A DNA stretch of 64,000 nt, taken from positions 8,267 through 72,266 of the forward strand of contig CAYITD010000005.1 in the NCBI GenBank assembly GCA_964366325.1, given 5' to 3'. A program made the position numbers and the translations under genes. A model generated the notes under the pieces. It worked only from the letters and a program-made list of their open reading frames with translations. It had not been told where the DNA came from and did not search any database. Shown here one piece after another: positions 1 to 64,000 of this stretch. Within the stretch, counting starts at the first letter, position 1. Every line of letters starts with the position of its first letter. Source of the DNA: Candidatus Woesearchaeota archaeon. GTDB lineage: Archaea; Nanobdellota; Nanobdellia; Pacearchaeales; GW2011-AR1.

Positions 1-16
1 ATAACCAAGAATAATT

Positions 17-283
17 TTATTGAATTCTGTAAACATCTGATGGTGTAAATCTTCTGTAAGTCATTCCTTGTTCTGTTTCATCTGCCAAATAGATTTTTCC
101 ATCTGTAGTAACTAAATCTGCAATGTTATCCCTATCGATTCTTTGAAAAGATGGTTGAGACATATTTGTCTGTGGATTATAAAAAAGAGGTCCTAAAAAT
201 AGCCCTAATAATATGCCTAATCCCCAAGCTTTATCTGCTTCTATCTGCCTTATTGGTTGGTCTTCATATCTGTTACTTTTCAT
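17..283 (-). CDS. hypothetical small protein with one hydrophobic segment
   Basis: 88-aa ORF with hydrophobic stretch WGLGILLGLFLGPLF; no family motif recognised. Confidence 0.3.
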   Translation of the reverse strand: MKSNRYEDQPIRQIEADKAWGLGILLGLFLGPLFYNPQTNMSQPSFQRIDRDNIADLVTTDGKIYLADETEQGMTYRRFTPSDVYRIQ

Positions 284-441
284 AAAAATCCTACAAATTT
301 TGCCATTAAAAACATTTGCTTTTTAAAAAAAGAGAGCATTAACTTCCTAACCTTTCATTTCAGATAGTTTTAAATACTGGCTTTTTTCTCTTAAATTAGC
401 AAGTCCGTGGACTTGAGTAAAGTAAATGCAGGAGGAATAAA

Positions 442-702
442 GTGAGCACGAAGATATATGTTGGCAATCTGCCTTTTAGTTTTGACAGTAACAGCCTAAA
501 AGACCTTTTTATGGAATTTGGAAGCGTTACAGAAGCAGTTGTCATATCGGATAAATATTCTGGTAGATCAAAGGGATTTGGATTTGTTACATTTGAAAGC
601 AAAGAAGCTGCTGAAAAAGCAGTTGCTGAAATGAACGAAAAAGAAGTCCAAGGCAGAGCTCTTAAAGTGAGCGAAGCTAGACCAATGAATTCTGACAGAT
701 AG
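442..702 (+). CDS. RRM-type RNA-binding protein
   Basis: RNP-2 IYVGNL and RNP-1 KGFGFVTF motifs; GTG start preceded by GGAGG at 431-435. Confidence 0.85.
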   Translation: MSTKIYVGNLPFSFDSNSLKDLFMEFGSVTEAVVISDKYSGRSKGFGFVTFESKEAAEKAVAEMNEKEVQGRALKVSEARPMNSDR

Positions 703-886
703 TTAGATAGATAATAAAAGAAGGATATTTTTATTTTAGTTTTTTACATTATAGTTTTCTAGAGAAAAAGGAAAAAACAACAGCTTTAAAAAGCATCAAA
801 TCTCTTGATTTATAGGAATTTGATTAATTTCGTGTATAGGAATAGCAAGTCTATTTCTGATCGAGTGTTTGAATTTTAAAAATAAA

Positions 887-2302
887 ATGAATGAAGAAAG
901 CTTCAATGAGTTAGGATTGGGAGAAAACCTACTGAAAGTTATAGAAGAAATGAGGTTTACCGAACCTACTGAAATACAGAAGAAGGCCGTTCCTTTGGTT
1001 TTAAAAGATAAAGATGTTATCGGAAATTCTGCCACGGGATCTGGGAAAACTTTGGCGTTTAGTGCAGGTATAATTGAAAATTCTAAAAGAGGCTTGGGTG
1101 TTCAGGCTTTGATTTTGACTCCTACTAGAGAACTTGCAGACCAAGTAGCGCACTCAATAAAACAGTTCGCTAAATATTATAGGCTTAACATTGAAGAGGT
1201 TTATGGAGGGGTTTCCATGGGTCCTCAGATAAGAAAAGTGGAGCACGCGGACATAGTTGTTGGCACTCCTGGAAGAATTTTGGATCATATAGAGAAAAGA
1301 ACACTTAATTTGTCTAAATTGAAAACTCTTGTTTTGGATGAAGCTGATAGAATGGTAGATATGGGTTTTCTTCCTGATGTTGAAAAAATAATAAACTCTT
1401 GTCCAAAAGAAAGACAGACTCTTTTGTTTTCTGCAACTATCTCTCAGGACATAAATTACATTTCTAAAAAATATATGAAAAGCCCTGTTTTTGTTGGTGT
1501 TGAAACTTATGTTGATGCTTCAAAACTTAAACAAATTTATTATGATATTCCTTTAAATCAGAAGTTTTCATTATTGGTTCACTTATTAAAAAAGGAAAGA
1601 CCTGGACTGGTAATGGTATTTTGTAACACAAGAAGAAATGCCGATATTGTAACGAGGAATTTGTTTAGATATGGACTGAAAGCTGTGGCAATTCATGGTG
1701 GTTTGGAGCAAAATAGAAGGAGTAATATCATGAAAGAATTTCATGCTCAAAGCATAGGTATTTTAGTTTGTACGGATGTTGCAGCTCGTGGCCTAGATAT
1801 AAAGAATGTTTCGCACATTTACAATTATGATTTGCCTATGAATAGCGCAGATTATATACATAGAATAGGAAGAACAGCCAGAGCTGGAAAAGAAGGAGAA
1901 GCTATAAGTTTGGTTTCTAATAGAGATTATGAGAACTTTGGAAAAATCAAGATGGATGATTCTTTAAAGATAAATGATGAAAAGCTTCCTGAGTTTGAAC
2001 AACTAACGCCTAACTTTTCTAAAGAAGCTGATGAAAGAAGAGGTTCTGGAGGCGGAGGAAGATTTGGAGGGAATAGAAGTTTTGGTGGAAGATCTGGAGG
2101 AAGTGGTGGTAGATTCGGTGGTGGATCAAGAGGAGGATCTTCAGGACCTAGAAGGTTTGGAGGAAATAGAGAAGGTTCAAGTAGGGGCGGAGGAAGATTT
2201 GGAGGATCAAGAGATGGAGGATCTTCTGGTTCAGGTAGGTTTGGTGGAGAACGAAGGGGTGGAGAAAGAAGAAGTTTTGGTGGAAGAAGATTTTCTAGAT
2301 AG
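887..2302 (+). CDS. DEAD-box ATP-dependent RNA helicase with C-terminal RGG/RFGG repeat tail
   Basis: Q-motif region TEPTEIQ, motif I ATGSGKT, PTRELA, VLDEADRM, SAT, HRIGRTARAG; tail of repeated GGRFGG; start moved to ATG 887 (MNEESFNELGL). Confidence 0.9.
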   Translation: MNEESFNELGLGENLLKVIEEMRFTEPTEIQKKAVPLVLKDKDVIGNSATGSGKTLAFSAGIIENSKRGLGVQALILTPTRELADQVAHSIKQFAKYYRLNIEEVYGGVSMGPQIRKVEHADIVVGTPGRILDHIEKRTLNLSKLKTLVLDEADRMVDMGFLPDVEKIINSCPKERQTLLFSATISQDINYISKKYMKSPVFVGVETYVDASKLKQIYYDIPLNQKFSLLVHLLKKERPGLVMVFCNTRRNADIVTRNLFRYGLKAVAIHGGLEQNRRSNIMKEFHAQSIGILVCTDVAARGLDIKNVSHIYNYDLPMNSADYIHRIGRTARAGKEGEAISLVSNRDYENFGKIKMDDSLKINDEKLPEFEQLTPNFSKEADERRGSGGGGRFGGNRSFGGRSGGSGGRFGGGSRGGSSGPRRFGGNREGSSRGGGRFGGSRDGGSSGSGRFGGERRGGERRSFGGRRFSR

Positions 2303-2314
2303 ATAATTACATAA

Positions 2315-2692
2315 TCATAGTTTACTAATGAAAGGATTGTACGCTCTTTTTCTTTCTTTATCAATTTCACTTTGTAATCTTGCTACCTCTTGCCTGTAAG
2401 TCTTGCCTTCATCAAAAGACACACTATCTATAACTTTTAGATTGACGTCTCTTTCAGCTTTTAACTTAATAACATTATTATAATGATATCCAAAATTAGA
2501 GCCATATAAAATTCCAAGAGATAAACCAGAAAAACCAAATAATATCACTCCTGAAATTAACATTTTCCTAAAACGCCCTTCTATTCTATCAAGAGACTGT
2601 TCATATTCTCTGTGATCTTGAAAGGCTCTATCAAGTGCGGTTTCTACTTCTCTACTTAAAACTTCAACGCCAACAGAGGAAACACCCATCAA
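2315..2692 (-). CDS. hypothetical membrane protein
   Basis: 125-aa ORF with one TM-like segment ISGVILFGFSGLSLGILYG. Confidence 0.35.
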   Translation of the reverse strand: MMGVSSVGVEVLSREVETALDRAFQDHREYEQSLDRIEGRFRKMLISGVILFGFSGLSLGILYGSNFGYHYNNVIKLKAERDVNLKVIDSVSFDEGKTYRQEVARLQSEIDKERKRAYNPFISKL

Positions 2693-2756
2693 GAAAATAT
2701 TAGCCTAATGTATTTATGCTTTTCTGCACTATAATATCAGCAACTTGACATAAGTT

Positions 2757-2818
2757 AAAAAATAAAAATCCCAATCACAGCTTGCTGTGCGGTATTAACT
2801 CAGTTCGATCAATAAATT
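2757..2818 (+). repeat. intergenic hairpin repeat family, short form (copy A)
   Basis: A-tract, hairpin CACAG-CTTG-CTGTG (2776-2789), then GGTATTAACTCAGTTCGATCAATAAA shared with copies at 6.6, 43.2 and 46.3 kb. Confidence 0.7.
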
Positions 2819-2827
2819 AGATGAGTT

Positions 2828-3046
2828 TTATCCTTCTATACCTAATCTTATGATTGGCACACAGCCTTCAAAGATATCAGACAACATTTGATTTATGTTC
2901 CAAGACCATTGTGGCCAAGCAAGAGTACAGCCTGGATCAATTGAGCCAGGATTTCCTGAACCATCGCCGTTAGAACCGGCGAATACGCTTGAGATTGAAA
3001 CGCTCAGCATTAAAACCAATGCCACCAATAAAAATAACTTTTTCAT
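2828..3046 (-). CDS. small secreted protein (signal peptide)
   Basis: MKKLFLLVALVLMLSVSISSVFA signal-like N-terminus; 72 aa. Confidence 0.45.
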   Translation of the reverse strand: MKKLFLLVALVLMLSVSISSVFAGSNGDGSGNPGSIDPGCTLAWPQWSWNINQMLSDIFEGCVPIIRLGIEG

Positions 3047-3131
3047 TTTACCTCCTGTAAAATTTAGTTACTTTGAGCAGGTTTTTATTATATTTATACT
3101 TTTATGTGTTCTATTCTTCACAGCTTTTTAT

Positions 3132-3482
3132 CTAAGAATTGTATAAGCGCCTTGTTTGTTCTAAATTACGCAAAGCGTACTGTGAATGTTCTTTTTCTTC
3201 CCTAGGAAGAAAGCACCTAGCTATTTTTCTACTGTCATGACCTATATCTAAAAATCCTATGCTTGCTCCTCTTGCTAAGTCGCTTGGACTTAAACTTTTT
3301 TTATCAACATCAATTATCGTACCATCTCTTATAATGTATGTGAAACTTAAGCTTCCTGTAAGTCCACCTCTATGAGTTACGTATTGATCTAAGTTTAGGC
3401 CTTTTAAAAATCTTAAATTTTGCTCTGCTACTGTTTCACCAGTCCTGCTATCTACTTCTTCTAAATCTGTCTCTAAACGCAT
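3132..3482 (-). CDS. hypothetical protein (orphan)
   Basis: 116-aa ORF; TATA-like CTTATAAG about 25 nt upstream of ATG; no motif recognised. Confidence 0.4.
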   Translation of the reverse strand: MRLETDLEEVDSRTGETVAEQNLRFLKGLNLDQYVTHRGGLTGSLSFTYIIRDGTIIDVDKKSLSPSDLARGASIGFLDIGHDSRKIARCFLPREEKEHSQYALRNLEQTRRLYNS

Positions 3483-3576
3483 AAAAATAGGGATATTTTA
3501 GTACTTATAAGTCTTATCTTTTATCTTAGAAGTATAGCACAATAAAACTTTTAACTTGTTAAAAAAGCTCAAACTT

Positions 3577-4491
3577 ATGAAACAGAGAACGGTAGGAAGA
3601 AGCCTTGAATATACTGGAATTGAATTTTATGGCGGTTGTGAAGTAAGAGTTCTTATAGAGCCTGCTGAGGAAGATAGTAGAATTGTTTTTGAAAGCAATA
3701 AAGGTTCTGTTCGAGCTGATATTAACTTAGCTAGACAATCGAAAAGCTCTATCATGTTGGAAGATGGAAAAACAAGAGTGATTCATGTTGAACATATTTT
3801 AGCTACATTATACGCCTATGGTATTGATAACGCTCGTGTAAGATTGGAAAGAATTCCTAGTGGAAGTTATAGTTTATTAGATAAACTAGGCATTGCTACT
3901 GACATTGCTGTTGTTCCAGTTTCACAAGATCGAGAACTAACTCTTTGCAAAAAACTTGACGAAGCTGGGTACGAAGAACAAGGAAAAGAGAGAAAATCGT
4001 TATATCTCCAAGAACCAATTATTTCAGAAAAATTATCTTTTGAAAAAATAGAAAGGGGTTTGATAATTTCTGCAAAAACTGATTATCCTATTCCTGGAGA
4101 ACAGAAAGTTGAATTTGAAATAAATTCTCAAAATTACAGAGATGAATTGGCAAGATCAAGAATGTATGTAAAACACTTACCTAGGGGAATCCCTAAAAAA
4201 ATTGGAAGTTTTCTTGCATGCTTTGCTTATCCTCAATTTGGAATTGGCCATGGTTTTACCCCTGAAACTGTTTTTCTTCCAGTAAAAAATGCAAAAGAAT
4301 GGACAAGACAAGAACTCATGTTTGCTGAAATTGCTAGACATAGTATAGTTGACCGTCTAGGGGCAATTGCCCTATTACCTGGAAGACTAGAAGGAGTTAA
4401 AGTTTCTGCCTATAGGAGTGGACATCAAAATGATATAAATTTCTTAAGAGATTATGTCGCGCCTAAACTTATAAATACTTATTCAAGTTAG
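3577..4491 (+). CDS. LpxC-like UDP-3-O-acyl-GlcNAc deacetylase family protein
   Basis: N-terminus MKQRTVGRS.. parallels E. coli LpxC MIKQRTLKR; HVEHILATLYAYGIDN (E-H pair), RHSIVDRLG (H-x3-D), YRSGHQ; start set to ATG 3577. Confidence 0.75.
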   Translation: MKQRTVGRSLEYTGIEFYGGCEVRVLIEPAEEDSRIVFESNKGSVRADINLARQSKSSIMLEDGKTRVIHVEHILATLYAYGIDNARVRLERIPSGSYSLLDKLGIATDIAVVPVSQDRELTLCKKLDEAGYEEQGKERKSLYLQEPIISEKLSFEKIERGLIISAKTDYPIPGEQKVEFEINSQNYRDELARSRMYVKHLPRGIPKKIGSFLACFAYPQFGIGHGFTPETVFLPVKNAKEWTRQELMFAEIARHSIVDRLGAIALLPGRLEGVKVSAYRSGHQNDINFLRDYVAPKLINTYSS

Positions 4492-4522
4492 CATCTATTA
4501 ATGGAGTGATTAAAGGTTCTGA

Positions 4523-5347
4523 TTACCTTAGAATCTCTCTGTATTCTTGGACTACATCGAATGAGAACTTATTAACGCCTTCAACTGTCTTTTCGTGTTT
4601 TAAGGAATCTAGGATAACTGATAATGGAGCTGTAACGATGTCAGCGCCTACTAAAGCACACTCCCTAAATTGTCTTGCGTTTCTTATGCTGGCTGCTAAG
4701 ACTTGAGTTTTTATTTCGTATTTTTTGAATATTTGCACAATTTTAGAGACTAGATTAACTCCTGAAATTATTCCGTTATCTTCTAAACTTTTCCCTTTCA
4801 CTTTTGTTGGTTCAAAACCAGAAAAGTAATCTGTTTTCTGAAACTTCATTTTTGCTTTTTCTCTTAACATATCATCAATTCTTCCAGCGAAAGGGCTAAC
4901 TATTGCGGCTCCTGCTTTTGCAGCCATTAATGCCTGTTCTGGCGTAAAAATTAGTGTACAGTTTACTGGGATCCCTTCTCTTGAAAAATAGTTTATCGCT
5001 TTTAATCCTTCAAAGTCATTTTCTCCTCTTGAGGTGGCTGTGTTTATAGGTATTTTAATAAAAACATTTTTTGCCACTCTATTGAATTTTTTATATAAAA
5101 CCAGACCTTCTTTAATCATCTGTTCATAATTTGTTGAAGCAACTTCCAAGCTAACTGATTTTCCTTTTCCAACGGTTTCTAATATCTTGGATATGTAAAG
5201 AAACATATCAATTTTATTCCCATTAAAATTTTGTTCCTCTACTGCTGATTTAATCAAAGAAGGATTTGTTGTAACTCCATCTAATATTCCAATTTTAGAA
5301 AGAAAAATTATTTCTTCGATCTTTGCACTGTCAATAAATATTTTCAT
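4523..5347 (-). CDS. tal: transaldolase / fructose-6-phosphate aldolase family (long variant)
   Basis: MKIFIDSA..GVTTNPSLI, Schiff-base region FIKIP, VNCTLIFTPEQALMAAKAGAAIVSPFAGRIDD. Confidence 0.85.
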   Translation of the reverse strand: MKIFIDSAKIEEIIFLSKIGILDGVTTNPSLIKSAVEEQNFNGNKIDMFLYISKILETVGKGKSVSLEVASTNYEQMIKEGLVLYKKFNRVAKNVFIKIPINTATSRGENDFEGLKAINYFSREGIPVNCTLIFTPEQALMAAKAGAAIVSPFAGRIDDMLREKAKMKFQKTDYFSGFEPTKVKGKSLEDNGIISGVNLVSKIVQIFKKYEIKTQVLAASIRNARQFRECALVGADIVTAPLSVILDSLKHEKTVEGVNKFSFDVVQEYREILR

Positions 5348-5434
5348 CTTGCCTCTTTTATATTTTATTAGAGCAAATGAATTATTTAAATCTGTTGAGT
5401 TCGCAAAATTTAAATTTTTATATATTTTACAAAA

Positions 5435-6235
5435 TTATTTTTTATCTTCTAGAATTTTGTAAACTGAAACTCGGTCTGGATACCAAATAAGAAACTCAAA
5501 ATCTCCTTGTTCATTCATCCTTGATAGTGGCATGCCTAAATGCCCAGATTTTACACGCCCTACAACCAAAGGGTTGTCTGGATCAAAGGTATTATCCTTA
5601 TGATTTAGAATATAATTTTGGTAGAGTGTTAGATAATCTTGATCTAGGTCTATACGTCCTGTTGAATTAGAGTAAAATACAATCTCGGCTGGATTTTCAC
5701 CTTTATCAACTATAGGCAGAGAGCCATATTCTTTAAAACTTGCTTTTCCAACTTCTACTAAATTAAAACTTGGGCTTCTAATTAGTTTATGCCATTTGGT
5801 TGGATGTCTTGTTTTATATTTTTCATCTCTTGTTTCATAAACTTGGCTAACCTTATTTTCCTTATGATTCCCTTTTTGGATATCGCTAAAAATACCTAAT
5901 GACCCAGCACCTATTAATATAAGTGCAATTAGACCTCCCAATAATCCTGAACCTTCTGAACTCCCAGCAGAACTACTAGATGAGAAAGTTATAGGGGAAC
6001 TTGAATCTTCACTATCATCGCTGGTTGATTGTCTAGAACTTTCGTTTTTTGTTTGCCTGTGATTTTCACCATAAGTATATCCTTTATCAAATAGAACATC
6101 ATAGTCTGTCATAAGAGATTTAATCTGAATGTCCTGAGCAATGTCTCTTCCAAAATTTCCTTCTAAGCCGGCCTTAACACCTGCCTCATAAATTTCATCA
6201 TTTCTTGTTTTTACCATTTTGATTATCCTACTCAA
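5435..6235 (-). CDS. hypothetical single-pass membrane protein with Ser-rich linker
   Basis: 266-aa ORF; SSSSSAGSSEGS linker followed by TM LLGGLIALILIGAGSLGIF. Confidence 0.4.
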   Translation of the reverse strand: MSRIIKMVKTRNDEIYEAGVKAGLEGNFGRDIAQDIQIKSLMTDYDVLFDKGYTYGENHRQTKNESSRQSTSDDSEDSSSPITFSSSSSAGSSEGSGLLGGLIALILIGAGSLGIFSDIQKGNHKENKVSQVYETRDEKYKTRHPTKWHKLIRSPSFNLVEVGKASFKEYGSLPIVDKGENPAEIVFYSNSTGRIDLDQDYLTLYQNYILNHKDNTFDPDNPLVVGRVKSGHLGMPLSRMNEQGDFEFLIWYPDRVSVYKILEDKK

Positions 6236-6365
6236 ACCTTTACAATTTGAATCCTACTTATCTGAACGCTGACGACAATACACGTGAAACTTGGTTTCCC
6301 GGCAACTTCCATTCTCACGAATGAAAGTGATTCTAACCTTACAGGTGAATCCTGTAAAACATGAA

Positions 6366-6448
6366 CGCCAAGGACAGGATTCGAACCTGTGCTCCCAGAG
6401 GGAATCGGTTTTCAAGACCGACGCTTTGGACCACTCAGCCACCTTGGC
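6366..6448 (-). tRNA. tRNA-Ser (UGA anticodon), long variable arm
   Basis: Minus-strand GCCAAGG..CCTTGGC acceptor, anticodon loop CTTGAAA, long variable arm, T-arm ACAGGTTCGAATCCTGT; TATA-like CTTTATAAG about 25-30 nt upstream. Confidence 0.9.
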
Positions 6449-6546
6449 ATATGGAACAAAATTAATAATGACTTATAAAGCTTTAGAATTTGCTATTTTA
6501 CTGACTGTTTGTTCTATTAATAAGATTACAAAAGTCTTTAGGGATT

Positions 6547-6795
6547 AAAAATAAAAATCCTAAACACAGCAAGCTGTGGGGCATTTTTAAGCCTCAAACT
6601 GAGACTGTCGAAACAAGCTGCAGAGTGTTAAACTCAGTTCGAACAATAAAGAAATTTCCTAAACCTTCGCTATCCCCACAGCAAGCTGATGGAGTATTAC
6701 GCTCGGTTTCTAGATGGAAATTTCTAATTGCCAAATTGACGGCACAGCTCTGCTGTGGTGTATTGAACCCAATTTGACAATAAAAAAATAAATTT
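6547..6795 (+). repeat. intergenic hairpin repeat family, composite four-module copy (copy B)
   Basis: Four hairpin+tail modules; 25-nt core ATTTTTAAGCCTCAAACTGAGACTG at 6583-6607; collinear with copies D/E (first half) and copy F (second half). Confidence 0.75.
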
Positions 6796-7078
6796 ATCCG
6801 AAAAGAGCACTAAGACCTGCCGCGCTTTCACTTGGCTTTTCTTCTTCTTTCTTCTCAACTTTCTTTGCGTCTGCTGGAGCAGCTGCAGGAGCTGAAGCCA
6901 TGATACTTGCGTTTTCAAGTTCTTTAGAGATATCAACACCGTGTAGACTTGCTACTAAAACTTTTATTTTAGATTCGTCTGGATGTGTTCCTGTTGCTGA
7001 GATAACTTTCTTTAGGCTGTCTTCATTTACAGGATGCCCTAACTTATGCAAAAGCAAAGCTGCGTATATATATTCCAT
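6794..7078 (-). CDS. rpl12: 50S ribosomal stalk protein P1 (L12)
   Basis: [11 protein letters not shown].. N-domain, Ala/Pro/Lys/Glu hinge, conserved tail AAGLSALFG. Confidence 0.95.
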
Positions 7079-7546
7079 TTATTTTGTCCTCCTTTCATCG
7101 TAATGGTGAACATAAAAGCGATTTGATAAAGCCTGACCTGTAGATGATGTTGCGTCCAATAGTTCAACCATTAGATGCGGGACAACTTGTAACCCTCTAT
7201 CTACTCTTAAACCTTGGGTTCTAAGCGTTGATTTAATTGCCTCATATCCACCACATAGCGTTCTATAAAATCTGTCCAACTCTCTTCGTGCTTGAAATAA
7301 GTCTCCTTTATCTGCTTGGCGTTGAATACTTTCAACTTGTCTGCTGAAATAGTCCATGTCCACACCAATTGCACTAAAATCTATTGCTAATCCAAGGTCT
7401 ATCATTTCACCCATTTGTTTTGGACTCAACTCATTGAAATGTCCATCCCTTATGTTTCTATCTAACGCTCTACTTCTTAATTCTAAAGTTTCTTCATCTA
7501 AATCTTGTTCTTCAACTTGAAGCATTTTCACTTCCTCCAGAGGCAT
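7079..7546 (-). CDS. hypothetical protein embedded in the stalk operon
   Basis: 155-aa ORF; its start overlaps the P0 3' end by 35 nt and its TAA abuts the P1 ATG (TAAATG); no motif recognised. Confidence 0.5.
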   Translation of the reverse strand: MPLEEVKMLQVEEQDLDEETLELRSRALDRNIRDGHFNELSPKQMGEMIDLGLAIDFSAIGVDMDYFSRQVESIQRQADKGDLFQARRELDRFYRTLCGGYEAIKSTLRTQGLRVDRGLQVVPHLMVELLDATSSTGQALSNRFYVHHYDERRTK

Positions 7547-8330
7547 TTATTTTACTCTCCAAGACCTTCTCATGCATCGATGCTTTGGAAATTAAAAATG
7601 AGATTGTTTCTTTTGTTGCATAACCTAGATGTATTGCGAAACCGAGAGATTTTGAAATTGAGTGTTTAAGTTCATCAAATACTCCTTTCTTATCTATCTT
7701 TATTTCTTCATAAACCATGTCAGATTTTGAATCGTAGGAAAATAATGGAATGAAACCGACTTTCATAGGATTTATTTTTAATTTACTCATGACGCTTGCT
7801 ACGTTCTCTTTTATTGCTTCACCTTTCTTTACTATAGTTGCACCAATTTTAACAGCTAATTTCCCTCCTTCAACCGCTACTTTCAAACCAACAGAGGATA
7901 ATTCTGAAATTGCTGGACCTGGAATCAACTCTGTAGGGCCAGATTCAACATTGATATCTTCAGGAGCAATATCTCCTGCTTTAGCTTTTGTAGAACTTTG
8001 ACTTTCCGTAAGCAATGCAGATAATTCGAAAGTGTCTATATCTGAGAATATTAAAGCGCAATCTGATTTAACTTTTTCCTTGAATTGCTGCAACATGCCT
8101 TTCTCTGATAAAGTTATTGCTCTTAAAAGAATTGATTTTTTAATTACCATAATATCAGCACGACCTCTTAAATCACTCTTAATTTTTTGAAACTGTGAAG
8201 CTGGAAGACCTTTTGTTGAAGCCACTAAAATAGTTCTGCTATGTTTTAACTTTTTTAATATTTCATCTACCTGCGCCTTTTTAAATTCTGGAACGGGCTT
8301 TATTCTTTCTTTTGGAGATTGTTTTTTCAT
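7512..8330 (-). CDS. rpl10: 50S ribosomal stalk protein P0 (L10), short form without C-terminal tail
   Basis: PEFKKAQVDEILKKL..ILVASTKGLPASQFQKIKSDLR typical P0 N-domain; ends ..INASGGSENASS. Confidence 0.9.
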   Translation of the reverse strand: MKKQSPKERIKPVPEFKKAQVDEILKKLKHSRTILVASTKGLPASQFQKIKSDLRGRADIMVIKKSILLRAITLSEKGMLQQFKEKVKSDCALIFSDIDTFELSALLTESQSSTKAKAGDIAPEDINVESGPTELIPGPAISELSSVGLKVAVEGGKLAVKIGATIVKKGEAIKENVASVMSKLKINPMKVGFIPLFSYDSKSDMVYEEIKIDKKGVFDELKHSISKSLGFAIHLGYATKETISFLISKASMHEKVLESKINASGGSENASS

Positions 8331-8947
8331 TATATTACCTCGATCTTTATCGGTTTACTCATCGTGAGCTTTATCATTACATTTCTTACATTTTCTCTTT
8401 TCTTAGGCAAAGCGTTTTCTATTGCTTTATAGACAGCCAAGATATTTTCTTCTATATCTGCGTCTTTTGATGTTTCTTTTCCTACTATTAATTTCAAACT
8501 TGCTTCCTTTAATCTTATCTTAAGAGATTTTGATATTTTGTCTAAACTTTCCTTTATGTTTTTATCATCCTCGTGCATAATAACTCCTAATTGAGGAGAC
8601 GGCATTTTTCCTGCTGGTCCTAGAATTTTACCAAAAACAGTTGCAACCTTTCCCATTAATGGAGCGCTTGCAATAAAATAGTCGTATCTCTTTACTAGAT
8701 TTTTCAATTCTTTTTTATCTTTATATCTTTGAAATTCAGGCTCTGTGATTGTTTCAACAAGAGTTGATTTCTTTGTAAGAAAACCGCAAACTTTTTTTTC
8801 TTTGAATTTATGAGGAAGAGTAACTACTGTGTTTACTTGGTCTCTCTTTGGATCTATTTTTTTAAGATTTACAATTAAATCTATGCTTTGATCAAACTTT
8901 TTCTTCTCTAAGCTTCTTAATTCTTTTAGTGCTTCTTGAATCTTCAT
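8330..8947 (-). CDS. rpl1: 50S ribosomal protein L1
   Basis: KFDQSIDLIVNLK.., LGPAGKMPSP; position in L11-L1-P0-P1 order; 1-nt overlap with P0 start. Confidence 0.9.
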   Translation of the reverse strand: MKIQEALKELRSLEKKKFDQSIDLIVNLKKIDPKRDQVNTVVTLPHKFKEKKVCGFLTKKSTLVETITEPEFQRYKDKKELKNLVKRYDYFIASAPLMGKVATVFGKILGPAGKMPSPQLGVIMHEDDKNIKESLDKISKSLKIRLKEASLKLIVGKETSKDADIEENILAVYKAIENALPKKRENVRNVMIKLTMSKPIKIEVI

Positions 8948-9066
8948 TTTTATCTCCTACACTATGACCTCTAACCCTAGATATGTTTGAGGGATGTAGT
9001 TTAACGATATTTTTAGTTGGATTGAAGCTTTTTAAAGGTTTTTGTTTTGAGGGGTTTGTAAAAAAG

Positions 9067-9396
9067 TCAAAAGATTAAATCTAACAAGACCCAACAAGTT
9101 AAGCAGATTATCCAAACCACCACATAAGAAAAAATTAGAAAAGTTAGACTATCAAGAAAAAGATTTCCTTCGTATTTTTTCTGTTTTATCTCTAAATGTA
9201 TTGTTGTGGCTATTAAACTACCAGCTATTGAGAGAACGAGAACAAAGAAAGTTTCTCTTCCTATGAAATAAGACATTCCAAGAAATTCCTTGAATGTGTA
9301 AGCATCATGGATAAACTTCACCCACACAAAAGAGAAGAAAAACACCAAGAATAAACCTGCTAAATTAAACCTCCAAATTTTTCTATAGTCTGCCAT
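9067..9396 (-). CDS. hypothetical polytopic membrane protein
   Basis: 109-aa ORF with 3 hydrophobic segments; lies between L11 and L1. Confidence 0.4.
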   Translation of the reverse strand: MADYRKIWRFNLAGLFLVFFFSFVWVKFIHDAYTFKEFLGMSYFIGRETFFVLVLSIAGSLIATTIHLEIKQKKYEGNLFLDSLTFLIFSYVVVWIICLTCWVLLDLIF

Positions 9397-9539
9397 CTTA
9401 ATCTATATTTTCCTTCACCTGAATTTATTTCTTGTATCTTTAAGATAAAATAATATATAGATTTTTGCATTAAAATTTTTAAAGATTGAAAACAAAAAAT
9501 CACAATAATTCTTAAATAGTAAAGATTTGAGGAATTTTA

Positions 9540-9842
9540 ATGGTCACATTGACTACTAGAAGCGGAACCAATTATGAACTAGTTGAAAGGGATGGAAACA
9601 GATACGTTAGTTCTAGTTTAGATGGAGAGACTAGAGAATACAAAGTTCTTGGTTTCTACGACCCTAGCAAAGCAAACGTTGAGAAAGATGAAGAAGGATT
9701 TATTGTTAAGATTAGTGATTTGTCAAAACATCTAGGACCTAAACCAAGAGTAGGATCAAAACTTGTTGCTAAGCTTGAGGCTGAAGATGAATCTGCAAGA
9801 CCTTATTTAATAACTGGTACCATAGTAGACATAAAAAAATAA
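9540..9842 (+). CDS. hypothetical protein (orphan)
   Basis: 100-aa ORF, opposite strand inside the ribosomal cluster; no motif recognised. Confidence 0.35.
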   Translation: MVTLTTRSGTNYELVERDGNRYVSSSLDGETREYKVLGFYDPSKANVEKDEEGFIVKISDLSKHLGPKPRVGSKLVAKLEAEDESARPYLITGTIVDIKK

Positions 9843-9884
9843 ATTATATTTTTAATTAATTTTAAAAGAAAATTGCGATACTAA

Positions 9885-10640
9885 TTATTTCTTCTTGGCG
9901 TCTTTTTTAGCAGGCTCTTTCTTTGCAGGTTCTTTTTTACCTGCTTCTTTCTTAGCATCTGGAGCCGCGGTTCCTGCGGCTGGAGCTCCTGCGACAGGCG
10001 TTGCTCCTGGAGCTGTTGTTCCTGCAACTGTTGCTTCTGCAGCTTTGGCAGCTTCTTCAGCGGCTTTGGCTTCTTCAGCAGCTTTCTTCTTCTTTTCTTG
10101 TTCTGATTTGATTTTTGCGAAATATTCATCAAGAACTTTTTTCTTTTCAAGAGAAGGTTGAGTTCTTTCTTCGTTAATTTCTGAGTCATATACTCCAGAA
10201 TCTATTTCTATTTCTATTTCCTGAGGAGTTTTGCTTTCTACTAAAACACCCATTGAAACGCAGGTACCAACTACTAATTTAAGTGCTGCCTTCAATGTTC
10301 TTGTAGGTAATGAAGATTGTTTTGCTTTAGCTACACCTATTAAAGTTTCTATTGAAGAATTAGCAATTCTTACCCTATTAGGTTCTCCTGAGCCTTTTTC
10401 TAAACCTAATTCTTTCTTTATCATTTCAGCAACAGGTGGAGAAAATACTTCTATTTTGTAAGTTTTAGTTTTAGAATCAACGTCTATTTCTATAGGAACT
10501 TTAACTCCTCTGAAACCCTCTGTTTTTTTATTTACATCCTCTATAAGTTTACTTAAATTAATCCCCATTGGACCTAGCTGTTGAGCTACTGCTGGACCTG
10601 GTTTCATAGAACCGCCATCAACTATAAATTTCACTTTCAT
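9885..10640 (-). CDS. rpl11: 50S ribosomal protein L11 with long Ala/Lys/Glu/Pro-rich C-terminal extension
   Basis: MKVKFIVDGGSMKPGPAVAQQLGPMGINL, VFSPPVAEMIKKE; start set to ATG 10640; about 90 extra C-terminal residues. Confidence 0.9.
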   Translation of the reverse strand: MKVKFIVDGGSMKPGPAVAQQLGPMGINLSKLIEDVNKKTEGFRGVKVPIEIDVDSKTKTYKIEVFSPPVAEMIKKELGLEKGSGEPNRVRIANSSIETLIGVAKAKQSSLPTRTLKAALKLVVGTCVSMGVLVESKTPQEIEIEIDSGVYDSEINEERTQPSLEKKKVLDEYFAKIKSEQEKKKKAAEEAKAAEEAAKAAEATVAGTTAPGATPVAGAPAAGTAAPDAKKEAGKKEPAKKEPAKKDAKKK

Positions 10641-11121
10641 CTTCGTTCTCCGTATTTTGTTGCTCTTCAGCCTCTTTTTCTTCTTTTTCACGCCTTATAA
10701 CCTTTACGTTATCTATCTTTACAGTAACTGGGATAGGTACTGAAGCTCCAAGCAAGGAAACTACAGCTTCTCCCTTCTGTTTATCTAAACGAGTTACTTT
10801 TGCTCTTTCTCCTTTGAAGGTTTGTCCTATGATCTCGACGATATCTCCTACTTCGATATTTATTTCTTCAATCTTAGGTTCTAACATGCTTTGTATTTCA
10901 GCATATTCTAGAGTTTTTCCTATAATGCCTTTTACATATGGTAAATTAAATGCTGCTTCTTCAGCTGAATCTCTGTCAAGTGCTTCAAGAATAACGTACC
11001 CTTTAAGACCATGAGGTTTAACCAAGGAGAAAACATTTAGAGATTTCTTTCTTGCTCTCTGTGCTATCATTTCTATAGCTTTTTCTTCTTTATTCGTCGT
11101 TACTTTTATGATAAATATCAT
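10618..11121 (-). CDS. nusG: transcription elongation factor Spt5/NusG
   Basis: NGN-like N-domain, KOW region GDIVEIIGQTFKGERAKV; directly upstream of L11 with 23-nt overlap. Confidence 0.85.
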   Translation of the reverse strand: MIFIIKVTTNKEEKAIEMIAQRARKKSLNVFSLVKPHGLKGYVILEALDRDSAEEAAFNLPYVKGIIGKTLEYAEIQSMLEPKIEEINIEVGDIVEIIGQTFKGERAKVTRLDKQKGEAVVSLLGASVPIPVTVKIDNVKVIRREKEEKEAEEQQNTENEDESEIYS

Positions 11122-11202
11122 CTTGCTTAGGCTCCGCTACCTCTTGATCTAAAGAAGTAGATCTAAAATATTGTAAATTTGTCTATTTAAAGGTTTTCTT
11201 TT

Positions 11203-12084
11203 TCAATATTTATAATTTCCTAAATCTATAATACTCAAATGTGGATTGTAATGCCCCATTTGAGTTCCGTAATAATCTACATTGAATTTACGTCCTTTTA
11301 ATTTTGTTATAACTACGTCATGCGATTCACCTGTCAGCTCAGACTCACGTCTGGAAGTTAAAAGATCAGAAGGATTTTCGAAAAAACCTTCTTCTGGAAA
11401 ATCAAAAGAACCTGTAAGATATTCAGACCCAGAAGGACCAGCATATTTACTGCAGTCTTCAGAAGTTGCGTGAAGATGAAATCTGGCTAAGTGAGGTATA
11501 TGAACAAAATGCCCTCTTCTCCAAGAATAAGCTTTTACCTTGTTGTGGATTGAAGAAACTTTTACTAAATCTAAAAAACCCTCGACAAATCTAAGATAAC
11601 CTCCAACTTCCTCTGCTTCCCCTACTAACGTATTTTCATCTATTAATTCTCCTACTCGATTAACAAATTTTTTATTTCTTAAAGTGCCCAACATAATTTT
11701 TACCCTTAGGAGTTGAAGAGGTTTAGCTCGATAAATGTCAGAAGGTCTACCTTCTTCCATTCCTGTTCTATAAGAATGTTCTAACTTTCCTAAAACTTTT
11801 TCTAAATTTCCACGTTCATCTTGAAGAGAATTTATATCTTCAACGCTATATGTTCTTGATAAATTTTTTGCTAAGTCAAATAAGTTCTGTATTGGGTAAG
11901 GCTGTTTTGGATCAAACATGGAACATTCTGCGCACGGTTCTGGAGAAGAAAAATGAATTGTAACACCGTTGGATAGATAATTTTGTGTTTTACTCCACAA
12001 TCTTAACAAACTTTCTTTAAGGGCTTCTTCTTGACTCTGTCTCTTTGTTTCTCTTCTTTCTTTAAATGATCTGATAATTCCCAT
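11203..12084 (-). CDS. hypothetical protein with JAB/MPN-like metalloprotease motifs in the C-terminal half
   Basis: AEEVGGYL (E-x2-GG-x-L) followed by FHLHATS..AGPSGSE (H-x-H ... S-x-x-E), a relaxed JAMM pattern. Confidence 0.35.
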   Translation of the reverse strand: MGIIRSFKERRETKRQSQEEALKESLLRLWSKTQNYLSNGVTIHFSSPEPCAECSMFDPKQPYPIQNLFDLAKNLSRTYSVEDINSLQDERGNLEKVLGKLEHSYRTGMEEGRPSDIYRAKPLQLLRVKIMLGTLRNKKFVNRVGELIDENTLVGEAEEVGGYLRFVEGFLDLVKVSSIHNKVKAYSWRRGHFVHIPHLARFHLHATSEDCSKYAGPSGSEYLTGSFDFPEEGFFENPSDLLTSRRESELTGESHDVVITKLKGRKFNVDYYGTQMGHYNPHLSIIDLGNYKY

Positions 12085-12179
12085 AATTTTTTATATTTGA
12101 AAGGAATTTAAACCTTTCTACTTATAACTACTTATAAGTTACATTATTTATTATGTTAGAAAGATAATTATAAAAGCAA

Positions 12180-12398
12180 TTGATAGCTTATTGTGGAATG
12201 ACTGAATGTGTAAACTTGACTGATATCATTGGTGCAAGAGTTTTTTATCCTGAACCTATTAGTGAAGGAGAACGAAGAAGTTTCTTGGATGCTGTTGATA
12301 GCGAAATGAGAAGATTGGGATGGGATGAACTAAATAAGAGAACTGCTGATTCAGAAAGATTGACTGGAGAAGATTATCAAACCTATGTTAATTATTAA
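12180..12398 (+). CDS. hypothetical small protein
   Basis: 72-aa ORF (TTG start; alternative ATG at 12198). Confidence 0.3.
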   Translation: MIAYCGMTECVNLTDIIGARVFYPEPISEGERRSFLDAVDSEMRRLGWDELNKRTADSERLTGEDYQTYVNY

Positions 12399-12405
12399 GA
12401 AGAGA

Positions 12406-12729
12406 CTATTTACCGCTGTCTATGATTCCTAGGATTCCGCCGATTATTGCCAAAACATCAAATGTTAAGATTCCAAGAACTAGACCTAAAATTCCGCCAT
12501 TCTTTACTCTCTTTGAATCTTTCATTAAGTGCGCAGAATATAATTTTAGCAGACCTGAAGCTAAGCAGAGTATTGTAAGGATTGTAAAGAGAACAATGTA
12601 AAATCCTATTGGGCCTCTGTCCTCAGAGACTATAGCAAAAAGAAAGAAAAAAACTAACAAAAACAAAGTGCCGACTAAATTAAGAATCCCACTTATTAAG
12701 AGTAAAATTGATCCCGTCTTAGATTGCAT
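12406..12729 (-). CDS. hypothetical membrane protein
   Basis: 107 aa, three to four TM segments, Gly-rich GGILGLVLGIL..IIGGILGII. Confidence 0.45.
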   Translation of the reverse strand: MQSKTGSILLLISGILNLVGTLFLLVFFFLFAIVSEDRGPIGFYIVLFTILTILCLASGLLKLYSAHLMKDSKRVKNGGILGLVLGILTFDVLAIIGGILGIIDSGK

Positions 12730-12766
12730 ATGTTATCTAATAAAATCTAATTTAAAAAACTTTGTT

Positions 12767-13207
12767 TTATAATCTTTCTAAGTATTCTTTTATTCTCTCG
12801 ATCGTCTGCGGGACAATAAAAGCCTCTACTTTATTTTTGAAAATTTCAGGTAGTGGGGCAAATTCTGACAAACGGTATTTATTTTCTTTTTTATCAACAA
12901 ACATTATGTCTCGCAATCTTTTAAGCTGTCTTCTTATATTTGACTCCGCTAATCCTTTATTGTCTAAAGAATTTTGTTTTCTTAATTCTTCTATTTTGTC
13001 TCTTATCTCAAAAGAAGAAAGCCAGACAGATTGTTTTCTAGAGTCTTCTAGAATAAGGAACAAATCCACTATTATGTCTCTTGAATCTCCTGGCTGCAGC
13101 AAACCAAGACTTAAACACACTTTCCTTACCAAATCTCTTTTCGAAGAATCATAAGGTTTTTCGTACCTTCTTAGAGTTATTTCCATTAAAGGAAGATCTT
13201 TCACCAT
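12767..13207 (-). CDS. predicted winged-helix DNA-binding protein
   Basis: 146 aa; helix-rich pattern ..SRDIIVDLFLIL.., RRQLKRLRDIMFVDKKENKYRLSEF resembles wing/recognition helix; weak call. Confidence 0.35.
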   Translation of the reverse strand: MVKDLPLMEITLRRYEKPYDSSKRDLVRKVCLSLGLLQPGDSRDIIVDLFLILEDSRKQSVWLSSFEIRDKIEELRKQNSLDNKGLAESNIRRQLKRLRDIMFVDKKENKYRLSEFAPLPEIFKNKVEAFIVPQTIERIKEYLERL

Positions 13208-13257
13208 TCGCTTTGGAGAACAGCAATTATTATAAATCTAATGTTTCTTTTTTCTCT
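13208..13257. promoter_or_regulatory. 50-nt bidirectional promoter spacer with central TATA-like box
   Basis: ATGs at 13207(-) and 13258(+) are 51 nt apart; ATTATTATAAAT at 13226-13237 is centred. Confidence 0.5.
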
Positions 13258-13614
13258 ATGAATTTGGTGGTTTTAATTGGTGAAGACAAAGAAAGTTATG
13301 GGCAGGTAACTGCTTTATTGAATAGAACAGATGCTGAAAAAATTGTTCTTTTGAAAAATAAAAAGGCTGATAGTTTTCCTCAGAATGAAAAATGTAAAAT
13401 AATTGAGATAGACTCTTCAAAAGACTTACTTTCCTTAAAGGATGATATGAAGGAAAAATTAAAGGAAGAAATATCTAAGGAGTTTGAAGTTTCTTTATCT
13501 ATAGCTTCTGGGACTGGGAAGGAACATATGGCTCTTATTTCTGCTTTACTTTCAATCCCCGTTGGTGTGAGGTTTGTGGTTTTCACAAAAAATGGAATAG
13601 AATTTACAAATTGA
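13258..13614 (+). CDS. small Rossmann-like protein with CARF-like G-T-G-K-x-x-M motif
   Basis: MNLVVLIGED (beta1), EKIVLL (beta2), VSLSIASGTGKEHMALISALL; internal ATG chosen because the upstream part of the ORF overlaps the divergent gene. Confidence 0.35.
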   Translation: MNLVVLIGEDKESYGQVTALLNRTDAEKIVLLKNKKADSFPQNEKCKIIEIDSSKDLLSLKDDMKEKLKEEISKEFEVSLSIASGTGKEHMALISALLSIPVGVRFVVFTKNGIEFTN

Positions 13615-13689
13615 AATCTTGTTAATTACATTTTAAAATATCTGCGTTTGGGATTGAGTTATAATTATGCAGACTTGGTTAAAACAATA

Positions 13690-15081
13690 TTAGAAAAAAG
13701 AAAAAGCCCATTTCAACATAAGAATAACTAAAAGAGCCAGCATAAACCATGTCGCAAATGAATAAGCTCTGGAGGCTATTTTCTCTTTCTTTGTTATGCC
13801 TAAAACAGTAAGATAGAAGAATTTCCCTCCGTCTAGAATCCCTAAAGGAAGCATGTTAAACAAAGCTACTAGAAAATTGATTACAACAATCCACCATAAC
13901 AGATAATAAATGAACCAACCAAATTCTCCAATTGAAGAAGAATAAAAGATACCAGGTTTTTTCACTTTTGCAAGTGTGAGGGTATATACTTTTCCAATAA
14001 ATCCTCTGCTTTGACCATCTATAAAACCTACTCCTAAAAATGCTTTACCTTCTCTTTCCCCTAATTCTATATCATAAGTTTTTATTTCATTTACTACTTC
14101 TGTTCCAGGATTTGTAACGGCTGTTTTTATTCTTATTTTATCATTAGGTTTGTGAGCCAATAATATTCTTTGTAAGTCTTCCTTGCTTTGTATTTTTTCC
14201 CCATCTATTTCCATTATTGGACCTTTGAGATTTGATTTAAACGCAGGAGAATCATCGTAAGCATATATCAATGGAAGTTTATTTTTTATTGAATTTTCTA
14301 ACGAACTGGAATCCACGAAATAATTTTTACCATTAAATTCTAACTTTGCAAATTTTTCGTAAGAACTATTCCAGATTATTTTTGCTTCGCCCAGATCTAT
14401 TGGTGTTACCGCATAACTGTTGAAGTTTACTCCTGCAGGCATGAAGGAAAATTTGAAGAATAAAATTATAATTGCTCCAAAAAGTATTGTCATTAAAAGA
14501 TTCGCAAAAGTTCCGGCTGCTAAAATTGACATGTGCGGCAATTTTTTTGTTTTTTCTAATTGTTTTTCATCTGGTTCTACAAAAGCGCCCAATATAGGCC
14601 CCAAAAAGGCAAAACCAGTAGATTTTATCTTTAATTTGTGAAGCCTAGCAAAAATTCCATGAGAAAACTCGTGGGTTATTCCCACTATTGCTAAGGCTAT
14701 TAAAAAGTAAGTGAAATACAATGGAGGGAAAAAGGATTCTAAGCCAAAAATTTTGGGAAAGTATGGGATCAAGGGAGCAATAGGCGGCGCTCTAATGACA
14801 GAAGCTATAGGTAATTTCAAATAAAGATAAGTTGATTGAATAAAAAAATAAATTCCACCAAACATAAGACAGAAGCCAGATAGAATAACAACATACTGCA
14901 ATGGTCTTAAAATTTTTTTGTATTTTTCTGCGAATTTATCTATAAACTTTATTCCAAATTGTGTCCTATACAAAAATAAAATTCCTTGTCTGCTTAAATT
15001 GTGTTTTCTCGTTGAAAGAAACACAATTACGAATATAATAAAAGCTGTTAAAAACGCTAAATCGTAGTTTTGGAATTCCAT
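13690..15081 (-). CDS. site-2 protease (M50) family membrane metalloprotease with PDZ-like insert
   Basis: HEFSHGIFAR (HExxH), NMLPLGILDGG (NxxPxxxxDG), multiple TM segments. Confidence 0.85.
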   Translation of the reverse strand: MEFQNYDLAFLTAFIIFVIVFLSTRKHNLSRQGILFLYRTQFGIKFIDKFAEKYKKILRPLQYVVILSGFCLMFGGIYFFIQSTYLYLKLPIASVIRAPPIAPLIPYFPKIFGLESFFPPLYFTYFLIALAIVGITHEFSHGIFARLHKLKIKSTGFAFLGPILGAFVEPDEKQLEKTKKLPHMSILAAGTFANLLMTILFGAIIILFFKFSFMPAGVNFNSYAVTPIDLGEAKIIWNSSYEKFAKLEFNGKNYFVDSSSLENSIKNKLPLIYAYDDSPAFKSNLKGPIMEIDGEKIQSKEDLQRILLAHKPNDKIRIKTAVTNPGTEVVNEIKTYDIELGEREGKAFLGVGFIDGQSRGFIGKVYTLTLAKVKKPGIFYSSSIGEFGWFIYYLLWWIVVINFLVALFNMLPLGILDGGKFFYLTVLGITKKEKIASRAYSFATWFMLALLVILMLKWAFSFF

Positions 15082-15087
15082 TTCACC

Positions 15088-15255
15088 TTATTTCTTTTTT
15101 CTAATTGGTCTAAAAGACCGACTATTACATCTGACGCACTTAACTTTACCTGCGATTATTCTTACTGCTTGTGATCTTATCTTCTTTGAACAGTTTCTAC
15201 AAACGAAAACGTCTGCAAACATTCTCTTCTGTGCTGCTGGTAATTTTGTTCCCAT
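15088..15255 (-). CDS. rpl40e: 50S ribosomal protein L40e
   Basis: 55-aa ORF below the ORF-track cutoff: MGTKLPAAQKRMFADVFVCRNCSKK..KCVRCNSRSFRPIRKKK; C-x2-C ... C-x2-C zinc ribbon and basic tail typical of L40e. Confidence 0.7.
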   Translation of the reverse strand: MGTKLPAAQKRMFADVFVCRNCSKKIRSQAVRIIAGKVKCVRCNSRSFRPIRKKK

Positions 15256-15257
15256 AT

Positions 15258-15647
15258 TTAGTATACCCTCATTATAACTTTTTTACCTTCGATGTCCCAA
15301 TATTCTACTTGCTTCTCAACTTCTATCTGGTCTTTGAGTTCAGTCATAAATGGAACGTCAATTGTTTCATAATTCTCAAGATCCATTATTGAAGCTGCTG
15401 TTTCTGACACGCTTAAAACCTGAGCTCTTCTTTTCTCTACATTTGGAACGTCAAATCTTTCTCCACCTGGAACTGTGATTATTTTCTTTTTTCCGCTGAA
15501 AACTCCGGTTGCCTCAATTCTACATTTGCTGGCTCCGTGTTTTCCTGTCTTGCTTATATCGTTTGATCTAACCGAATACGGTTCTCCATCAGAGAGAATT
15601 ATTGTACCTGGTTTGGCCGACGTTGCATCGATTATTCTTAAAACCAT
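15258..15647 (-). CDS. eif5a: translation initiation factor 5A (aIF5A)
   Basis: Hypusine loop SKTGKHGASK; OB-fold C-domain. Confidence 0.92.
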   Translation of the reverse strand: MVLRIIDATSAKPGTIILSDGEPYSVRSNDISKTGKHGASKCRIEATGVFSGKKKIITVPGGERFDVPNVEKRRAQVLSVSETAASIMDLENYETIDVPFMTELKDQIEVEKQVEYWDIEGKKVIMRVY

Positions 15648-15697
15648 GTTTCTCCTTCACAAGAAATGTTTATAAAACTTACTAATTAACAGAATTC
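15648..15697. promoter_or_regulatory. 50-nt bidirectional promoter spacer with central TATA box
   Basis: ATGs at 15647(-) and 15698(+) are 51 nt apart; TTTATAAAA at 15669-15677 is centred. Confidence 0.55.
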
Positions 15698-16381
15698 ATG
15701 CAAATTGAGACCGCTAAGAAAAAAAATTTTATTGAAATTAAGTATACAGGCTATGCAAACGGTGAAGTTTTTGATTCTAATATTGAAGAAGATGTGAAAA
15801 AACTTCATGAAAATGCTAAAGCTGAAAAGAGCGTGATTGTTGTTGGAGAGGGAATGGTTGTTCCTGGACTTGATAAAAATCTTGAAGGAAAAGAAATAGG
15901 AAAAGAATATGAAATAATTGTGCCTTTCAAAGAAGGTTTTGGTGAAAGAAAAAGAGAGTTGATAAAAACTATTCCTTTAAGCGCTTTCAAAGGAAAAGAA
16001 GTTATGCCTAGAGTAGGTATGGTTCTTGCATTGGATCAATATTTAGCCAAGGTAATTGCGATTTCTGGCGCTAGAGTTGTTGCTGATTTAAATAACCCTT
16101 TGGCGGGAAAAGATCTTAAATATAAAATAAAAATAGTAAGAAAAGTTGAAGATGATAAAGAAAAGGCTGAAGCATATTTTAAGTTTTTTCTAGGAGTTTC
16201 TCCTGATACAGAGTCTAGGGAAAAAGAGATAGTTGTTAAGTTGCCTAAAAATCTTGAAAAGCTTATTGATTTGCACAAAATAAAATTTAAAGAATTGGTT
16301 GGTAAAGATCTGACTTTTGAAGAAAAAAAGGAAGAAAAATATAACCATGAACATGGGAAAGAACACGAACATAAACATTGA
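15698..16381 (+). CDS. FKBP-type peptidyl-prolyl isomerase (SlyD-like) with His-rich tail
   Basis: IEIKYTGYANGEVFDSN, insert-in-flap region, C-terminal HEHGKEHEHKH. Confidence 0.85.
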   Translation: MQIETAKKKNFIEIKYTGYANGEVFDSNIEEDVKKLHENAKAEKSVIVVGEGMVVPGLDKNLEGKEIGKEYEIIVPFKEGFGERKRELIKTIPLSAFKGKEVMPRVGMVLALDQYLAKVIAISGARVVADLNNPLAGKDLKYKIKIVRKVEDDKEKAEAYFKFFLGVSPDTESREKEIVVKLPKNLEKLIDLHKIKFKELVGKDLTFEEKKEEKYNHEHGKEHEHKH

Positions 16382-16396
16382 TCTTAATGCGATAAT

Positions 16397-16406
16397 GTTT
16401 ATAAAT
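16397..16406 (+). promoter_or_regulatory. TATA box of ftsZ
   Basis: GTTTATAAAT centred about 25 nt upstream of ATG 16427. Confidence 0.45.
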
Positions 16407-16426
16407 TGCTAAAACGTGGCTATTTA

Positions 16427-17518
16427 ATGCCTGTAACATATTACGAAAAAGAGGCTTCCAAATCCCAATCGATAGATGAAGAACTTGAATCTTTGTTGCA
16501 ACAACAATCTGCAAAAGTTAAAGTTATCGGATGTGGAGGAGGTGGAGGCAATTCTGTTTCAAGAATGAAAGAGATTGGTATAAAGGGATGTGAAATCATT
16601 GCCATAAATACTGATGCACAAGATCTTCTTTATACTAATGTTGATACTAAAATCTTAATTGGAAAAGAGCTAACTGGAGGTTTGGGAGCTGGAAGCAATC
16701 CAAGAATAGGAGAACAGGCGGCTAAGGAATCAGAGAAGGAAATTAAAGGAAAGATTGGAAATGCTGATTTGGTTTTTATCACCTGCGGTTTAGGTGGTGG
16801 GACAGGAACTGGTTCTGCCCCTGTTGTAGCTGAAATTGCAAAAAAGGCCGGAGCTTTGACTATAGGGGTTGTGACGCTTCCTTTTACTGTTGAAGGACAA
16901 AAAAGGATTGAGAACGCACAACATGGATTGGAGAAGTTGGCTTCTGTTGCTGATACTTTGATTGTAATTCCTAATGATAAACTTTTGGAAATAGCCCCTG
17001 AATTGCCCATCCATACTGCTTTCAAAGTTGCAGATGAAATTTTAACTAATAGCGTCAAAGGAATAACTGAATTAATAACTAAAGCTGGACTTGTTAATTT
17101 AGATTTTGCTGATGTTAAGGCTGTAATGCTTAATGGAGGAGTTTCATTAATAGGAATAGGTGAGTCTAACTCTCAGAATAGAGCACTGGAAGCTGTTGAA
17201 AGAGCAATAAACAATCCTTTGCTTGATGTTGATATATCTGGAGCGACTGGAGCTTTAGTTAATATCGTTGGTGGAAGTGATATGTCCTTAGATGAATATA
17301 AAAAAGTCATGGAAGTTATTGGAGGAAGAATTGCACCTGATGCGAAGATAATTTCTGGAGCGCAGATTTCTGCAGACATGGAGAAATCTATTAAGGTTTT
17401 ACTTATTGTTACGGGAGTAAAAAGTTCTCAAATCCTTGGTTCTACAGACTTTGCAAACAAGACTGATTCTTCTTTGGAAGATGAATTAGGTATTAAGTTT
17501 GTTAAGGAAGAAGAGTAG
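16427..17518 (+). CDS. ftsZ: cell division GTPase FtsZ
   Basis: GCGGGGGNSV, tubulin signature GLGGGTGTGSAPVVAEIAK; start set to ATG 16427. Confidence 0.95.
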   Translation: MPVTYYEKEASKSQSIDEELESLLQQQSAKVKVIGCGGGGGNSVSRMKEIGIKGCEIIAINTDAQDLLYTNVDTKILIGKELTGGLGAGSNPRIGEQAAKESEKEIKGKIGNADLVFITCGLGGGTGTGSAPVVAEIAKKAGALTIGVVTLPFTVEGQKRIENAQHGLEKLASVADTLIVIPNDKLLEIAPELPIHTAFKVADEILTNSVKGITELITKAGLVNLDFADVKAVMLNGGVSLIGIGESNSQNRALEAVERAINNPLLDVDISGATGALVNIVGGSDMSLDEYKKVMEVIGGRIAPDAKIISGAQISADMEKSIKVLLIVTGVKSSQILGSTDFANKTDSSLEDELGIKFVKEEE

Positions 17519-17691
17519 GCTTTAGTTAAAACGATGAAAAAAATCTGAAAAATTAATTATTTATTTCTTTCATATATTCTTGGTACTTTTCTCTTTCTAC
17601 TATATTTTTTGATGCTTCAATAGAATATATCAAAATTCCGCTGTATAATTTTCTTTCTTCTGGATTCTCAATAGCTCGATCTGAAAATAAT

Positions 17692-17886
17692 TTATAAAAA
17701 CCAACCATTTTCCTCTGATATTAAACTTTCAAGAGAATTATAACCTCTAAAAAAATCATGACCTTCAACACTTCTTGCAAAGCTTAATAACTCATCTGCT
17801 TTTTCTAAAACATCTTGAGTACTAACCCTTCCAAAATGTTCTCTCAATTCTTCAATAAGTCTTTCTTCCCCATCTTTTAAACTCAT
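17692..17886 (-). CDS. hypothetical small acidic protein
   Basis: 64-aa ORF sharing the palindromic TATA with secE. Confidence 0.35.
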   Translation of the reverse strand: MSLKDGEERLIEELREHFGRVSTQDVLEKADELLSFARSVEGHDFFRGYNSLESLISEENGWFL

Positions 17887-17936
17887 TTTAGGCTAAAGAA
17901 ACAAACTTTTATAAAACCTCCTTTTTTATCTAAGTA
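17887..17936. promoter_or_regulatory. 50-nt bidirectional promoter spacer with perfectly palindromic central TATA
   Basis: ATGs at 17886(-) and 17937(+) are 51 nt apart; TTTTATAAAA at 17907-17916 sits exactly at the midpoint. Confidence 0.55.
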
Positions 17937-18125
17937 ATGGAATATTTAATGAGATTCAAGTCTTTTGTATTGCAGTGTAAGAGAGTATGGCATATTTTGA
18001 AGAAACCTAGTGCTGAAGAGTTTAAAACTGTCTCGAAGGTTTCTGCTTTGGGTCTTCTTACGCTTGGTTTAATTGGTTTTGTTATAGCTGATATCGTCAA
18101 GTTTATATCTGGAATATTTTCTTAG
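17937..18125 (+). CDS. secE: protein translocase subunit SecE (Sec61 gamma)
   Basis: 62 aa, KRVWHILKKPSAEEF then a single C-terminal TM; follows ftsZ as in many archaea. Confidence 0.7.
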   Translation: MEYLMRFKSFVLQCKRVWHILKKPSAEEFKTVSKVSALGLLTLGLIGFVIADIVKFISGIFS

Positions 18126-18170
18126 TTTGACGGGGAAGGTTTTTATACTCTTTTTTATAAGTTTTCGTGA

Positions 18171-18244
18171 GGGGCTATGGTCTAGCTTGGTTATGATCCG
18201 AGCTTTGGGAGCTCGTGACCCCGGTTCAAATCCGGGTAGCCCCA
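18171..18244 (+). tRNA. tRNA-Pro (UGG anticodon)
   Basis: GGGGCTA..TAGCCCC acceptor, anticodon arm CGAGC-TTTGGGA-GCTCG, T-arm CCGGTTCAAATCCGG. Confidence 0.9.
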
Positions 18245-18283
18245 TATAGAATAATTTAAAAAGCATATGAAATAGGTTTGTTT

Positions 18284-18511
18284 ATGGGAGCGAAGAAGAA
18301 AAAAATAAAGGCTGCTGGAAGATTTGGAGCAGGATATGGGAAAAATGTTAGGGATAGATTTAATGCTGTCGAGGCTCAACAAAGAAGACTTCAACCTTCT
18401 CCGTTTCACCCAACTGGGAAAGCAAAAAGACTCTCTTCTGGAATTTGGAAATGTATAAAGACGGGAAGAGTTTTTGCCGGCCATGCTTATTTCTTAGCGC
18501 CGAGAAAGTAA
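18284..18511 (+). CDS. rpl37ae: 50S ribosomal protein L37Ae (L43e), zinc-ribbon cysteines mostly lost
   Basis: AAGRFGAGYGKNVR, RLSSGIWKC..GRVFAGHAY match the L37Ae pattern; expected CxxC pairs replaced (SPFH, CIKT). Confidence 0.75.
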   Translation: MGAKKKKIKAAGRFGAGYGKNVRDRFNAVEAQQRRLQPSPFHPTGKAKRLSSGIWKCIKTGRVFAGHAYFLAPRK

Positions 18512-18560
18512 TTTTATACTTTTAATTATTTAATAAAGAGATTGCCTAAAAATTCTTTAT

Positions 18561-18606
18561 CCAAATCACACCAAGCTGCGAGGTATTTAACCCAAATAGT
18601 AATAAC
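18561..18606 (+). repeat. intergenic hairpin repeat family, short form (copy C)
   Basis: CACACCAAGCTGCGAG hairpin-like segment then GTATTTAACCCAAATAGTAATAA, matching module 4 of copy B (GTGTATTGAACCCAATTTGACAATAA). Confidence 0.55.
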
Positions 18607-18630
18607 TATACAATAGTTACACTATAGAAA

Positions 18631-18640
18631 GGTTTAAATA
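18631..18640 (+). promoter_or_regulatory. TATA box of the M15 peptidase gene
   Basis: GGTTTAAATA centred about 25 nt upstream of ATG 18662. Confidence 0.45.
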
Positions 18641-18661
18641 TTGTTTTTGTTGCGGGCTTTT

Positions 18662-19309
18662 ATGAATAATTTAATTGATAGAAGGGACGCGCTGAAAATA
18701 TTCTTTGGAACTTTAATTGCTCCATATTTGATGAATGTAGCTGAAGCTGGGACTAAACAAAAAAGAACTTTAAAAGTTGGAAGACTTGAACTTGAAGTTG
18801 TTCAACCTGAAGATGCTGGAATTCCACAAGAATATATGGATCCTAACAAAACTAGAAGTAAATTGGTTTATGTACCTGAGGAAAGATTAAGTGAAAAAGT
18901 TTCTGATAGTTTTACACTTGGAGAGTTCGCAATTATTAGAAATCCAGGATATAATAAGGGAAAACTAATACCTGTTAGCCACGTTAATAAAAACACATAC
19001 CATCGATTTATAAGAATGGATCCAAAAATTGTAGACGATATGCAAAAACTAAGAGACACTTTTGGGAGTTCTTTAACGGTCATATGCCCTTTTAGAAATT
19101 TGACTTATAATGCTAAATGTGGTGGTGAATTGGACAGCAGACACAAATCTGGACAGGCTGTTGACATAACTCCTTCAAATGGAAAAAGTTTGAAAGAATT
19201 ATACAGGCTTGCAGATGAACAATTTGCAAATGGCGGTTTAGGATACTATTCTAGACAGAAGTTTATCCATGTAGATGTTAGAGGATTTAGAGCTAGATGG
19301 ACTAGATAA
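18662..19309 (+). CDS. peptidase M15 / DUF882 (YcbK/MepK-like) with Tat-type signal
   Basis: DRRDALKIFFGTLIAPYLMNVAEA signal; SRHKSGQAVDI (H-x3-G-x-A-x-D) and FIHVDVRG zinc-ligand motifs. Confidence 0.65.
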   Translation: MNNLIDRRDALKIFFGTLIAPYLMNVAEAGTKQKRTLKVGRLELEVVQPEDAGIPQEYMDPNKTRSKLVYVPEERLSEKVSDSFTLGEFAIIRNPGYNKGKLIPVSHVNKNTYHRFIRMDPKIVDDMQKLRDTFGSSLTVICPFRNLTYNAKCGGELDSRHKSGQAVDITPSNGKSLKELYRLADEQFANGGLGYYSRQKFIHVDVRGFRARWTR

Positions 19310-20417
19310 AATCCTTAATTTTTGATCTTGCTTGCTCTTTCTTTTTCTGATGCTCTTTCAAAAAGAAATTTATTTTTTCGATTGCTATGCCTTTTAGTTC
19401 AGATGTGAGCATCTTTCCAGATTTGTAATCGTTGTAAATCTTTTGCAGAACTTTATCATCTTCTTCGAAAAGGAAACGAAGATACTGGAATGAAACATCT
19501 ATGTCTGGATTTCCTCCGAGTTTTCTGTGTTCCTCTAATGTATCTCTTCCTCCTGAGAAAGCATATTTCTTTATCTTTGTCTCGACTTCTTTTGAAGAAT
19601 CAGCTAGAGAGATAAATGAAGTTGGGTCGGAAGAAGACATTTTTCCTCCTTTTAATCCTGGAATAAATTTATTGTATGTTGAACTCACTTGAATAAAATC
19701 GAAATCCTTTATTCTTTGGGAAAGATCACGAGCAAGTCTTAAGTGTGGATCCTGATCTATTCCTACCGGAACAACTACTGGAATTTTCCCTTCAAATTCT
19801 TTTAATTGTGAATGTAGAATATCTGATGCTTGTAATAAGGAAGAAATCATTTTGCCTGGAGAAATTTCTCCGTAAACTGCTTTGAACTCGTTGAAAGTTG
19901 CATGTCTTGCTAATAGATTTTGCAATCTGTAATAGGCATTTGACTTTTCTGAGTTTTTTGATCTATTACTTTGAAAGTAAATTTCGCAGTTTTCTTTTTT
20001 TAATCCTAAAGCTAGATAATTTGAGATGTATTCCTCAAATGCTATTTTTTTGCTTTCTTCTAAAGATTGGGATCGTGCATTGTAGGCTTCTATGTCAGCA
20101 ACTGCTATGTAAACTTTAGCTCCTAAACTCTGATAGAAAATCATTTGTTTTGCAATTATTGCGTGTCCTATATGGAATCTTCCGGTTGGCATTAAGCCTG
20201 TAAGCATTACAAATTTCTTCTTTTTTTCAACACATTCAAGTATTCTTTCAAAATCTCTGTGTGCGAATATTATTCCCCTTCTGAAAAGCAAGTTGTCTTG
20301 GAATTGTTTAGGGAGTTTAGATGCAAGAAGTTTTATCCCAAACTCTTTTACCAATCTTTCGTAATTGACTTCTCCAACAACCTCCCAAGGATTTAGAGAA
20401 AATTCCTCTTTATTCAT
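19302..20417 (-). CDS. trpS: tryptophanyl-tRNA synthetase (archaeal/eukaryotic type)
   Basis: NPWEV..NYERLVKEFG, HIGH-type FHIGHAI, KMSSS, AFSGGRDTLEEHRKLGGNPDIDVSFQYLRFLFEEDD. Confidence 0.9.
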   Translation of the reverse strand: MNKEEFSLNPWEVVGEVNYERLVKEFGIKLLASKLPKQFQDNLLFRRGIIFAHRDFERILECVEKKKKFVMLTGLMPTGRFHIGHAIIAKQMIFYQSLGAKVYIAVADIEAYNARSQSLEESKKIAFEEYISNYLALGLKKENCEIYFQSNRSKNSEKSNAYYRLQNLLARHATFNEFKAVYGEISPGKMISSLLQASDILHSQLKEFEGKIPVVVPVGIDQDPHLRLARDLSQRIKDFDFIQVSSTYNKFIPGLKGGKMSSSDPTSFISLADSSKEVETKIKKYAFSGGRDTLEEHRKLGGNPDIDVSFQYLRFLFEEDDKVLQKIYNDYKSGKMLTSELKGIAIEKINFFLKEHQKKKEQARSKIKDFI

Positions 20418-20421
20418 AGCA

Positions 20422-20700
20422 TTAATTGATTTTCAGATATTTAAATATTGGTTTGTTTTGCAAATTTTTGACAGCAAAAAGAATTGTCAATACAATTAGG
20501 ATAATTGCTAGTATGGAGATTATTAGAGTAAAAACTCCAAACCATAAAGGCCAGTAGCACCATATTCCTCCTATTGATGAACATAATTTATTTAGACCAT
20601 ATATTTTAAAACCAAAAATTAAAAAAATTATTGTCCCAATTATAATACTTAATGCTAGTATGGCTAAAATAATCAAAAATAATTTTTTTAATTTTTCCAT
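20422..20700 (-). CDS. hypothetical membrane protein
   Basis: 92 aa, three TM segments. Confidence 0.4.
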   Translation of the reverse strand: MEKLKKLFLIILAILALSIIIGTIIFLIFGFKIYGLNKLCSSIGGIWCYWPLWFGVFTLIISILAIILIVLTILFAVKNLQNKPIFKYLKIN

Positions 20701-20797
20701 TGTTATATTAACAATGAATAATCAATCTATTAAAATTCATCTTTTGTAAACTTCTTAACCTTTCAAGATATTAGGCAGAAAATATAGAATCTTAAAA

Positions 20798-20947
20798 CTA
20801 TTCAACAACTCTCTCACAAGAAGAACATCTCCACCAAATCGATTCAACATCTGCTTTGCTTTCTTCATCTCTTTCTTTTTTATACAGGGGAACGATGTCT
20901 GAACCGCAGTCTTTGCATTTTGGAAAATTGCTCAATGATAGTTGCAT
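20798..20947 (-). CDS. small zinc-ribbon protein
   Basis: CKDCGS ... CSSCERV; start moved to ATG 20947, which has AATTATAAAC about 25 nt upstream. Confidence 0.45.
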   Translation of the reverse strand: MQLSLSNFPKCKDCGSDIVPLYKKERDEESKADVESIWWRCSSCERVVE

Positions 20948-21052
20948 TTCCTTTTTGTATTCTCTTTTGTTTATAATTCTTGTGTTGTTAAGTAAAATTC
21001 TATTGTTTCGAGCAATCAACAAATTTATATATTAAAAAAATCACAGATAAAC

Positions 21053-23056
21053 ATGATTAAAAGAGGAAAGGGTGCTATATTATTTATTTTATTGATGTTT
21101 CTTATAGGAAACGTTGGTGCGGAAATTCTCATAAAACAAACTGAACCTATTTATAATGTTGGAGATAAGTTTGATGTTAGCATTGTTTTATTGTCTCAGA
21201 GTGAGAGAAATGAATTTGTGAATGCTGATTTAATTTGTTCCAACACTGAAGTTGATTTGTTGAAGAGCCCTTATTTTGTTGAAGCAGGTGTGCAGAAAGA
21301 TATACCTCTGACTACTAAATTAAGCCAGAGTTTAATAGGGAATGCGCGAGGAGATTGTTATCTTGATGTTAGGTTTGGAGATGAAGAAGCAAAAAGTCAA
21401 AAGTTTGAGATTTCTGATGATGTGGACGTTACATTTGAACTGGGTAATCTGCTTTTGAATCCAGGAGATAATGTTAATGTAAAAGGAAAAGCCAAGAAGG
21501 TGAATGGCAAGCCTCTCAATGGCTTTTTGGAAGCTGAAGTAGAAGAAATCGATTTTAAAGTTTCAGGACTTGTTAATGCTGGGGAATTTAATTTTAATTT
21601 CACTATCCCTCAAAAAGCATCTTCTGGCACATATAAGATACAGGCAAAAGCATATGAGAAAAATGAGAAAAATGAGATTATAAATCAAGGTACGGCGGAA
21701 TCTACAATAAAAGTTAAACAGATTATGAAAGAAATTGGAATAGCTTTAAACACTCAGGCCATAAAACCTTCGAATGAATTGAAGTATACTGTACTAATAA
21801 GTGATCAGGCTGATGAGAATGTTGAGGCTGATGTGGGAGTAGTTATTTATGGTCCGAACGATTTTGTCCTTGATAAGAATGTTGTTAGAACTGGACAAGC
21901 CCAAAGCATCTTGATAGGAAATAATTATGCCCCAGGCGAGTGGAGGATTGATGCTAAATTAGATGGTCTGGAAATGGTGAAAAGTTTTTTAGTAGAAGAA
22001 TATGAGAATGCTTCTTTTGAATTGGAGAATCAAACTCTGATTATAACTAATGTTGGAAATGTTCCTTATTCTGGCCCTGTGAAGATAAGCATAGGAACTA
22101 TAAATGAGATTAAAGAAATTGAAAATCTTCCTATTGGAGAGTCTAAGAAGTTTAAGTTGTTGGCTCCTGCTGGAAGTTATAAAATAAGTATCGATGATGG
22201 TTTAATAAAGCAAGAACTTGGAGAAGTTTCTTTGATAGGAAAGGCCGTATCTGTGAATGATTTCTCTAATGTAGTGAGTGAAAATTGGTTGGTCTGGATA
22301 TGGGTTATACTAATAATTGCTATCGCGATTACTGTATTTGTTCTTTATAGAAGAGTATCTAAGGAAAAAATATTAGCTGGAGGTAAATTTTCGTTTAAAG
22401 AATTCTTTGCCTCTTTGTTTAAAAGAAAAGGGAAACCTGCTGACTTAACGGCGTCTACTAGTAAAAGCTTTGCGGAGGCTGATAGTGCTAACATAAACAA
22501 GGGAGAGAGACAGGAAGCTAACGTAGTAGTATTGAAAGTTAAAAATTTGAACGTTCTTCAAGAATCACATCCTGAAGGTGTTAAGCTAATTGATAGTTTG
22601 TTATCTAAGGCTAAGGAGGGCGGAGCTAAAGTTTACTCTGATGAAAACCATAGAATCGTTGTTTTGACGCCGGCATTAACTAGAGAAAAAGATAATAATC
22701 TGAGATCTTTACATATGGCTGAGGGTATGGCCCGAAGATTAAGAGAACACAATAGAAGATACTCTTTAAAGATAGAGTTTGGAATAGGTGTTAGTGGTGG
22801 TAGTTTAATAGTTGAGTCAAGTGGTGATAAGTTCAAGTTCATAAGTGTAGATAATACAATTACATCAGCTAAGAAGATATCTGAAATAGCGAGTGGCGAA
22901 GTATTAATGACTGAAACTGTGCATAGAAGTGTTGTAGGGAAAATAAAAACTTCTAAGATTCAAGATAAGAACCTATGGAAAATTGAGAAAATAAATGATA
23001 GGGCCGAGCATGAAGAATTTATCAGTAAGTTTAAGCAAAGGCAGAAGATAAGATAA
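21053..23056 (+). CDS. single-pass receptor-like protein: signal peptide, repeated extracellular beta-rich region, TM, cytoplasmic degenerate class III nucleotidyl-cyclase-like domain
   Basis: TM WLVWIWVILIIAIAITVFVLY; C-terminal VVVLKVKNLNVL .. GGAKVYSDENHRIVVL .. LKIEFGIGVSGGSLIVES .. FISVDNTITSAKKISEIASGEVLMTETVHRSV follows the cyclase homology domain pattern, but the metal-binding Asp positions are substituted. Confidence 0.5.
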   Translation: MIKRGKGAILFILLMFLIGNVGAEILIKQTEPIYNVGDKFDVSIVLLSQSERNEFVNADLICSNTEVDLLKSPYFVEAGVQKDIPLTTKLSQSLIGNARGDCYLDVRFGDEEAKSQKFEISDDVDVTFELGNLLLNPGDNVNVKGKAKKVNGKPLNGFLEAEVEEIDFKVSGLVNAGEFNFNFTIPQKASSGTYKIQAKAYEKNEKNEIINQGTAESTIKVKQIMKEIGIALNTQAIKPSNELKYTVLISDQADENVEADVGVVIYGPNDFVLDKNVVRTGQAQSILIGNNYAPGEWRIDAKLDGLEMVKSFLVEEYENASFELENQTLIITNVGNVPYSGPVKISIGTINEIKEIENLPIGESKKFKLLAPAGSYKISIDDGLIKQELGEVSLIGKAVSVNDFSNVVSENWLVWIWVILIIAIAITVFVLYRRVSKEKILAGGKFSFKEFFASLFKRKGKPADLTASTSKSFAEADSANINKGERQEANVVVLKVKNLNVLQESHPEGVKLIDSLLSKAKEGGAKVYSDENHRIVVLTPALTREKDNNLRSLHMAEGMARRLREHNRRYSLKIEFGIGVSGGSLIVESSGDKFKFISVDNTITSAKKISEIASGEVLMTETVHRSVVGKIKTSKIQDKNLWKIEKINDRAEHEEFISKFKQRQKIR

Positions 23057-23184
23057 ATTTTGGAATTGGAAAAGTTTCTTCAGTTGAATTTTAGCGCCGG
23101 ATCAAGCATGTTAAGAAATTCATTTTTTGGAGTTCCCTATGGTGAGAGAAAACAAATATACCATTCCGTTGAATTAAAATGTTA

Positions 23185-23556
23185 TCAGATTTTTATCAAC
23201 TTTCCTGAATCCATGTAATATCCCTTGTGACCCAAATCTGATTGTATTAAATTATTTATTATTTTTATTTCCTTATATAACTCCTTATCTTTTGCAGTGT
23301 GTACTAAGTGAGCTTTGAGACATGCTTGGCAGCAACAATAATTTGCTTCTTTTGTTTCTAGAGAACAAGAATACTCTGCTAATGAATTTCTCTTTGTGAA
23401 CTTTTTCATTTCAGCTAAAATACAATCTGAAAGACTCTTTAGTGCATTAAGCGAACTGATCTTCGCCCAAGGCAGGACGTTAAATAGAGAACGGATCTTA
23501 CTCTCTCTTGAAATCCCTTCACCTTTGCTTTTCCTATAATCTTTTTTTAGTATCAT
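23185..23556 (-). CDS. hypothetical Cys-rich protein
   Basis: 123-aa ORF with CSLETKEANYCCCQACLKAH cluster. Confidence 0.3.
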   Translation of the reverse strand: MILKKDYRKSKGEGISRESKIRSLFNVLPWAKISSLNALKSLSDCILAEMKKFTKRNSLAEYSCSLETKEANYCCCQACLKAHLVHTAKDKELYKEIKIINNLIQSDLGHKGYYMDSGKLIKI

Positions 23557-23700
23557 TTTGAAAAATTCAAGAAACCAAGAATATAAGGTTTCTTAATAAG
23601 TAATAGAGATAGCAATCTCTAAGAAAGAAATAGAGCTGATCTTACTTTTACGAAACTCGTGAACATACATTAATTATGAAGGCATATCTAGTATATATAT

Positions 23701-24381
23701 TTATGTTTCCATTATTATTTTGTCTGGATCGGCCCCTAGAATTCTTAGGAAATGCTGTGTTTCACCTACAAGCCTTATTGGGCCGCAAATGTAAAAATAT
23801 TGATTAAAATCTTTGATGTTTTCTTTCAGAAAAGTTAAGTCTATCCTTTTGTTCATGTAATTTGGTAGACTCTCCCTTGTAAGAGTATGTATTAAATTTA
23901 AAGAATTTTCCTGAAGATTGTTAAGTTCTTCTTTTAGAAATATGTCTTTTTCTGTTTTGTTTGAGAAAATTAGAGTGTTTTCTTTTAGACTTTTTTTATT
24001 TTTTAACTCTCTTAAAATTGATAAAAATGGAACGATTCCTGTACCTCCCGCTATGAAAACTCCTGAATCTTTGAAACTTATTGAACCTAAAGGATCTGAG
24101 ATAAAGATAGAGCTGTTTTTTGACAATGAAAGAAGAGAGAATGTGAATCCCTTCCTTTCTTCGTAAATTTTGATTATGAATTCTAGGAAGGTGTCTGAAT
24201 TTGTTGAGGCTATGCTGAAAGGTCTTCTTGTTTCTTCATTAAGCGAAAGATAAGCCAATTGCCCTTCTTTGAATGAGTAATTAACTGGTTTTTCCAGTTT
24301 GAGACTTAGAACGTTATAGTTTAACTTATTTATCTCAACTATTTTAGATCTATACATCCAGTTTCTTAATGTTTGAAGCAT
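23701..24381 (-). CDS. FNR-like FAD/NAD(P)-binding oxidoreductase
   Basis: RRPFSIAS (RxYS-type FAD motif), FIAGGTGIVPFLSILR (NAD-binding GGTGI.P). Confidence 0.65.
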   Translation of the reverse strand: MLQTLRNWMYRSKIVEINKLNYNVLSLKLEKPVNYSFKEGQLAYLSLNEETRRPFSIASTNSDTFLEFIIKIYEERKGFTFSLLSLSKNSSIFISDPLGSISFKDSGVFIAGGTGIVPFLSILRELKNKKSLKENTLIFSNKTEKDIFLKEELNNLQENSLNLIHTLTRESLPNYMNKRIDLTFLKENIKDFNQYFYICGPIRLVGETQHFLRILGADPDKIIMET

Positions 24382-24483
24382 TAAAATTTATCGTTAGTGT
24401 GTTTTCATCTAATGGTATATACTTCTATTATGTATAAAAAAACAACTAAAACTTTAAATATCCATATCTCTCTCAACAAAATT

Positions 24484-25659
24484 ATGGCTGATAAAAAAGA
24501 GAAGGTAGAAGAAAACGTCGAAGAGGTTGAAAAGGTTGAAGGAGAGGGTGGTGGAAATGCTTTAGTTATGATTGGTATTGTGATTGTTGCTTTAATAATT
24601 CTTGTTTATGCTTATACATCTATAACTGGAAACGCTATTTTTGGTTTTGATGGTTTTGGCAGTAATGAAGTTAGAATAGGTTTCATGGGTCCACTAACTG
24701 GAGATGCTGCTAGTTACGGACACGCTATAAAGAGAGGAGTTGAAATGGCTCTCAAGGATTCTAAATTACAAAATGTTAAAATAATATATGAAGATACTAG
24801 GTGCGATGGTGAAGAAGCCGTTAGTGCTATAAACAAACTAATTAATATTGATAAGGTTTCTGCTATCATTGGAGATGTTTGTTCTGGAGCCACTTTGGCA
24901 GTTGCGCCGATTGCTGAACAAAACAAAGTTGTTATGATTTCTGCTAGTTCTACGAGTCCTGAGATAACAAATGCAGGAGAGTATATATTTAGAACTATAC
25001 CTAGTGATACACATCAAGGTAAATTTGGTGCGGAGTTAGTTTATGACTTGGGCTTAAGAAACTTGTCTATATTGTATGGAAATGAAGAATATGGTGTTGG
25101 TTTCGAAGGTGTTTTGAAGGAAAACTTTGAAAGTTTGGGAGGTCTCGTTGTTGCTGAGGAGTCTTTTGAGAGAGGATCAACAGATTTGAGAACTCAGTTA
25201 ACGAAAATAAGAAAAGCAAGACCTGAGGCTATATACATAATAAGTAATTCTCCTGATAGTAGCGTTGCTGCCTTAAAACAGATAAAACAGATGGGAATTA
25301 AAGCTAAAGTTTTTGGCTCTGAAGGTCTTAAAGGCCCTGAAATTGCTGCGACCAAAGTTGCTGAAAACTTGACAATCACTTCTGTCTCTGCTGGAACTCC
25401 AGCTTTTGTTGAGCAGTATATGAGAGAACATGGACTAGCTATACAACCTTTTGCGCCACAGGCTTATGACTCCTTTAATGCACTTGCAAAAGCTATTCAG
25501 AATGGAGCTAGAACTGGTTCTGAGATAAAACTACAGTTAGACAACTTGAAGTTTAGTGGTGTATCTGGAGATATCGAGTTTGATTCCAATGGAGATGTTT
25601 CAGGAAGTTACCAAGTTTATAGATTAGTTAATGGTACTTTTGTTTTAGCTGACTATTAA
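24484..25659 (+). CDS. livK: ABC transporter substrate-binding protein, branched-chain amino acid (LivK/LivJ) type, membrane anchored
   Basis: N-terminal TM anchor, IGFMGPLTGDAASYG, CSGATLAVAPIAEQNKVVMIS; first gene of the livKHMGF order. Confidence 0.8.
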   Translation: MADKKEKVEENVEEVEKVEGEGGGNALVMIGIVIVALIILVYAYTSITGNAIFGFDGFGSNEVRIGFMGPLTGDAASYGHAIKRGVEMALKDSKLQNVKIIYEDTRCDGEEAVSAINKLINIDKVSAIIGDVCSGATLAVAPIAEQNKVVMISASSTSPEITNAGEYIFRTIPSDTHQGKFGAELVYDLGLRNLSILYGNEEYGVGFEGVLKENFESLGGLVVAEESFERGSTDLRTQLTKIRKARPEAIYIISNSPDSSVAALKQIKQMGIKAKVFGSEGLKGPEIAATKVAENLTITSVSAGTPAFVEQYMREHGLAIQPFAPQAYDSFNALAKAIQNGARTGSEIKLQLDNLKFSGVSGDIEFDSNGDVSGSYQVYRLVNGTFVLADY

Positions 25660-25690
25660 GCAGAGGACTTTGAGTTTATAGGTGTTTGAA

Positions 25691-26572
25691 ATGTCGTCTT
25701 TGTTACTTCAACTAACATTAAATGGTTTGGTAGCTGGATCTATATACTCTTTGGTTGCTTCTGGGTTTTCATTAATTTATAGCACAAACAGATTCATGCA
25801 TTTTGCCCATGGAGTAATCGTTATCTTAGCGGGTTACATCCTGTTCTCTTTTTATTCTCTAATCGGGTTTAGTTTTTATTATTCTGTTTTGTCTACATTG
25901 ATTTATTCCAGTTTTATAGGGTTTTTGATAAATAAAACAATTTATTCACCCTTGCAAAAGAAGAAGACGAGCAGTGTCATTCTTTTGATAGCTTCTATAT
26001 CTTTGTTAATCTTGTTTCAAAATTTAATTCAACTTTTCTTTGGCGCTGGCGTTAAAGATATTGATTATATAGACATACAGAAAGGGTTAGAGTTTTATGA
26101 GGCGACAATAACTCAATTGCAAATAATTACAATAATCATTTCTTCTATACTGTGTGTTGGATTATTTATTTTTATGAAGAAAACTTCTCTTGGAAAAGAA
26201 ATGCGGGCTGTGTCTAATAATAAAGAGCTTGCTGATATCGTGGGAATCAATAGCTCTAAAGTTAAAGACTTATCTTTTTTTATTGGCTCTTTTTTAGCTG
26301 GACTTGCAGGTATTCTTATTTCTCTTGAACAAAACGTTAGCCCTTCTATGGGTACAAATCTGATAATAAAGGGGTTTACAGGGGCAGTCATAGGAGGCAT
26401 CTCTTCTGTGCCAGCTTCTATATTTGGCTCTTATATTATTGGATTGGTTGAAAATTTAGGAATAGCTTTTTTACCTTCAGGGTTTAAAGAAGCTATATCT
26501 TTCTTTTTGCTCTTTATTTTCCTTTTATTTAGACCTGAAGGACTTGCAAGCTTAAGGCGGAGAGTGAAATGA
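25691..26572 (+). CDS. livH: branched-chain amino acid ABC permease LivH
   Basis: LQLTLNGLVAGSIYSLVASGFSLIY..FMHFAHG typical LivH N-terminus; polytopic. Confidence 0.8.
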   Translation: MSSLLLQLTLNGLVAGSIYSLVASGFSLIYSTNRFMHFAHGVIVILAGYILFSFYSLIGFSFYYSVLSTLIYSSFIGFLINKTIYSPLQKKKTSSVILLIASISLLILFQNLIQLFFGAGVKDIDYIDIQKGLEFYEATITQLQIITIIISSILCVGLFIFMKKTSLGKEMRAVSNNKELADIVGINSSKVKDLSFFIGSFLAGLAGILISLEQNVSPSMGTNLIIKGFTGAVIGGISSVPASIFGSYIIGLVENLGIAFLPSGFKEAISFFLLFIFLLFRPEGLASLRRRVK

Positions 26573-27441
26573 TTTTTGAATACCTAATACATATTCTAAT
26601 TCTTGTAGGGATCTATACAATTCTTGCTTTAAGTTTAAATCTTGCTTTGGGCTACTCTGGGTTGCTTAATTTAGCCCATGTCTCTCTATTTGGGATAGGA
26701 GCCTACACGTCTGTTCTTTTGAATATGCAGGGTTTTCCTTTCGTATTGTCCATAATTGCTTCTGGAATTGTGTCTGCTTTATTTGGATTTATACTTGTAT
26801 TTTCAACAAAAAAGTTAAAGGGAGATTATTATGCTTTAGCTTCTTTGGGTTTTGCATTTGTTGTTTATTCTTTATTATTAAATCTTATCAGTATAACTAG
26901 GGGACCACTGGGAATATCTGGAATTCCAAGACCTAGTATATTTAGTTTCGTAATAAATGATAATTTCACCTATCTAATTTTTGTTTTGTTATTTCTTTTG
27001 ATAACACTTATTTTATTTAGTAAGGTAGTAAGGTCTCCATTTGGAAAACTGCTTGAAGCTATGAGAGATGACGAACTTAGTCTGAGAATATTGGGAAAAA
27101 ACACTTATCGCTTAAAATATAAGTCTATGTCAATTTCTGCTTTTTTTGCAGGTCTCGCAGGTAGTTTGTTTGCGCATTATATAGGATACATAGATCCTAA
27201 TATGTTTTATATTAATGAAATCATTTTGATAATTAGTATTGTTATTGTGGGTGGGGTAGCTTCCCTTAGAGGGTCTGTTGTTGCGACGGTTATTATAATT
27301 TTTCTCTCTGAATTATTGAGATTTATACATTTACCTAGTTCTATTGTTGGACCGGGAAGACAGATAATATATTCTATAATTTTACTTTTGATACTTATGA
27401 AAAAACCTAGAGGATTATTTGGGAGGATTGACTTAGAATGA
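26569..27441 (+). CDS. livM: branched-chain amino acid ABC permease LivM
   Basis: GYSGLLNLAHVSLFGIGAYT pattern; polytopic; 4-nt overlaps with both neighbours. Confidence 0.8.
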   Translation: MIFEYLIHILILVGIYTILALSLNLALGYSGLLNLAHVSLFGIGAYTSVLLNMQGFPFVLSIIASGIVSALFGFILVFSTKKLKGDYYALASLGFAFVVYSLLLNLISITRGPLGISGIPRPSIFSFVINDNFTYLIFVLLFLLITLILFSKVVRSPFGKLLEAMRDDELSLRILGKNTYRLKYKSMSISAFFAGLAGSLFAHYIGYIDPNMFYINEIILIISIVIVGGVASLRGSVVATVIIIFLSELLRFIHLPSSIVGPGRQIIYSIILLLILMKKPRGLFGRIDLE

Positions 27442-28175
27442 TCAATGTAAAAAACTTATCTAAAAGTTTTGGAGGAATAAAAGCTTTGGACAATGTAACT
27501 TTGAACATAAATGAGGGAAAAATAACTGCAATAATAGGGCCAAATGGGAGCGGTAAAACTACTTTATTTAACGTTATTTCTAGGATAATAAAGGAAGATT
27601 CTGGAGAGGTAATTTTAAATGGGAAAAACTTATGCAAAATAAAAGATTATGAGGCTTCAAACGAAGGCCTTTCAAGAACTTTTCAGGATGTAAAACTGTT
27701 TAAAAATTTGACAATAAAAGATCATATGAATATTGTTTTAAGAAAAGATAATGAAAAGATAATGAAAAGTCTTTTTGGAAAGAAAGAAGATAATACTAGG
27801 ATTATACAGGAAATACTTGATGTTGTTGGACTAGAAAAAGATATGAAAACAATAGTTAGTGAATTAAGCTATGGGCAAAGAAAACTGCTCGACTTTGCAA
27901 TCGCTCTTGCAAAAAAGCATACTATAATCATGCTTGATGAACCAGTTGCTGGAATAAATCCTGCACTAAGGACTCAAATGAAAAAGACATTAAAGAATTT
28001 GAGAAGAAAGGGAGAAACGATCGCCTTAATAGAACATGATATGAACTTTGTTATGGGTCTAGCAGATTATGTTTATGTTCTTGATTATGGGAACATAATT
28101 GCAGAAGGGAAACCTAAGAAAATTCAAAAAAATAAAAAAGTTTTGGAAGCTTATCTTGGAGGTGGAAATGCTTGA
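27438..28175 (+). CDS. livG: ABC ATPase LivG
   Basis: Walker A GPNGSGKTT, signature-like LSYGQRKLL, Walker B IIMLDEPVAG. Confidence 0.85.
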   Translation: MINVKNLSKSFGGIKALDNVTLNINEGKITAIIGPNGSGKTTLFNVISRIIKEDSGEVILNGKNLCKIKDYEASNEGLSRTFQDVKLFKNLTIKDHMNIVLRKDNEKIMKSLFGKKEDNTRIIQEILDVVGLEKDMKTIVSELSYGQRKLLDFAIALAKKHTIIMLDEPVAGINPALRTQMKKTLKNLRRKGETIALIEHDMNFVMGLADYVYVLDYGNIIAEGKPKKIQKNKKVLEAYLGGGNA

Positions 28176-28881
28176 AATAAAGAACTTGCATTCTGGATAT
28201 AATGGTCTAGAAGTTTTAAAAGGAGTTAGTATATCTTTAAAGAAAAAAGAGATTGTTGCATTAATTGGACCAAATGGCGCGGGCAAAAGCACGGTGATTA
28301 AATCTATATTTAATTTAACTGACATAACTGGTGGACACATCGTATTTGATAAAAAAAGTTTGATTGGAATGAAAAGTTATGAACTTATAAAAGAAGGAAT
28401 ATGCTATGTAAATCAGGGAAGGACCGTCTTTGGAAATTTGACGATAAAAGAAAACTTAGAAATTGGGACAAAACACTATAAAGATTCTAAAAAGATCAAG
28501 GAACTGTTAGAAAAAGTTTATGAAAAATTTCCTGTGTTAAAAGAAAGGGAAAAAGATTATGCCTCTGTTTTAAGCGGAGGACAACAACAAATGCTTGTTC
28601 TTGGGAGAGTGCTTATGCAAAAATCTAAAATCCTTTTGTTAGACGAACCTTCTCTTGGTTTGTCTCCCATTTTGCAGAAAGAAATATTCTCAACTATAAA
28701 AAAACTGCGAGATGAAGAAGGATTGTCTGTGCTTATTGTTGAACAAAACGCCAGAAAAGCTATTGAAATAGCAGATAGGACTTATCTTTTGGAAGATGGA
28801 AAAATAGTTTTAGAAGGAAGCGGAAGAAAGTTTTTGAATAATAAGAAGATCAAACAGGTTTATCTTGGCGGGAGATATTAG
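28168..28881 (+). CDS. livF: ABC ATPase LivF
   Basis: GPNGAGKST, LSGGQQQML, LLLDEPSLGLSP; start set to ATG 28168, overlapping the livG stop. Confidence 0.85.
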   Translation: MLEIKNLHSGYNGLEVLKGVSISLKKKEIVALIGPNGAGKSTVIKSIFNLTDITGGHIVFDKKSLIGMKSYELIKEGICYVNQGRTVFGNLTIKENLEIGTKHYKDSKKIKELLEKVYEKFPVLKEREKDYASVLSGGQQQMLVLGRVLMQKSKILLLDEPSLGLSPILQKEIFSTIKKLRDEEGLSVLIVEQNARKAIEIADRTYLLEDGKIVLEGSGRKFLNNKKIKQVYLGGRY

Positions 28882-28883
28882 AT

Positions 28884-29666
28884 TTATTTTATTCTTAGCA
28901 GAGGAAAATCAGAGATTTTTATATCAATCTTATCTCCCTTTTTTATGTTGAATTCTCTAATTGAATCTATTGCTAGAATGAATTCAGATTCTGGAATTAT
29001 TGATATTTGATCTCCTTCTTCTATGTTGTGTTTTAACAAATGAAACTTGTGTAAATTTCTAATGAATGGTTCTCTAACTATCATCTTTATGTGCTTTACT
29101 TCTGGAGAAAACTTTTCTCCTCCTGCTGACTTAAACCAAGCTGTCGAACCTGTTCCGGTTGAGAAAATCAATCCGGAGGAATATTGATTTTCTTCGATAT
29201 TGATTCCTTTTCCATTATATTTTATTAAATATTTTGATATTAAGTAAGCCCTATTACTTGCTATAAATACTTCATTTAAAGCGATAGGAGTTTGTTTTTT
29301 ACCATTTATTGAAACTTCTATTCTTTCTAATCTTTCTATCTTAAATTTTTGCTCTGCAATCTCATCTAGTTTTTCTGTTATATTATCTAAATGAGTTGTT
29401 GTAATTGCTCCTTCGCTTGTTTTTGGAGATGAATTCACAGCCAATAATTTTTGTGTTGTTAAAAAATGTGAAGATGAAAGAGCCGTGCCATCGCCACCTA
29501 CTGAAATAACAAATTCAAATTCTCTCACATTCTCTTCTTTTAGAGTGTTTTTCCAAGCGTGTGAAAAAATGAATCTTTCATCTTTAAGAAAATTAAATTT
29601 ATTTAAGTTCTTATAATCCTCTTTGTTTTTGAAAACAACTAGAGCTTTTATTTTAGTTTCTTTCAT
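28884..29666 (-). CDS. nadK: NAD kinase
   Basis: ISVGGDGTAL (GGDG motif), STGTGSTAWFKSAGG. Confidence 0.85.
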   Translation of the reverse strand: MKETKIKALVVFKNKEDYKNLNKFNFLKDERFIFSHAWKNTLKEENVREFEFVISVGGDGTALSSSHFLTTQKLLAVNSSPKTSEGAITTTHLDNITEKLDEIAEQKFKIERLERIEVSINGKKQTPIALNEVFIASNRAYLISKYLIKYNGKGINIEENQYSSGLIFSTGTGSTAWFKSAGGEKFSPEVKHIKMIVREPFIRNLHKFHLLKHNIEEGDQISIIPESEFILAIDSIREFNIKKGDKIDIKISDFPLLRIK

Positions 29667-29836
29667 TATAGTATTATATAGAAAGGTCTTTTAAAATTTA
29701 TTGGGAGTTTTGAAATAACTTAAAAGACATTCAAAATCATCTATAAAGGTTTAAATTTAGTAACTATATAATAACAAAAACCAAAGAATTAAATACTCAT
29801 TTTGAGGGTTAAAAAAGAAGGAGAATTAGAAATAAA

Positions 29837-30610
29837 ATGACCTCAACATTATATGAAGATCTGAGAAATGTGCAAATTGAACCAAAAGCATATCGCGCAG
29901 ATTATGTAAGATTAAGCGATTTTTATGATAATGTAGGCGAAGATTCTAAAAGATTGTTAGGTGAGATAGAGGAAAGAGAAATTAAAGGCTTAAAAAAGAG
30001 AATTATAGAGAGATACGCAAATAGGCATCAGAGTATATCTAATATTTTGGACGGAAAATCGACATTCTACTCATTAGGATTACCAATAATTGAGCATGCA
30101 AAAGAAGTTGAAGAAAAGTATAGTGATAGGAAATTTGGACTTGTTAAAAAAAATGAGTTTCTTGGAATAGATCCAAGATCATCTAATGAGGTTCAAGAAG
30201 CAGTTCAATATCTTATAAGAGAAGAAATTATTAATCCTAATAATTACTTTAGATCACAGCTAATTTTACCTCAATTTATAAGAGGATTAATACAAAAATG
30301 GAATACAACCCATAAGCCTACTGGTGTATTTGGTTTTCTTGGCCTAATAGGAAAACCTATATTGGCTGGAGTAGTTAGTGGATATATTGGATATCAACAT
30401 TATGAGTTTAAAGGAGCTTTAATAGGAGGATTGACTGGATATCTTTTAGGCGGAATATCAGCTGTAGGAACTATAGGACTAGAAGATTCCAACCTAGAAA
30501 AACTTTCTAAACAAATAAAGTCTTTTGAAAATGCTATAAACTTTTTAGATTCAGAAGTAAGGGAACAATTTCCTGTGAAGTCTAAATTAAGAATTGTTGA
30601 TGTTGCATAA
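29837..30610 (+). CDS. hypothetical protein with C-terminal glycine-zipper membrane segments
   Basis: 257 aa; GFLGLIGKPILAGVVSGYIG and LIGGLTGYLLGGISAVGTIG. Confidence 0.4.
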   Translation: MTSTLYEDLRNVQIEPKAYRADYVRLSDFYDNVGEDSKRLLGEIEEREIKGLKKRIIERYANRHQSISNILDGKSTFYSLGLPIIEHAKEVEEKYSDRKFGLVKKNEFLGIDPRSSNEVQEAVQYLIREEIINPNNYFRSQLILPQFIRGLIQKWNTTHKPTGVFGFLGLIGKPILAGVVSGYIGYQHYEFKGALIGGLTGYLLGGISAVGTIGLEDSNLEKLSKQIKSFENAINFLDSEVREQFPVKSKLRIVDVA

Positions 30611-30634
30611 TATTTAGAAAAATAAATATATGTT

Positions 30635-30940
30635 TTAAAATTTATTGAATCCAAATTTTTTCAGATCTATAGATTTTCCATTGATTTCTACTCCTTCTTC
30701 TTTTAGAAGTTTTATTTTATTATTTAATCCTGTGGCGAAGCCCCCTAATTTTCCGTTTGAGTTTATAACTCTATGACATGGAACTTGAGGAGCGTAAGGA
30801 TTTTTGTTCATTGCGTTTCCTACTGCTCTATAAGCTTTTGTGTTTAATGCTAAAGCCAGAGATTTATAGGTTGTAACTTTCCCTATCGGAACTTTTCTTA
30901 AGAGAGTGTAACAACGCTCGTTGAATGATTTTTTTGGCAT
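30635..30940 (-). CDS. ogt: methylated-DNA--protein-cysteine methyltransferase (single-domain Ogt/MGMT)
   Basis: Active-site VPCHRVI, helix-turn-helix TTYKSLA. Confidence 0.85.
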   Translation of the reverse strand: MPKKSFNERCYTLLRKVPIGKVTTYKSLALALNTKAYRAVGNAMNKNPYAPQVPCHRVINSNGKLGGFATGLNNKIKLLKEEGVEINGKSIDLKKFGFNKF

Positions 30941-30990
30941 ATTTTAATTATTACATAAATAGTTATAAACCTTACTTTATGAAAAGTTCA
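30941..30990. promoter_or_regulatory. 50-nt bidirectional promoter spacer with central TATA box
   Basis: ATGs at 30940(-) and 30991(+) are 51 nt apart; TTATAAA at 30963-30969 is centred. Confidence 0.5.
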
Positions 30991-31362
30991 ATGACGAGTC
31001 ATGTAGTTAGAGCAATTATTAGTTGTGGAAATGATATTCTTCTTGGAAAAAGGAGAGATTTACCAAGTGAATGGGACATTCCTGCAAGAAATGTGGTTAA
31101 AGGAGAGTCGTATGATGATGCTCTTAAGATATGTGTGAAGGAGCAAACAGGAATTGATATAACTATTGGCTCTTATCTTGGCGGTGGCAAGATTAATGGT
31201 GGTCGGGCTGCTAGATGGTATGAATGTTTTGCAAAGGCTAAGAATGGTACTCCCCATGGTGAATTAGAAGAAATAATTTGGGTCCCAAAGAATAAAGTTA
31301 TTGTACAATGTGGTGAAATGGTAACTTCTCTCTGGTCAAAATCAATTAGAGAGTATTTTTGA
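30991..31362 (+). CDS. NUDIX-like hydrolase (degenerate Nudix box)
   Basis: VKGESYDDALKICVKEQTGI resembles Gx5Ex7REuxEExGu with substitutions; start chosen by promoter geometry (alternative ATG 30979). Confidence 0.4.
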   Translation: MTSHVVRAIISCGNDILLGKRRDLPSEWDIPARNVVKGESYDDALKICVKEQTGIDITIGSYLGGGKINGGRAARWYECFAKAKNGTPHGELEEIIWVPKNKVIVQCGEMVTSLWSKSIREYF

Positions 31363-31394
31363 TAGAGGAATTAGACTTATTTTATTTATGAAAC

Positions 31395-31754
31395 TCATCC
31401 TTTTGCTATTTCTTCTAAAAGTCTACTTTCTAATTCTTTAACTGAAAACCTGTTCTTTCTTACTGCTACTTTGTTGCCTATTTCATAAACTTTTTTACGT
31501 ACTTCTTCTGGAGAAGGTTTATCTCTAATTTTAGCTTCCTCGATAGTAATAGAACCAAAAAACCATTCTGATCCAAACTTACCTGTAACTTTTTGTCTAT
31601 TTACAATAACTGGCCTTAAACTGTTAGGTTTGATATAACCTAAATAAACTGTATAGTGATGAGATCCATCAGAATATACATTAAAAGCGCTATCGCTCAT
31701 GCCTGCTTTTCCTATAACCTCTTGATTTAAATAACAGCTAATAAGATTACTCAT
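31395..31754 (-). CDS. hypothetical protein (orphan)
   Basis: 119-aa ORF, no motif recognised. Confidence 0.35.
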   Translation of the reverse strand: MSNLISCYLNQEVIGKAGMSDSAFNVYSDGSHHYTVYLGYIKPNSLRPVIVNRQKVTGKFGSEWFFGSITIEEAKIRDKPSPEEVRKKVYEIGNKVAVRKNRFSVKELESRLLEEIAKG

Positions 31755-31820
31755 TGCCTTAGTTAATTTAAACTATTTAAAAATATACTTGTTTTTTGAT
31801 GATTGTTTTCAACAAATCAA

Positions 31821-34271
31821 TTATTGAATATTACTCGCTGGATCTCTAGGTAGTCTTGTCGGAATTGGTCCGCCTTGTGGAGAAGAAGTACAATATCCAT
31901 CTGTGCACCAAGTGTTACAAGACTGGACTTTTGAATTAGCTATAGTTTCATTTCTTACTGCATCCCAGTCACAGATATATTCTTTTACCATAGTTGTGTT
32001 GAAGCATGAATCTTGAACATTTATTCTATATGCTTCAACGTTTACTATGCCTTTTCTATATGGTTTGTCTCCTCCATCGCTGTCTGTGCAAATTGCTTTG
32101 CATATGCTTGGCTGTCCAGAGCATTCAAAATAACTTTGAATCTGACATGTTGAAGAACAGCCATCTCCGCTATCTAAATTTCCATCGTCGCATCCCTCAG
32201 TCAATTCAATTATATTGTTCCCACACCACGGTTGCTCAAAACAGTATAAATGTGCTAAATTATCACAACGCTTATCATTGTATTGAATAGTCCATTTATA
32301 GTTTATTCTCTCCCATAATCCAAATTCTCCAAACCCCAAATAATGTCCATATGGACCACGCCAATTATAACAATTATAATCGTAATATGAGTCCCCTTGC
32401 GATGATGTGCCTGTCCAAACAGAATCATAAATGCTGTCAATTAGACTATTGTTATATTCTGTTATATTTATAGGATGATCTATATTTCCATCAGTTAAAT
32501 CATGCCAGTTTTTAGCTATGATCTTATTGTTTATGGTTCTATAATCATGCAAATTGCTTTTATAAAATCTTGAGTTGACATCATCGGTTGAATTGCTCAA
32601 CCATGCTTTCCATTTAGAAGAATTCGAAAAACCTGCAGATTTTGCTAAATCATCGCAAATGGCATCCCCAGCTTCTAAACCTCTAAAGATTTGATAAGTT
32701 AAACTGCCGTTATATAGATCAGAAGTTACGAAAACTTTATAAAACGGCCCCCCACAATCGCATCCATCATTTGGATTTGTGTTTCCATCGTCGCATTCCT
32801 CACTTGGAGTTTGTATTATGTTATCTCCACATTTTCCTCCTGTAAAATTTTGATTCATACATAAAGAATTGCAAATTAGACACGTTTCTTCATAAAGATT
32901 ACAGGTCTCAGTTATATTATTTCCATCGTCACATTGTTCACCTTGATCTATTATATTATTTCCACAAACTACTGGTCCTGGAGTTTCATACTCCATGGCA
33001 GTCATTAGCACTGAGTCTATAAATGTTGGAAAAGTTGCCAATATTGTAGTGGAATTTGTTCCCATTTTAAACCCGCGAAGTTTTTTGTTGTTTGCTAGAA
33101 TCACTTCTTTTAACCCATCGTTATCGTAATCTCCAAAATCCGCATCCCAAATGTCTCCTGTCACTTCCGTCATGAAAGTCATATTCCAAGAATTAGATAT
33201 TGGATTCCATTCAAGCAATATAGCTCTACCAGGAAAAAGCGGATCACCCGAGCCTTCCCAACCTCCCGCAACAATATCTGGCTGCAGATCTTCATCAAAG
33301 TATCCAACAGCTAAACCATCTAAGCTCCCTACGATAGGAGCAATAACGCCATCTATCCAACTACCATTAATTTTATCCAGAACATAAATATCAGAGCCAC
33401 CTCTAATAATTTCATTATCGCCATCTCCATCAGCATCCCCAATAATCATGCGATCGCCACAATGCTGTAGTTGCGTAGGAGATATTGCATCCTCAGAAGT
33501 CCAACCTGAATCTGTCTTTCTATAGAGCATAACAGGACAACGTTGAGCCAACCGTCCGTAAGTCACAATTTCGTTCTTACCATCATCATCAACATCTTCG
33601 ATTTTGACATCCTGAATAGATTCTCTACTATTTGTTGATACAAAGGTTTCTGACCAATTTCCATTTTGATATTTATAAAGGCGCACCTTAGATCTATCTG
33701 GAATGTTTTCTCCTTCAAGTCCTACTATAATTTCGTTTCTACCATCGTTATCAGCGTCGCCAACATCTAACGCCTCTATGTGATTTGGTAGCACCCCGCT
33801 TACAATCTGTTGAGTTAGGCTATTTGTAGCATAATAGAAACGGAACACACGTAGTTGTGGTGCAGAAGCTCCATCTAGACCAACAACAATTTCTTTTTTA
33901 TTATCATTATCAACATCACCTACAGCTAAGGCTTCAATTCTCGTAGGTAAATCGGCTTGCGCAATAGTCACATAAGAGCCAGTGCTATTGCGTTGGAGTA
34001 TGCGAAGCTCGTTGGTAGTAGAAAAAAGAGCCACTACAATGTAATTCCTATTTTGCTCAGGAGAAAACGATATGCTATTATCTTCTATATTTTTACCTGT
34101 TTGAGCTTCTTCATTATATTTGTTATCAACATCAATAATATCTGAAAAAATAGTCGCGATCAAAACAGCAAGTGTTAATACGACCAAAGAAAAAACTATC
34201 TTGCTTTGCGGACTTTCAAGAATAAGTTTGTTATTCTTTGTATGGAATCCTCTTTTTCTATTTTTCACCAT
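31821..34271 (-). CDS. large surface protein: N-terminal anchor, FG-GAP/VCBS-like beta-propeller repeats, Cys-rich CxxxC-DDGN repeats, C-type-lectin/DUF1554-like module
   Basis: Repeated GDVDNDNKKEIVVG, GDADNDGRNEIIVG, EDVDDDGKNEIV, GDADGDGDNEII, GDYDNDGLKEVIL; CGNNIIDQGEQCDDGNN, CGDNIIQTPSEECDDGNTNPNDGCD, CGNNIIELTEGCDDGNLDSGDGCSSTCQ; FVTSDLYNGSL..GDAICDDLAKSAGF..WKAWLS..CDNLAHLYCFEQ. Confidence 0.7.
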   Translation of the reverse strand: MVKNRKRGFHTKNNKLILESPQSKIVFSLVVLTLAVLIATIFSDIIDVDNKYNEEAQTGKNIEDNSISFSPEQNRNYIVVALFSTTNELRILQRNSTGSYVTIAQADLPTRIEALAVGDVDNDNKKEIVVGLDGASAPQLRVFRFYYATNSLTQQIVSGVLPNHIEALDVGDADNDGRNEIIVGLEGENIPDRSKVRLYKYQNGNWSETFVSTNSRESIQDVKIEDVDDDGKNEIVTYGRLAQRCPVMLYRKTDSGWTSEDAISPTQLQHCGDRMIIGDADGDGDNEIIRGGSDIYVLDKINGSWIDGVIAPIVGSLDGLAVGYFDEDLQPDIVAGGWEGSGDPLFPGRAILLEWNPISNSWNMTFMTEVTGDIWDADFGDYDNDGLKEVILANNKKLRGFKMGTNSTTILATFPTFIDSVLMTAMEYETPGPVVCGNNIIDQGEQCDDGNNITETCNLYEETCLICNSLCMNQNFTGGKCGDNIIQTPSEECDDGNTNPNDGCDCGGPFYKVFVTSDLYNGSLTYQIFRGLEAGDAICDDLAKSAGFSNSSKWKAWLSNSTDDVNSRFYKSNLHDYRTINNKIIAKNWHDLTDGNIDHPINITEYNNSLIDSIYDSVWTGTSSQGDSYYDYNCYNWRGPYGHYLGFGEFGLWERINYKWTIQYNDKRCDNLAHLYCFEQPWCGNNIIELTEGCDDGNLDSGDGCSSTCQIQSYFECSGQPSICKAICTDSDGGDKPYRKGIVNVEAYRINVQDSCFNTTMVKEYICDWDAVRNETIANSKVQSCNTWCTDGYCTSSPQGGPIPTRLPRDPASNIQ

Positions 34272-34321
34272 GCGATACACTATTACTTATTGAAATAAAC
34301 TATGGAGCATATATAAATATT

Positions 34322-34638
34322 TCATCTAATTATAATTCCCTTCTTTTTAGCTTCTCTAACTATACTAACCATTTTGGAAAGTCTTTTGAATTCTTCAGGA
34401 GTATAACATAAAAAATCTACTGGTAAATCAATGTCCCACTCCAAATAAAGCGGTGGCGCTCTTTCTAAATTGTTTTTGCCTTTAAATTTTCAACCATAAT
34501 TAAATCTACATCGCTTTCAGCCCTTACCTTCTCTTGCTCTGCTCTTGAACCAAATAAAACCATTTTTTCTATTTTGTGCTTATTTTCTACTTTTTTCTTA
34601 AATCTTTTCAAATTTTTTATAAGTATTTTTCTGTCCAT
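34322..34638 (-). pseudogene. frameshifted minimal nucleotidyltransferase (MNT-type) gene
   Basis: MDRK..MVLFGSRAEQEKVRAESDVDLIMV then a TAG at 34465; the shifted frame continues ERAPPLYLEWDIDLPVDFLCYTPEEFKRL..; the break lies in an A-rich run. Confidence 0.6.
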
Positions 34639-34649
34639 TTAAAGACCTC

Positions 34650-34745
34650 CTATGCAACAACTAAAGAAAAAATTATCTTACTTCTTGTGCTTTCAAGAAT
34701 AAATCTGTTGTTCTTTGTATGTAACCTTCTCTTTTTATTTTTCAT
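34650..34745 (-). pseudogene. 31-codon remnant paralogous to the 5' end of the 31821-34271 surface protein gene
   Basis: MKNKKRRLHTKNNRFILESTRSKIIFSLVVA* versus MVKNRKRGFHTKNNKLILESPQSKIVFSLVV; nucleotide blocks CTTTCAAGAATAA and TTCTTTGTATG are identical. Confidence 0.6.
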
Positions 34746-35009
34746 AATCTAGAGCTTATGATCTACAAGAATCGAACGTTTTTAATTGCATCCTCTTAAA
34801 ACCTTTTCTGTCTAAATGTCAGAGGCCAATACGAATCCCTTTTTATCAACAAACTCTTTGGTTATAGCTTCCTTTTATACCTAATTTTGTCGGTTTCCAT
34901 CTTACAAAATTGTGCCAATTATGTCAACTAGTATCCGACACTTTTTTGGTTATTTAGATACTCTTTAAACAATATTTTCTATTTAATATATAATTGGGTT
35001 GCTTGATTT

Positions 35010-35915
35010 TCACATTCTCTCAAGAATTCTAATTCTTTCATTTATGTCTGGATGCGTTGCAAAAAGACCTGTGATTTTTTTCTTGAAGGGATCGGAGATA
35101 AAAAGAGGAGCCATGGCTTTGGGAGTTTCATGTTTCTTTTTTTCTGGGATAGAATGTTCGTGTTTTATTTTTATCAAAGCGTTCTTTAGACCTGGGGGAT
35201 ACCTGGTAAATTTTACTGCTGTTGCATCTGCTGTAAATTCTCTCTTTCTTGAAATTGCTAATGACACAAGATTTGCTAATAAAGGGGCTAAAATGGAAGC
35301 TAAGACTGCTAAGACAAGCAAAATAGCTCCACCTTTGCCTTCTCTATTGTCTGAATGTGAAAACCAAAGACTACGAAGGAACATTTCACCTAATATTGAT
35401 ATTAAACCTATGATGACTGCAACTAGAGTCATGAATCTTATGTCATAATTAGCTATGTGGGACATCTCATGTGCAATTACTCCTTCAAGTTCTTCTTTAT
35501 TTAGCTTTTCTAAACAACCAGTTGAAGCGCAGATAACCGCATTTTTGGGATCTCTACCTGATGCAAAGGCGTTTATTTGATTTGAATCCATAACATAAAG
35601 CTTTGGCATTGGAAGACCTGAAGCTAGAGACATGTTTTCTGCTGCTCTGAAGAAGTTTTTATGTGAAGAAAGGGAGGCAGGTTTAGCGCCTACGGAAGCT
35701 ATTGCTATTTTTGCAGAATTATAATAGCTAAATAAAATATAACCTATTGAAAATATTATTGAAAAAATCATTATTATGAAAAAGTATGAAGGGTCTATTG
35801 CTAAGGAGATTATTGTACCTAATATTAAAAAGAAAATGAATATTAATCCAATTAGAACAAAGGATTTTAATTTATTCCTAGCTATTTGATCCTGAAAAGT
35901 TAATCTTTCAACCAT
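35010..35915 (-). CDS. htpX: HtpX-like M48 membrane zinc protease
   Basis: HEMSHIANYD (HExxH), TM pairs at the N-terminus and middle, C-terminal ATHPDINERI. Confidence 0.88.
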   Translation of the reverse strand: MVERLTFQDQIARNKLKSFVLIGLIFIFFLILGTIISLAIDPSYFFIIMIFSIIFSIGYILFSYYNSAKIAIASVGAKPASLSSHKNFFRAAENMSLASGLPMPKLYVMDSNQINAFASGRDPKNAVICASTGCLEKLNKEELEGVIAHEMSHIANYDIRFMTLVAVIIGLISILGEMFLRSLWFSHSDNREGKGGAILLVLAVLASILAPLLANLVSLAISRKREFTADATAVKFTRYPPGLKNALIKIKHEHSIPEKKKHETPKAMAPLFISDPFKKKITGLFATHPDINERIRILERM

Positions 35916-35954
35916 TTTATTTTTTAGAAAAACAGACTTTTAAAACTTGTGAAA

Positions 35955-36170
35955 CTATTCAATATTACCTAAAGCTGAGTCTATTCCTGAGAAGACTTCA
36001 TCTGAAGTATTAAGAGAATTATCTTCTAGAGAACTTGGTTGCGTGTTCTGGCCAGAACCTTCTAACTGATTGTTTTGTTCTTGTATGGTTTCTTTATTAA
36101 CGCTCTTGAGATAAACACTTATCCCTACTATTAATAAAATCAAGACTATTATAATTAAAAGTTTCTTCAT
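35955..36170 (-). CDS. small anchored/secreted protein
   Basis: MKKLLIIIVLILLIVGISVYL; ATGA overlap with the stop of the upstream gene. Confidence 0.4.
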   Translation of the reverse strand: MKKLLIIIVLILLIVGISVYLKSVNKETIQEQNNQLEGSGQNTQPSSLEDNSLNTSDEVFSGIDSALGNIE

Positions 36171-36943
36171 ATTATAGAAGACCTCCACATCAGCCTTAGT
36201 TCTTGCATCATTGTCCTTATTTCCTCTTTTGTCTTTCCAGACAATACTGCTTGTTTTATCTCTACGATTTTATCAATTAAGGAAGTAGATTCATCTGCAG
36301 TTATTTTACCTAATTCATTAGCCTTCTCTACTCTTTCCTGTAAATCATATAACATCAACACAACTAAATTTCTGGTTTTGTTTCCTCTGTCTTCTGTTTC
36401 ATTAGTTATCTTCTCTTTAACAAATCCAGAAACTCTTCTAAAGCAAGCATTTTTTTCCTTGTCTTTTAGTTCGAAACAACCAGCGCTTTCCTCATATAAT
36501 CTCTTACATGCCTGAGGGCTTGCTGCTCTTAAACAACCTTCAGGTATTAAGTTTACTTTGGGAACATACTCTTTACCAAGAGCGAGTCTGCATTTTATTC
36601 TGTCTTTTCTTTCACTTAAATCATCACAACTTTTCCTTAAAGTTTTTAGTCTTTCTTTGTATTCCACTTTTAATCTTTCTTTTATCCTTTCCCCTACATT
36701 ACCAGTCTCAAGTTCGTCTGAGGAATCGTCATCTAATTCATCCTCATCCTCGAGATCATCTGAATCAGATGAACTAACAACACTGTTATTTGTCGTTGTG
36801 TTTGTAATTGAAGAATTTGCTCTTATGACTATGTCTGAACCAGAACTGCCTCCGTCACTTGATCCTGCTGAATTAACAAGAGATAATGAGAAAATGAAAA
36901 CTAAGCTTAAAACAAATAAAAGCACACCTACTTTTCTTTCCAT
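36167..36943 (-). CDS. secreted Ser/Asp-rich Cys-containing protein
   Basis: Signal peptide VLLFVLSLVFIFSLSLVNSA, acidic DSDDLEDEDELDDDSSDE tract, 8 Cys in the central part. Confidence 0.45.
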   Translation of the reverse strand: MERKVGVLLFVLSLVFIFSLSLVNSAGSSDGGSSGSDIVIRANSSITNTTTNNSVVSSSDSDDLEDEDELDDDSSDELETGNVGERIKERLKVEYKERLKTLRKSCDDLSERKDRIKCRLALGKEYVPKVNLIPEGCLRAASPQACKRLYEESAGCFELKDKEKNACFRRVSGFVKEKITNETEDRGNKTRNLVVLMLYDLQERVEKANELGKITADESTSLIDKIVEIKQAVLSGKTKEEIRTMMQELRLMWRSSII

Positions 36944-36987
36944 ATATTTTCTAGGAGAAAACCATTTAAAAACATGTCGTTTGGAGA

Positions 36988-37563
36988 TCAGAAATTAACT
37001 TTGGGGACTGCTCTTGATTCTTCCGGTATTTTTAGATATTGCTTTTCCTTTTTGCCATAAACTCCTGCAAATAAATTACCTGGAAAAGATTCGCACATAT
37101 TGTTGAATGTTAAGATTGAATCGTTATAATACTGTCTGGAATACGCAATTCTTTCCTCTATCGAAGCTAACTCTTGCTGCAACTGAAGAAAGTTTTCATT
37201 AGCTTTTAATTGAGGATAATTTTCTGCAATTGCAAACACTGATTTCAAAGCATCCTGAAGCTCAGCTCCAGCCTTCATTTTCCCAGGAAGATTTTTTGCA
37301 GATAATAGATGTTTTCTTGCTTCTGTAACTTCTTTCATTACTTCCTTTTCATGTTTTACATAACCTTTAACTGTGTTTATTAAATTAGGAACTAAATCTG
37401 CACGTTTTCTTAGTTGGACATCAATTTGAGACAGAGAATTGTCTACTCTATTTTCCATTACAACGAAACGGTTGTAATAAAAGATAAACATGGTCAAGAC
37501 TAAGATTATTAGTGCAATTAAGAACCATAATACAAATAACATATTGGTGTTAATGAAATTCAT
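36988..37563 (-). CDS. lemA: LemA family protein
   Basis: N-terminal TM, YNRFVVMENRVDNSLSQIDVQLRKRADLVPNLINTVKGY, AENYPQLKANENF. Confidence 0.85.
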   Translation of the reverse strand: MNFINTNMLFVLWFLIALIILVLTMFIFYYNRFVVMENRVDNSLSQIDVQLRKRADLVPNLINTVKGYVKHEKEVMKEVTEARKHLLSAKNLPGKMKAGAELQDALKSVFAIAENYPQLKANENFLQLQQELASIEERIAYSRQYYNDSILTFNNMCESFPGNLFAGVYGKKEKQYLKIPEESRAVPKVNF

Positions 37564-37582
37564 TTTATAAAACTTTCTTTAT

Positions 37583-37936
37583 TTACGCTTGTAACCTGCT
37601 TCTCGAAGAATCTATTTTTTCCCTTAATTCCTCTTTTGGAGGATAAGTAAACCTGCTATCGATCGTGTTTAAATAAACTATTTCAGGACCACTTGGTTCA
37701 AATTGGAGAAAATATAATAAAACTGAAAGTCTCCTTAGAGATTTTTCAGGATCATTTGGAGTTCCAGTTGTGCCATAAACTAACCCTCGTCCTACTGCAC
37801 TTATATAATCCGCAGCAGAAACAGACGAACCGTATTCGAGAACTTGATGAAGAATGTCTGCTAAGTTTTTAGTAGATCCTCTTTCCCCGACTTTTAGCTT
37901 GATTCTTTCTCCTAAAGAACTTAGTGTTAAAGTCAT
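37583..37936 (-). CDS. hypothetical protein (orphan)
   Basis: 117-aa ORF, no motif recognised. Confidence 0.35.
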   Translation of the reverse strand: MTLTLSSLGERIKLKVGERGSTKNLADILHQVLEYGSSVSAADYISAVGRGLVYGTTGTPNDPEKSLRRLSVLLYFLQFEPSGPEIVYLNTIDSRFTYPPKEELREKIDSSRSRLQA

Positions 37937-38004
37937 AAAATTTTAAGATTGAAAACACTATATAAAGATTTATAATGCATAGGAAATATGTTTAAAATAA
38001 TAAG

Positions 38005-38121
38005 ATGGATAAGAGAAAAAAACTTTTGTTGACTTTTGTTTTTATTATAATTTTAATAGCTTCTATGTATTTTTTTACTGATTGGTTTTCTAAGTATACT
38101 GGTTATTTTTTAAGAGATTGA
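38005..38121 (+). CDS. possible 38-aa membrane peptide
   Basis: MDKRKKLLLTFVFIIILIASMYFFTDWFSKYTGYFLRD; below the ORF-track cutoff; basic N-terminus plus one TM. Confidence 0.25.
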   Translation: MDKRKKLLLTFVFIIILIASMYFFTDWFSKYTGYFLRD

Positions 38122-38172
38122 AAAGTTCTGCAAGGGAAATAGGGTATAAATGTTTAAATAGTATTTATTTTA

Positions 38173-38547
38173 GTGAAATTTATGTTGAGATGGGTTGCGA
38201 ATAGATTAGCTGGAAGAAGAAAGACAATAGATGAACAAGTAGAAAATACTTATCGAGCTGTCAGTATTATTGGATCGTTACCTGCGGATTTTAGTATAGG
38301 TATTGCTACTAGGGATATTGCTACTAACCATGCTTCTCCTAAAGAAGTGATTGATTATTTGAGGGAGACACTTAGAGATACGGCAGGTTATGCTAACACT
38401 GGATCACATACAGTATATGTTGGTGAAACGGATGAAAAGCACTATATGGCGCTTTCTTCATCTAGAGTAATTGGTGTTTTTGGCGGAGAAAAATACTTAG
38501 ATCAACCTCATAATAGAGTTGAATTAGAATTTGTTGTTAAAAAATAA
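38173..38547 (+). CDS. hypothetical protein (orphan)
   Basis: 124-aa ORF (GTG start; ATG at 38182); GGTATAAATG about 28 nt upstream. Confidence 0.35.
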   Translation: MKFMLRWVANRLAGRRKTIDEQVENTYRAVSIIGSLPADFSIGIATRDIATNHASPKEVIDYLRETLRDTAGYANTGSHTVYVGETDEKHYMALSSSRVIGVFGGEKYLDQPHNRVELEFVVKK

Positions 38548-38615
38548 AAAAAAGAAATTAGAAATTTATTCCCACAAAAACATAAATTTAAAAACCTTAT
38601 TTAAGACTTTAGGAT

Positions 38616-38813
38616 ATGATAATTCCGGTTAGATGTATGGGATGTGGAAAGCCTATTGGGCATTTGTGGGAAGACTATAAGAGAAGAGTTGACTCTGGTG
38701 AAGATGCGAAGAAAGTTCTTGATGAATTAGGTTTGGAAAGGTATTGTTGCAGAGCCACTTTATTGGGACATGCAGATATGCTTCCTGAAATTACAAAGTT
38801 CAAAAAAGCTTAA
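38616..38813 (+). CDS. rpoN: DNA-directed RNA polymerase subunit N (Rpo10)
   Basis: MIIPVRCMGCGKPIG..YCCRATLLGH zinc-bundle pattern. Confidence 0.92.
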   Translation: MIIPVRCMGCGKPIGHLWEDYKRRVDSGEDAKKVLDELGLERYCCRATLLGHADMLPEITKFKKA

Positions 38814-39033
38814 TGCACTTTCTTTAAACAAAAATGTAAGTTTTTGATTGGCCAAGAAAACTTTGTTCTGTTTATGTACTGAAGTCAACAAGATGTGAAA
38901 AACTAAGAGATTATCAGTTAAAAAACCCTAAGTCTTCCATTAGTGAAAACTTAATAAATTGTATTATTGAATCCAGATAAGACATAATGAGGTTTATCAT
39001 TTTAGGTTTTTAAAAATTTAGAAGAATCAAAAC

Positions 39034-40317
39034 TTAAGCTTTTGGTTTTATCTCTATGCATACGCCAGCAGCTACGGTTGAACCAGCATCTCTTATTGCA
39101 AATCTTGACATATGTGGATTCACAGCTTGAGTTTCTAAAACGAGATTTCCTATTGGCTTTAGTCTAACCTTTGCAACTTCTCCGTTCTTCAAAAAGTCTG
39201 GATTTGGAGTTTTTGTTCCATCTGGACTTGTCTTTTCTATTAATTCGATAAACTGGCATGGAACTTGAGCAGTATGGACATGGAAAACTGGAGTATATCC
39301 CTTAGCTATAACGGTAGGATGTGAAATAACTGCTATTTGTGCAACGAATTCATCGACTACTTTTGGTTGATCCTTGATATCACAAAGAACGTCCCCTCTC
39401 GCAACATCTTTCTTTCCTATTCCTCTAATGTTAACTCCAACGTTGTCTCCTGGTTCAGCTTCGCTAAGAACTTCGTGGTGCATTTCTATTGTTTTTACTT
39501 CACCCTCTATTCCTTTTCCTGTTCTTCCAGGTAAAATTATAATCTTTTGATTTTGCCTCATAATACCAGTTTCTATTTTTCCAACTGGAACTGTTCCTAT
39601 ACCTTTAATTTCATAAGCGTCTTGAATTGGCATTCTCAAAGGTAAATTGGTAGGTTTCTCAGGCAACTTAAATAAATCAAGTTGTTCTAACAAAGTAGGT
39701 CCCTTATACCAAGACATTTTGTCGGACTTCTTTGAAAGATTTTCCCCTTTGAATCCAGAAATAGGAATGTAAGCCATTTCATCAACCTTGTATCCTGCTT
39801 GCTTCAACACGGCTTTAACATCGTTAACAACTCTCTTGTATTCATCTTCTTTATATTCTACAGTATCCATCTTATTAATTAGAACAGCTACATCGTTAAC
39901 ACCCATAGTTTTTAACAACCAAACGTGTTCTTTGGTTTGTGGTTGAACTCCCGCACCTGAACCTGCAGCAACGACAAGGAAAGCAGCGTCGGCCTGACTA
40001 GCTCCAGTAATCATGTTTTTAATGAAGTCTCTGTGACCAGGAGCATCTATAATTGTAACTTCATATTTATTAGTGATTAATTTTTCATAAGAAAGATCTA
40101 TTGTAACTCCTCTTTCTCTTTCTTCTTTGAATCTGTCCATGTAATAAGCAAATTCAAATCCAACTTTCCCATGTTTCTGAGCTTCTTCCTTTAACTTATC
40201 TAGCTTCTGCTGGGTCAAGTTACCTGCTTGAAACATTAAGTGACCTATAGTTGTACTCTTACCGTGATCTACGTGACCAACGAAAGCAACGTTAATTATT
40301 GGTTTTGTTTTTGCCAT
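39034..40317 (-). CDS. tuf: translation elongation factor 1-alpha
   Basis: GHVDHGKST, DAPGHRDF, NKMD, full three-domain length 427 aa. Confidence 0.97.
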   Translation of the reverse strand: MAKTKPIINVAFVGHVDHGKSTTIGHLMFQAGNLTQQKLDKLKEEAQKHGKVGFEFAYYMDRFKEERERGVTIDLSYEKLITNKYEVTIIDAPGHRDFIKNMITGASQADAAFLVVAAGSGAGVQPQTKEHVWLLKTMGVNDVAVLINKMDTVEYKEDEYKRVVNDVKAVLKQAGYKVDEMAYIPISGFKGENLSKKSDKMSWYKGPTLLEQLDLFKLPEKPTNLPLRMPIQDAYEIKGIGTVPVGKIETGIMRQNQKIIILPGRTGKGIEGEVKTIEMHHEVLSEAEPGDNVGVNIRGIGKKDVARGDVLCDIKDQPKVVDEFVAQIAVISHPTVIAKGYTPVFHVHTAQVPCQFIELIEKTSPDGTKTPNPDFLKNGEVAKVRLKPIGNLVLETQAVNPHMSRFAIRDAGSTVAAGVCIEIKPKA

Positions 40318-40437
40318 TTTAGCCTTGTAATATGAGGTTATTTTACTCTATATTTAAACTTTTCGTTTTTGTAAAATTATAACTCCGTCGAGAAATTAAT
40401 TTGTGGACTATTGAAGTGTAAAGAGAAATAAAAAAGA

Positions 40438-40624
40438 CATAGCCTCGCCAGCTCACGAGATTGCAATCTCGGATCCTCTAACATTTAACATGTTTGGAGT
40501 GATTCAAACCTTCCAGGTTCGAAGAGATAGCCTCGCCAGTCTGAAGAAATCTAACAATTAATTTCTTGGCACTGTCGATGCTAATTTTATCTCGTTTCAC
40601 TCGATAATAACATAGCCTCGCCAG
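40438..40624. repeat. three direct copies of the tRNA-Gln 3' end (ATAGCCTCGCCAG), about 85-89 nt apart
   Basis: Identical 13-mer at 40439-40451, 40527-40539 and 40612-40624 (the last is the acceptor/T-stem end of tRNA-Gln); perfect 16-nt palindrome CGAGATTGCAATCTCG inside the first spacer. Confidence 0.75.
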
Positions 40625-40712
40625 GATTCGAACCTGGGTCATGGGAGTTCTCTTACAGCACTAAAGCACATTAACCAGAGTCCCATATCCTAGACCGCTA
40701 GACGACAAGGCT
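40613..40712 (-). tRNA. tRNA-Gln (CUG anticodon) with 27-nt intron at 37/38
   Basis: A1-U72 acceptor AGCCTTG/CGAGGCT, anticodon stem TGGGA/TCCCA, loop CTCTGG^..^C; intron at 40648-40674; 4-bp helix CTCT/AGAG flanked by 3-nt bulges; T-arm CCAGGTTCGAATCCTGG. Confidence 0.8.
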
Positions 40713-40764
40713 ATGCAATGGTGAAAATAAATTTAGTTTTAAATGTTTTTGTTTGAAGGCAAAA

Positions 40765-42480
40765 TCAATCTTTCTCATGAATAATATCGTGATGTCCCTG
40801 TTTTCTTCTGGCTTTAAGTTCTTCAATATTCTTCAGTCCTTCACGGACGAAGTTTTCCTTGGCAAAGAGGTTTTCTTCTATTAAATTTGAAGTATAAGTT
40901 CCTCCAAGGAAATGTGGAAGAACAACATAAGTTGCTCCTGAGCTATAAAGCTTCAAAGCATCTTCAATTCCATGAGATACTGCGATTATTATTGCTTCTT
41001 TGTTTACTGCGTGAATCTTTTTTACTAATAGTATATTTGTTTCAAAATCTGGAATAGTAGAAACTATCATCTTTGCATTTCTTAATGGCAAGTCTTGCAA
41101 CAATTCAATATCTTCTGCATCCCCATATTGACAATTTATTCCTGATTTTGCCAAGTTCAAAATAATTTCTGGATTGTTATCAACAATTAAGAATCTTTTT
41201 TTTATATTTTTGAAAGATTTAACTAAACTGTAACCTATCCTATTATATCCGAAAAGGAGTATGTCATAATCTTCCCCCCTATAGAACTTACCTTCATCCT
41301 TCTTTAATCCCTTGCGTTCAAAACAATTAAGATAGGGGGCGAAAAAATGATATAGTTTATTTCCATATGGAACAAAATAAGCTGAACCTCCCATGGTTAT
41401 TAGTCCTATCAAAGTCATTATAGAAAGTATCTCTGGAGAAAGATGATTTAATTTTATACCTAGAGTTATGAGTATAAATGAAAATTCACTTATCTGAGAG
41501 ACAGTCAGACCTGCAAGAAAACCGTTTCTTTTTGTGTATCCTAAACGACCCATTAAAAACATAACAATTATTGGATTTCCTATAAATATCAAGAGCGAGA
41601 AGATTATTATTGGAATGTGCATTCCAGATAGTGAAGAAAAAGAAAGCTGAGAACCTAGAAGTATGAAAAACAACAAAAGGAAGAAGTCACGAAGGGGCTT
41701 CATTCTAGAGCCTATTTCATATCTAAACGGGGAAATAGACAAAGAAATTCCTGCCAACAAAGCACCTATTTCCATTGAGAAACCTATGTAGTCAAAGAAA
41801 CTACCTAGTGCAAATGCCCAGCCTATTGAGAACAGCAACAAAAGCTCTTGATTCTTCGCAACCTTCCTTGTTATTCGCGGTAATATATAAAAACTTATCA
41901 AAAACAAAATTATAATGGATCCTGCGCCTATACTAAACTTTTCAAATGCGAAAGAAGAAAAACTTCCTGAGTTGGAAAGCGAAGAAACAAACATTAAAAT
42001 CAAAATTGCAATTATATCTTGTACTATTAAGAAGCCTATTGAGATTTTACCATAAAGAGTAGAGATATCTCCCTTATCTGATAACAATTTCATGATAATT
42101 ATTGTTGAACTAAATGAAATTGCTAAAGCTATGTAGGCTGAAGTTATCCAGTTGAAATGTAAAAACAGTCCTATAAAAAAACCTAAAATAAAAGTGAAAA
42201 TTATCTGACCTACACCTGTAATTAAGGAGACTAAGCCTACTTCTTTAATGACTTTCGGGTCTAAATTTAAACCAACCATGAACATTAAAACTGCGACACC
42301 CATTTGTGCAAAAGTAGATATTTGATTTACGTCCCCTAATAAGTTAAGAAAGTGTGGACTTACTATTACTCCAGCCAATATGTAAGCGACAATCAATGGC
42401 TGTTTTAATAAACGAATTATTGAAGAAACTAAAAATGCAACTATGATTATCAAACTCAAACTGATAAATGTTGATTCCAT
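40765..42480 (-). CDS. Kef-type (CPA2) cation:proton antiporter with C-terminal RCK/TrkA-N domain
   Basis: About 12 TM N-terminal part; ILLFGYNRIGYSLV Rossmann-like start of the RCK domain. Confidence 0.85.
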   Translation of the reverse strand: MESTFISLSLIIIVAFLVSSIIRLLKQPLIVAYILAGVIVSPHFLNLLGDVNQISTFAQMGVAVLMFMVGLNLDPKVIKEVGLVSLITGVGQIIFTFILGFFIGLFLHFNWITSAYIALAISFSSTIIIMKLLSDKGDISTLYGKISIGFLIVQDIIAILILMFVSSLSNSGSFSSFAFEKFSIGAGSIIILFLISFYILPRITRKVAKNQELLLLFSIGWAFALGSFFDYIGFSMEIGALLAGISLSISPFRYEIGSRMKPLRDFFLLLFFILLGSQLSFSSLSGMHIPIIIFSLLIFIGNPIIVMFLMGRLGYTKRNGFLAGLTVSQISEFSFILITLGIKLNHLSPEILSIMTLIGLITMGGSAYFVPYGNKLYHFFAPYLNCFERKGLKKDEGKFYRGEDYDILLFGYNRIGYSLVKSFKNIKKRFLIVDNNPEIILNLAKSGINCQYGDAEDIELLQDLPLRNAKMIVSTIPDFETNILLVKKIHAVNKEAIIIAVSHGIEDALKLYSSGATYVVLPHFLGGTYTSNLIEENLFAKENFVREGLKNIEELKARRKQGHHDIIHEKD

Positions 42481-42596
42481 TCTTCACCTCTTTTTAATAC
42501 AAGAAAGAAGCATATTTAAAGTTTAACGATAAATCCTTTGTTGAGACAAATAGAAGCGTTTTTATATTTAATCATCTCTAGATTTATTGAGGAAAG

Positions 42597-42911
42597 ATGA
42601 ATTGGATAATAGTTGCGGGTATCGTAGTTGTATTGTATGTGTTATTTATGTTTAAAATGAACAACTTTAGAACTAAAGTTGCTTTTATATTTATATTTCT
42701 CGGGGTTTGTTTTGTTTTGATGACAGCTTATTATGTTCTTTCTGATAATAAACCTGATTTGTCAAATATAGATGGATGGACACAAAGCGGTAAAGTGTAC
42801 TTTTCATGGCTTACTAATGCTTTTAGCAGCGCTTTTAAAGTAACTGGCGATGCAATAAAAGAAATTGGAGGAAATGTAGCGAAAAACTCTACAAATATTA
42901 CGAGAAAATGA
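42597..42911 (+). CDS. hypothetical membrane protein
   Basis: 104 aa, two TM segments; ATGA overlap with the next ORF. Confidence 0.4.
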   Translation: MNWIIVAGIVVVLYVLFMFKMNNFRTKVAFIFIFLGVCFVLMTAYYVLSDNKPDLSNIDGWTQSGKVYFSWLTNAFSSAFKVTGDAIKEIGGNVAKNSTNITRK

Positions 42912-43165
42912 AGATAGGAATATTTATAGTTAAATTTGTTTTTATTGGCATGTTGTTCATAGTTAGTACGGAGAATCTTTATATGAAAAATGCTGAAGAT
43001 AGAGCAACTTTTGCTGGCCAGGTTTATAATTGGGTAGGGGAACTTTTCTCACACGTTTGGCAGATAACTGGTTTCGTTGTAAACTCTGAATGGTTGCCTA
43101 AAGATATGAATGAAAGTAAAAGCTCTTTTGAAGATAGTTTGAAAATTACAAGCAAACTATCTTGA
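42908..43165 (+). CDS. hypothetical membrane protein
   Basis: 85 aa, N-terminal TM. Confidence 0.35.
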   Translation: MKIGIFIVKFVFIGMLFIVSTENLYMKNAEDRATFAGQVYNWVGELFSHVWQITGFVVNSEWLPKDMNESKSSFEDSLKITSKLS

Positions 43166-43203
43166 TCGGAGTGATCTATAGATAATCCTGTTTTGCGTGA
43201 CAT

Positions 43204-43305
43204 AATAAAAATCCCAACCTCAGCAAGCTGTGGGGTATTTTTAAGCCTCAAACTGAGACTGATCGTGGAAGCTGCGGAGTATTAATTCAGTTCGAGCAAT
43301 CAACA
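43204..43305 (+). repeat. intergenic hairpin repeat family, two-module copy (copy D)
   Basis: AAAAATCCCAACCTCAGCAAGCTGTGGGGTATTTTT hairpin, 25-nt core at 43237-43261, then GTGGAAGCTGCGGAGTATTAATTCAGTTCGAGCAATCA. Confidence 0.8.
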
Positions 43306-43402
43306 GAATTGTCTATAACAAAGTTTTTTATATATGGAAAATGAACTTATTTTATGCCTCTATAGCTCAATGACACAAAATATATAAAGTTTCTAATTAT
43401 TT

Positions 43403-44425
43403 ATGCCTATGAGAGTAAAATTTAGAGAAGAAGTTGATCGAAAAAAGTTTTTTGAGTTGTTGAAAACTGGACTCAATAGTAACTGGAAGAATATAAGGAA
43501 AAAGTTTAATGTACCAAAATCTACCTTTGAAAAATACAAAAATGGTAAACTGCTTATTTCAGATGATTTATTTGAAAAATTATTAATTTATGTAGATGAA
43601 AATAAAAAAAAGTCTATAAAAGAAAGTATAGAAAATTTACCAGATAATTTCGGACAAATTAAGGGTGGTAAAAAAGCATATGTTATAAATTTTGAAAAAT
43701 TTAAGGAAGGTAGAAAAATAAGAAGTAAATCTGGAGAAAAATTAAATAAACAGTATAGAAATTTGTTTAAGGGCTTTGACTTAAAACCAGAGGTTTGTGA
43801 ACTAATTGGTGCTTTCATAGGCGATGGTTGTTTTAATGTTTATAAAAATAAAGTTTATCATATAGAGTTTTCTGGAAATTTTGGACTGGATATAGAATAT
43901 TATCAAGAAAGAATTATTCCGATAATTGAATCAATCATAGAATATATAAATCCACATATTTACAAACCGAAAACAAAAAATAATGCATTAAGAGTTGTAT
44001 TTTATTCCAAAAAACTTTTTTACTTCCTTAAAGAAATTGTTGGTTTTATTCCAGGAAAAAAGACATTCACTGTTGCAATACCTGAAAAAATTATGAATAA
44101 TGAAGAATTAATGAGATCTACAATAAGAGGAATATTTGACACAGACGGAACAATTTTCTTGGATAGAAGAAAAAGCTATAAAAAGCCATACCCTAGAATT
44201 TCTTTACAAACGGTAAGTAAGAACCTTTATGGGCAGTTAGAAAACTATCTGAGTGAAAAATTCAGTCTTTATACATACTTTAATGAAAAAAGGCATGTTT
44301 ATATAATAGAAATTTATGGTATCAATCAGCTGAGAAAGTGGATGTCTCTTATAGGTTTCTCGAATAAAAGACATCTTGATAAAGTTGCCCTAGTAGCTCA
44401 GTCGGTAAGAGCGCAACATTGGTAA
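43403..44425 (+). CDS. double-motif LAGLIDADG homing-endonuclease-like protein
   Basis: LIGAFIGDGCF and IRGIFDTDGTIF motifs; the ORF runs 39 nt into tRNA-Thr and stops at a TAA in its anticodon loop. Confidence 0.75.
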   Translation: MPMRVKFREEVDRKKFFELLKTGLNSNWKNIRKKFNVPKSTFEKYKNGKLLISDDLFEKLLIYVDENKKKSIKESIENLPDNFGQIKGGKKAYVINFEKFKEGRKIRSKSGEKLNKQYRNLFKGFDLKPEVCELIGAFIGDGCFNVYKNKVYHIEFSGNFGLDIEYYQERIIPIIESIIEYINPHIYKPKTKNNALRVVFYSKKLFYFLKEIVGFIPGKKTFTVAIPEKIMNNEELMRSTIRGIFDTDGTIFLDRRKSYKKPYPRISLQTVSKNLYGQLENYLSEKFSLYTYFNEKRHVYIIEIYGINQLRKWMSLIGFSNKRHLDKVALVAQSVRAQHW

Positions 44426-44460
44426 TGTTGAGGTCGGGGGTTCAAGTCCCCCCTGGGGCT
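44387..44460 (+). tRNA. tRNA-Thr (GGU anticodon)
   Basis: GCCCTAG/CTGGGGC acceptor, D-arm GCTCAGTCGGTAAGAGC, anticodon arm CAACA-TTGGTAA-TGTTG, T-arm GGGGGTTCAAGTCCCCC. Confidence 0.9.
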
Positions 44461-44533
44461 TTGTGTTTAATGATAGTTTAGTTTCATTCTCGGTAGAGGC
44501 TTATTGTTACTTTAAAGTTATAATAATAAAAAG

Positions 44534-44543
44534 GTTTATATAG
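44534..44543 (+). promoter_or_regulatory. TATA box of the 44564 ORF
   Basis: GGTTTATATA centred about 25 nt upstream of the ATG. Confidence 0.45.
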
Positions 44544-44563
44544 AAGACGTAACGAATTAGTTT

Positions 44564-45199
44564 ATGGTTGACAAGAATAAAAAACTAGAAGATTTAGGAT
44601 ATTTTATAGCTCATGCTTTCCATCATGCAGTTTCGGGACAAAGCGAGAGCCCGAGATTTAGAGAGTTTTATAGGAGAACAACCAAAATGCTTTGGGATGA
44701 AAGAGGGAACCCAGAATATAGAGTATTAAATGAAGAAAGAATAGACTTATTAAGAAATTTGTTAGGTATATCAAATTGGGAGGGACCACAGAGTTTAGAA
44801 ATACAGAATATAGTTCAAGGAAACTCAAAAGGGTGGAGATTTTTAGTTAAGTCTCATTTATTAATACCAAATTTAGAAGATGAGGTTGAGGCAGGATTAT
44901 TGACCGATATCGTGAACGCATCAAGGAGAGAGCTAGAAGGAATACATTTGAACTTTGGCTATTTTGACTCTAAGGATTTAAAGGATTTGGAAAAATCTGG
45001 ATATGCACTTGGCGAAACATTCAAACCAAATTGGCATAGTTTAGTGCCAGTAAATGAAGAGAAAGCCAAAATAGAACGCTGTCAAAAAGATCTCATTACA
45101 GACTCTTTATATGCTATCGGGTTCGCTTTTCCAGAATTTGCAAGTGCCATAACATACTCCGATGTTCACCCAGTTTTTAGCGATAGGATGATTAAATAA
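44564..45199 (+). CDS. hypothetical protein (orphan, island gene)
   Basis: 211-aa ORF with its own promoter; no motif recognised. Confidence 0.4.
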   Translation: MVDKNKKLEDLGYFIAHAFHHAVSGQSESPRFREFYRRTTKMLWDERGNPEYRVLNEERIDLLRNLLGISNWEGPQSLEIQNIVQGNSKGWRFLVKSHLLIPNLEDEVEAGLLTDIVNASRRELEGIHLNFGYFDSKDLKDLEKSGYALGETFKPNWHSLVPVNEEKAKIERCQKDLITDSLYAIGFAFPEFASAITYSDVHPVFSDRMIK

Positions 45200-45239
45200 G
45201 AGTCGAAAACTATTTAACTTCAGATTTATTAAGAAAAGC

Positions 45240-45443
45240 ATGGAACAAGAAGTGAAAATAAATGCTCATGAAATTATGTCAAAATTAGCAAGACTACAAT
45301 TAGATATAAATTATATAAAAGAACACATGGAAGATTTGGCTCTTTCTGAGGAAGACTTGGAAGCAGTTGAAGAATATGAAAAGGAAAAGAAATCTGGGAA
45401 ACTCATTTCCCATAAAGATCTTAAGAAAGAACTAAATTTATAA
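45240..45443 (+). CDS. putative antitoxin of the RelE-like toxin
   Basis: 67-aa acidic helical protein; its stop overlaps the toxin ATG by 1 nt. Confidence 0.45.
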   Translation: MEQEVKINAHEIMSKLARLQLDINYIKEHMEDLALSEEDLEAVEEYEKEKKSGKLISHKDLKKELNL

Positions 45444-45694
45444 TGCTAGAAGTAAAATATTCGAATCAAGCATCTAAATTTCTAAAGAAAATTTATAAGG
45501 AATTAGCAAACCGTATATTTGACGAAATAGAAGCGCTTCAGCAGAATCCTTTTCCACAAAACATGAAAAGAGTTGAAGGTAAGAAATTATTTAGAGTGAG
45601 AGTCGGAGATTATAGAATTCTTTACGAAATTGACAATCAGAACAATCTACTAGGCATAGTTAAAATAGACAAAAGAGAAAGAGTTTATGATTGA
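45443..45694 (+). CDS. relE: RelE/ParE-family toxin
   Basis: 83 aa; FRVRVGDYRILYEIDNQNNLLGIVKIDKRERVY typical RelE C-terminal pattern. Confidence 0.7.
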   Translation: MLEVKYSNQASKFLKKIYKELANRIFDEIEALQQNPFPQNMKRVEGKKLFRVRVGDYRILYEIDNQNNLLGIVKIDKRERVYD

Positions 45695-45807
45695 TTTATA
45701 TTCTTAGCGGAGACTTCAAACCTTAGCTATAGAGAACTTTGCAAAATTGCTAAGAGTTCTCTAACAAGAACATAAATTATTAAAAAGTGATTTGTCTAAA
45801 GCAGGAA

Positions 45808-46287
45808 ATGGCATTTGCAGATATTTGGACAGATTTGTTACATCCTTACACTTTCAGGGTACAGAGGAACGAGAGAGAAGTTTTTTACACTCCTTTAGAT
45901 AGCAAGTTGCGTATTCCTTCTGCTTCTTTTGCAAAACAAGGATTGTGTATTGGTTCCAAAAGGCCAAATGATAAGAGGGAGCTTGAGGATTATTGTCCTG
46001 TTAAGAGTTTTACAGAATGGCCAACTGTTGAAAGTCGAGGATTTATGACTGCGGATTTTTCCATTGGTAGAAGGATCAAAACATTGGAGGGATTATCTGC
46101 AAGAGCTCTTAGAGCCCCAACATTTTCTCATAAGATACTTCAATTAAGCAAGGAAGAGGTTGATCAATTTACCGAGCGAGCGTATGTAGATTTTGAAAAT
46201 AGGATCGCTGGACTTGGACTTCAAACAGAAAGAGATAAGATGTTCTTTAGATTCTACTTTGTAAGTCCAGATCATAGGCCAGATTGA
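45808..46287 (+). CDS. hypothetical protein (orphan, island gene)
   Basis: ORF from ATG 45808 (MAFADIW..); no motif recognised. Confidence 0.35.
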   Translation: MAFADIWTDLLHPYTFRVQRNEREVFYTPLDSKLRIPSASFAKQGLCIGSKRPNDKRELEDYCPVKSFTEWPTVESRGFMTADFSIGRRIKTLEGLSARALRAPTFSHKILQLSKEEVDQFTERAYVDFENRIAGLGLQTERDKMFFRFYFVSPDHRPD

Positions 46288-46388
46288 TAAAAATACCCTA
46301 CAGCTGCTGTGTTTGGTATTTTTAAGCCTCAAACTGAGACTGATTGTGGCAAGTTGCGAAGTATTAACTCAGTTCGAGCGATAAAATA
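46288..46388 (+). repeat. intergenic hairpin repeat family, two-module copy (copy E)
   Basis: AAAAATACC..CTACAGCTGCTGTG..GGTATTTTT long hairpin, 25-nt core at 46318-46342, then GTGGCAAGTTGCGAAGTATTAACTCAGTTCGAGCGATAAA. Confidence 0.8.
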
Positions 46389-46465
46389 TTTTTTCGGATT
46401 TTAAAAAATTAATTCATATTCTAAAGAATAGCATTCTTTTTAACCTTGAGATATAGAGAAATTTA

Positions 46466-47431
46466 ATGGGAAAAGAGAGGGTGATAAGTCCTAAATTTAG
46501 AGAAGTGCCTACTGGACCTGTAGAAAGCAGAGGAGATGCCGCACAGCGTCGCTTTGTCGCTGGGGGAAATACATCACATCTTTACTCACATGTTTACAAA
46601 TCTATTTTTGGAGGTAGAGTTGCTCAACTTGACAACGGTTATACTACTGTCAGTATGCCTTGGGATGAAACTAGATATTTTAGACCTGATATTGTTAAGG
46701 ACACAAAAAATGGTAAAAAATATACTGAAATTAAGGCTGTTTCAACGCGAACTTCACAACCACACTGTTCTATTCCACAATTTGAAGATTATGCCTTCTT
46801 TTTGCTGTATGGTTTAGCAATAGGAGACTCTTCTCCTTCTGTAGACTACGCCCTTTTTCGCTACGGAGACAGAAACCTTACAGGTCAACACAGTCTTAGT
46901 AATGACTCACTTGCTTCAAAACTGGCTAATGAAACTAGAGACTTAGTAGTTCTCCCTTCTAATTTGGCTATGTTTTTATTTTTAAATATGAGACAGAAAA
47001 TTTACAATCAAAGTTCTTCTGCTAGCACTATAAATCAGAGAGCTTATTGGGATGTTCGCTCATCTGATTTAAATTTGCTTCATAATCACTCGCCTCTGGA
47101 TGCAATAGAAAAGATTATGGCTCACAGTCTAAATATGACTCAAACTACTAGGAGAAATAAAAATGCTATGATAGATAATTTATTTTTAGACAGACTTTCT
47201 GTAGAGAGAAAAAAATCGCCAGAAATTTCACTTGGTAGGAAACAAAGATTGAAAACTTTCCCTATAACTAGGTATAAGCTATCAGCAAGAGATCAAAAAG
47301 AATGGAACGACCATTTTCTTAGAGAACATGAAAGAATCTTAGGATCTTTGGGAGTTAGGGACTTATATGCTGAAATTGGAGAAGAAGTTGAACAAGTTGA
47401 TTTTAATGGGTGCGGGGAAGTGCCTTTCTAA
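46466..47431 (+). CDS. hypothetical protein with PD-(D/E)xK nuclease-like motif
   Basis: YFRPDIVKDTKNGKKYTEIKAVS fits a (P)D ... E-x-K core; the remaining 200 aa are unassigned. Confidence 0.3.
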   Translation: MGKERVISPKFREVPTGPVESRGDAAQRRFVAGGNTSHLYSHVYKSIFGGRVAQLDNGYTTVSMPWDETRYFRPDIVKDTKNGKKYTEIKAVSTRTSQPHCSIPQFEDYAFFLLYGLAIGDSSPSVDYALFRYGDRNLTGQHSLSNDSLASKLANETRDLVVLPSNLAMFLFLNMRQKIYNQSSSASTINQRAYWDVRSSDLNLLHNHSPLDAIEKIMAHSLNMTQTTRRNKNAMIDNLFLDRLSVERKKSPEISLGRKQRLKTFPITRYKLSARDQKEWNDHFLREHERILGSLGVRDLYAEIGEEVEQVDFNGCGEVPF

Positions 47432-47504
47432 ATGAGAATTGAAGCCATATCTGATGCTGAAATTGTTCAAAATCTAACCTATTTATGCCTTATGCTAAAA
47501 CTTG

Positions 47505-48482
47505 TTAAATAGAACTGAGAGGAAAGAAAACAAGCTGTCCTTGTCTTCTGCGTGAGTCTGTTTTAACACCATTTATTTCTACAAGATATCTGCCTGTTTC
47601 TTTATCTTCTGGCGTGTTTCCTGCACAATTTTCGAACAAAGGACATTCCATCTGGCAATGTGAATAATCGTTTCGTGCACAACCTTTCGAACCTATTACC
47701 CAAAGAACTGCATCAAGAATATGCGGGTCAAGTTTATTTTTTTTACATATTTCTCTGTAAGCCCTCTCAAGAGTTCGTACATATGATTCATCTCTGTAAA
47801 TCTCTGCATTTGTTGGAGTAACTGCTTCACAATTTATTGGAATTCTTCCTTTGTGTATATCTACTTTTAAGAAGGCATTTTCTGGATCAATTGGACTCGC
47901 TAATTTCCTATCTATCATGTAAATAATAAATAAATTTGCAATTCCAGTTCCTATTCCTTTAAACTCCATTAGTCTTGCTCTTGCTTGATCTATATTTTTA
48001 TGTTCAATTAATTTACGTGGATCGCCTTGATAATTATCGACTAAGTGTTTGGCATTAAATGAGAATCTTTTTGCTGGGTTTTCTTCTCCATTGCCTTGCA
48101 AATTGAACTGAAAATCTTGACGAAGAATCGTTTCTATTTCTGTTTCTTTTTGTTCTGCGACTTTTTGGGGATCAAAAATCCAACTTTTCCTGGGATTGTG
48201 CCAAACTTTATGAGCATTTCTTGTTATTACGTCGCTTAGATTCATTCTTTCAAAAAACACACAAGTCCAAAGATATTGTGTCGCTAATCTTTGCTCTTTC
48301 GGTTCATCTGTTTGAGGAAGATTTTCTAGTTCTTTAGGAATATTCCATTGTGGTAAAAAACGTCTTATTCCTTTTGAAAAAATACCTCTTTCTTTAGTCG
48401 CATCTTCATATGCTTTAAGGCAAATTGCCTCTAGCTTAGCTTCATCAAGAACAAAATCAAACTTACGCTCTTCTTTAGCCAT
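47505..48482 (-). CDS. HhH-GPD superfamily DNA glycosylase-like protein with C-terminal Cys cluster
   Basis: FKGIGTGIANLFIIYM (helix-hairpin-helix), LKVDIHKGRI (catalytic-Asp region as in VDTHV), C-x7-C-x3-C-x5-C cluster CARNDYSHCQMECPLFENC. Confidence 0.5.
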   Translation of the reverse strand: MAKEERKFDFVLDEAKLEAICLKAYEDATKERGIFSKGIRRFLPQWNIPKELENLPQTDEPKEQRLATQYLWTCVFFERMNLSDVITRNAHKVWHNPRKSWIFDPQKVAEQKETEIETILRQDFQFNLQGNGEENPAKRFSFNAKHLVDNYQGDPRKLIEHKNIDQARARLMEFKGIGTGIANLFIIYMIDRKLASPIDPENAFLKVDIHKGRIPINCEAVTPTNAEIYRDESYVRTLERAYREICKKNKLDPHILDAVLWVIGSKGCARNDYSHCQMECPLFENCAGNTPEDKETGRYLVEINGVKTDSRRRQGQLVFFPLSSI

Positions 48483-48629
48483 TATTTTGTTCTATAAGAG
48501 AGTTATAAAAACTTTGTTGCATTGATTTGATCATTTTGAATACTTATTGATGCTTCGAGCCATTCATCGATTGAAAAATAGGTATAGATTCCGCTTGTGT
48601 TTGATAGAAATTCTAAACTATATTTATTT

Positions 48630-49259
48630 TTATTTTTTTCTTTTATGTCTTAGATATTCTACTAAAGGAGGTATAAAAGAAGCAATTATAATTAAGAAAA
48701 TGAATAGAGTTAATCGCTCTTCCACAAAAGCAAAGCCTCCAAAGAAAAAACCAGAGAAAACAAAAAGAGCGACCCAAGCAAAACCACTTATAATATTGAA
48801 GCCTAAAAATCTTGTATAATTCATTTTTCCAACACCTGCTACGAATGGGGCAAAGGTCCTTATTATTGGGATAAAACGAGCAAATATGATTGTTTTTCCT
48901 CCGTGTGTTTTATAAAATTGCTTTGTTTTTTCTAAGTATTCCTGTTTGAAAAACCTACTTTTTGAAAATACTCTCTCGCCGAAAAAGCTGCCAAACCAAT
49001 AATTAAGAGTATCTCCTAATATTGCTGCTAAAGAAAGAATAAGAAAAATAAAGAAAACGTCGAGTAAACCTTGAGCTGCAAAGGCTCCTGCAACAAAAAG
49101 TAGGGAGTCTCCAGGAAGAAAAGGTGTGAAAACAAAACCAGTTTCTAGGAAAATTATTACAAATAAAATTAGATATGTCAAAGAACCGAAATTTGTTATT
49201 ATTTCGCTAAGATATTTGTCAAAGTGTAAAATAAATTCTATAAAAAAGCTTAAACCCAT
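48630..49259 (-). CDS. dedA: DedA family membrane protein
   Basis: FLETGFVFTPFLPGDSLLFVAGAFA, KTHGGKTIIFARFIPIIRTFAPFVAG. Confidence 0.85.
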   Translation of the reverse strand: MGLSFFIEFILHFDKYLSEIITNFGSLTYLILFVIIFLETGFVFTPFLPGDSLLFVAGAFAAQGLLDVFFIFLILSLAAILGDTLNYWFGSFFGERVFSKSRFFKQEYLEKTKQFYKTHGGKTIIFARFIPIIRTFAPFVAGVGKMNYTRFLGFNIISGFAWVALFVFSGFFFGGFAFVEERLTLFIFLIIIASFIPPLVEYLRHKRKK

Positions 49260-49309
49260 TTAGATAGTTTTTCAATCATGTTTAAATATTTATTTATACT
49301 GGCAAAGTG
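49260..49309. promoter_or_regulatory. 50-nt bidirectional promoter spacer with central TATA box
   Basis: ATGs at 49259(-) and 49310(+) are 51 nt apart; TTTAAATA at 49281-49288 sits exactly at the midpoint. Confidence 0.55.
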
Positions 49310-50086
49310 ATGAAAAGACAGCCCATAGTTGCTTTAGCTCAAATAAGATATTTTGAAAGCGAAAATAATAATCTTGAAAAGATAAAAGAATATATTAGAC
49401 TGGCTAAAAAGAAAAGAGCAGATATTATTTGTTTCCCTGAATCTTGTGTGCATAAAACAAAGGTTCTTGATTTTGATAATGAAATGGTTAATGAAATAAA
49501 AAAGGAATGCTGCAAGAATAAAATATGGTGCATTATAAACGATTCAATGAAAATTAAAGGCGAGAAATACAATGCTTCAATAATTATTAATAGAGAAGGA
49601 AAAATTGTTGGAGAATACAGAAAGATGAATTTATATGGCGATGGAGAAGATTTTCGTTCTGGTAAAAAAGTTAAAGTTTTTAAAACGGATTTCGCTAAAA
49701 TAGGAATAGCTATATGTTGGGATCTAGCTTTTCCTGAGCTTTTTAGAAAAATGAAAAAATTAGGAACCCAGATTGTTTTCTGTCCTTCTCAATGGAAATA
49801 TGAATTATGTGCCCATGAAGGAAATAAATATGAAAATAAACATAAGGATGGGGAAAGAGCCCTTCTTGAATCTTTAATAAGATCAAGAGCATTTGAAAAC
49901 TTGTTCTATGTAGCTTTAATAAATCCAATACTCAAAGACAAAGATCAAGTAAATTACTCTGCAATTGTTTCTCCTCATAAAATACTTGCACAAATAAATG
50001 AAAAAGAAGGGCTTATCACAGCAAAAATAGACCTTAGTAAGATAGAGAAGCTACATAAGATTTACAATCCTAAGAAAGTTATTTAG
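49310..50086 (+). CDS. carbon-nitrogen hydrolase (nitrilase superfamily)
   Basis: E-K-C triad context: ICFPES, YRKMNLY, IGIAICWDLAFPE. Confidence 0.8.
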   Translation: MKRQPIVALAQIRYFESENNNLEKIKEYIRLAKKKRADIICFPESCVHKTKVLDFDNEMVNEIKKECCKNKIWCIINDSMKIKGEKYNASIIINREGKIVGEYRKMNLYGDGEDFRSGKKVKVFKTDFAKIGIAICWDLAFPELFRKMKKLGTQIVFCPSQWKYELCAHEGNKYENKHKDGERALLESLIRSRAFENLFYVALINPILKDKDQVNYSAIVSPHKILAQINEKEGLITAKIDLSKIEKLHKIYNPKKVI

Positions 50087-50258
50087 GTTGAGTAATCTTA
50101 TGTGTGCACCCTTAGGGTTAAATCTCTTATATAAACCGATAATTAATGAGGTTTTGACGATATGCTTCACCAGAGAATATGACTAAACAGTTTAACGCTC
50201 TAAAAGAGAGTTGAATCTATGAATAAGGTTTATAATCTTGGTTTTTTACTTTTCTATT

Positions 50259-50864
50259 ATGAAAAAAATAATTAATTATTACAAAAAATCTTTTGAGATA
50301 CTAAATAAAAATAAAAAATTGATATTTCTCTTGTTTATTCTTTATTTTTTGATACTGTTTATAGGTTTAGCCTATAACTGGAGCACTTATAAAAATCCTT
50401 TCAGCTCAGATGATTCTCAAACAGCTTTTAATGATTGGTGGAAAGCGAATATGTTAAGAAATACTTTCCAGGCAAATTTTTTCTATCTTTTTTTCCATAA
50501 TGTTCTAGCAGGTGGTTTTCGCATTATTTCTGGAATATTCTTTTCTATAATCCCTATAGGTTCGATTGTAGATGATGCTTTGAGTAATTCCTATACTTTA
50601 GTATCAGAAGTGATTGAAAGAGGTTTTTTAAGCTGGTTCTGTAAGTTTATTCCTCATTCTATTTTTGAAATTCCGGCACTAATTATTTCTTCCGCATTAG
50701 GTGTGTCAATTTTTTTTTCAGTTTTGAAAAAGAAACAAAGATTTACAAATTTAAAAAATTCCTTTAAAGATGCATTTATCGTATTTGTTTTTATCATTTT
50801 ACCTCTACTTTTGATTGCTGCAGTAATTGAATCATTTTTAATAATGATATTTAATTATTGGTAG
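50259..50864 (+). CDS. SpoIIM/DUF95-like membrane protein
   Basis: FFHNVLAGGFRIISG and IPHSIFEIPALIISSALG patterns; GGTTTATAAT about 26 nt upstream of ATG 50259. Confidence 0.55.
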   Translation: MKKIINYYKKSFEILNKNKKLIFLLFILYFLILFIGLAYNWSTYKNPFSSDDSQTAFNDWWKANMLRNTFQANFFYLFFHNVLAGGFRIISGIFFSIIPIGSIVDDALSNSYTLVSEVIERGFLSWFCKFIPHSIFEIPALIISSALGVSIFFSVLKKKQRFTNLKNSFKDAFIVFVFIILPLLLIAAVIESFLIMIFNYW

Positions 50865-51010
50865 AATATATTGGTGTACGGGACTAATAATATAATTTGT
50901 AACCTTCTTGTGCATACAGGTTATCACATTTTTATCATAAAAAGTGCAATACTAATCCGAGGGGCGTTTACCCTCCAAATCAATAAATTTCTATAAAATA
51001 TCACAACTTC

Positions 51011-51856
51011 TTATATCTTTGATTCCAGAAGTTTGAAAACATGTTCTACGATAACTTCTCTTTGATTTTCAAAGAAATCTAAACCTGGCTGAGCATTTAT
51101 TTCTAAAACAAACCAACTATCTCCTTTTTTCAATAAATCTATCCCACAGACATTTATTCCAGAAAACTTAATTAATTTTTTTATTATTGGTTTTAAATTT
51201 TTATCAACTTTGAATTTCCCGATGTTATGTGCGTAAACTCCTGTCGCTTTCCAGCTATTACTTTTTTTTATCGCGGTCTGCACTATTTTTTGTCCAACTG
51301 TTGTAACTCTGTAACTTGATGAAGGAATAAACTCCTGCGCGATTATTGGAAACCTTTCTGAGCTTTTTTTCCAAAATTTATTTATTATTTTTATTGCTTC
51401 TTTTGGATTATCTGCTTTTTCAACATAATTGCCTGTTGTACCGTAGACTCTTTTAACAATAACTGGCCAATAATTGAAATCGATCAGCTCTTTCTTTATC
51501 AAGTTTAAGTCTTCCGATAAAAGAATAGTTTGAGGAACAGGAAGCTTATGCTCTCTACATTTTAAATAAAACATCCACTTATCTTCCGTATAATAAAATG
51601 TCTTTGATGAATCTATGACTTTTTTTCCTAGCTCTTCAATTGTTTTCACAATCTCCAAAGCAAAATCTTCAGCGCTATTATTGTAAAATATATCACAGTT
51701 TTTTACTTTTTCTTCTAATTCTTTTTCTTCCAAACCCTGAAGAAGATTTATCATTATTAGATTAACTTTTCTTTTTTTGGCTATCTTGATAAAAGCCTTT
51801 TCATCTTTAGTTAACTTTTTATCAGAATATATATATCCGATAGTCTTATTTTTCAT
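51011..51856 (-). CDS. ATP-grasp ligase (RimK-like)
   Basis: WPVIVKRVYGTTGNYV, IAQEFIP, FVLEINAQPGL. Confidence 0.7.
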   Translation of the reverse strand: MKNKTIGYIYSDKKLTKDEKAFIKIAKKRKVNLIMINLLQGLEEKELEEKVKNCDIFYNNSAEDFALEIVKTIEELGKKVIDSSKTFYYTEDKWMFYLKCREHKLPVPQTILLSEDLNLIKKELIDFNYWPVIVKRVYGTTGNYVEKADNPKEAIKIINKFWKKSSERFPIIAQEFIPSSSYRVTTVGQKIVQTAIKKSNSWKATGVYAHNIGKFKVDKNLKPIIKKLIKFSGINVCGIDLLKKGDSWFVLEINAQPGLDFFENQREVIVEHVFKLLESKI

Positions 51857-51906
51857 AATATGAAATAGAAAGATATATATTTAAGTTTAGTTCTTTTTGT
51901 AATCAG
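51857..51906. promoter_or_regulatory. 50-nt bidirectional promoter spacer with central TATA-like box
   Basis: ATGs at 51856(-) and 51907(+) are 51 nt apart; ATATATATTTA lies around 51873-51883. Confidence 0.5.
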
Positions 51907-52599
51907 ATGAAAAAGCCTTATATAAGGAAGTTTAGAGATGTTGGAGCATTTAGTGTTTGGATAGTTGATGGGAAATATGTGAGAAGCTATATAGATGAAG
52001 AGTTCACAAACTTCGGTCAACACTTTAGATTCAAATTCATTCCTAAGAATGAATTTTGGATTGACAAAGAGAATTCTGGAGATGAAAGCAGATTTTTTAT
52101 AGATCACCTGCTCTTAGAGAATAGTTTAATGAAATCTGGAGTAAAATATAAAAAAGCGATAGAGACTGCTGACCTTAAAGAAAAAAAAGAGAGATCTAAA
52201 AGTTCATTTTACAAAAGAAATGTTAAACTTGAAAGAAAACACGATAAGAAATTAATAAAGAGAATTCATAAAAGCTTGTTGAGAAGATATAGTAATGAAC
52301 GAATTAAAGTTTGGGTTGTAAATGGGGAATTAGTAAGAGATTTGTTTTTTATTGATTTTACAGAGGGAGGACATGATAAAGTTTACAAATTTGTTCCTAT
52401 GAATGAAATTTGGATCGATGACGATCTTTCTAAGGAAGAATTAAAGTTTGTTTTGCTACATGAATTACATGAAAGGAACCTTATGTCTAAAGGTGAAAAA
52501 TATGAAAAGGCGCATTATTCCGCCAGTGAAATTGAATATCATTGCAGACATCATCCAAAAGAAATTGATAAAAAATTGAAAGAAGAGATGTTGAAGTAA
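51907..52599 (+). CDS. hypothetical protein made of two homologous halves, the second with an HExxH motif
   Basis: VWIVDGKYVRSYIDEEFTNFGQH..FIPKNEFWID..HLLLENSLMKSGVKYKKA versus VWVVNGELVRDLFFIDFTEGGHD..FVPMNEIWID..LLHELHERNLMSKGEKYEKA. Confidence 0.45.
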   Translation: MKKPYIRKFRDVGAFSVWIVDGKYVRSYIDEEFTNFGQHFRFKFIPKNEFWIDKENSGDESRFFIDHLLLENSLMKSGVKYKKAIETADLKEKKERSKSSFYKRNVKLERKHDKKLIKRIHKSLLRRYSNERIKVWVVNGELVRDLFFIDFTEGGHDKVYKFVPMNEIWIDDDLSKEELKFVLLHELHERNLMSKGEKYEKAHYSASEIEYHCRHHPKEIDKKLKEEMLK

Positions 52600-52604
52600 A
52601 AGGT

Positions 52605-52657
52605 GGACTCGGCATGCCGCTACGCCGAGTCCTTTCATCTCAGCCATTCAGAGATGA
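52605..52657 (+). terminator. two consecutive hairpins, the first GC-rich, downstream of the 51907-52599 ORF
   Basis: GGACTCGGC-10 nt-GCCGAGTCC (52605-52632) followed by TTT; TCATCTC-9 nt-GAGATGA (52635-52657). Confidence 0.4.
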
Positions 52658-52712
52658 ATATGACAAGGTTTATATATTGCTTAATGTATTGATAAATGTT
52701 TTGTATTAAAAG

Positions 52713-55700
52713 ATGGTGAATCGTAAGGTCAATTTCGCTTTGTCCGCTTGTTGTTTTTTACTCTTTGTTGCGTTGATTAGTTTTTCTTCTGCTTTAGATG
52801 CTAATTTTAGTATTGTTGGGAACCCTAAAGCTTTCATTAATTTAAAAGAAAATAACACTTTTAATTTTACTGTGGGTGCTATGAGCGAGAACATCAGTCA
52901 AATAAAAATAACCTATATAACTTCTTTGAGCGGTTCTGAAATATATACTTACGTAAATGGAACCAACGGGACTGGCGCGGTAAGTGTTTTCTTTAATGAT
53001 ACTACTAACTATAGCGGAGGCGTTTCGAGGACTTATACATTTGTTTTTGGTAACACCAGCTCTGCTGGAATCGTTGGAAATGGTTCGACAAAAAATTTTT
53101 GGATAACAATTAGTGCGCCTAGGGCTATACAAAGCGCCCCTAATGTAGTTATTAATGCCACAGGTTTATCTGGAAATACAAATTCAACATCATTTCAGCT
53201 TTATTCTGCATTTGCATTTAGTGGATATGTGCTAAATGAAACTGGATGTTCTACATGCTGGCAGAATGGAACTAATGTTAGTATCTATGGAATTACTAAT
53301 TCCCCAGGTGGAATGGGGCCGCCTACTTCGGTCTTTCTTTCTGATTCTATAACTAATGAAAGTGGTTACTTTAGAATATCTCAGGTGAATAATTCTGGTG
53401 GCTTCAATGGTTTTAAACTTAAAATGATAGTTTACAATGCAACGAACGTGGCTACTAAAGTTGGCTCAATAATGCCAGAATTTCCTTCATTCATGTTTTA
53501 TGGAGGAGGAAGTGGAGAGACTGGAGAGTTTGATATGTCTCTCAATGGAGCTACTTTCTATCTTCAGCAGGCCGCAACAATAAATCTTTACGCGCATAAT
53601 GGCTCGATTCCAGTTAATTTTGGATATGAACTTGTTGATCAAGTTTTGGGATTTCCTATTGAGAGCAATGTTCAGGGAAGAGTAAATAGTACGAGTGTAG
53701 TTGTTCCAGCAAATAGAGCATATACTGTCTCTCAATACAGAATGTTTTCACCTCCTGGATCTACCTTTGGATATGTGATGAGTTCTATTTGTCAAGGAAC
53801 TGACTTCATGAATAGTACAGATTGTCCTACTCCTCCAAAATCTATTTCTACAGGATCTTTAAGTGGCGGACAAATATACAATGTCAATCAAAGTCTTGTT
53901 GTTAGAAAGGCGTATGTTCATGGATGCATAAATCCGGCTGATGGATCAAACAATACTGGAATTAATTTGACGGCTATATCTATAAAAATGTTGCCTTGGA
54001 CATCCGCTTCTGGAAGTTTTGTACCTCCGAGGAGCGGAGATGATGGGACAATAAATATTTCTTCACCTAACCAATTCAATAAAAGTTACCCTGGTTGTTT
54101 GGCCTATTATAATATTTCTTTATTGAATAACACAGGATATATGCTTGAGATGTACGCAAAAAATTCTTCCAATGAAGCTGGAAATCCAGGCAATGCTAAT
54201 AACCTCGCAGGTTTTAAAAATCTCACTTCTCTTGACGGTCTTCAAGTTAATATTACGCTTTATAAATTGGTTGGAAACTACTTCGCTGGTTCTGTGAGTG
54301 GTTTGCCTGTCAACACTTCCGCCATGAAGATAAATATTGTTAATTCTACAGGAGGGCCTATAACTACCCAGGTCAGCGCTAATGTGAAAGTAAAAAACAC
54401 TAATGCAGGCATAGGCACTGTTTACTATATGATTGATTCTTCATCTATAACAAACGGTACGTTTTACCTTCCAGTCCTTAACAACTCAAATTATGCTAAG
54501 GTAATGGTTTTTTCTAATAACGGACCTCCAAAAGAAACGAGCATCAATTTGAGTGCTGCTGAAACTAACGTTACTGTAAAGTCTATGAATGGTAATGACA
54601 AGGGATTTAGAAAGCTCCAGTCAAATGGCAGTTTAGATGTTTTGAACGCCACTTCAACTTCCATAAAGTTGAGGTTCTTAAGTGCAAGTCAAACTGGTTG
54701 CGATGTTCCTAATATTCCTGACAATAGTAGTTGTGTAATAACTACTATGGACGCTAATAACTTTAACCCTTTGAAGGCCATGCTGGCTGGGAAGGTGAAT
54801 ATGGAAATAAAAATAGCAAGTACTAATACTTCTTTGATATTCCATAATTATGATATGATGTCTGCAAAGCAACCGCCTATGGATTCTATTATGGATGAAA
54901 ATGCAAGCTCTAGAAAGACTTCATCTGGCTTGGCATCTGTGCAGGATCAATGGAACTTCGGCAGCTTTGCTCCACCTGATTCATATTCAAATGTAACCAT
55001 AACTATGCCTTATTCAGATACATCATCCTCTACTAACTATATTAATGACTCTAAGGAAATAAATGTTTCTTTAGGTGCTTTATATGATGAGAATAATAGA
55101 GTTGTTTGGAATGTCACTAGGGGAGATACTTCGTCTAATTTAACGGACGAGTTTATTGATTATAACAATACATTCTATAATGGTTTGCTTTTAACTGGAG
55201 GGGTAGTTTGTGGAAATTACACGAACCAGACTTGTTTTGTGAACACTTCTGCGAACTATATAAGTATGAAAGTGCCTCATTTTTCTACAGTTGGCGCCGT
55301 TGTCTTGGGGGCATCTACTTTGTCGAGTTCAACTACTGCTTCAACTACTACATCCACCGGTGGCTCTTCTTCTGGTAGTAGCGTTGTCAGTACTTTCTGG
55401 AAAAATACATACAGCTATGATACAAAGGAATTGATGGAGAGCCTCCCGCTTAGTAGAGAATTAAAAAAAGCAAGTAGGATTAAAGTTAAGATAAGCAATG
55501 AAGCCCACTACGTCGGTATTGCTTCAATTAATCAAATGCAAGTTACAATAAATGTGTCTAGCAAACCGCAGGAAGCTACTTTGATTTTGGGAGAGGAGAA
55601 GAAATTTGAGGTTAATGAGGATGATTATTATGATCTAAAAGTCAAGTTAAATAGTATACAGAATGGCAGCGCCAATATAACGATTACTGGAATTCATGAG

Positions 55701-55946
55701 CAGTTAATTAAACAAAATGACGCAAAAGATAAAAATAATGCGACCATAACAGGAAGTTCGGTTGACGTGGATGGAGAACAGGAAATTGCCAGTTCTCCGT
55801 TGTCTGAAAAAAAATATGGAACTGTTATTTTGATATCTGTAATCTTACTTGTCGTTGCATTGGTCTCTTTTATATGGTATTTTGTAGATAAAAAGAATAA
55901 AAACCGGTATGGTAAAAAAGGATTTTATAGTTTTGTTTTCTTCTAA
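52713..55946 (+). CDS. giant surface (S-layer-like) glycoprotein with signal peptide and C-terminal TM anchor
   Basis: Signal ACCFLLFVALISFSSA; roughly fifty N-x-S/T sequons by eye; Ser/Thr linker SSSTTASTTTSTGGSSSGSS; C-terminal TM VILISVILLVVALVSFIWYF plus a basic tail. Confidence 0.55.
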   Translation: MVNRKVNFALSACCFLLFVALISFSSALDANFSIVGNPKAFINLKENNTFNFTVGAMSENISQIKITYITSLSGSEIYTYVNGTNGTGAVSVFFNDTTNYSGGVSRTYTFVFGNTSSAGIVGNGSTKNFWITISAPRAIQSAPNVVINATGLSGNTNSTSFQLYSAFAFSGYVLNETGCSTCWQNGTNVSIYGITNSPGGMGPPTSVFLSDSITNESGYFRISQVNNSGGFNGFKLKMIVYNATNVATKVGSIMPEFPSFMFYGGGSGETGEFDMSLNGATFYLQQAATINLYAHNGSIPVNFGYELVDQVLGFPIESNVQGRVNSTSVVVPANRAYTVSQYRMFSPPGSTFGYVMSSICQGTDFMNSTDCPTPPKSISTGSLSGGQIYNVNQSLVVRKAYVHGCINPADGSNNTGINLTAISIKMLPWTSASGSFVPPRSGDDGTINISSPNQFNKSYPGCLAYYNISLLNNTGYMLEMYAKNSSNEAGNPGNANNLAGFKNLTSLDGLQVNITLYKLVGNYFAGSVSGLPVNTSAMKINIVNSTGGPITTQVSANVKVKNTNAGIGTVYYMIDSSSITNGTFYLPVLNNSNYAKVMVFSNNGPPKETSINLSAAETNVTVKSMNGNDKGFRKLQSNGSLDVLNATSTSIKLRFLSASQTGCDVPNIPDNSSCVITTMDANNFNPLKAMLAGKVNMEIKIASTNTSLIFHNYDMMSAKQPPMDSIMDENASSRKTSSGLASVQDQWNFGSFAPPDSYSNVTITMPYSDTSSSTNYINDSKEINVSLGALYDENNRVVWNVTRGDTSSNLTDEFIDYNNTFYNGLLLTGGVVCGNYTNQTCFVNTSANYISMKVPHFSTVGAVVLGASTLSSSTTASTTTSTGGSSSGSSVVSTFWKNTYSYDTKELMESLPLSRELKKASRIKVKISNEAHYVGIASINQMQVTINVSSKPQEATLILGEEKKFEVNEDDYYDLKVKLNSIQNGSANITITGIHEQLIKQNDAKDKNNATITGSSVDVDGEQEIASSPLSEKKYGTVILISVILLVVALVSFIWYFVDKKNKNRYGKKGFYSFVFF

Positions 55947-55947
55947 T

Positions 55948-56256
55948 TTAGAATAAATCAACAAAGGTTCTGCAGAAACGTTCTTTTGCTATTTTTAGAC
56001 CTTTAGTGCCTTCAGCAGTTAAAGAATAATAAATTGATTTTCCTTCTTTCTTTTCTTTTATTAAACCGGCTTCTTTTAATGATTTTAAAGCAGGGTAAAC
56101 GGTTCCAGGGCTTGGTTTCTCTCCTTTTCTCTTTTCAATCTCTTTCGCAAGGTCTTGCCCAGACATTTCTTTTTTTGAAACAAGGAATAAAATAAGGAAA
56201 GAGAGAAAACCGCGCATATCACAGCAATAACTATCTGGACATTTTTCTTTTGACAT
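55948..56256 (-). CDS. padR: PadR-family transcriptional regulator
   Basis: LSFLILFLVSKKEMSGQDLAKEIE..PSPGTVYPALKSLKEAGLI..YYSLTAEG. Confidence 0.8.
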   Translation of the reverse strand: MSKEKCPDSYCCDMRGFLSFLILFLVSKKEMSGQDLAKEIEKRKGEKPSPGTVYPALKSLKEAGLIKEKKEGKSIYYSLTAEGTKGLKIAKERFCRTFVDLF

Positions 56257-56328
56257 TTTATTATTGGGTGACCGATATATTTAAATACTTGTATTGTTCT
56301 TATATCGCATGACCGATACTAATATGAA

Positions 56329-56457
56329 GAAATTTCCTGAAAATCTCTATGTAAACCGCAGCAAGTTGTTGGATATTTTGCGATTTTCCAATGCGGAAAT
56401 TTCTAATTACCATTTGGCCGATGCAAACATCGGAGTGTTAAGCTCAAATGGCAATGA
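56329..56457 (+). repeat. intergenic hairpin repeat family, copy F (collinear with modules 3-4 of copy B)
   Basis: Shared GAAATTTCCT (56329-56338), GGAAATTTCTAATT (56395-56408), hairpin CCGATG-CAAA-CATCGG, tail AGTGTTAAGCTCAAATGGCAATGAAAG. Confidence 0.65.
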
Positions 56458-56639
56458 AAGGAGGTGGATGTAAAATGGAGTGTTATGGATATTCTGGAGG
56501 AAGCTGTGGCTCTGGTCGAACAATGAGAGGTTTTCTTACAAAGGAAGAAAAGATACAAATGTTAAAAGATTACAAGGAAAGCCTTGATAAAGAGTCTAAA
56601 GGAGTAGGGGAGAGAATTTCTGAGATTGAAGATGAGTAA
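56448..56639 (+). CDS. small Gly/Cys-rich N-terminus plus coiled-coil protein
   Basis: 63-aa ORF; alternative ATG 56475 is preceded by AAGGAGG; architecture reminiscent of DUF5320-type proteins, weak call. Confidence 0.35.
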   Translation: MAMKGGGCKMECYGYSGGSCGSGRTMRGFLTKEEKIQMLKDYKESLDKESKGVGERISEIEDE

Positions 56640-56711
56640 ATCCTCTTTTTATTTTTTTGTTTTATTTTTATTTATAGGGAAATTTATAAAGATTGATCTT
56701 GTTATTATTTT

Positions 56712-57266
56712 ATGCAATCTTTAAAGATAAAAAAGAAAACAGGAATGTTTTTAATAGCTGTTTTGGTTGTTTTAATTATGGCTGTTGTATTGATTCAGAA
56801 ACAAGGAGAAAAGGCTAAAGTGGTTGTTTTGGAAACTAACTATGGGAAAATAGAAATCGCGTTGGCTAAAGACATGCCTATAACTGCTGGAAATTTTGAG
56901 AAACTTGTAACTGGAGGCTTTTACGATGGTTTGGTTTTTCATAGAGTTATAGAAGGATTTATGATACAAGGTGGAGATCCTAAAGGAGACGGCACTGGAG
57001 GACCTGGCTACACAATTCAGGATGAATTTTCTGATAATAATCATAATTTGAGGGGAACCATATCCATGGCTAATGCTGGACCAAATACTGGAGGAAGTCA
57101 GTTTTTCATTAATGTAAACGATAATGTGTTTTTAGATAGAAAGCATCCTGTCTTTGGAAAAGTTGTAAAAGGTATGGATGTAGTTGATAAAATTGTAAAT
57201 GCAAAAACAGATTCTAATGATAGGCCTATTGAAGAAATTAAAATAATTAGAGCGAAAGTTTTGTGA
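56712..57266 (+). CDS. ppiB: cyclophilin-type peptidyl-prolyl isomerase with N-terminal anchor
   Basis: FHRVIEGFMIQGGDP, GTISMANAGPNTGGSQFFI, HPVFGKVV. Confidence 0.9.
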   Translation: MQSLKIKKKTGMFLIAVLVVLIMAVVLIQKQGEKAKVVVLETNYGKIEIALAKDMPITAGNFEKLVTGGFYDGLVFHRVIEGFMIQGGDPKGDGTGGPGYTIQDEFSDNNHNLRGTISMANAGPNTGGSQFFINVNDNVFLDRKHPVFGKVVKGMDVVDKIVNAKTDSNDRPIEEIKIIRAKVL

Positions 57267-57277
57267 TTAATTTTAAA

Positions 57278-58342
57278 TTATCTCTTTCCTTGTAATCTCT
57301 TGATAGCTTCTTCTCCAAGTCTTTCTTTCTTCAAGTAAAAGCTATCTTTGAACTCTTTCCAATATCTTTCTCTATCGTAGTGCATTAGCGCTATGAAAGT
57401 AATAATCATTGTGATTAAAGCACCTAGGCCAGCTAGAGCCATATCTTTAATTGCATCAAATTCATCCCCCTGTGTGCCTAAATAAGCAATTCCAAGGTCT
57501 CCTCCGAATATGACTGCTGTTAACCATTCTATTATTTCGTATATTGCACTTAATGCCAAAACAAATTCTATAGGGAGATACAAAGACCAAAACCCTTTAA
57601 CTTTGCTAATTCTGATAAATGTCTCTCTGATTGCGTAAACCATTAAAAATCCAAAGCAAAAATGAACTACCCTATCATAATGATTTCTCCCTAAGGCTAA
57701 GAAATCTTTTAACCAATAACCAAATGGAACTTCTGCATAAGTGTAATGTGAACCTATTATGTTCAAGACCATAAACACAAACATTAGGCCATATGAAAGT
57801 CTAGAATATTTGAACCATCTATGTGTTAGATATAAAATAATTAGGAAAGTTAAATTTATTATATTTTCAAGTATCCAATCGTTAAAATATTTTACATTGA
57901 ATGCTAGGATCAGCCATATCCAAAGGAAAAGAATAAACAAGAGCAAATGATAACTATCTTTTTTCTTCATTTTTATGAAAACATGATTGAAAAATATTGA
58001 AACTAAAAGTGAAATGATAAAAATAGTCCAAGGTCCGAGAACAAGATTTATTACAATTGGGGAATTCCAAACATATTTGCTACCAAAACTCACTGTCAAT
58101 GAAATAAAAGTCCAAAATCCGGCGTTTATTACTAAGAATAGATTTGCTAGTCCTTTTTTATGATAGGAATAGGTAATTGTTCCTAAAGTCAATATGCACA
58201 TTATTAATTTAGAAAAGAATCCTAGAGAATCAAATCTTTGCCCAAGGAAGAAATAAAGAAGAAGTATAAACATTAAGATAAAAAATAGAAGGAGAGGATT
58301 TGTCTTTTCTTTAAAAATAAAGTTCTTAACTCTTTTCGCCAC
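57278..58342 (-). CDS. polytopic membrane protein, C-terminal DUF2238/YjdF-like
   Basis: About 10 TM; YDRVVHFCFGFLMVYAIRETF and YEIIEWLTAVIFGGDLG patterns; GTG start. Confidence 0.45.
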   Translation of the reverse strand: MAKRVKNFIFKEKTNPLLLFFILMFILLLYFFLGQRFDSLGFFSKLIMCILTLGTITYSYHKKGLANLFLVINAGFWTFISLTVSFGSKYVWNSPIVINLVLGPWTIFIISLLVSIFFNHVFIKMKKKDSYHLLLFILFLWIWLILAFNVKYFNDWILENIINLTFLIILYLTHRWFKYSRLSYGLMFVFMVLNIIGSHYTYAEVPFGYWLKDFLALGRNHYDRVVHFCFGFLMVYAIRETFIRISKVKGFWSLYLPIEFVLALSAIYEIIEWLTAVIFGGDLGIAYLGTQGDEFDAIKDMALAGLGALITMIITFIALMHYDRERYWKEFKDSFYLKKERLGEEAIKRLQGKR

Positions 58343-58392
58343 ATTTTGAGAGCACTTTTTATTATTTAAAGTTTTCTTGATAAAATTGTTGT

Positions 58393-58491
58393 TTATTCTT
58401 TAGGCAACTTGCCTAAAATTCCTCTTTTTCTTTTCTTTGCTGGTTTCTTTTTGTTGTGCCCGAATCCAGAAGTTGCGTATTTACTTCTCAT
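58393..58491 (-). CDS. possible 32-aa highly basic peptide
   Basis: MRSKYATSGFGHNKKKPAKKRKRGILGKLPKE; GGTATATATT box about 25 nt upstream of the ATG; below the ORF-track cutoff. Confidence 0.3.
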   Translation of the reverse strand: MRSKYATSGFGHNKKKPAKKRKRGILGKLPKE

Positions 58492-58638
58492 ACCTAATTT
58501 AAAACTATGGAGAATATATACCTTCCGATAAAGAGGATTTTATAAAATTGCTCAAAATCTCTGATGATAAGTTTTAATTCTTAGAGTATAATATTTTACC
58601 ACAGAAATATATTTAAAGCGAAAAATAGGAAGAGAGAA

Positions 58639-59112
58639 ATGGCTGTAGCAAATAGATTTGAAGAAAATGAACATCTTGCAACTGGGTTGTTGGGGTTTCT
58701 TAGTGCTAATGGTGTACCAACTGATATGGACAAAATTTATAGGGTTGTTTCCGTGGTTGGAGAGGTAATAGCTAGATCTTTCGATATCCCTCGCTCTGAT
58801 ATACACCCTGAAAGTAATCTGACCAGAGATTTTGGAGCTACTAATGTTGAATGGCTAGACGTGTCTCATGAATTAGGAAAAAGACTAAGAATTGGAGATT
58901 TACAAGAAATAAAACCTGGAATTAGGCTGAACAATAATGATAGAACTTTGTATGTGGATTCTATAGACACAACAGAATACTTTGGCTTGTCTGTAAGAGC
59001 TATGGCTCCCCAGGATGTTGATAGACTCGGAAGGGAAAGATCTGGAAGGGCTTTTCTTGAAGGAACTAATGTACTGAGTTTAATGGTCTATGCTTATTCT
59101 AGAATGAGTTGA
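58639..59112 (+). CDS. hypothetical protein with acyl-carrier-protein-like segment lacking the Ser attachment site
   Basis: IARSFDIPRSDIHPESNLTRDFGATNVEWLDVSHELGKRLRI parallels the ACP pattern ..DLGxDSLDxVELVxxLE.. with DS replaced by TN. Confidence 0.3.
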   Translation: MAVANRFEENEHLATGLLGFLSANGVPTDMDKIYRVVSVVGEVIARSFDIPRSDIHPESNLTRDFGATNVEWLDVSHELGKRLRIGDLQEIKPGIRLNNNDRTLYVDSIDTTEYFGLSVRAMAPQDVDRLGRERSGRAFLEGTNVLSLMVYAYSRMS

Positions 59113-59151
59113 AAGGGAATAATTTTTAAACTCCTTAACTCAGAAAGGCTG

Positions 59152-61170
59152 ATGAACAAAATGAGGTTTGATGCCAGCGGTAAATTTGTTGGTATCGAGG
59201 GAAATGGAAGTATTATTGAGTTTAAGAATAGCCCTGAGAAGACTAATGGAGAGACATTAAAAACATCTGAAGAATTGGAATTTTTAAAGGAGATAAAAAA
59301 GGTTGATAATGTTTTCGATAACCCTTATTGGAGTTTATATGACTCTGAAAAAGAGCTGAAACCTTTAACCTTTTCAAATGAAAAAACGCAGGAAGACATT
59401 GTCAAAGAAATAGTTGGACATATAAAAGATGGAAGGAAAATTGTTCTTCTTAAAGGCGCGTGTGGAACTGGAAAGTCGGCTATTGCTCTGAATATTGCTA
59501 GAAACCTTGGAAAAAGTTGTATTATTGTTCCTATAAAAAGTCTGCAAAGGCAATATGAAAAAGATTATACTAACAAGAAATACCTATTAAAGAAAAATGG
59601 AACAAGAATGAAAATTGCAGTTATAACTGGAAGAGATAACCATGATTCAATAATTTATCCAGGAGTTTCTTGTGCTGACCCTTATTTGCCAGACACTATA
59701 AAATTAACTGAAAAAAACTATGAAAAAATAAAAGAGTATTACTTAGAGAACCCTTTAATTTCTAATAAGGCTCTGCCTAATATTAAAAATTTAAGAAGAA
59801 TGTCTATAGCTCCTGCTAATCCTTACTGGAGCCCTATATTTAATTCGGATATTGAACTTAATCAAATAAAAGATGCTAAAAAATACAAGTATGAAGGTAT
59901 AGGTGGAAAGCAATTTACTTTTTATCATAGAAAAAATGGATGCTCTTACTATGATCAGTATCTTGCTTATACTGAAGCAGATGTTATAATATTTAATTCT
60001 GCTAAATATCTTGCAGAAATGGCTTTGGAAAGAAAACCTATGAGTGAGGTAGATATTATTGATGAAGCTGATGACTTTCTTGATAGTTTGACAAATAGTT
60101 TTGAATTAAATCTAACAAGGCTTTCTGCTTCTTTGAAAAATTTGTATCCAGAAAAAGAAAGCGCTATAAAAGCAAAAGAAAAAATAGTGAATTTAGTAGA
60201 TTTAGAAGAGACAAATAAGAAAGCTCTAGGAATTGATGAGAATAAAATACATAAAATAGAAGAAACTAAAGTTATTGAAATTTTCAAAATATTATTGGAT
60301 AGTTTAGAATTGCAATCTGAAATTTTAATTGATGAAACAAATTATGCTAATAGTGTTCTTGAAGCTGTAGAGAATTTCAAAGAATCTTTCAAAGACACAT
60401 ATTTAACTTATAAAAAGGAAGAAGATAATCTTTATGTAAATATTGTCAATACTGATCTGGCAAAAAAATTTAATGAGATAGTAGAAAAAAACAAAGCAGT
60501 TATTTTAATGTCTGGGACTTTACACTCTGCAAGCGTTATGAAAAACATTTTTGGAGCTAAAGATTTCGCCACTGTTGAAGCTGAAACTTTAAACCAAGGA
60601 AATATAGAGATAGTTAGAACTGGCAAAGAGTTTGATTGTAGATATAGCAATTTTCAGAATGGAACCAATAATAGAGAAGATTATCTGCATGCTCTTTCAT
60701 ACGTTATTGAAAGATCTGTAAAACCTACATTAGTGCATGTCAATGCCTTTTCTGACCTGCCAACTCGCGAAGAAACAGAAAAATTTGATGTAGGAAATTT
60801 GAAGACAAAGGAAGAGCTGATTAAGGAGCAGTATGATGATAGAGATGGTAGAAAAATTCAAATGTTTAGAGATGGATTAGTTAACTCTTTATTCACTACA
60901 AAATGTTCAAGAGGGGTTGATTTTCCTGGAAAGATGTGTAATTCTGTGGTTTTTACTAAGTTTCCAAATCCTAACGTGCGAGATATTTTTTGGAGAATTT
61001 TAGAAAAGACAAAACCTGAATATTATTGGGATTTTTATAAAGATAAAGCTTGGAGAGAATTTTTACAAAGAATTTATAGAGCGGTTAGATTTAAGGAAGA
61101 TCACGTTTATGTTATGTCTCCTGATTTAAGAATATTGAAAGCTGTAAGAGAATTACAAGAGAAAAGCTGA
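59152..61170 (+). CDS. SF2 helicase, Rad3/XPD/DinG-like
   Basis: Walker A GACGTGKSAIAL, Walker B IIDEADDFLD, C-terminal TKCSRGVDFPG..VVFTKFPNPN; no obvious 4-Cys FeS cluster. Confidence 0.65.
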   Translation: MNKMRFDASGKFVGIEGNGSIIEFKNSPEKTNGETLKTSEELEFLKEIKKVDNVFDNPYWSLYDSEKELKPLTFSNEKTQEDIVKEIVGHIKDGRKIVLLKGACGTGKSAIALNIARNLGKSCIIVPIKSLQRQYEKDYTNKKYLLKKNGTRMKIAVITGRDNHDSIIYPGVSCADPYLPDTIKLTEKNYEKIKEYYLENPLISNKALPNIKNLRRMSIAPANPYWSPIFNSDIELNQIKDAKKYKYEGIGGKQFTFYHRKNGCSYYDQYLAYTEADVIIFNSAKYLAEMALERKPMSEVDIIDEADDFLDSLTNSFELNLTRLSASLKNLYPEKESAIKAKEKIVNLVDLEETNKKALGIDENKIHKIEETKVIEIFKILLDSLELQSEILIDETNYANSVLEAVENFKESFKDTYLTYKKEEDNLYVNIVNTDLAKKFNEIVEKNKAVILMSGTLHSASVMKNIFGAKDFATVEAETLNQGNIEIVRTGKEFDCRYSNFQNGTNNREDYLHALSYVIERSVKPTLVHVNAFSDLPTREETEKFDVGNLKTKEELIKEQYDDRDGRKIQMFRDGLVNSLFTTKCSRGVDFPGKMCNSVVFTKFPNPNVRDIFWRILEKTKPEYYWDFYKDKAWREFLQRIYRAVRFKEDHVYVMSPDLRILKAVRELQEKS

Positions 61171-61245
61171 TTTATTAGAAAGTTATTAGCCAATTTTTAC
61201 TGGAAATATAGTTTTTACATTGGTGGGAATACGGCATTAATAGAA

Positions 61246-61812
61246 TTAGTTTATTTTTGCTCTCTGGAGCGCATTAGTTACTTCCTCTAGATTACTACCG
61301 TCGTAGCGGATCACTTGTTCATGTTTAAAATCTCTATTTTCTTCATTTGTGGGCATGATTACTAAACCTCTATTTCTCCACTTGAGCCAACCTTCAATAT
61401 AAGATGGAAAATCATCTACCAAAACTCTCCCATAGACCTGGGACTTATCTCGCGTTATTGTAATATCCGCATCGTTTCCCAAATTTTTATCCACCCATTT
61501 TTTCTTCCCTGACCAAGAAAATGGATTTCTTCTCGGACCCTGCGTAAGAATTACTATTCTATAATCTAACTGTCTAGCAACTTTTAAAACGTCCCAGCCG
61601 AGTTGAAGTTTAGGTAAGTTTTCCCACCAGCTTTCTGTTGATCTTATTAAATCTGCACGATTCCTTATGTAATCAGGCGAACCGTCTCTTACTGGATGTT
61701 TGTACCTTTCTTCAACTGGGTTCCTTAATTTTTCTAAATCTTCAGATAATCTAGTATGATAATCGCAAAGAGTTCCATCAAGATCAAACAAGGCTATGTT
61801 TTCTGGCTTCAT
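61246..61812 (-). CDS. HAD-superfamily 5'(3')-deoxyribonucleotidase-like phosphatase
   Basis: LFDLDGTLCDY (DxDxT), ILTQGP, VLVDDFP; start set to ATG 61812. Confidence 0.55.
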   Translation of the reverse strand: MKPENIALFDLDGTLCDYHTRLSEDLEKLRNPVEERYKHPVRDGSPDYIRNRADLIRSTESWWENLPKLQLGWDVLKVARQLDYRIVILTQGPRRNPFSWSGKKKWVDKNLGNDADITITRDKSQVYGRVLVDDFPSYIEGWLKWRNRGLVIMPTNEENRDFKHEQVIRYDGSNLEEVTNALQRAKIN

Positions 61813-61920
61813 AATACCATAAAATAAATCCTTATTCTTTATAACAATTATTACACTCAAGAAGTTAAATAAATGATTAAATTAACACAAGTTATTTAAA
61901 TTAATTAATTAATTATCAAT

Positions 61921-62988
61921 ATGGATAAATTGCTTCTAAAACCCGCGATGTTTAAACCATCTTTTAATGATTGGGAGATTACTGGTGTTTTAAACCCTGG
62001 TGGAATTAGAATGCAGAATGGTAAAATTTGTTTATATGTTAGAGTTGCTGAGAAACCAAAACAAAACTCAAGCGGAAAATTGATGTGTCCAGTAATAGTT
62101 TCTAAGGATGAATATAAAGCCGAATCAGATTCATTTAATAAAAAAGAAATTAAGATTCAAAATGGGAATGTTTTATATTTGAAGAATTCTATTTGCAGGC
62201 TAACTAACATTTCACACTTTAGAAAAGTTATTTTGGAGGAGAATGGTTTTGAAGTTTCAGAGATTTCTGATAAACCTAATTTTATGGGAATTCCTGGGGA
62301 AAGTGAATATGGTGTTGAGGATTGCAGAATTGTAAAACTCGAAGGAAGATATTGCATGACTTATGTTGCTGTTTCTAAAGACAATGGAGTTTCTGTTGCA
62401 CTTGCAACATCTAAAGACTTAACTAACTGGGAAAGAAAAGGAATAATATTTCAAGAGCAGAACAAGGATGCTGTTCTTTTCCCCGAGAAAATAAAAGGCC
62501 TATATGTTGCTTTAAATCGGCCTGAAAGCCAATTTATTTTTAGCAGGCCTAGTATCTGGATTTCTTATTCTAAAGATCTTATTTATTGGGGAAGAGAGAA
62601 AACAATACTGAGAGTAAGAGAAAACTCTTGGGGAGATAAAAGAAACGGCGCTGGTGCACCTCCTTTGAAAACGAATAAGGGCTGGCTTTTGATTTATCAT
62701 GGTGTCGGAAAACTAAATGGAAAAGATGCTTATAGCACAGGCGCGGCTTTACTAGATTTAAAAAACCCTGAAAAAGTTATAGCTAGATCACCGAAAAATA
62801 AGCCTTTATTTTACCCAAAGTATGATTATGAAAAAAAAGGATTTTACAATAATGTTGTTTTTCCAACTGCGGCTATTTTTACTAAAGATAAAAAAGAAAT
62901 TTTGATTTATTCTGGTGCCGCTGATAGATATGTGAGTGTTAGGAAACTGAAAGTGAGCGAGATCTTGCAGCATCTCGAATACTACTAG
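61921..62988 (+). CDS. GH130-family glycoside phosphorylase/hydrolase (DUF377-type)
   Basis: VLNPGGI, GVEDCRIVKLEGRYCMTY, NKDAVLFPEKI, GAGAPPLKTNKGWLLIYHGV. Confidence 0.8.
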   Translation: MDKLLLKPAMFKPSFNDWEITGVLNPGGIRMQNGKICLYVRVAEKPKQNSSGKLMCPVIVSKDEYKAESDSFNKKEIKIQNGNVLYLKNSICRLTNISHFRKVILEENGFEVSEISDKPNFMGIPGESEYGVEDCRIVKLEGRYCMTYVAVSKDNGVSVALATSKDLTNWERKGIIFQEQNKDAVLFPEKIKGLYVALNRPESQFIFSRPSIWISYSKDLIYWGREKTILRVRENSWGDKRNGAGAPPLKTNKGWLLIYHGVGKLNGKDAYSTGAALLDLKNPEKVIARSPKNKPLFYPKYDYEKKGFYNNVVFPTAAIFTKDKKEILIYSGAADRYVSVRKLKVSEILQHLEYY

Positions 62989-63292
62989 CTTTTTGAAAAA
63001 TAAATCTGTATTTTTCATATGGGCTTTCAAAGCAAAGTCTTGCAGTACTTGCTATATTTTTTCCATAACCTATATTCCATATTTCTAAATCTGATCTTAA
63101 TCTGCACATTTCTGAAGGTTGCAAAGAGAATGAATCATGTAGTTCTTCGTCTAAAAAGTCAAAACGGACTATGTACCCTCCACCCCTTTGTGTGAATTGA
63201 CTAAGTTGAATTAAAAAGACTAAATTTCTGGTTGTTCTTTCTTCTATTTGTATTCTGTCATCTTTAAAAAAATCGTATCTGACTTTAGACAT
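62939..63292 (-). CDS. hypothetical protein (orphan), 3' end overlaps the GH130 3' end by 50 nt
   Basis: 117-aa ORF with ACTTATATATC about 22 nt upstream of the ATG. Confidence 0.3.
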   Translation of the reverse strand: MSKVRYDFFKDDRIQIEERTTRNLVFLIQLSQFTQRGGGYIVRFDFLDEELHDSFSLQPSEMCRLRSDLEIWNIGYGKNIASTARLCFESPYEKYRFIFQKASSIRDAARSRSLSVS

Positions 63293-63413
63293 TGAGATTT
63301 TAAGATATATAAGTTAAAAAGGATTATGTTAGTGAGATTGTTATAAAAAGTTAGGCTAAACAGATAGCGTTTACCACAATTATCTTTAAAAGTTTGCAAT
63401 ATGCTCTAAATAA

Positions 63414-64000
63414 ATGGGAAGAATGAAGAGAGGATTTTGTTTGGTGTCTCAGCAGATAAGAGATGAAATTATAGAAGGCAGGATTATTGTTGGAGATAGA
63501 AATTTATCTAGGACAGATAGTGGCGCTTTTATTGATTCTGATCTTGAAAGTAGAGTTCAGCCCTCTTCCTTTGAACCGACAATAGGAGATGAAATTTTTG
63601 TTTTGGATGTTGAGAGAAATGTTGTATTTGATTCTTTTAGAAGAAAAAAAGTTTACAGGAGCTTACTGGAAATACCCTCAAGACATAGAGAAAGAGTGGA
63701 TATAAGTGAAGGTTATGAAATGAAAATAGGATTTAACTATTTGGTCAGGCTTGAAGAAAAAGTTAGATTGGGTCCTGAAGAAATGATAAGGGCTTCTCCG
63801 AAAAGTAGCACAGGGAGGCTCTTTCCAACAGTTAGAATGATATCTGACAATGGATATCGAGCATTTGACGAAGTGCATAATAAACAATCTTTGGACAAGA
63901 TTCTAGAATTATGGTTGCTTATTCAGCCAACTGCTTTTAATTTAGTAGTTCACCCAGAACTGACTTTGAATCAATTAAGATTCTTTAGAGGTAGAAATGC
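63414..64000 (+). CDS. dcd: 2'-deoxycytidine 5'-triphosphate deaminase, long (DCD) form, 3' end outside the window
   Basis: Open frame to the window end, absent from the ORF track because it has no stop; VQPSSFEPTIGDE, ASPKSSTGRLFPTVRMISD, LTLNQLRFF. Confidence 0.65.
   Translation, partial: MGRMKRGFCLVSQQIRDEIIEGRIIVGDRNLSRTDSGAFIDSDLESRVQPSSFEPTIGDEIFVLDVERNVVFDSFRRKKVYRSLLEIPSRHRERVDISEGYEMKIGFNYLVRLEEKVRLGPEEMIRASPKSSTGRLFPTVRMISDNGYRAFDEVHNKQSLDKILELWLLIQPTAFNLVVHPELTLNQLRFFRGRN

Follow-up and report, generated by a model that had tools for sequence, protein, structure and literature searches.

The locus described here raises the question of why a gene for a LAGLIDADG protein should lack a stop codon of its own and be read into the tRNA gene that follows it. 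In the window (the whole stretch of 64,000 nucleotides analyzed here, which is AT-rich, with a G+C content of ≈33%), an ORF on the + strand (43403–44425; 340 residues when read from its upstream ATG at 43403) runs 13 codons into the gene for tRNA-Thr(GGT) at 44387–44460. The initial annotation took this to be a homing endonuclease, either free-standing or formerly borne by an intron, that had inserted at a tRNA gene.

The reading frame and its protein

The sequence and the ORF list agreed that no stop codon precedes the tRNA, as had been annotated. The last 12 sense codons and the stop all lie inside the tRNA gene, and the frame closes in the anticodon loop at a TAA (44423–44425) that covers base 36 of the anticodon GGT (44421–44423) and positions 37–38, again as described. 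The annotation had also tied this TAA to the canonical intron site, an idea that we considered and rejected. The stop falls at positions 36–38 because the reading frame meets the loop sequence of tRNA-Thr(GGT), T-TGG-TAA, which suffices to explain it, and relatives of the gene stop elsewhere in the tRNA, so that the coincidence with the intron site carries no meaning. In many homologues with the same frame, translation already ends at the D-loop TAG (in ASVAQW, ASVAQR or ASVA), a stop used by relatives with a shorter D loop, while those in another frame end in KLPQ. No orthologue had an independent stop; 19 of 19 long-form relatives read into the tRNA. The overlap itself was thus upheld, but the start at 43403 is probably not the one used. 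The second ATG at 43409 (MRVKF; 338 residues) is probably the true start, because the N-termini of the homologues match it and its spacing of 35–37 nt from a promoter-like box is conserved.

A profile search matched the protein to Pfam family PF14528 (LAGLIDADG_3) with 36.9 bits, the cut-off being 22.5. The match above the Pfam threshold was confined to the second half-domain; a match to LAGLIDADG_2 over residues 132–303 was sub-threshold. The two motifs, GAFIGDG (ending at D141) and RGIFDTDG (ending at D248), have aspartates that are invariant among 51 homologues, and which we take to be at the catalytic positions of characterized LAGLIDADG enzymes. The double-motif core is preceded by an N-terminal helical domain of ≈125 residues, for which there were hints of a helix-turn-helix (HTH), all of them sub-threshold. 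An AlphaFold (AF2) model built on the 51 homologues had a pLDDT of 93.3 and displayed the pseudo-dimeric α-β-β-α-β-β-α fold. The top Foldseek matches were I-Tsp061I, I-DmoI, I-SceI and the bI3 maturase (E ≈ 1e-8 to 1e-9); I-Tsp061I and I-DmoI were the closest solved folds, with target TM-scores of 0.73–0.74. There was also weak sequence similarity to 1dq3 (PI-PfuI) and 2dch (I-Tsp061I). Its motifs and its modeled fold place the protein firmly in the LAGLIDADG family, in agreement with the double-motif assignment made initially.

A protein search returned 278 full-length homologues that were 40–62% identical and were annotated as belonging to Nanoarchaeota, Pacearchaeota and Woesearchaeota. Past a conserved IGFSNKRHLDK sequence, nearly all of their C-termini consist of translated tRNA, with tails ending in ASVAQW or ALVAQSVRARHW, or in antisense-tRNA peptides such as AGIEPATS.

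A broken tRNA gene around the endonuclease gene

The features of the locus are listed in Table 1. The TM105 and TM85 pair also precedes the locus in L003, L004 and L015. An intergenic repeat copy, which had been noted just ahead of the ORF and the tRNA-like fragment, was found at 43204–43322, just upstream of that fragment. The center of the TTTTTTATATAT box lies ≈26 nt before the 5′ fragment, and empty-site tRNAs (described below) have the sequence tttttatat at the same distance. This spacing suggests that the box is the retained promoter of the native tRNA gene.

Table 1. Features of the endonuclease locus in the window.
Feature	Position	Strand	Basis
Two small membrane-protein genes, TM105 and TM85	42597–42911, 42908–43165	+	Conserved upstream neighbors; synteny anchor
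TATA-like box TTTTTTATATAT, putatively of the resident tRNA gene	43324–43335	+	Read from the sequence; predicted function
5′ fragment GCCTCTATAGCTCA, positions 1–14 of resident tRNA-Thr(GGT) "A"	43356–43369	+	Identity to native tRNAs
Left cassette end, conserved CACAAAATATATAAAG box (BRE/TATA-like)	43374–43389	+	Conservation; predicted promoter activity
LAGLIDADG homing endonuclease gene	43409–44425	+	ORF list, Pfam, homologue alignment, AF2 model
Complete tRNA-Thr(GGT) "B", spare copy in the cassette	44387–44460	+	ARAGORN; Rfam, 71.9 bits
Short spacer, right cassette end	44461–44467	+	Counterparts in relatives
Decayed 3′ relic, positions 36–73 of resident tRNA-Thr(GGT) "A"	44468–44501	+	Alignment to L096

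The 17 nucleotides at 43356–43372 had been thought to resemble a tRNA 5′ remnant. Indeed, the first 14 of these are identical (14/14) to positions 1–14 of the native tRNAs at the empty sites L083, L084 and L096, a score reached by none of 2000 shuffles. The fragment covers the 5′ strand of the acceptor stem and the start of the D arm, and an equivalent was present in all 19 long-form loci. It is followed after 3–4 nt by the CACAAAATATATAAAG box, with the ATG 35–37 nt downstream of the box (14 loci). From its sequence and placement, this box is probably the endonuclease gene's own promoter: the spacing to the ATG suits the geometry of a leaderless archaeal mRNA, with the TATA center ≈26 nt before the ATG at 43409.

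At the other end of the gene, the complete tRNA starts exactly 33 nt past the Gly codon of GFSNKRHL, a distance that holds in 16 of the 19 long-form loci. This spare tRNA differs from the native type in the acceptor and T stems. The spacer that follows it has same-place counterparts of 8–30 nt in L004, L016, L042 and L017. Beyond the spacer is the 3′ relic. Aligned with positions 36–73 of the native tRNA of L096, it is identical over its last 14 nt but lacks the 5′ strand of the T arm; overall, 26 of 34 positions match the native tRNA. In a shorter alignment (44481–44501 against positions 54–74 of the L084 tRNA), the score was reached by 8 of 2000 shuffles. The acceptor strand of the relic, TAGAGGC (44494–44500), is perfectly complementary to the GCCTCTA (43356–43362) of the 5′ fragment, and this pairing is not shared with the corresponding strands of the spare tRNA (GCCCTAG and CTGGGGC). 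Intact counterparts of the 3′ relic were found in L004, L016 and L042.

The cassette between the two fragments (43370–44467) is thus 1.1 kb long and holds the endonuclease gene with a promoter-like box ahead of it and a complete tRNA-Thr(GGT) after it. It takes the place of ≈20 nt of the resident gene (positions 15/16 to 35); what is missing is the remainder of the D arm, together with the 5′ side of the anticodon stem and the loop as far as the anticodon. The initial view that an endonuclease gene had inserted at a tRNA gene was therefore correct, but the tRNA downstream is the cassette's spare, and the gene that was broken is the one that surrounds the ORF. The endonuclease is free-standing, as one of the two options had it; the element is no intron of the downstream tRNA, which is complete, nor of the broken outer one, whose pieces lack positions 16–35.

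Occupied and empty sites among relatives

A relative of the protein is encoded in 361 genomes, one per species, from which 80 related loci were taken for an analysis of their layout. A tRNA-Thr gene adjoins at least 70 of the 80, in three layouts. Type 1 comprises 19 long-form loci, the window among them, and 13 short forms without the N-terminal domain. It begins with the tRNA 5′ fragment (positions 1–15), followed by 3–4 nt, the box CACAAA-ATATATAAA and an ATG 35–37 nt after the start of the box; then come the endonuclease gene, the complete tRNA-Thr(GGT) and a short spacer, and in 7 of the 19 long-form loci the layout ends with a tRNA 3′ fragment (36–73). The 22 Iainarchaeia-like loci of Type 2 open with a 3′ fragment in antisense (position 73 back to ≈50), followed by a promoter and an endonuclease gene that converges on a complete tRNA-Thr (GGT or TGT). 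Type 3 (17 loci) has a 5′ fragment, a TATA box, a complete tRNA-Thr(CGT), the promoter box, the endonuclease gene and a 3′ fragment starting from position 36; here, the stop TAA is T36-A37-A38 of the relic.

With TM85 as a synteny anchor, 29 loci were retrieved. Of these syntenic sites, 15 were empty, having TM85, a TATA box and an intact tRNA-Thr(GGT) and no endonuclease gene, versus 5 that were occupied. (The downstream 211-residue protein, used as an anchor, yielded no relatives.) A neighboring protein of 571 residues (60–63% identical) is common only to the window and its closest syntenic relatives, L083, L084 and L093, all three of which are empty.

The empty-site tRNA of L084 reads GCCTCTATAGCTCAG-CCGGTTAGAGCGCAACATTGG-TAATGTTGAGGTCCCGCGTTCAAGTCGCGGTAGAGGCT, which corresponds to the 5′ fragment of the occupied locus L004, 20 nt, and the 3′ fragment of L004, with the ends identical at 53 of 53 positions. 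The spare tRNA of L004 matches the same fragments at only 41 of 53 positions, from which we infer that the occupied allele is the native gene with positions 16–35 replaced by the cassette. The corresponding matches to native and spare tRNA were 49/53 and 37/53 for L016 and 48/53 and 36/53 for L042. The acceptor arms of the fragments are lineage-specific (GCCTCTA/TAGAGGC, GCCACAG/CTGTGGC and GCTCAGA/TCTGGGC), complementary within each locus (7/7), and match the native tRNAs of their own group, and the same junctions, 15/16 and 35/36, recur in L004, L016, L042 and the window. Arms that are lineage-specific yet complementary, broken at the same junctions, point to independent insertions into different resident genes. 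Furthermore, deletion of the cassette cannot rebuild positions 16–35, so the empty sites of L083, L084 and L093 are best read as never having been invaded.

Other loci, to judge from their sequences, show signs of loss and decay. In L095 and L109, a native 5′ fragment is followed by a cassette-type tRNA, and the endonuclease gene is gone; L086 and L092 have 3′ fragments after the tRNA and are free of the endonuclease gene. Broken ORFs were found in L072, L078 and the second copy in L104. A search by tblastn for decayed endonuclease genes in the longer gaps between TM85 and the tRNA found none. In L003, the tRNA after the endonuclease gene is of the native type, identical to an empty-site tRNA at 73 of 74 aligned nucleotides (98.6%). 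No consistent difference between spare and native tRNAs that might be protective was seen over positions 8–35. (The sequencing runs that contain the window sequence are groundwater metagenomes, and with the annotation of the homologues this indicates a groundwater archaeon of the DPANN type as the source.) A strain-level empty allele from the window's population was not found in four groundwater metagenomes, the only joints being those from other organisms' tRNAs, and the sole metagenome contig with the left flank carried the same occupied allele. A search for a viral carrier found only distant LAGLIDADG relatives on viral contigs, 25–33% identical.

We consider it likely that 43370–44467 is a mobile cassette, in which a free-standing LAGLIDADG gene targets tRNA-Thr genes and compensates for this with a tRNA of its own. 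This reading draws on the anatomy, the empty sites, the recurrent junctions, and the fold and catalytic residues of the protein; the cutting and spread would proceed as follows. The enzyme would make its cut in an intact tRNA-Thr(GGT) gene, within the ≈20 nt that are replaced or close to them, and repair of the break from the occupied allele would copy the cassette in. The 5′ fragment would serve as the left homology arm, and the right one would be provided either by the 3′ fragment or by the spare tRNA. Use of the 5′ fragment as the left arm would explain why it is retained in 19 of 19 loci while the 3′ relic is dispensable. By restoring the function that the insertion destroys, the spare tRNA may render the invasion harmless, and because of it a clean loss of the cassette would probably be lethal.

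The running of the ORF into the tRNA would then be a by-product of a tight fusion in which the tRNA supplies the stop. The endonuclease mRNA is probably leaderless from the ATG at 43409, and the retained native promoter could give a second transcript with the tRNA fragment as its leader. The last 40 nt of the ORF contain no convincing TATA box for the spare tRNA, which makes co-transcription with the endonuclease gene likely; there was no excess conservation at synonymous sites at the 3′ end of the ORF. The spare tRNA would probably be cut out of the endonuclease transcript, and a putative cut by RNase P would plausibly remove the last 13 codons and the stop from the message, much as the initial annotation had proposed.

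Several observations were counted against a mobile cassette: the searches described above found no strain-level empty allele in the window's population, no consistent protective difference in the spare tRNAs and no close relative on viral contigs; the tRNA after the gene in L003 is of the native type; the 3′ relic is kept in only 7 of 19 long-form loci; and the protein is long-lived and well conserved (40–62% identity over the full length, hundreds of species), which would fit domestication too.

Alternative explanations and comparable systems

In the leading alternative, which we regard as unlikely, the protein is a domesticated LAGLIDADG protein that has been inherited vertically beside tRNA-Thr since one ancient insertion and has since taken on a host function, such as DNA-binding regulation of the tRNA locus or an RNA maturase-like activity, with the fragments left as old scars. 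Such a role would agree with the full-length conservation across Nanoarchaeota, Pacearchaeota, Woesearchaeota and Iainarchaeia, the fixed spacing between gene and tRNA, and the 5′ fragment kept beside the promoter box in 19 of 19 loci, as well as with the extra N-terminal helical domain, its faint HTH hints, and a set of best fold matches that includes LAGLIDADG maturases (bI3, for example). However, the gene is scattered patchily over the syntenic relatives, and those nearest to the window have empty sites with a whole native tRNA, one that simple deletion of the cassette could not regenerate. The arms are lineage-specific and still complementary, and an ancient scar is unlikely to be 100% identical to a native tRNA, as the L004 relic is. 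The invariance of the catalytic aspartates and the existence of decayed copies also speak against domestication.

Far less probable is a location of the endonuclease gene within an intron of the archaeal bulge-helix-bulge type or between two split-tRNA halves, with the outer fragments as exons that are joined as RNA. The organism does have intron-containing tRNAs (40613–40712), related tRNA-Thr genes have 1–3 introns, and the right junction at 35/36–38 is beside the canonical 37/38 site. Yet the outer pieces have no positions 16–35, most of the anticodon included, and thus cannot form a tRNA. In addition, the 3′ piece in the window is without a T arm, and the tRNA after the ORF is complete by itself (71.9 bits). 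ARAGORN proposed an 831-nt intron around the ORF in L073, but this call was an artefact of a duplicated 15-mer. The suggestion that 43356–43372 and downstream tRNA halves had once made up an intron-containing gene was accordingly not sustained: the downstream tRNA is whole, and the outer pieces are missing the segment between them. Two specific candidates were discarded, the bulge-helix-bulge intron because its flanking exons (1–14/15 and 36–73) give no complete tRNA, and the split tRNA of the Nanoarchaeum type because the middle segment is missing and a complete tRNA-Thr(GGT) lies alongside. An integrase-mediated element of the kind that integrates into tRNA genes was rejected as well, the cassette holding only the endonuclease ORF and a tRNA, flanked by tRNA segments that do not overlap.

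There is next to no likelihood that gene and tRNA overlap by chance or through an error of ORF calling, with an ordinary gene running into a tRNA, for while AT-rich genomes do yield long spurious ORFs and gene callers commonly produce translated tRNA tails, the LAGLIDADG fold is confident, there are 278 homologues, and the tRNA abuts the gene in 70 of 80 loci at a fixed spacing.

A mobile cassette that breaks a tRNA gene would differ from the usual habitats of such enzymes. In the current view, a homing endonuclease gene can last in an essential gene only if a self-splicing intron or an intein hides it, or else it has to lie between genes. The cassette instead destroys an essential tRNA gene and brings a complete spare, and to our knowledge compensation by a spare copy has so far been known only from a few fungal mitochondrial protein genes. 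The literature searched yielded no description of tRNA-targeting LAGLIDADG cassettes in archaea.

By analogy, the closest counterparts appear to be the mORF elements known from fungal mitochondria. On entering atp6, cox2 or another gene, such an element brings along a foreign version of the gene end that it displaces (PMC3630166). Examples are found in atp6 of Allomyces macrogynus (Paquin et al. 1994, as cited in PMC3630166) and in atp6, atp9, cox2 and nad3 of Glomus (PMC3630166). The native end stays nearby as a relic, and it is this relic, more than the inserted copy, that resembles the sequence of uninvaded relatives (PMC3630166). In the same way, the native relics in L004, L016 and L042 are closer to uninvaded relatives than the spare tRNA is, and in both systems an essential gene is invaded, the displaced part is carried along, and a native relic is left. 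Unlike the mORFs, the cassette resides in an archaeal chromosome and has a tRNA gene as its target; it brings a whole spare gene rather than a C-terminal coding segment and replaces an internal stretch of 20 nt, leaving relics on both sides, and where its ORF is fused to the spare gene, this is at the 5′ end and not in frame with a protein.

I-DmoI and I-Tsp061I (from rRNA introns) and PI-PfuI (from an intein) also target conserved RNA or protein genes and share the monomeric double-motif fold, the former two being the best structural matches. In contrast to all three, the cassette gene is outside any intron or intein and nothing is spliced out, neutrality would come from the spare gene, and there is an extra N-terminal domain of ≈125 residues. 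Another free-standing endonuclease gene beside tRNA genes is that of SegB, a GIY-YIG enzyme of phage T4 that sits between genes in a tRNA gene cluster. SegB spreads by break repair with co-conversion of flanking markers, and it neither splits its target nor carries a replacement. Integrase-type elements resemble the cassette in having a tRNA target, in leaving a displaced fragment and in rebuilding a functional tRNA from element-borne sequence, but the cassette lacks both an integrase and overlapping direct repeats; its relics (1–15 and 36–73) do not overlap, and it is only 1.1 kb long.

Paralogues that are 24–28% identical are likewise placed at tRNA-Gln(CTG) (L096) and tRNA-Glu(CTC) (L104 and L108), and the L096 paralogue has its own upstream 5′ fragment and TATA box. 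A wider and more doubtful proposal, which we put forward tentatively, is that DPANN archaea harbor a guild of LAGLIDADG endonucleases, one per tRNA gene (Thr-GGT, Thr-TGT, Thr-CGT, Gln-CTG and Glu-CTC), that break their targets at fixed positions (15/16 and 35/36–38) and supply a spare, with an additional dosage link through RNase P. As the endonuclease stop is inside the tRNA, maturation by RNase P would make a non-stop mRNA, and the dosage of the enzyme would, if this is true, be tied to tRNA processing. Under the same proposal, the fragmentation, splitting and abundance of introns that are typical of tRNA genes in these lineages would stem in part from such elements. A widespread element that leaves tRNA fragments at defined positions in archaea known for split and intron-rich tRNA genes allows a direct test of the old idea that tRNA genes become fragmented through the action of mobile elements. 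The family may also constitute a natural set of meganucleases, whose probable targets of ≈20 bp can be read from the empty sites. Annotators should note that the tRNA-derived tails in the translations of these proteins genuinely belong to the locus.

Endonuclease paralogues and short-form relatives

The layout described for tRNA-Thr is not confined to that gene: loci L096, L104 and L108 carry LAGLIDADG paralogues, 24–28% identical, in the same arrangement at other tRNAs. The L096 open reading frame reads through tRNA-Gln(CTG) in full and is preceded by a TATA box and a 5′ fragment of tRNA-Gln.

Short relatives of the endonuclease, in which the N-terminal domain is absent, also precede tRNA-Thr(GGT) genes (L052, 3622–3770; the same region in L047, L069, L070 and L050). 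These tRNA genes contain up to three introns, including some at non-canonical positions, and several intron-bearing tRNAs of these loci were wrongly named by ARAGORN. The five loci have a different upstream motif in common, CACTGGACA.

Features of the window and of other loci
Feature	Sequence	Positions	Strand	Support
Intergenic repeat family, ~60–120 nt	window	2761–2818, 6550–6614, 21007–21038, 43204–43322, 46310–46349		
Intron-containing tRNA	window	40613–40712	−	Rfam, 48.8 bits
Small ORF and ParE-family toxin gene pair	window	45240–45694	+	
ParE-family toxin gene	window	45443–45694	+	Pfam E = 2.6e-15
Native tRNA-Thr 5′ fragment, then cassette-type tRNA	L095	2770–2912		
Native tRNA-Thr 5′ fragment, then cassette-type tRNA	L109	2860–3027		
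tRNA 3′ fragment directly after tRNA	L092	3410–3530		
tRNA 3′ fragment directly after tRNA	L086	2954–3085		
LAGLIDADG paralogue, at tRNA-Gln(CTG)	L096	about 1215–2200	−	
LAGLIDADG paralogue remnant ORF, running into tRNA-Glu(CTC)	L104	about 1330–1510	−	
LAGLIDADG paralogue, adjoining tRNA-Glu(CTC)	L108	820–1641	−	

Loci without the endonuclease gene, and a divergent contig

In L095, L109, L092 and L086 the endonuclease gene is absent, yet tRNA leftovers remain; they have the appearance of remnants left either when a cassette was lost or when gene conversion took place without the endonuclease gene. A metagenome contig (L112, 1–2098) matched window positions 42100–43860 identically, up to about position 1700 of the contig; beyond that point, which falls within the endonuclease ORF, the match breaks off sharply. 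A chimeric assembly, not a variant allele, is the probable explanation.

Surroundings of the tRNA-Thr locus

The intron-containing tRNA in the window was not detected by ARAGORN in default mode. Judged by its anticodon loop, the sequence suggests a tRNA-Gln(CTG) with an intron of ~27 nt; in L003–L005, the upstream neighbour of the endonuclease/tRNA-Thr locus is likewise a tRNA-Gln. On the downstream side, a 211-aa ORF (44564–45199) separates the 3′ relic of the native tRNA-Thr from the toxin pair, which starts ~740 nt beyond the end of the relic (44501) and in which the preceding small ORF could be the antitoxin.

One copy of the intergenic repeat lies immediately 5′ of the tRNA-Thr locus and one adjoins tRNA-Ser. 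In the source groundwater metagenomes, contig depth was 10–20 times greater over window positions 43146–43327 than over the flanks, and the repeat is therefore abundant in that community. Separately, tandem coding repeats rich in Gly and Arg (RGG-like) occur at 2047–2305.
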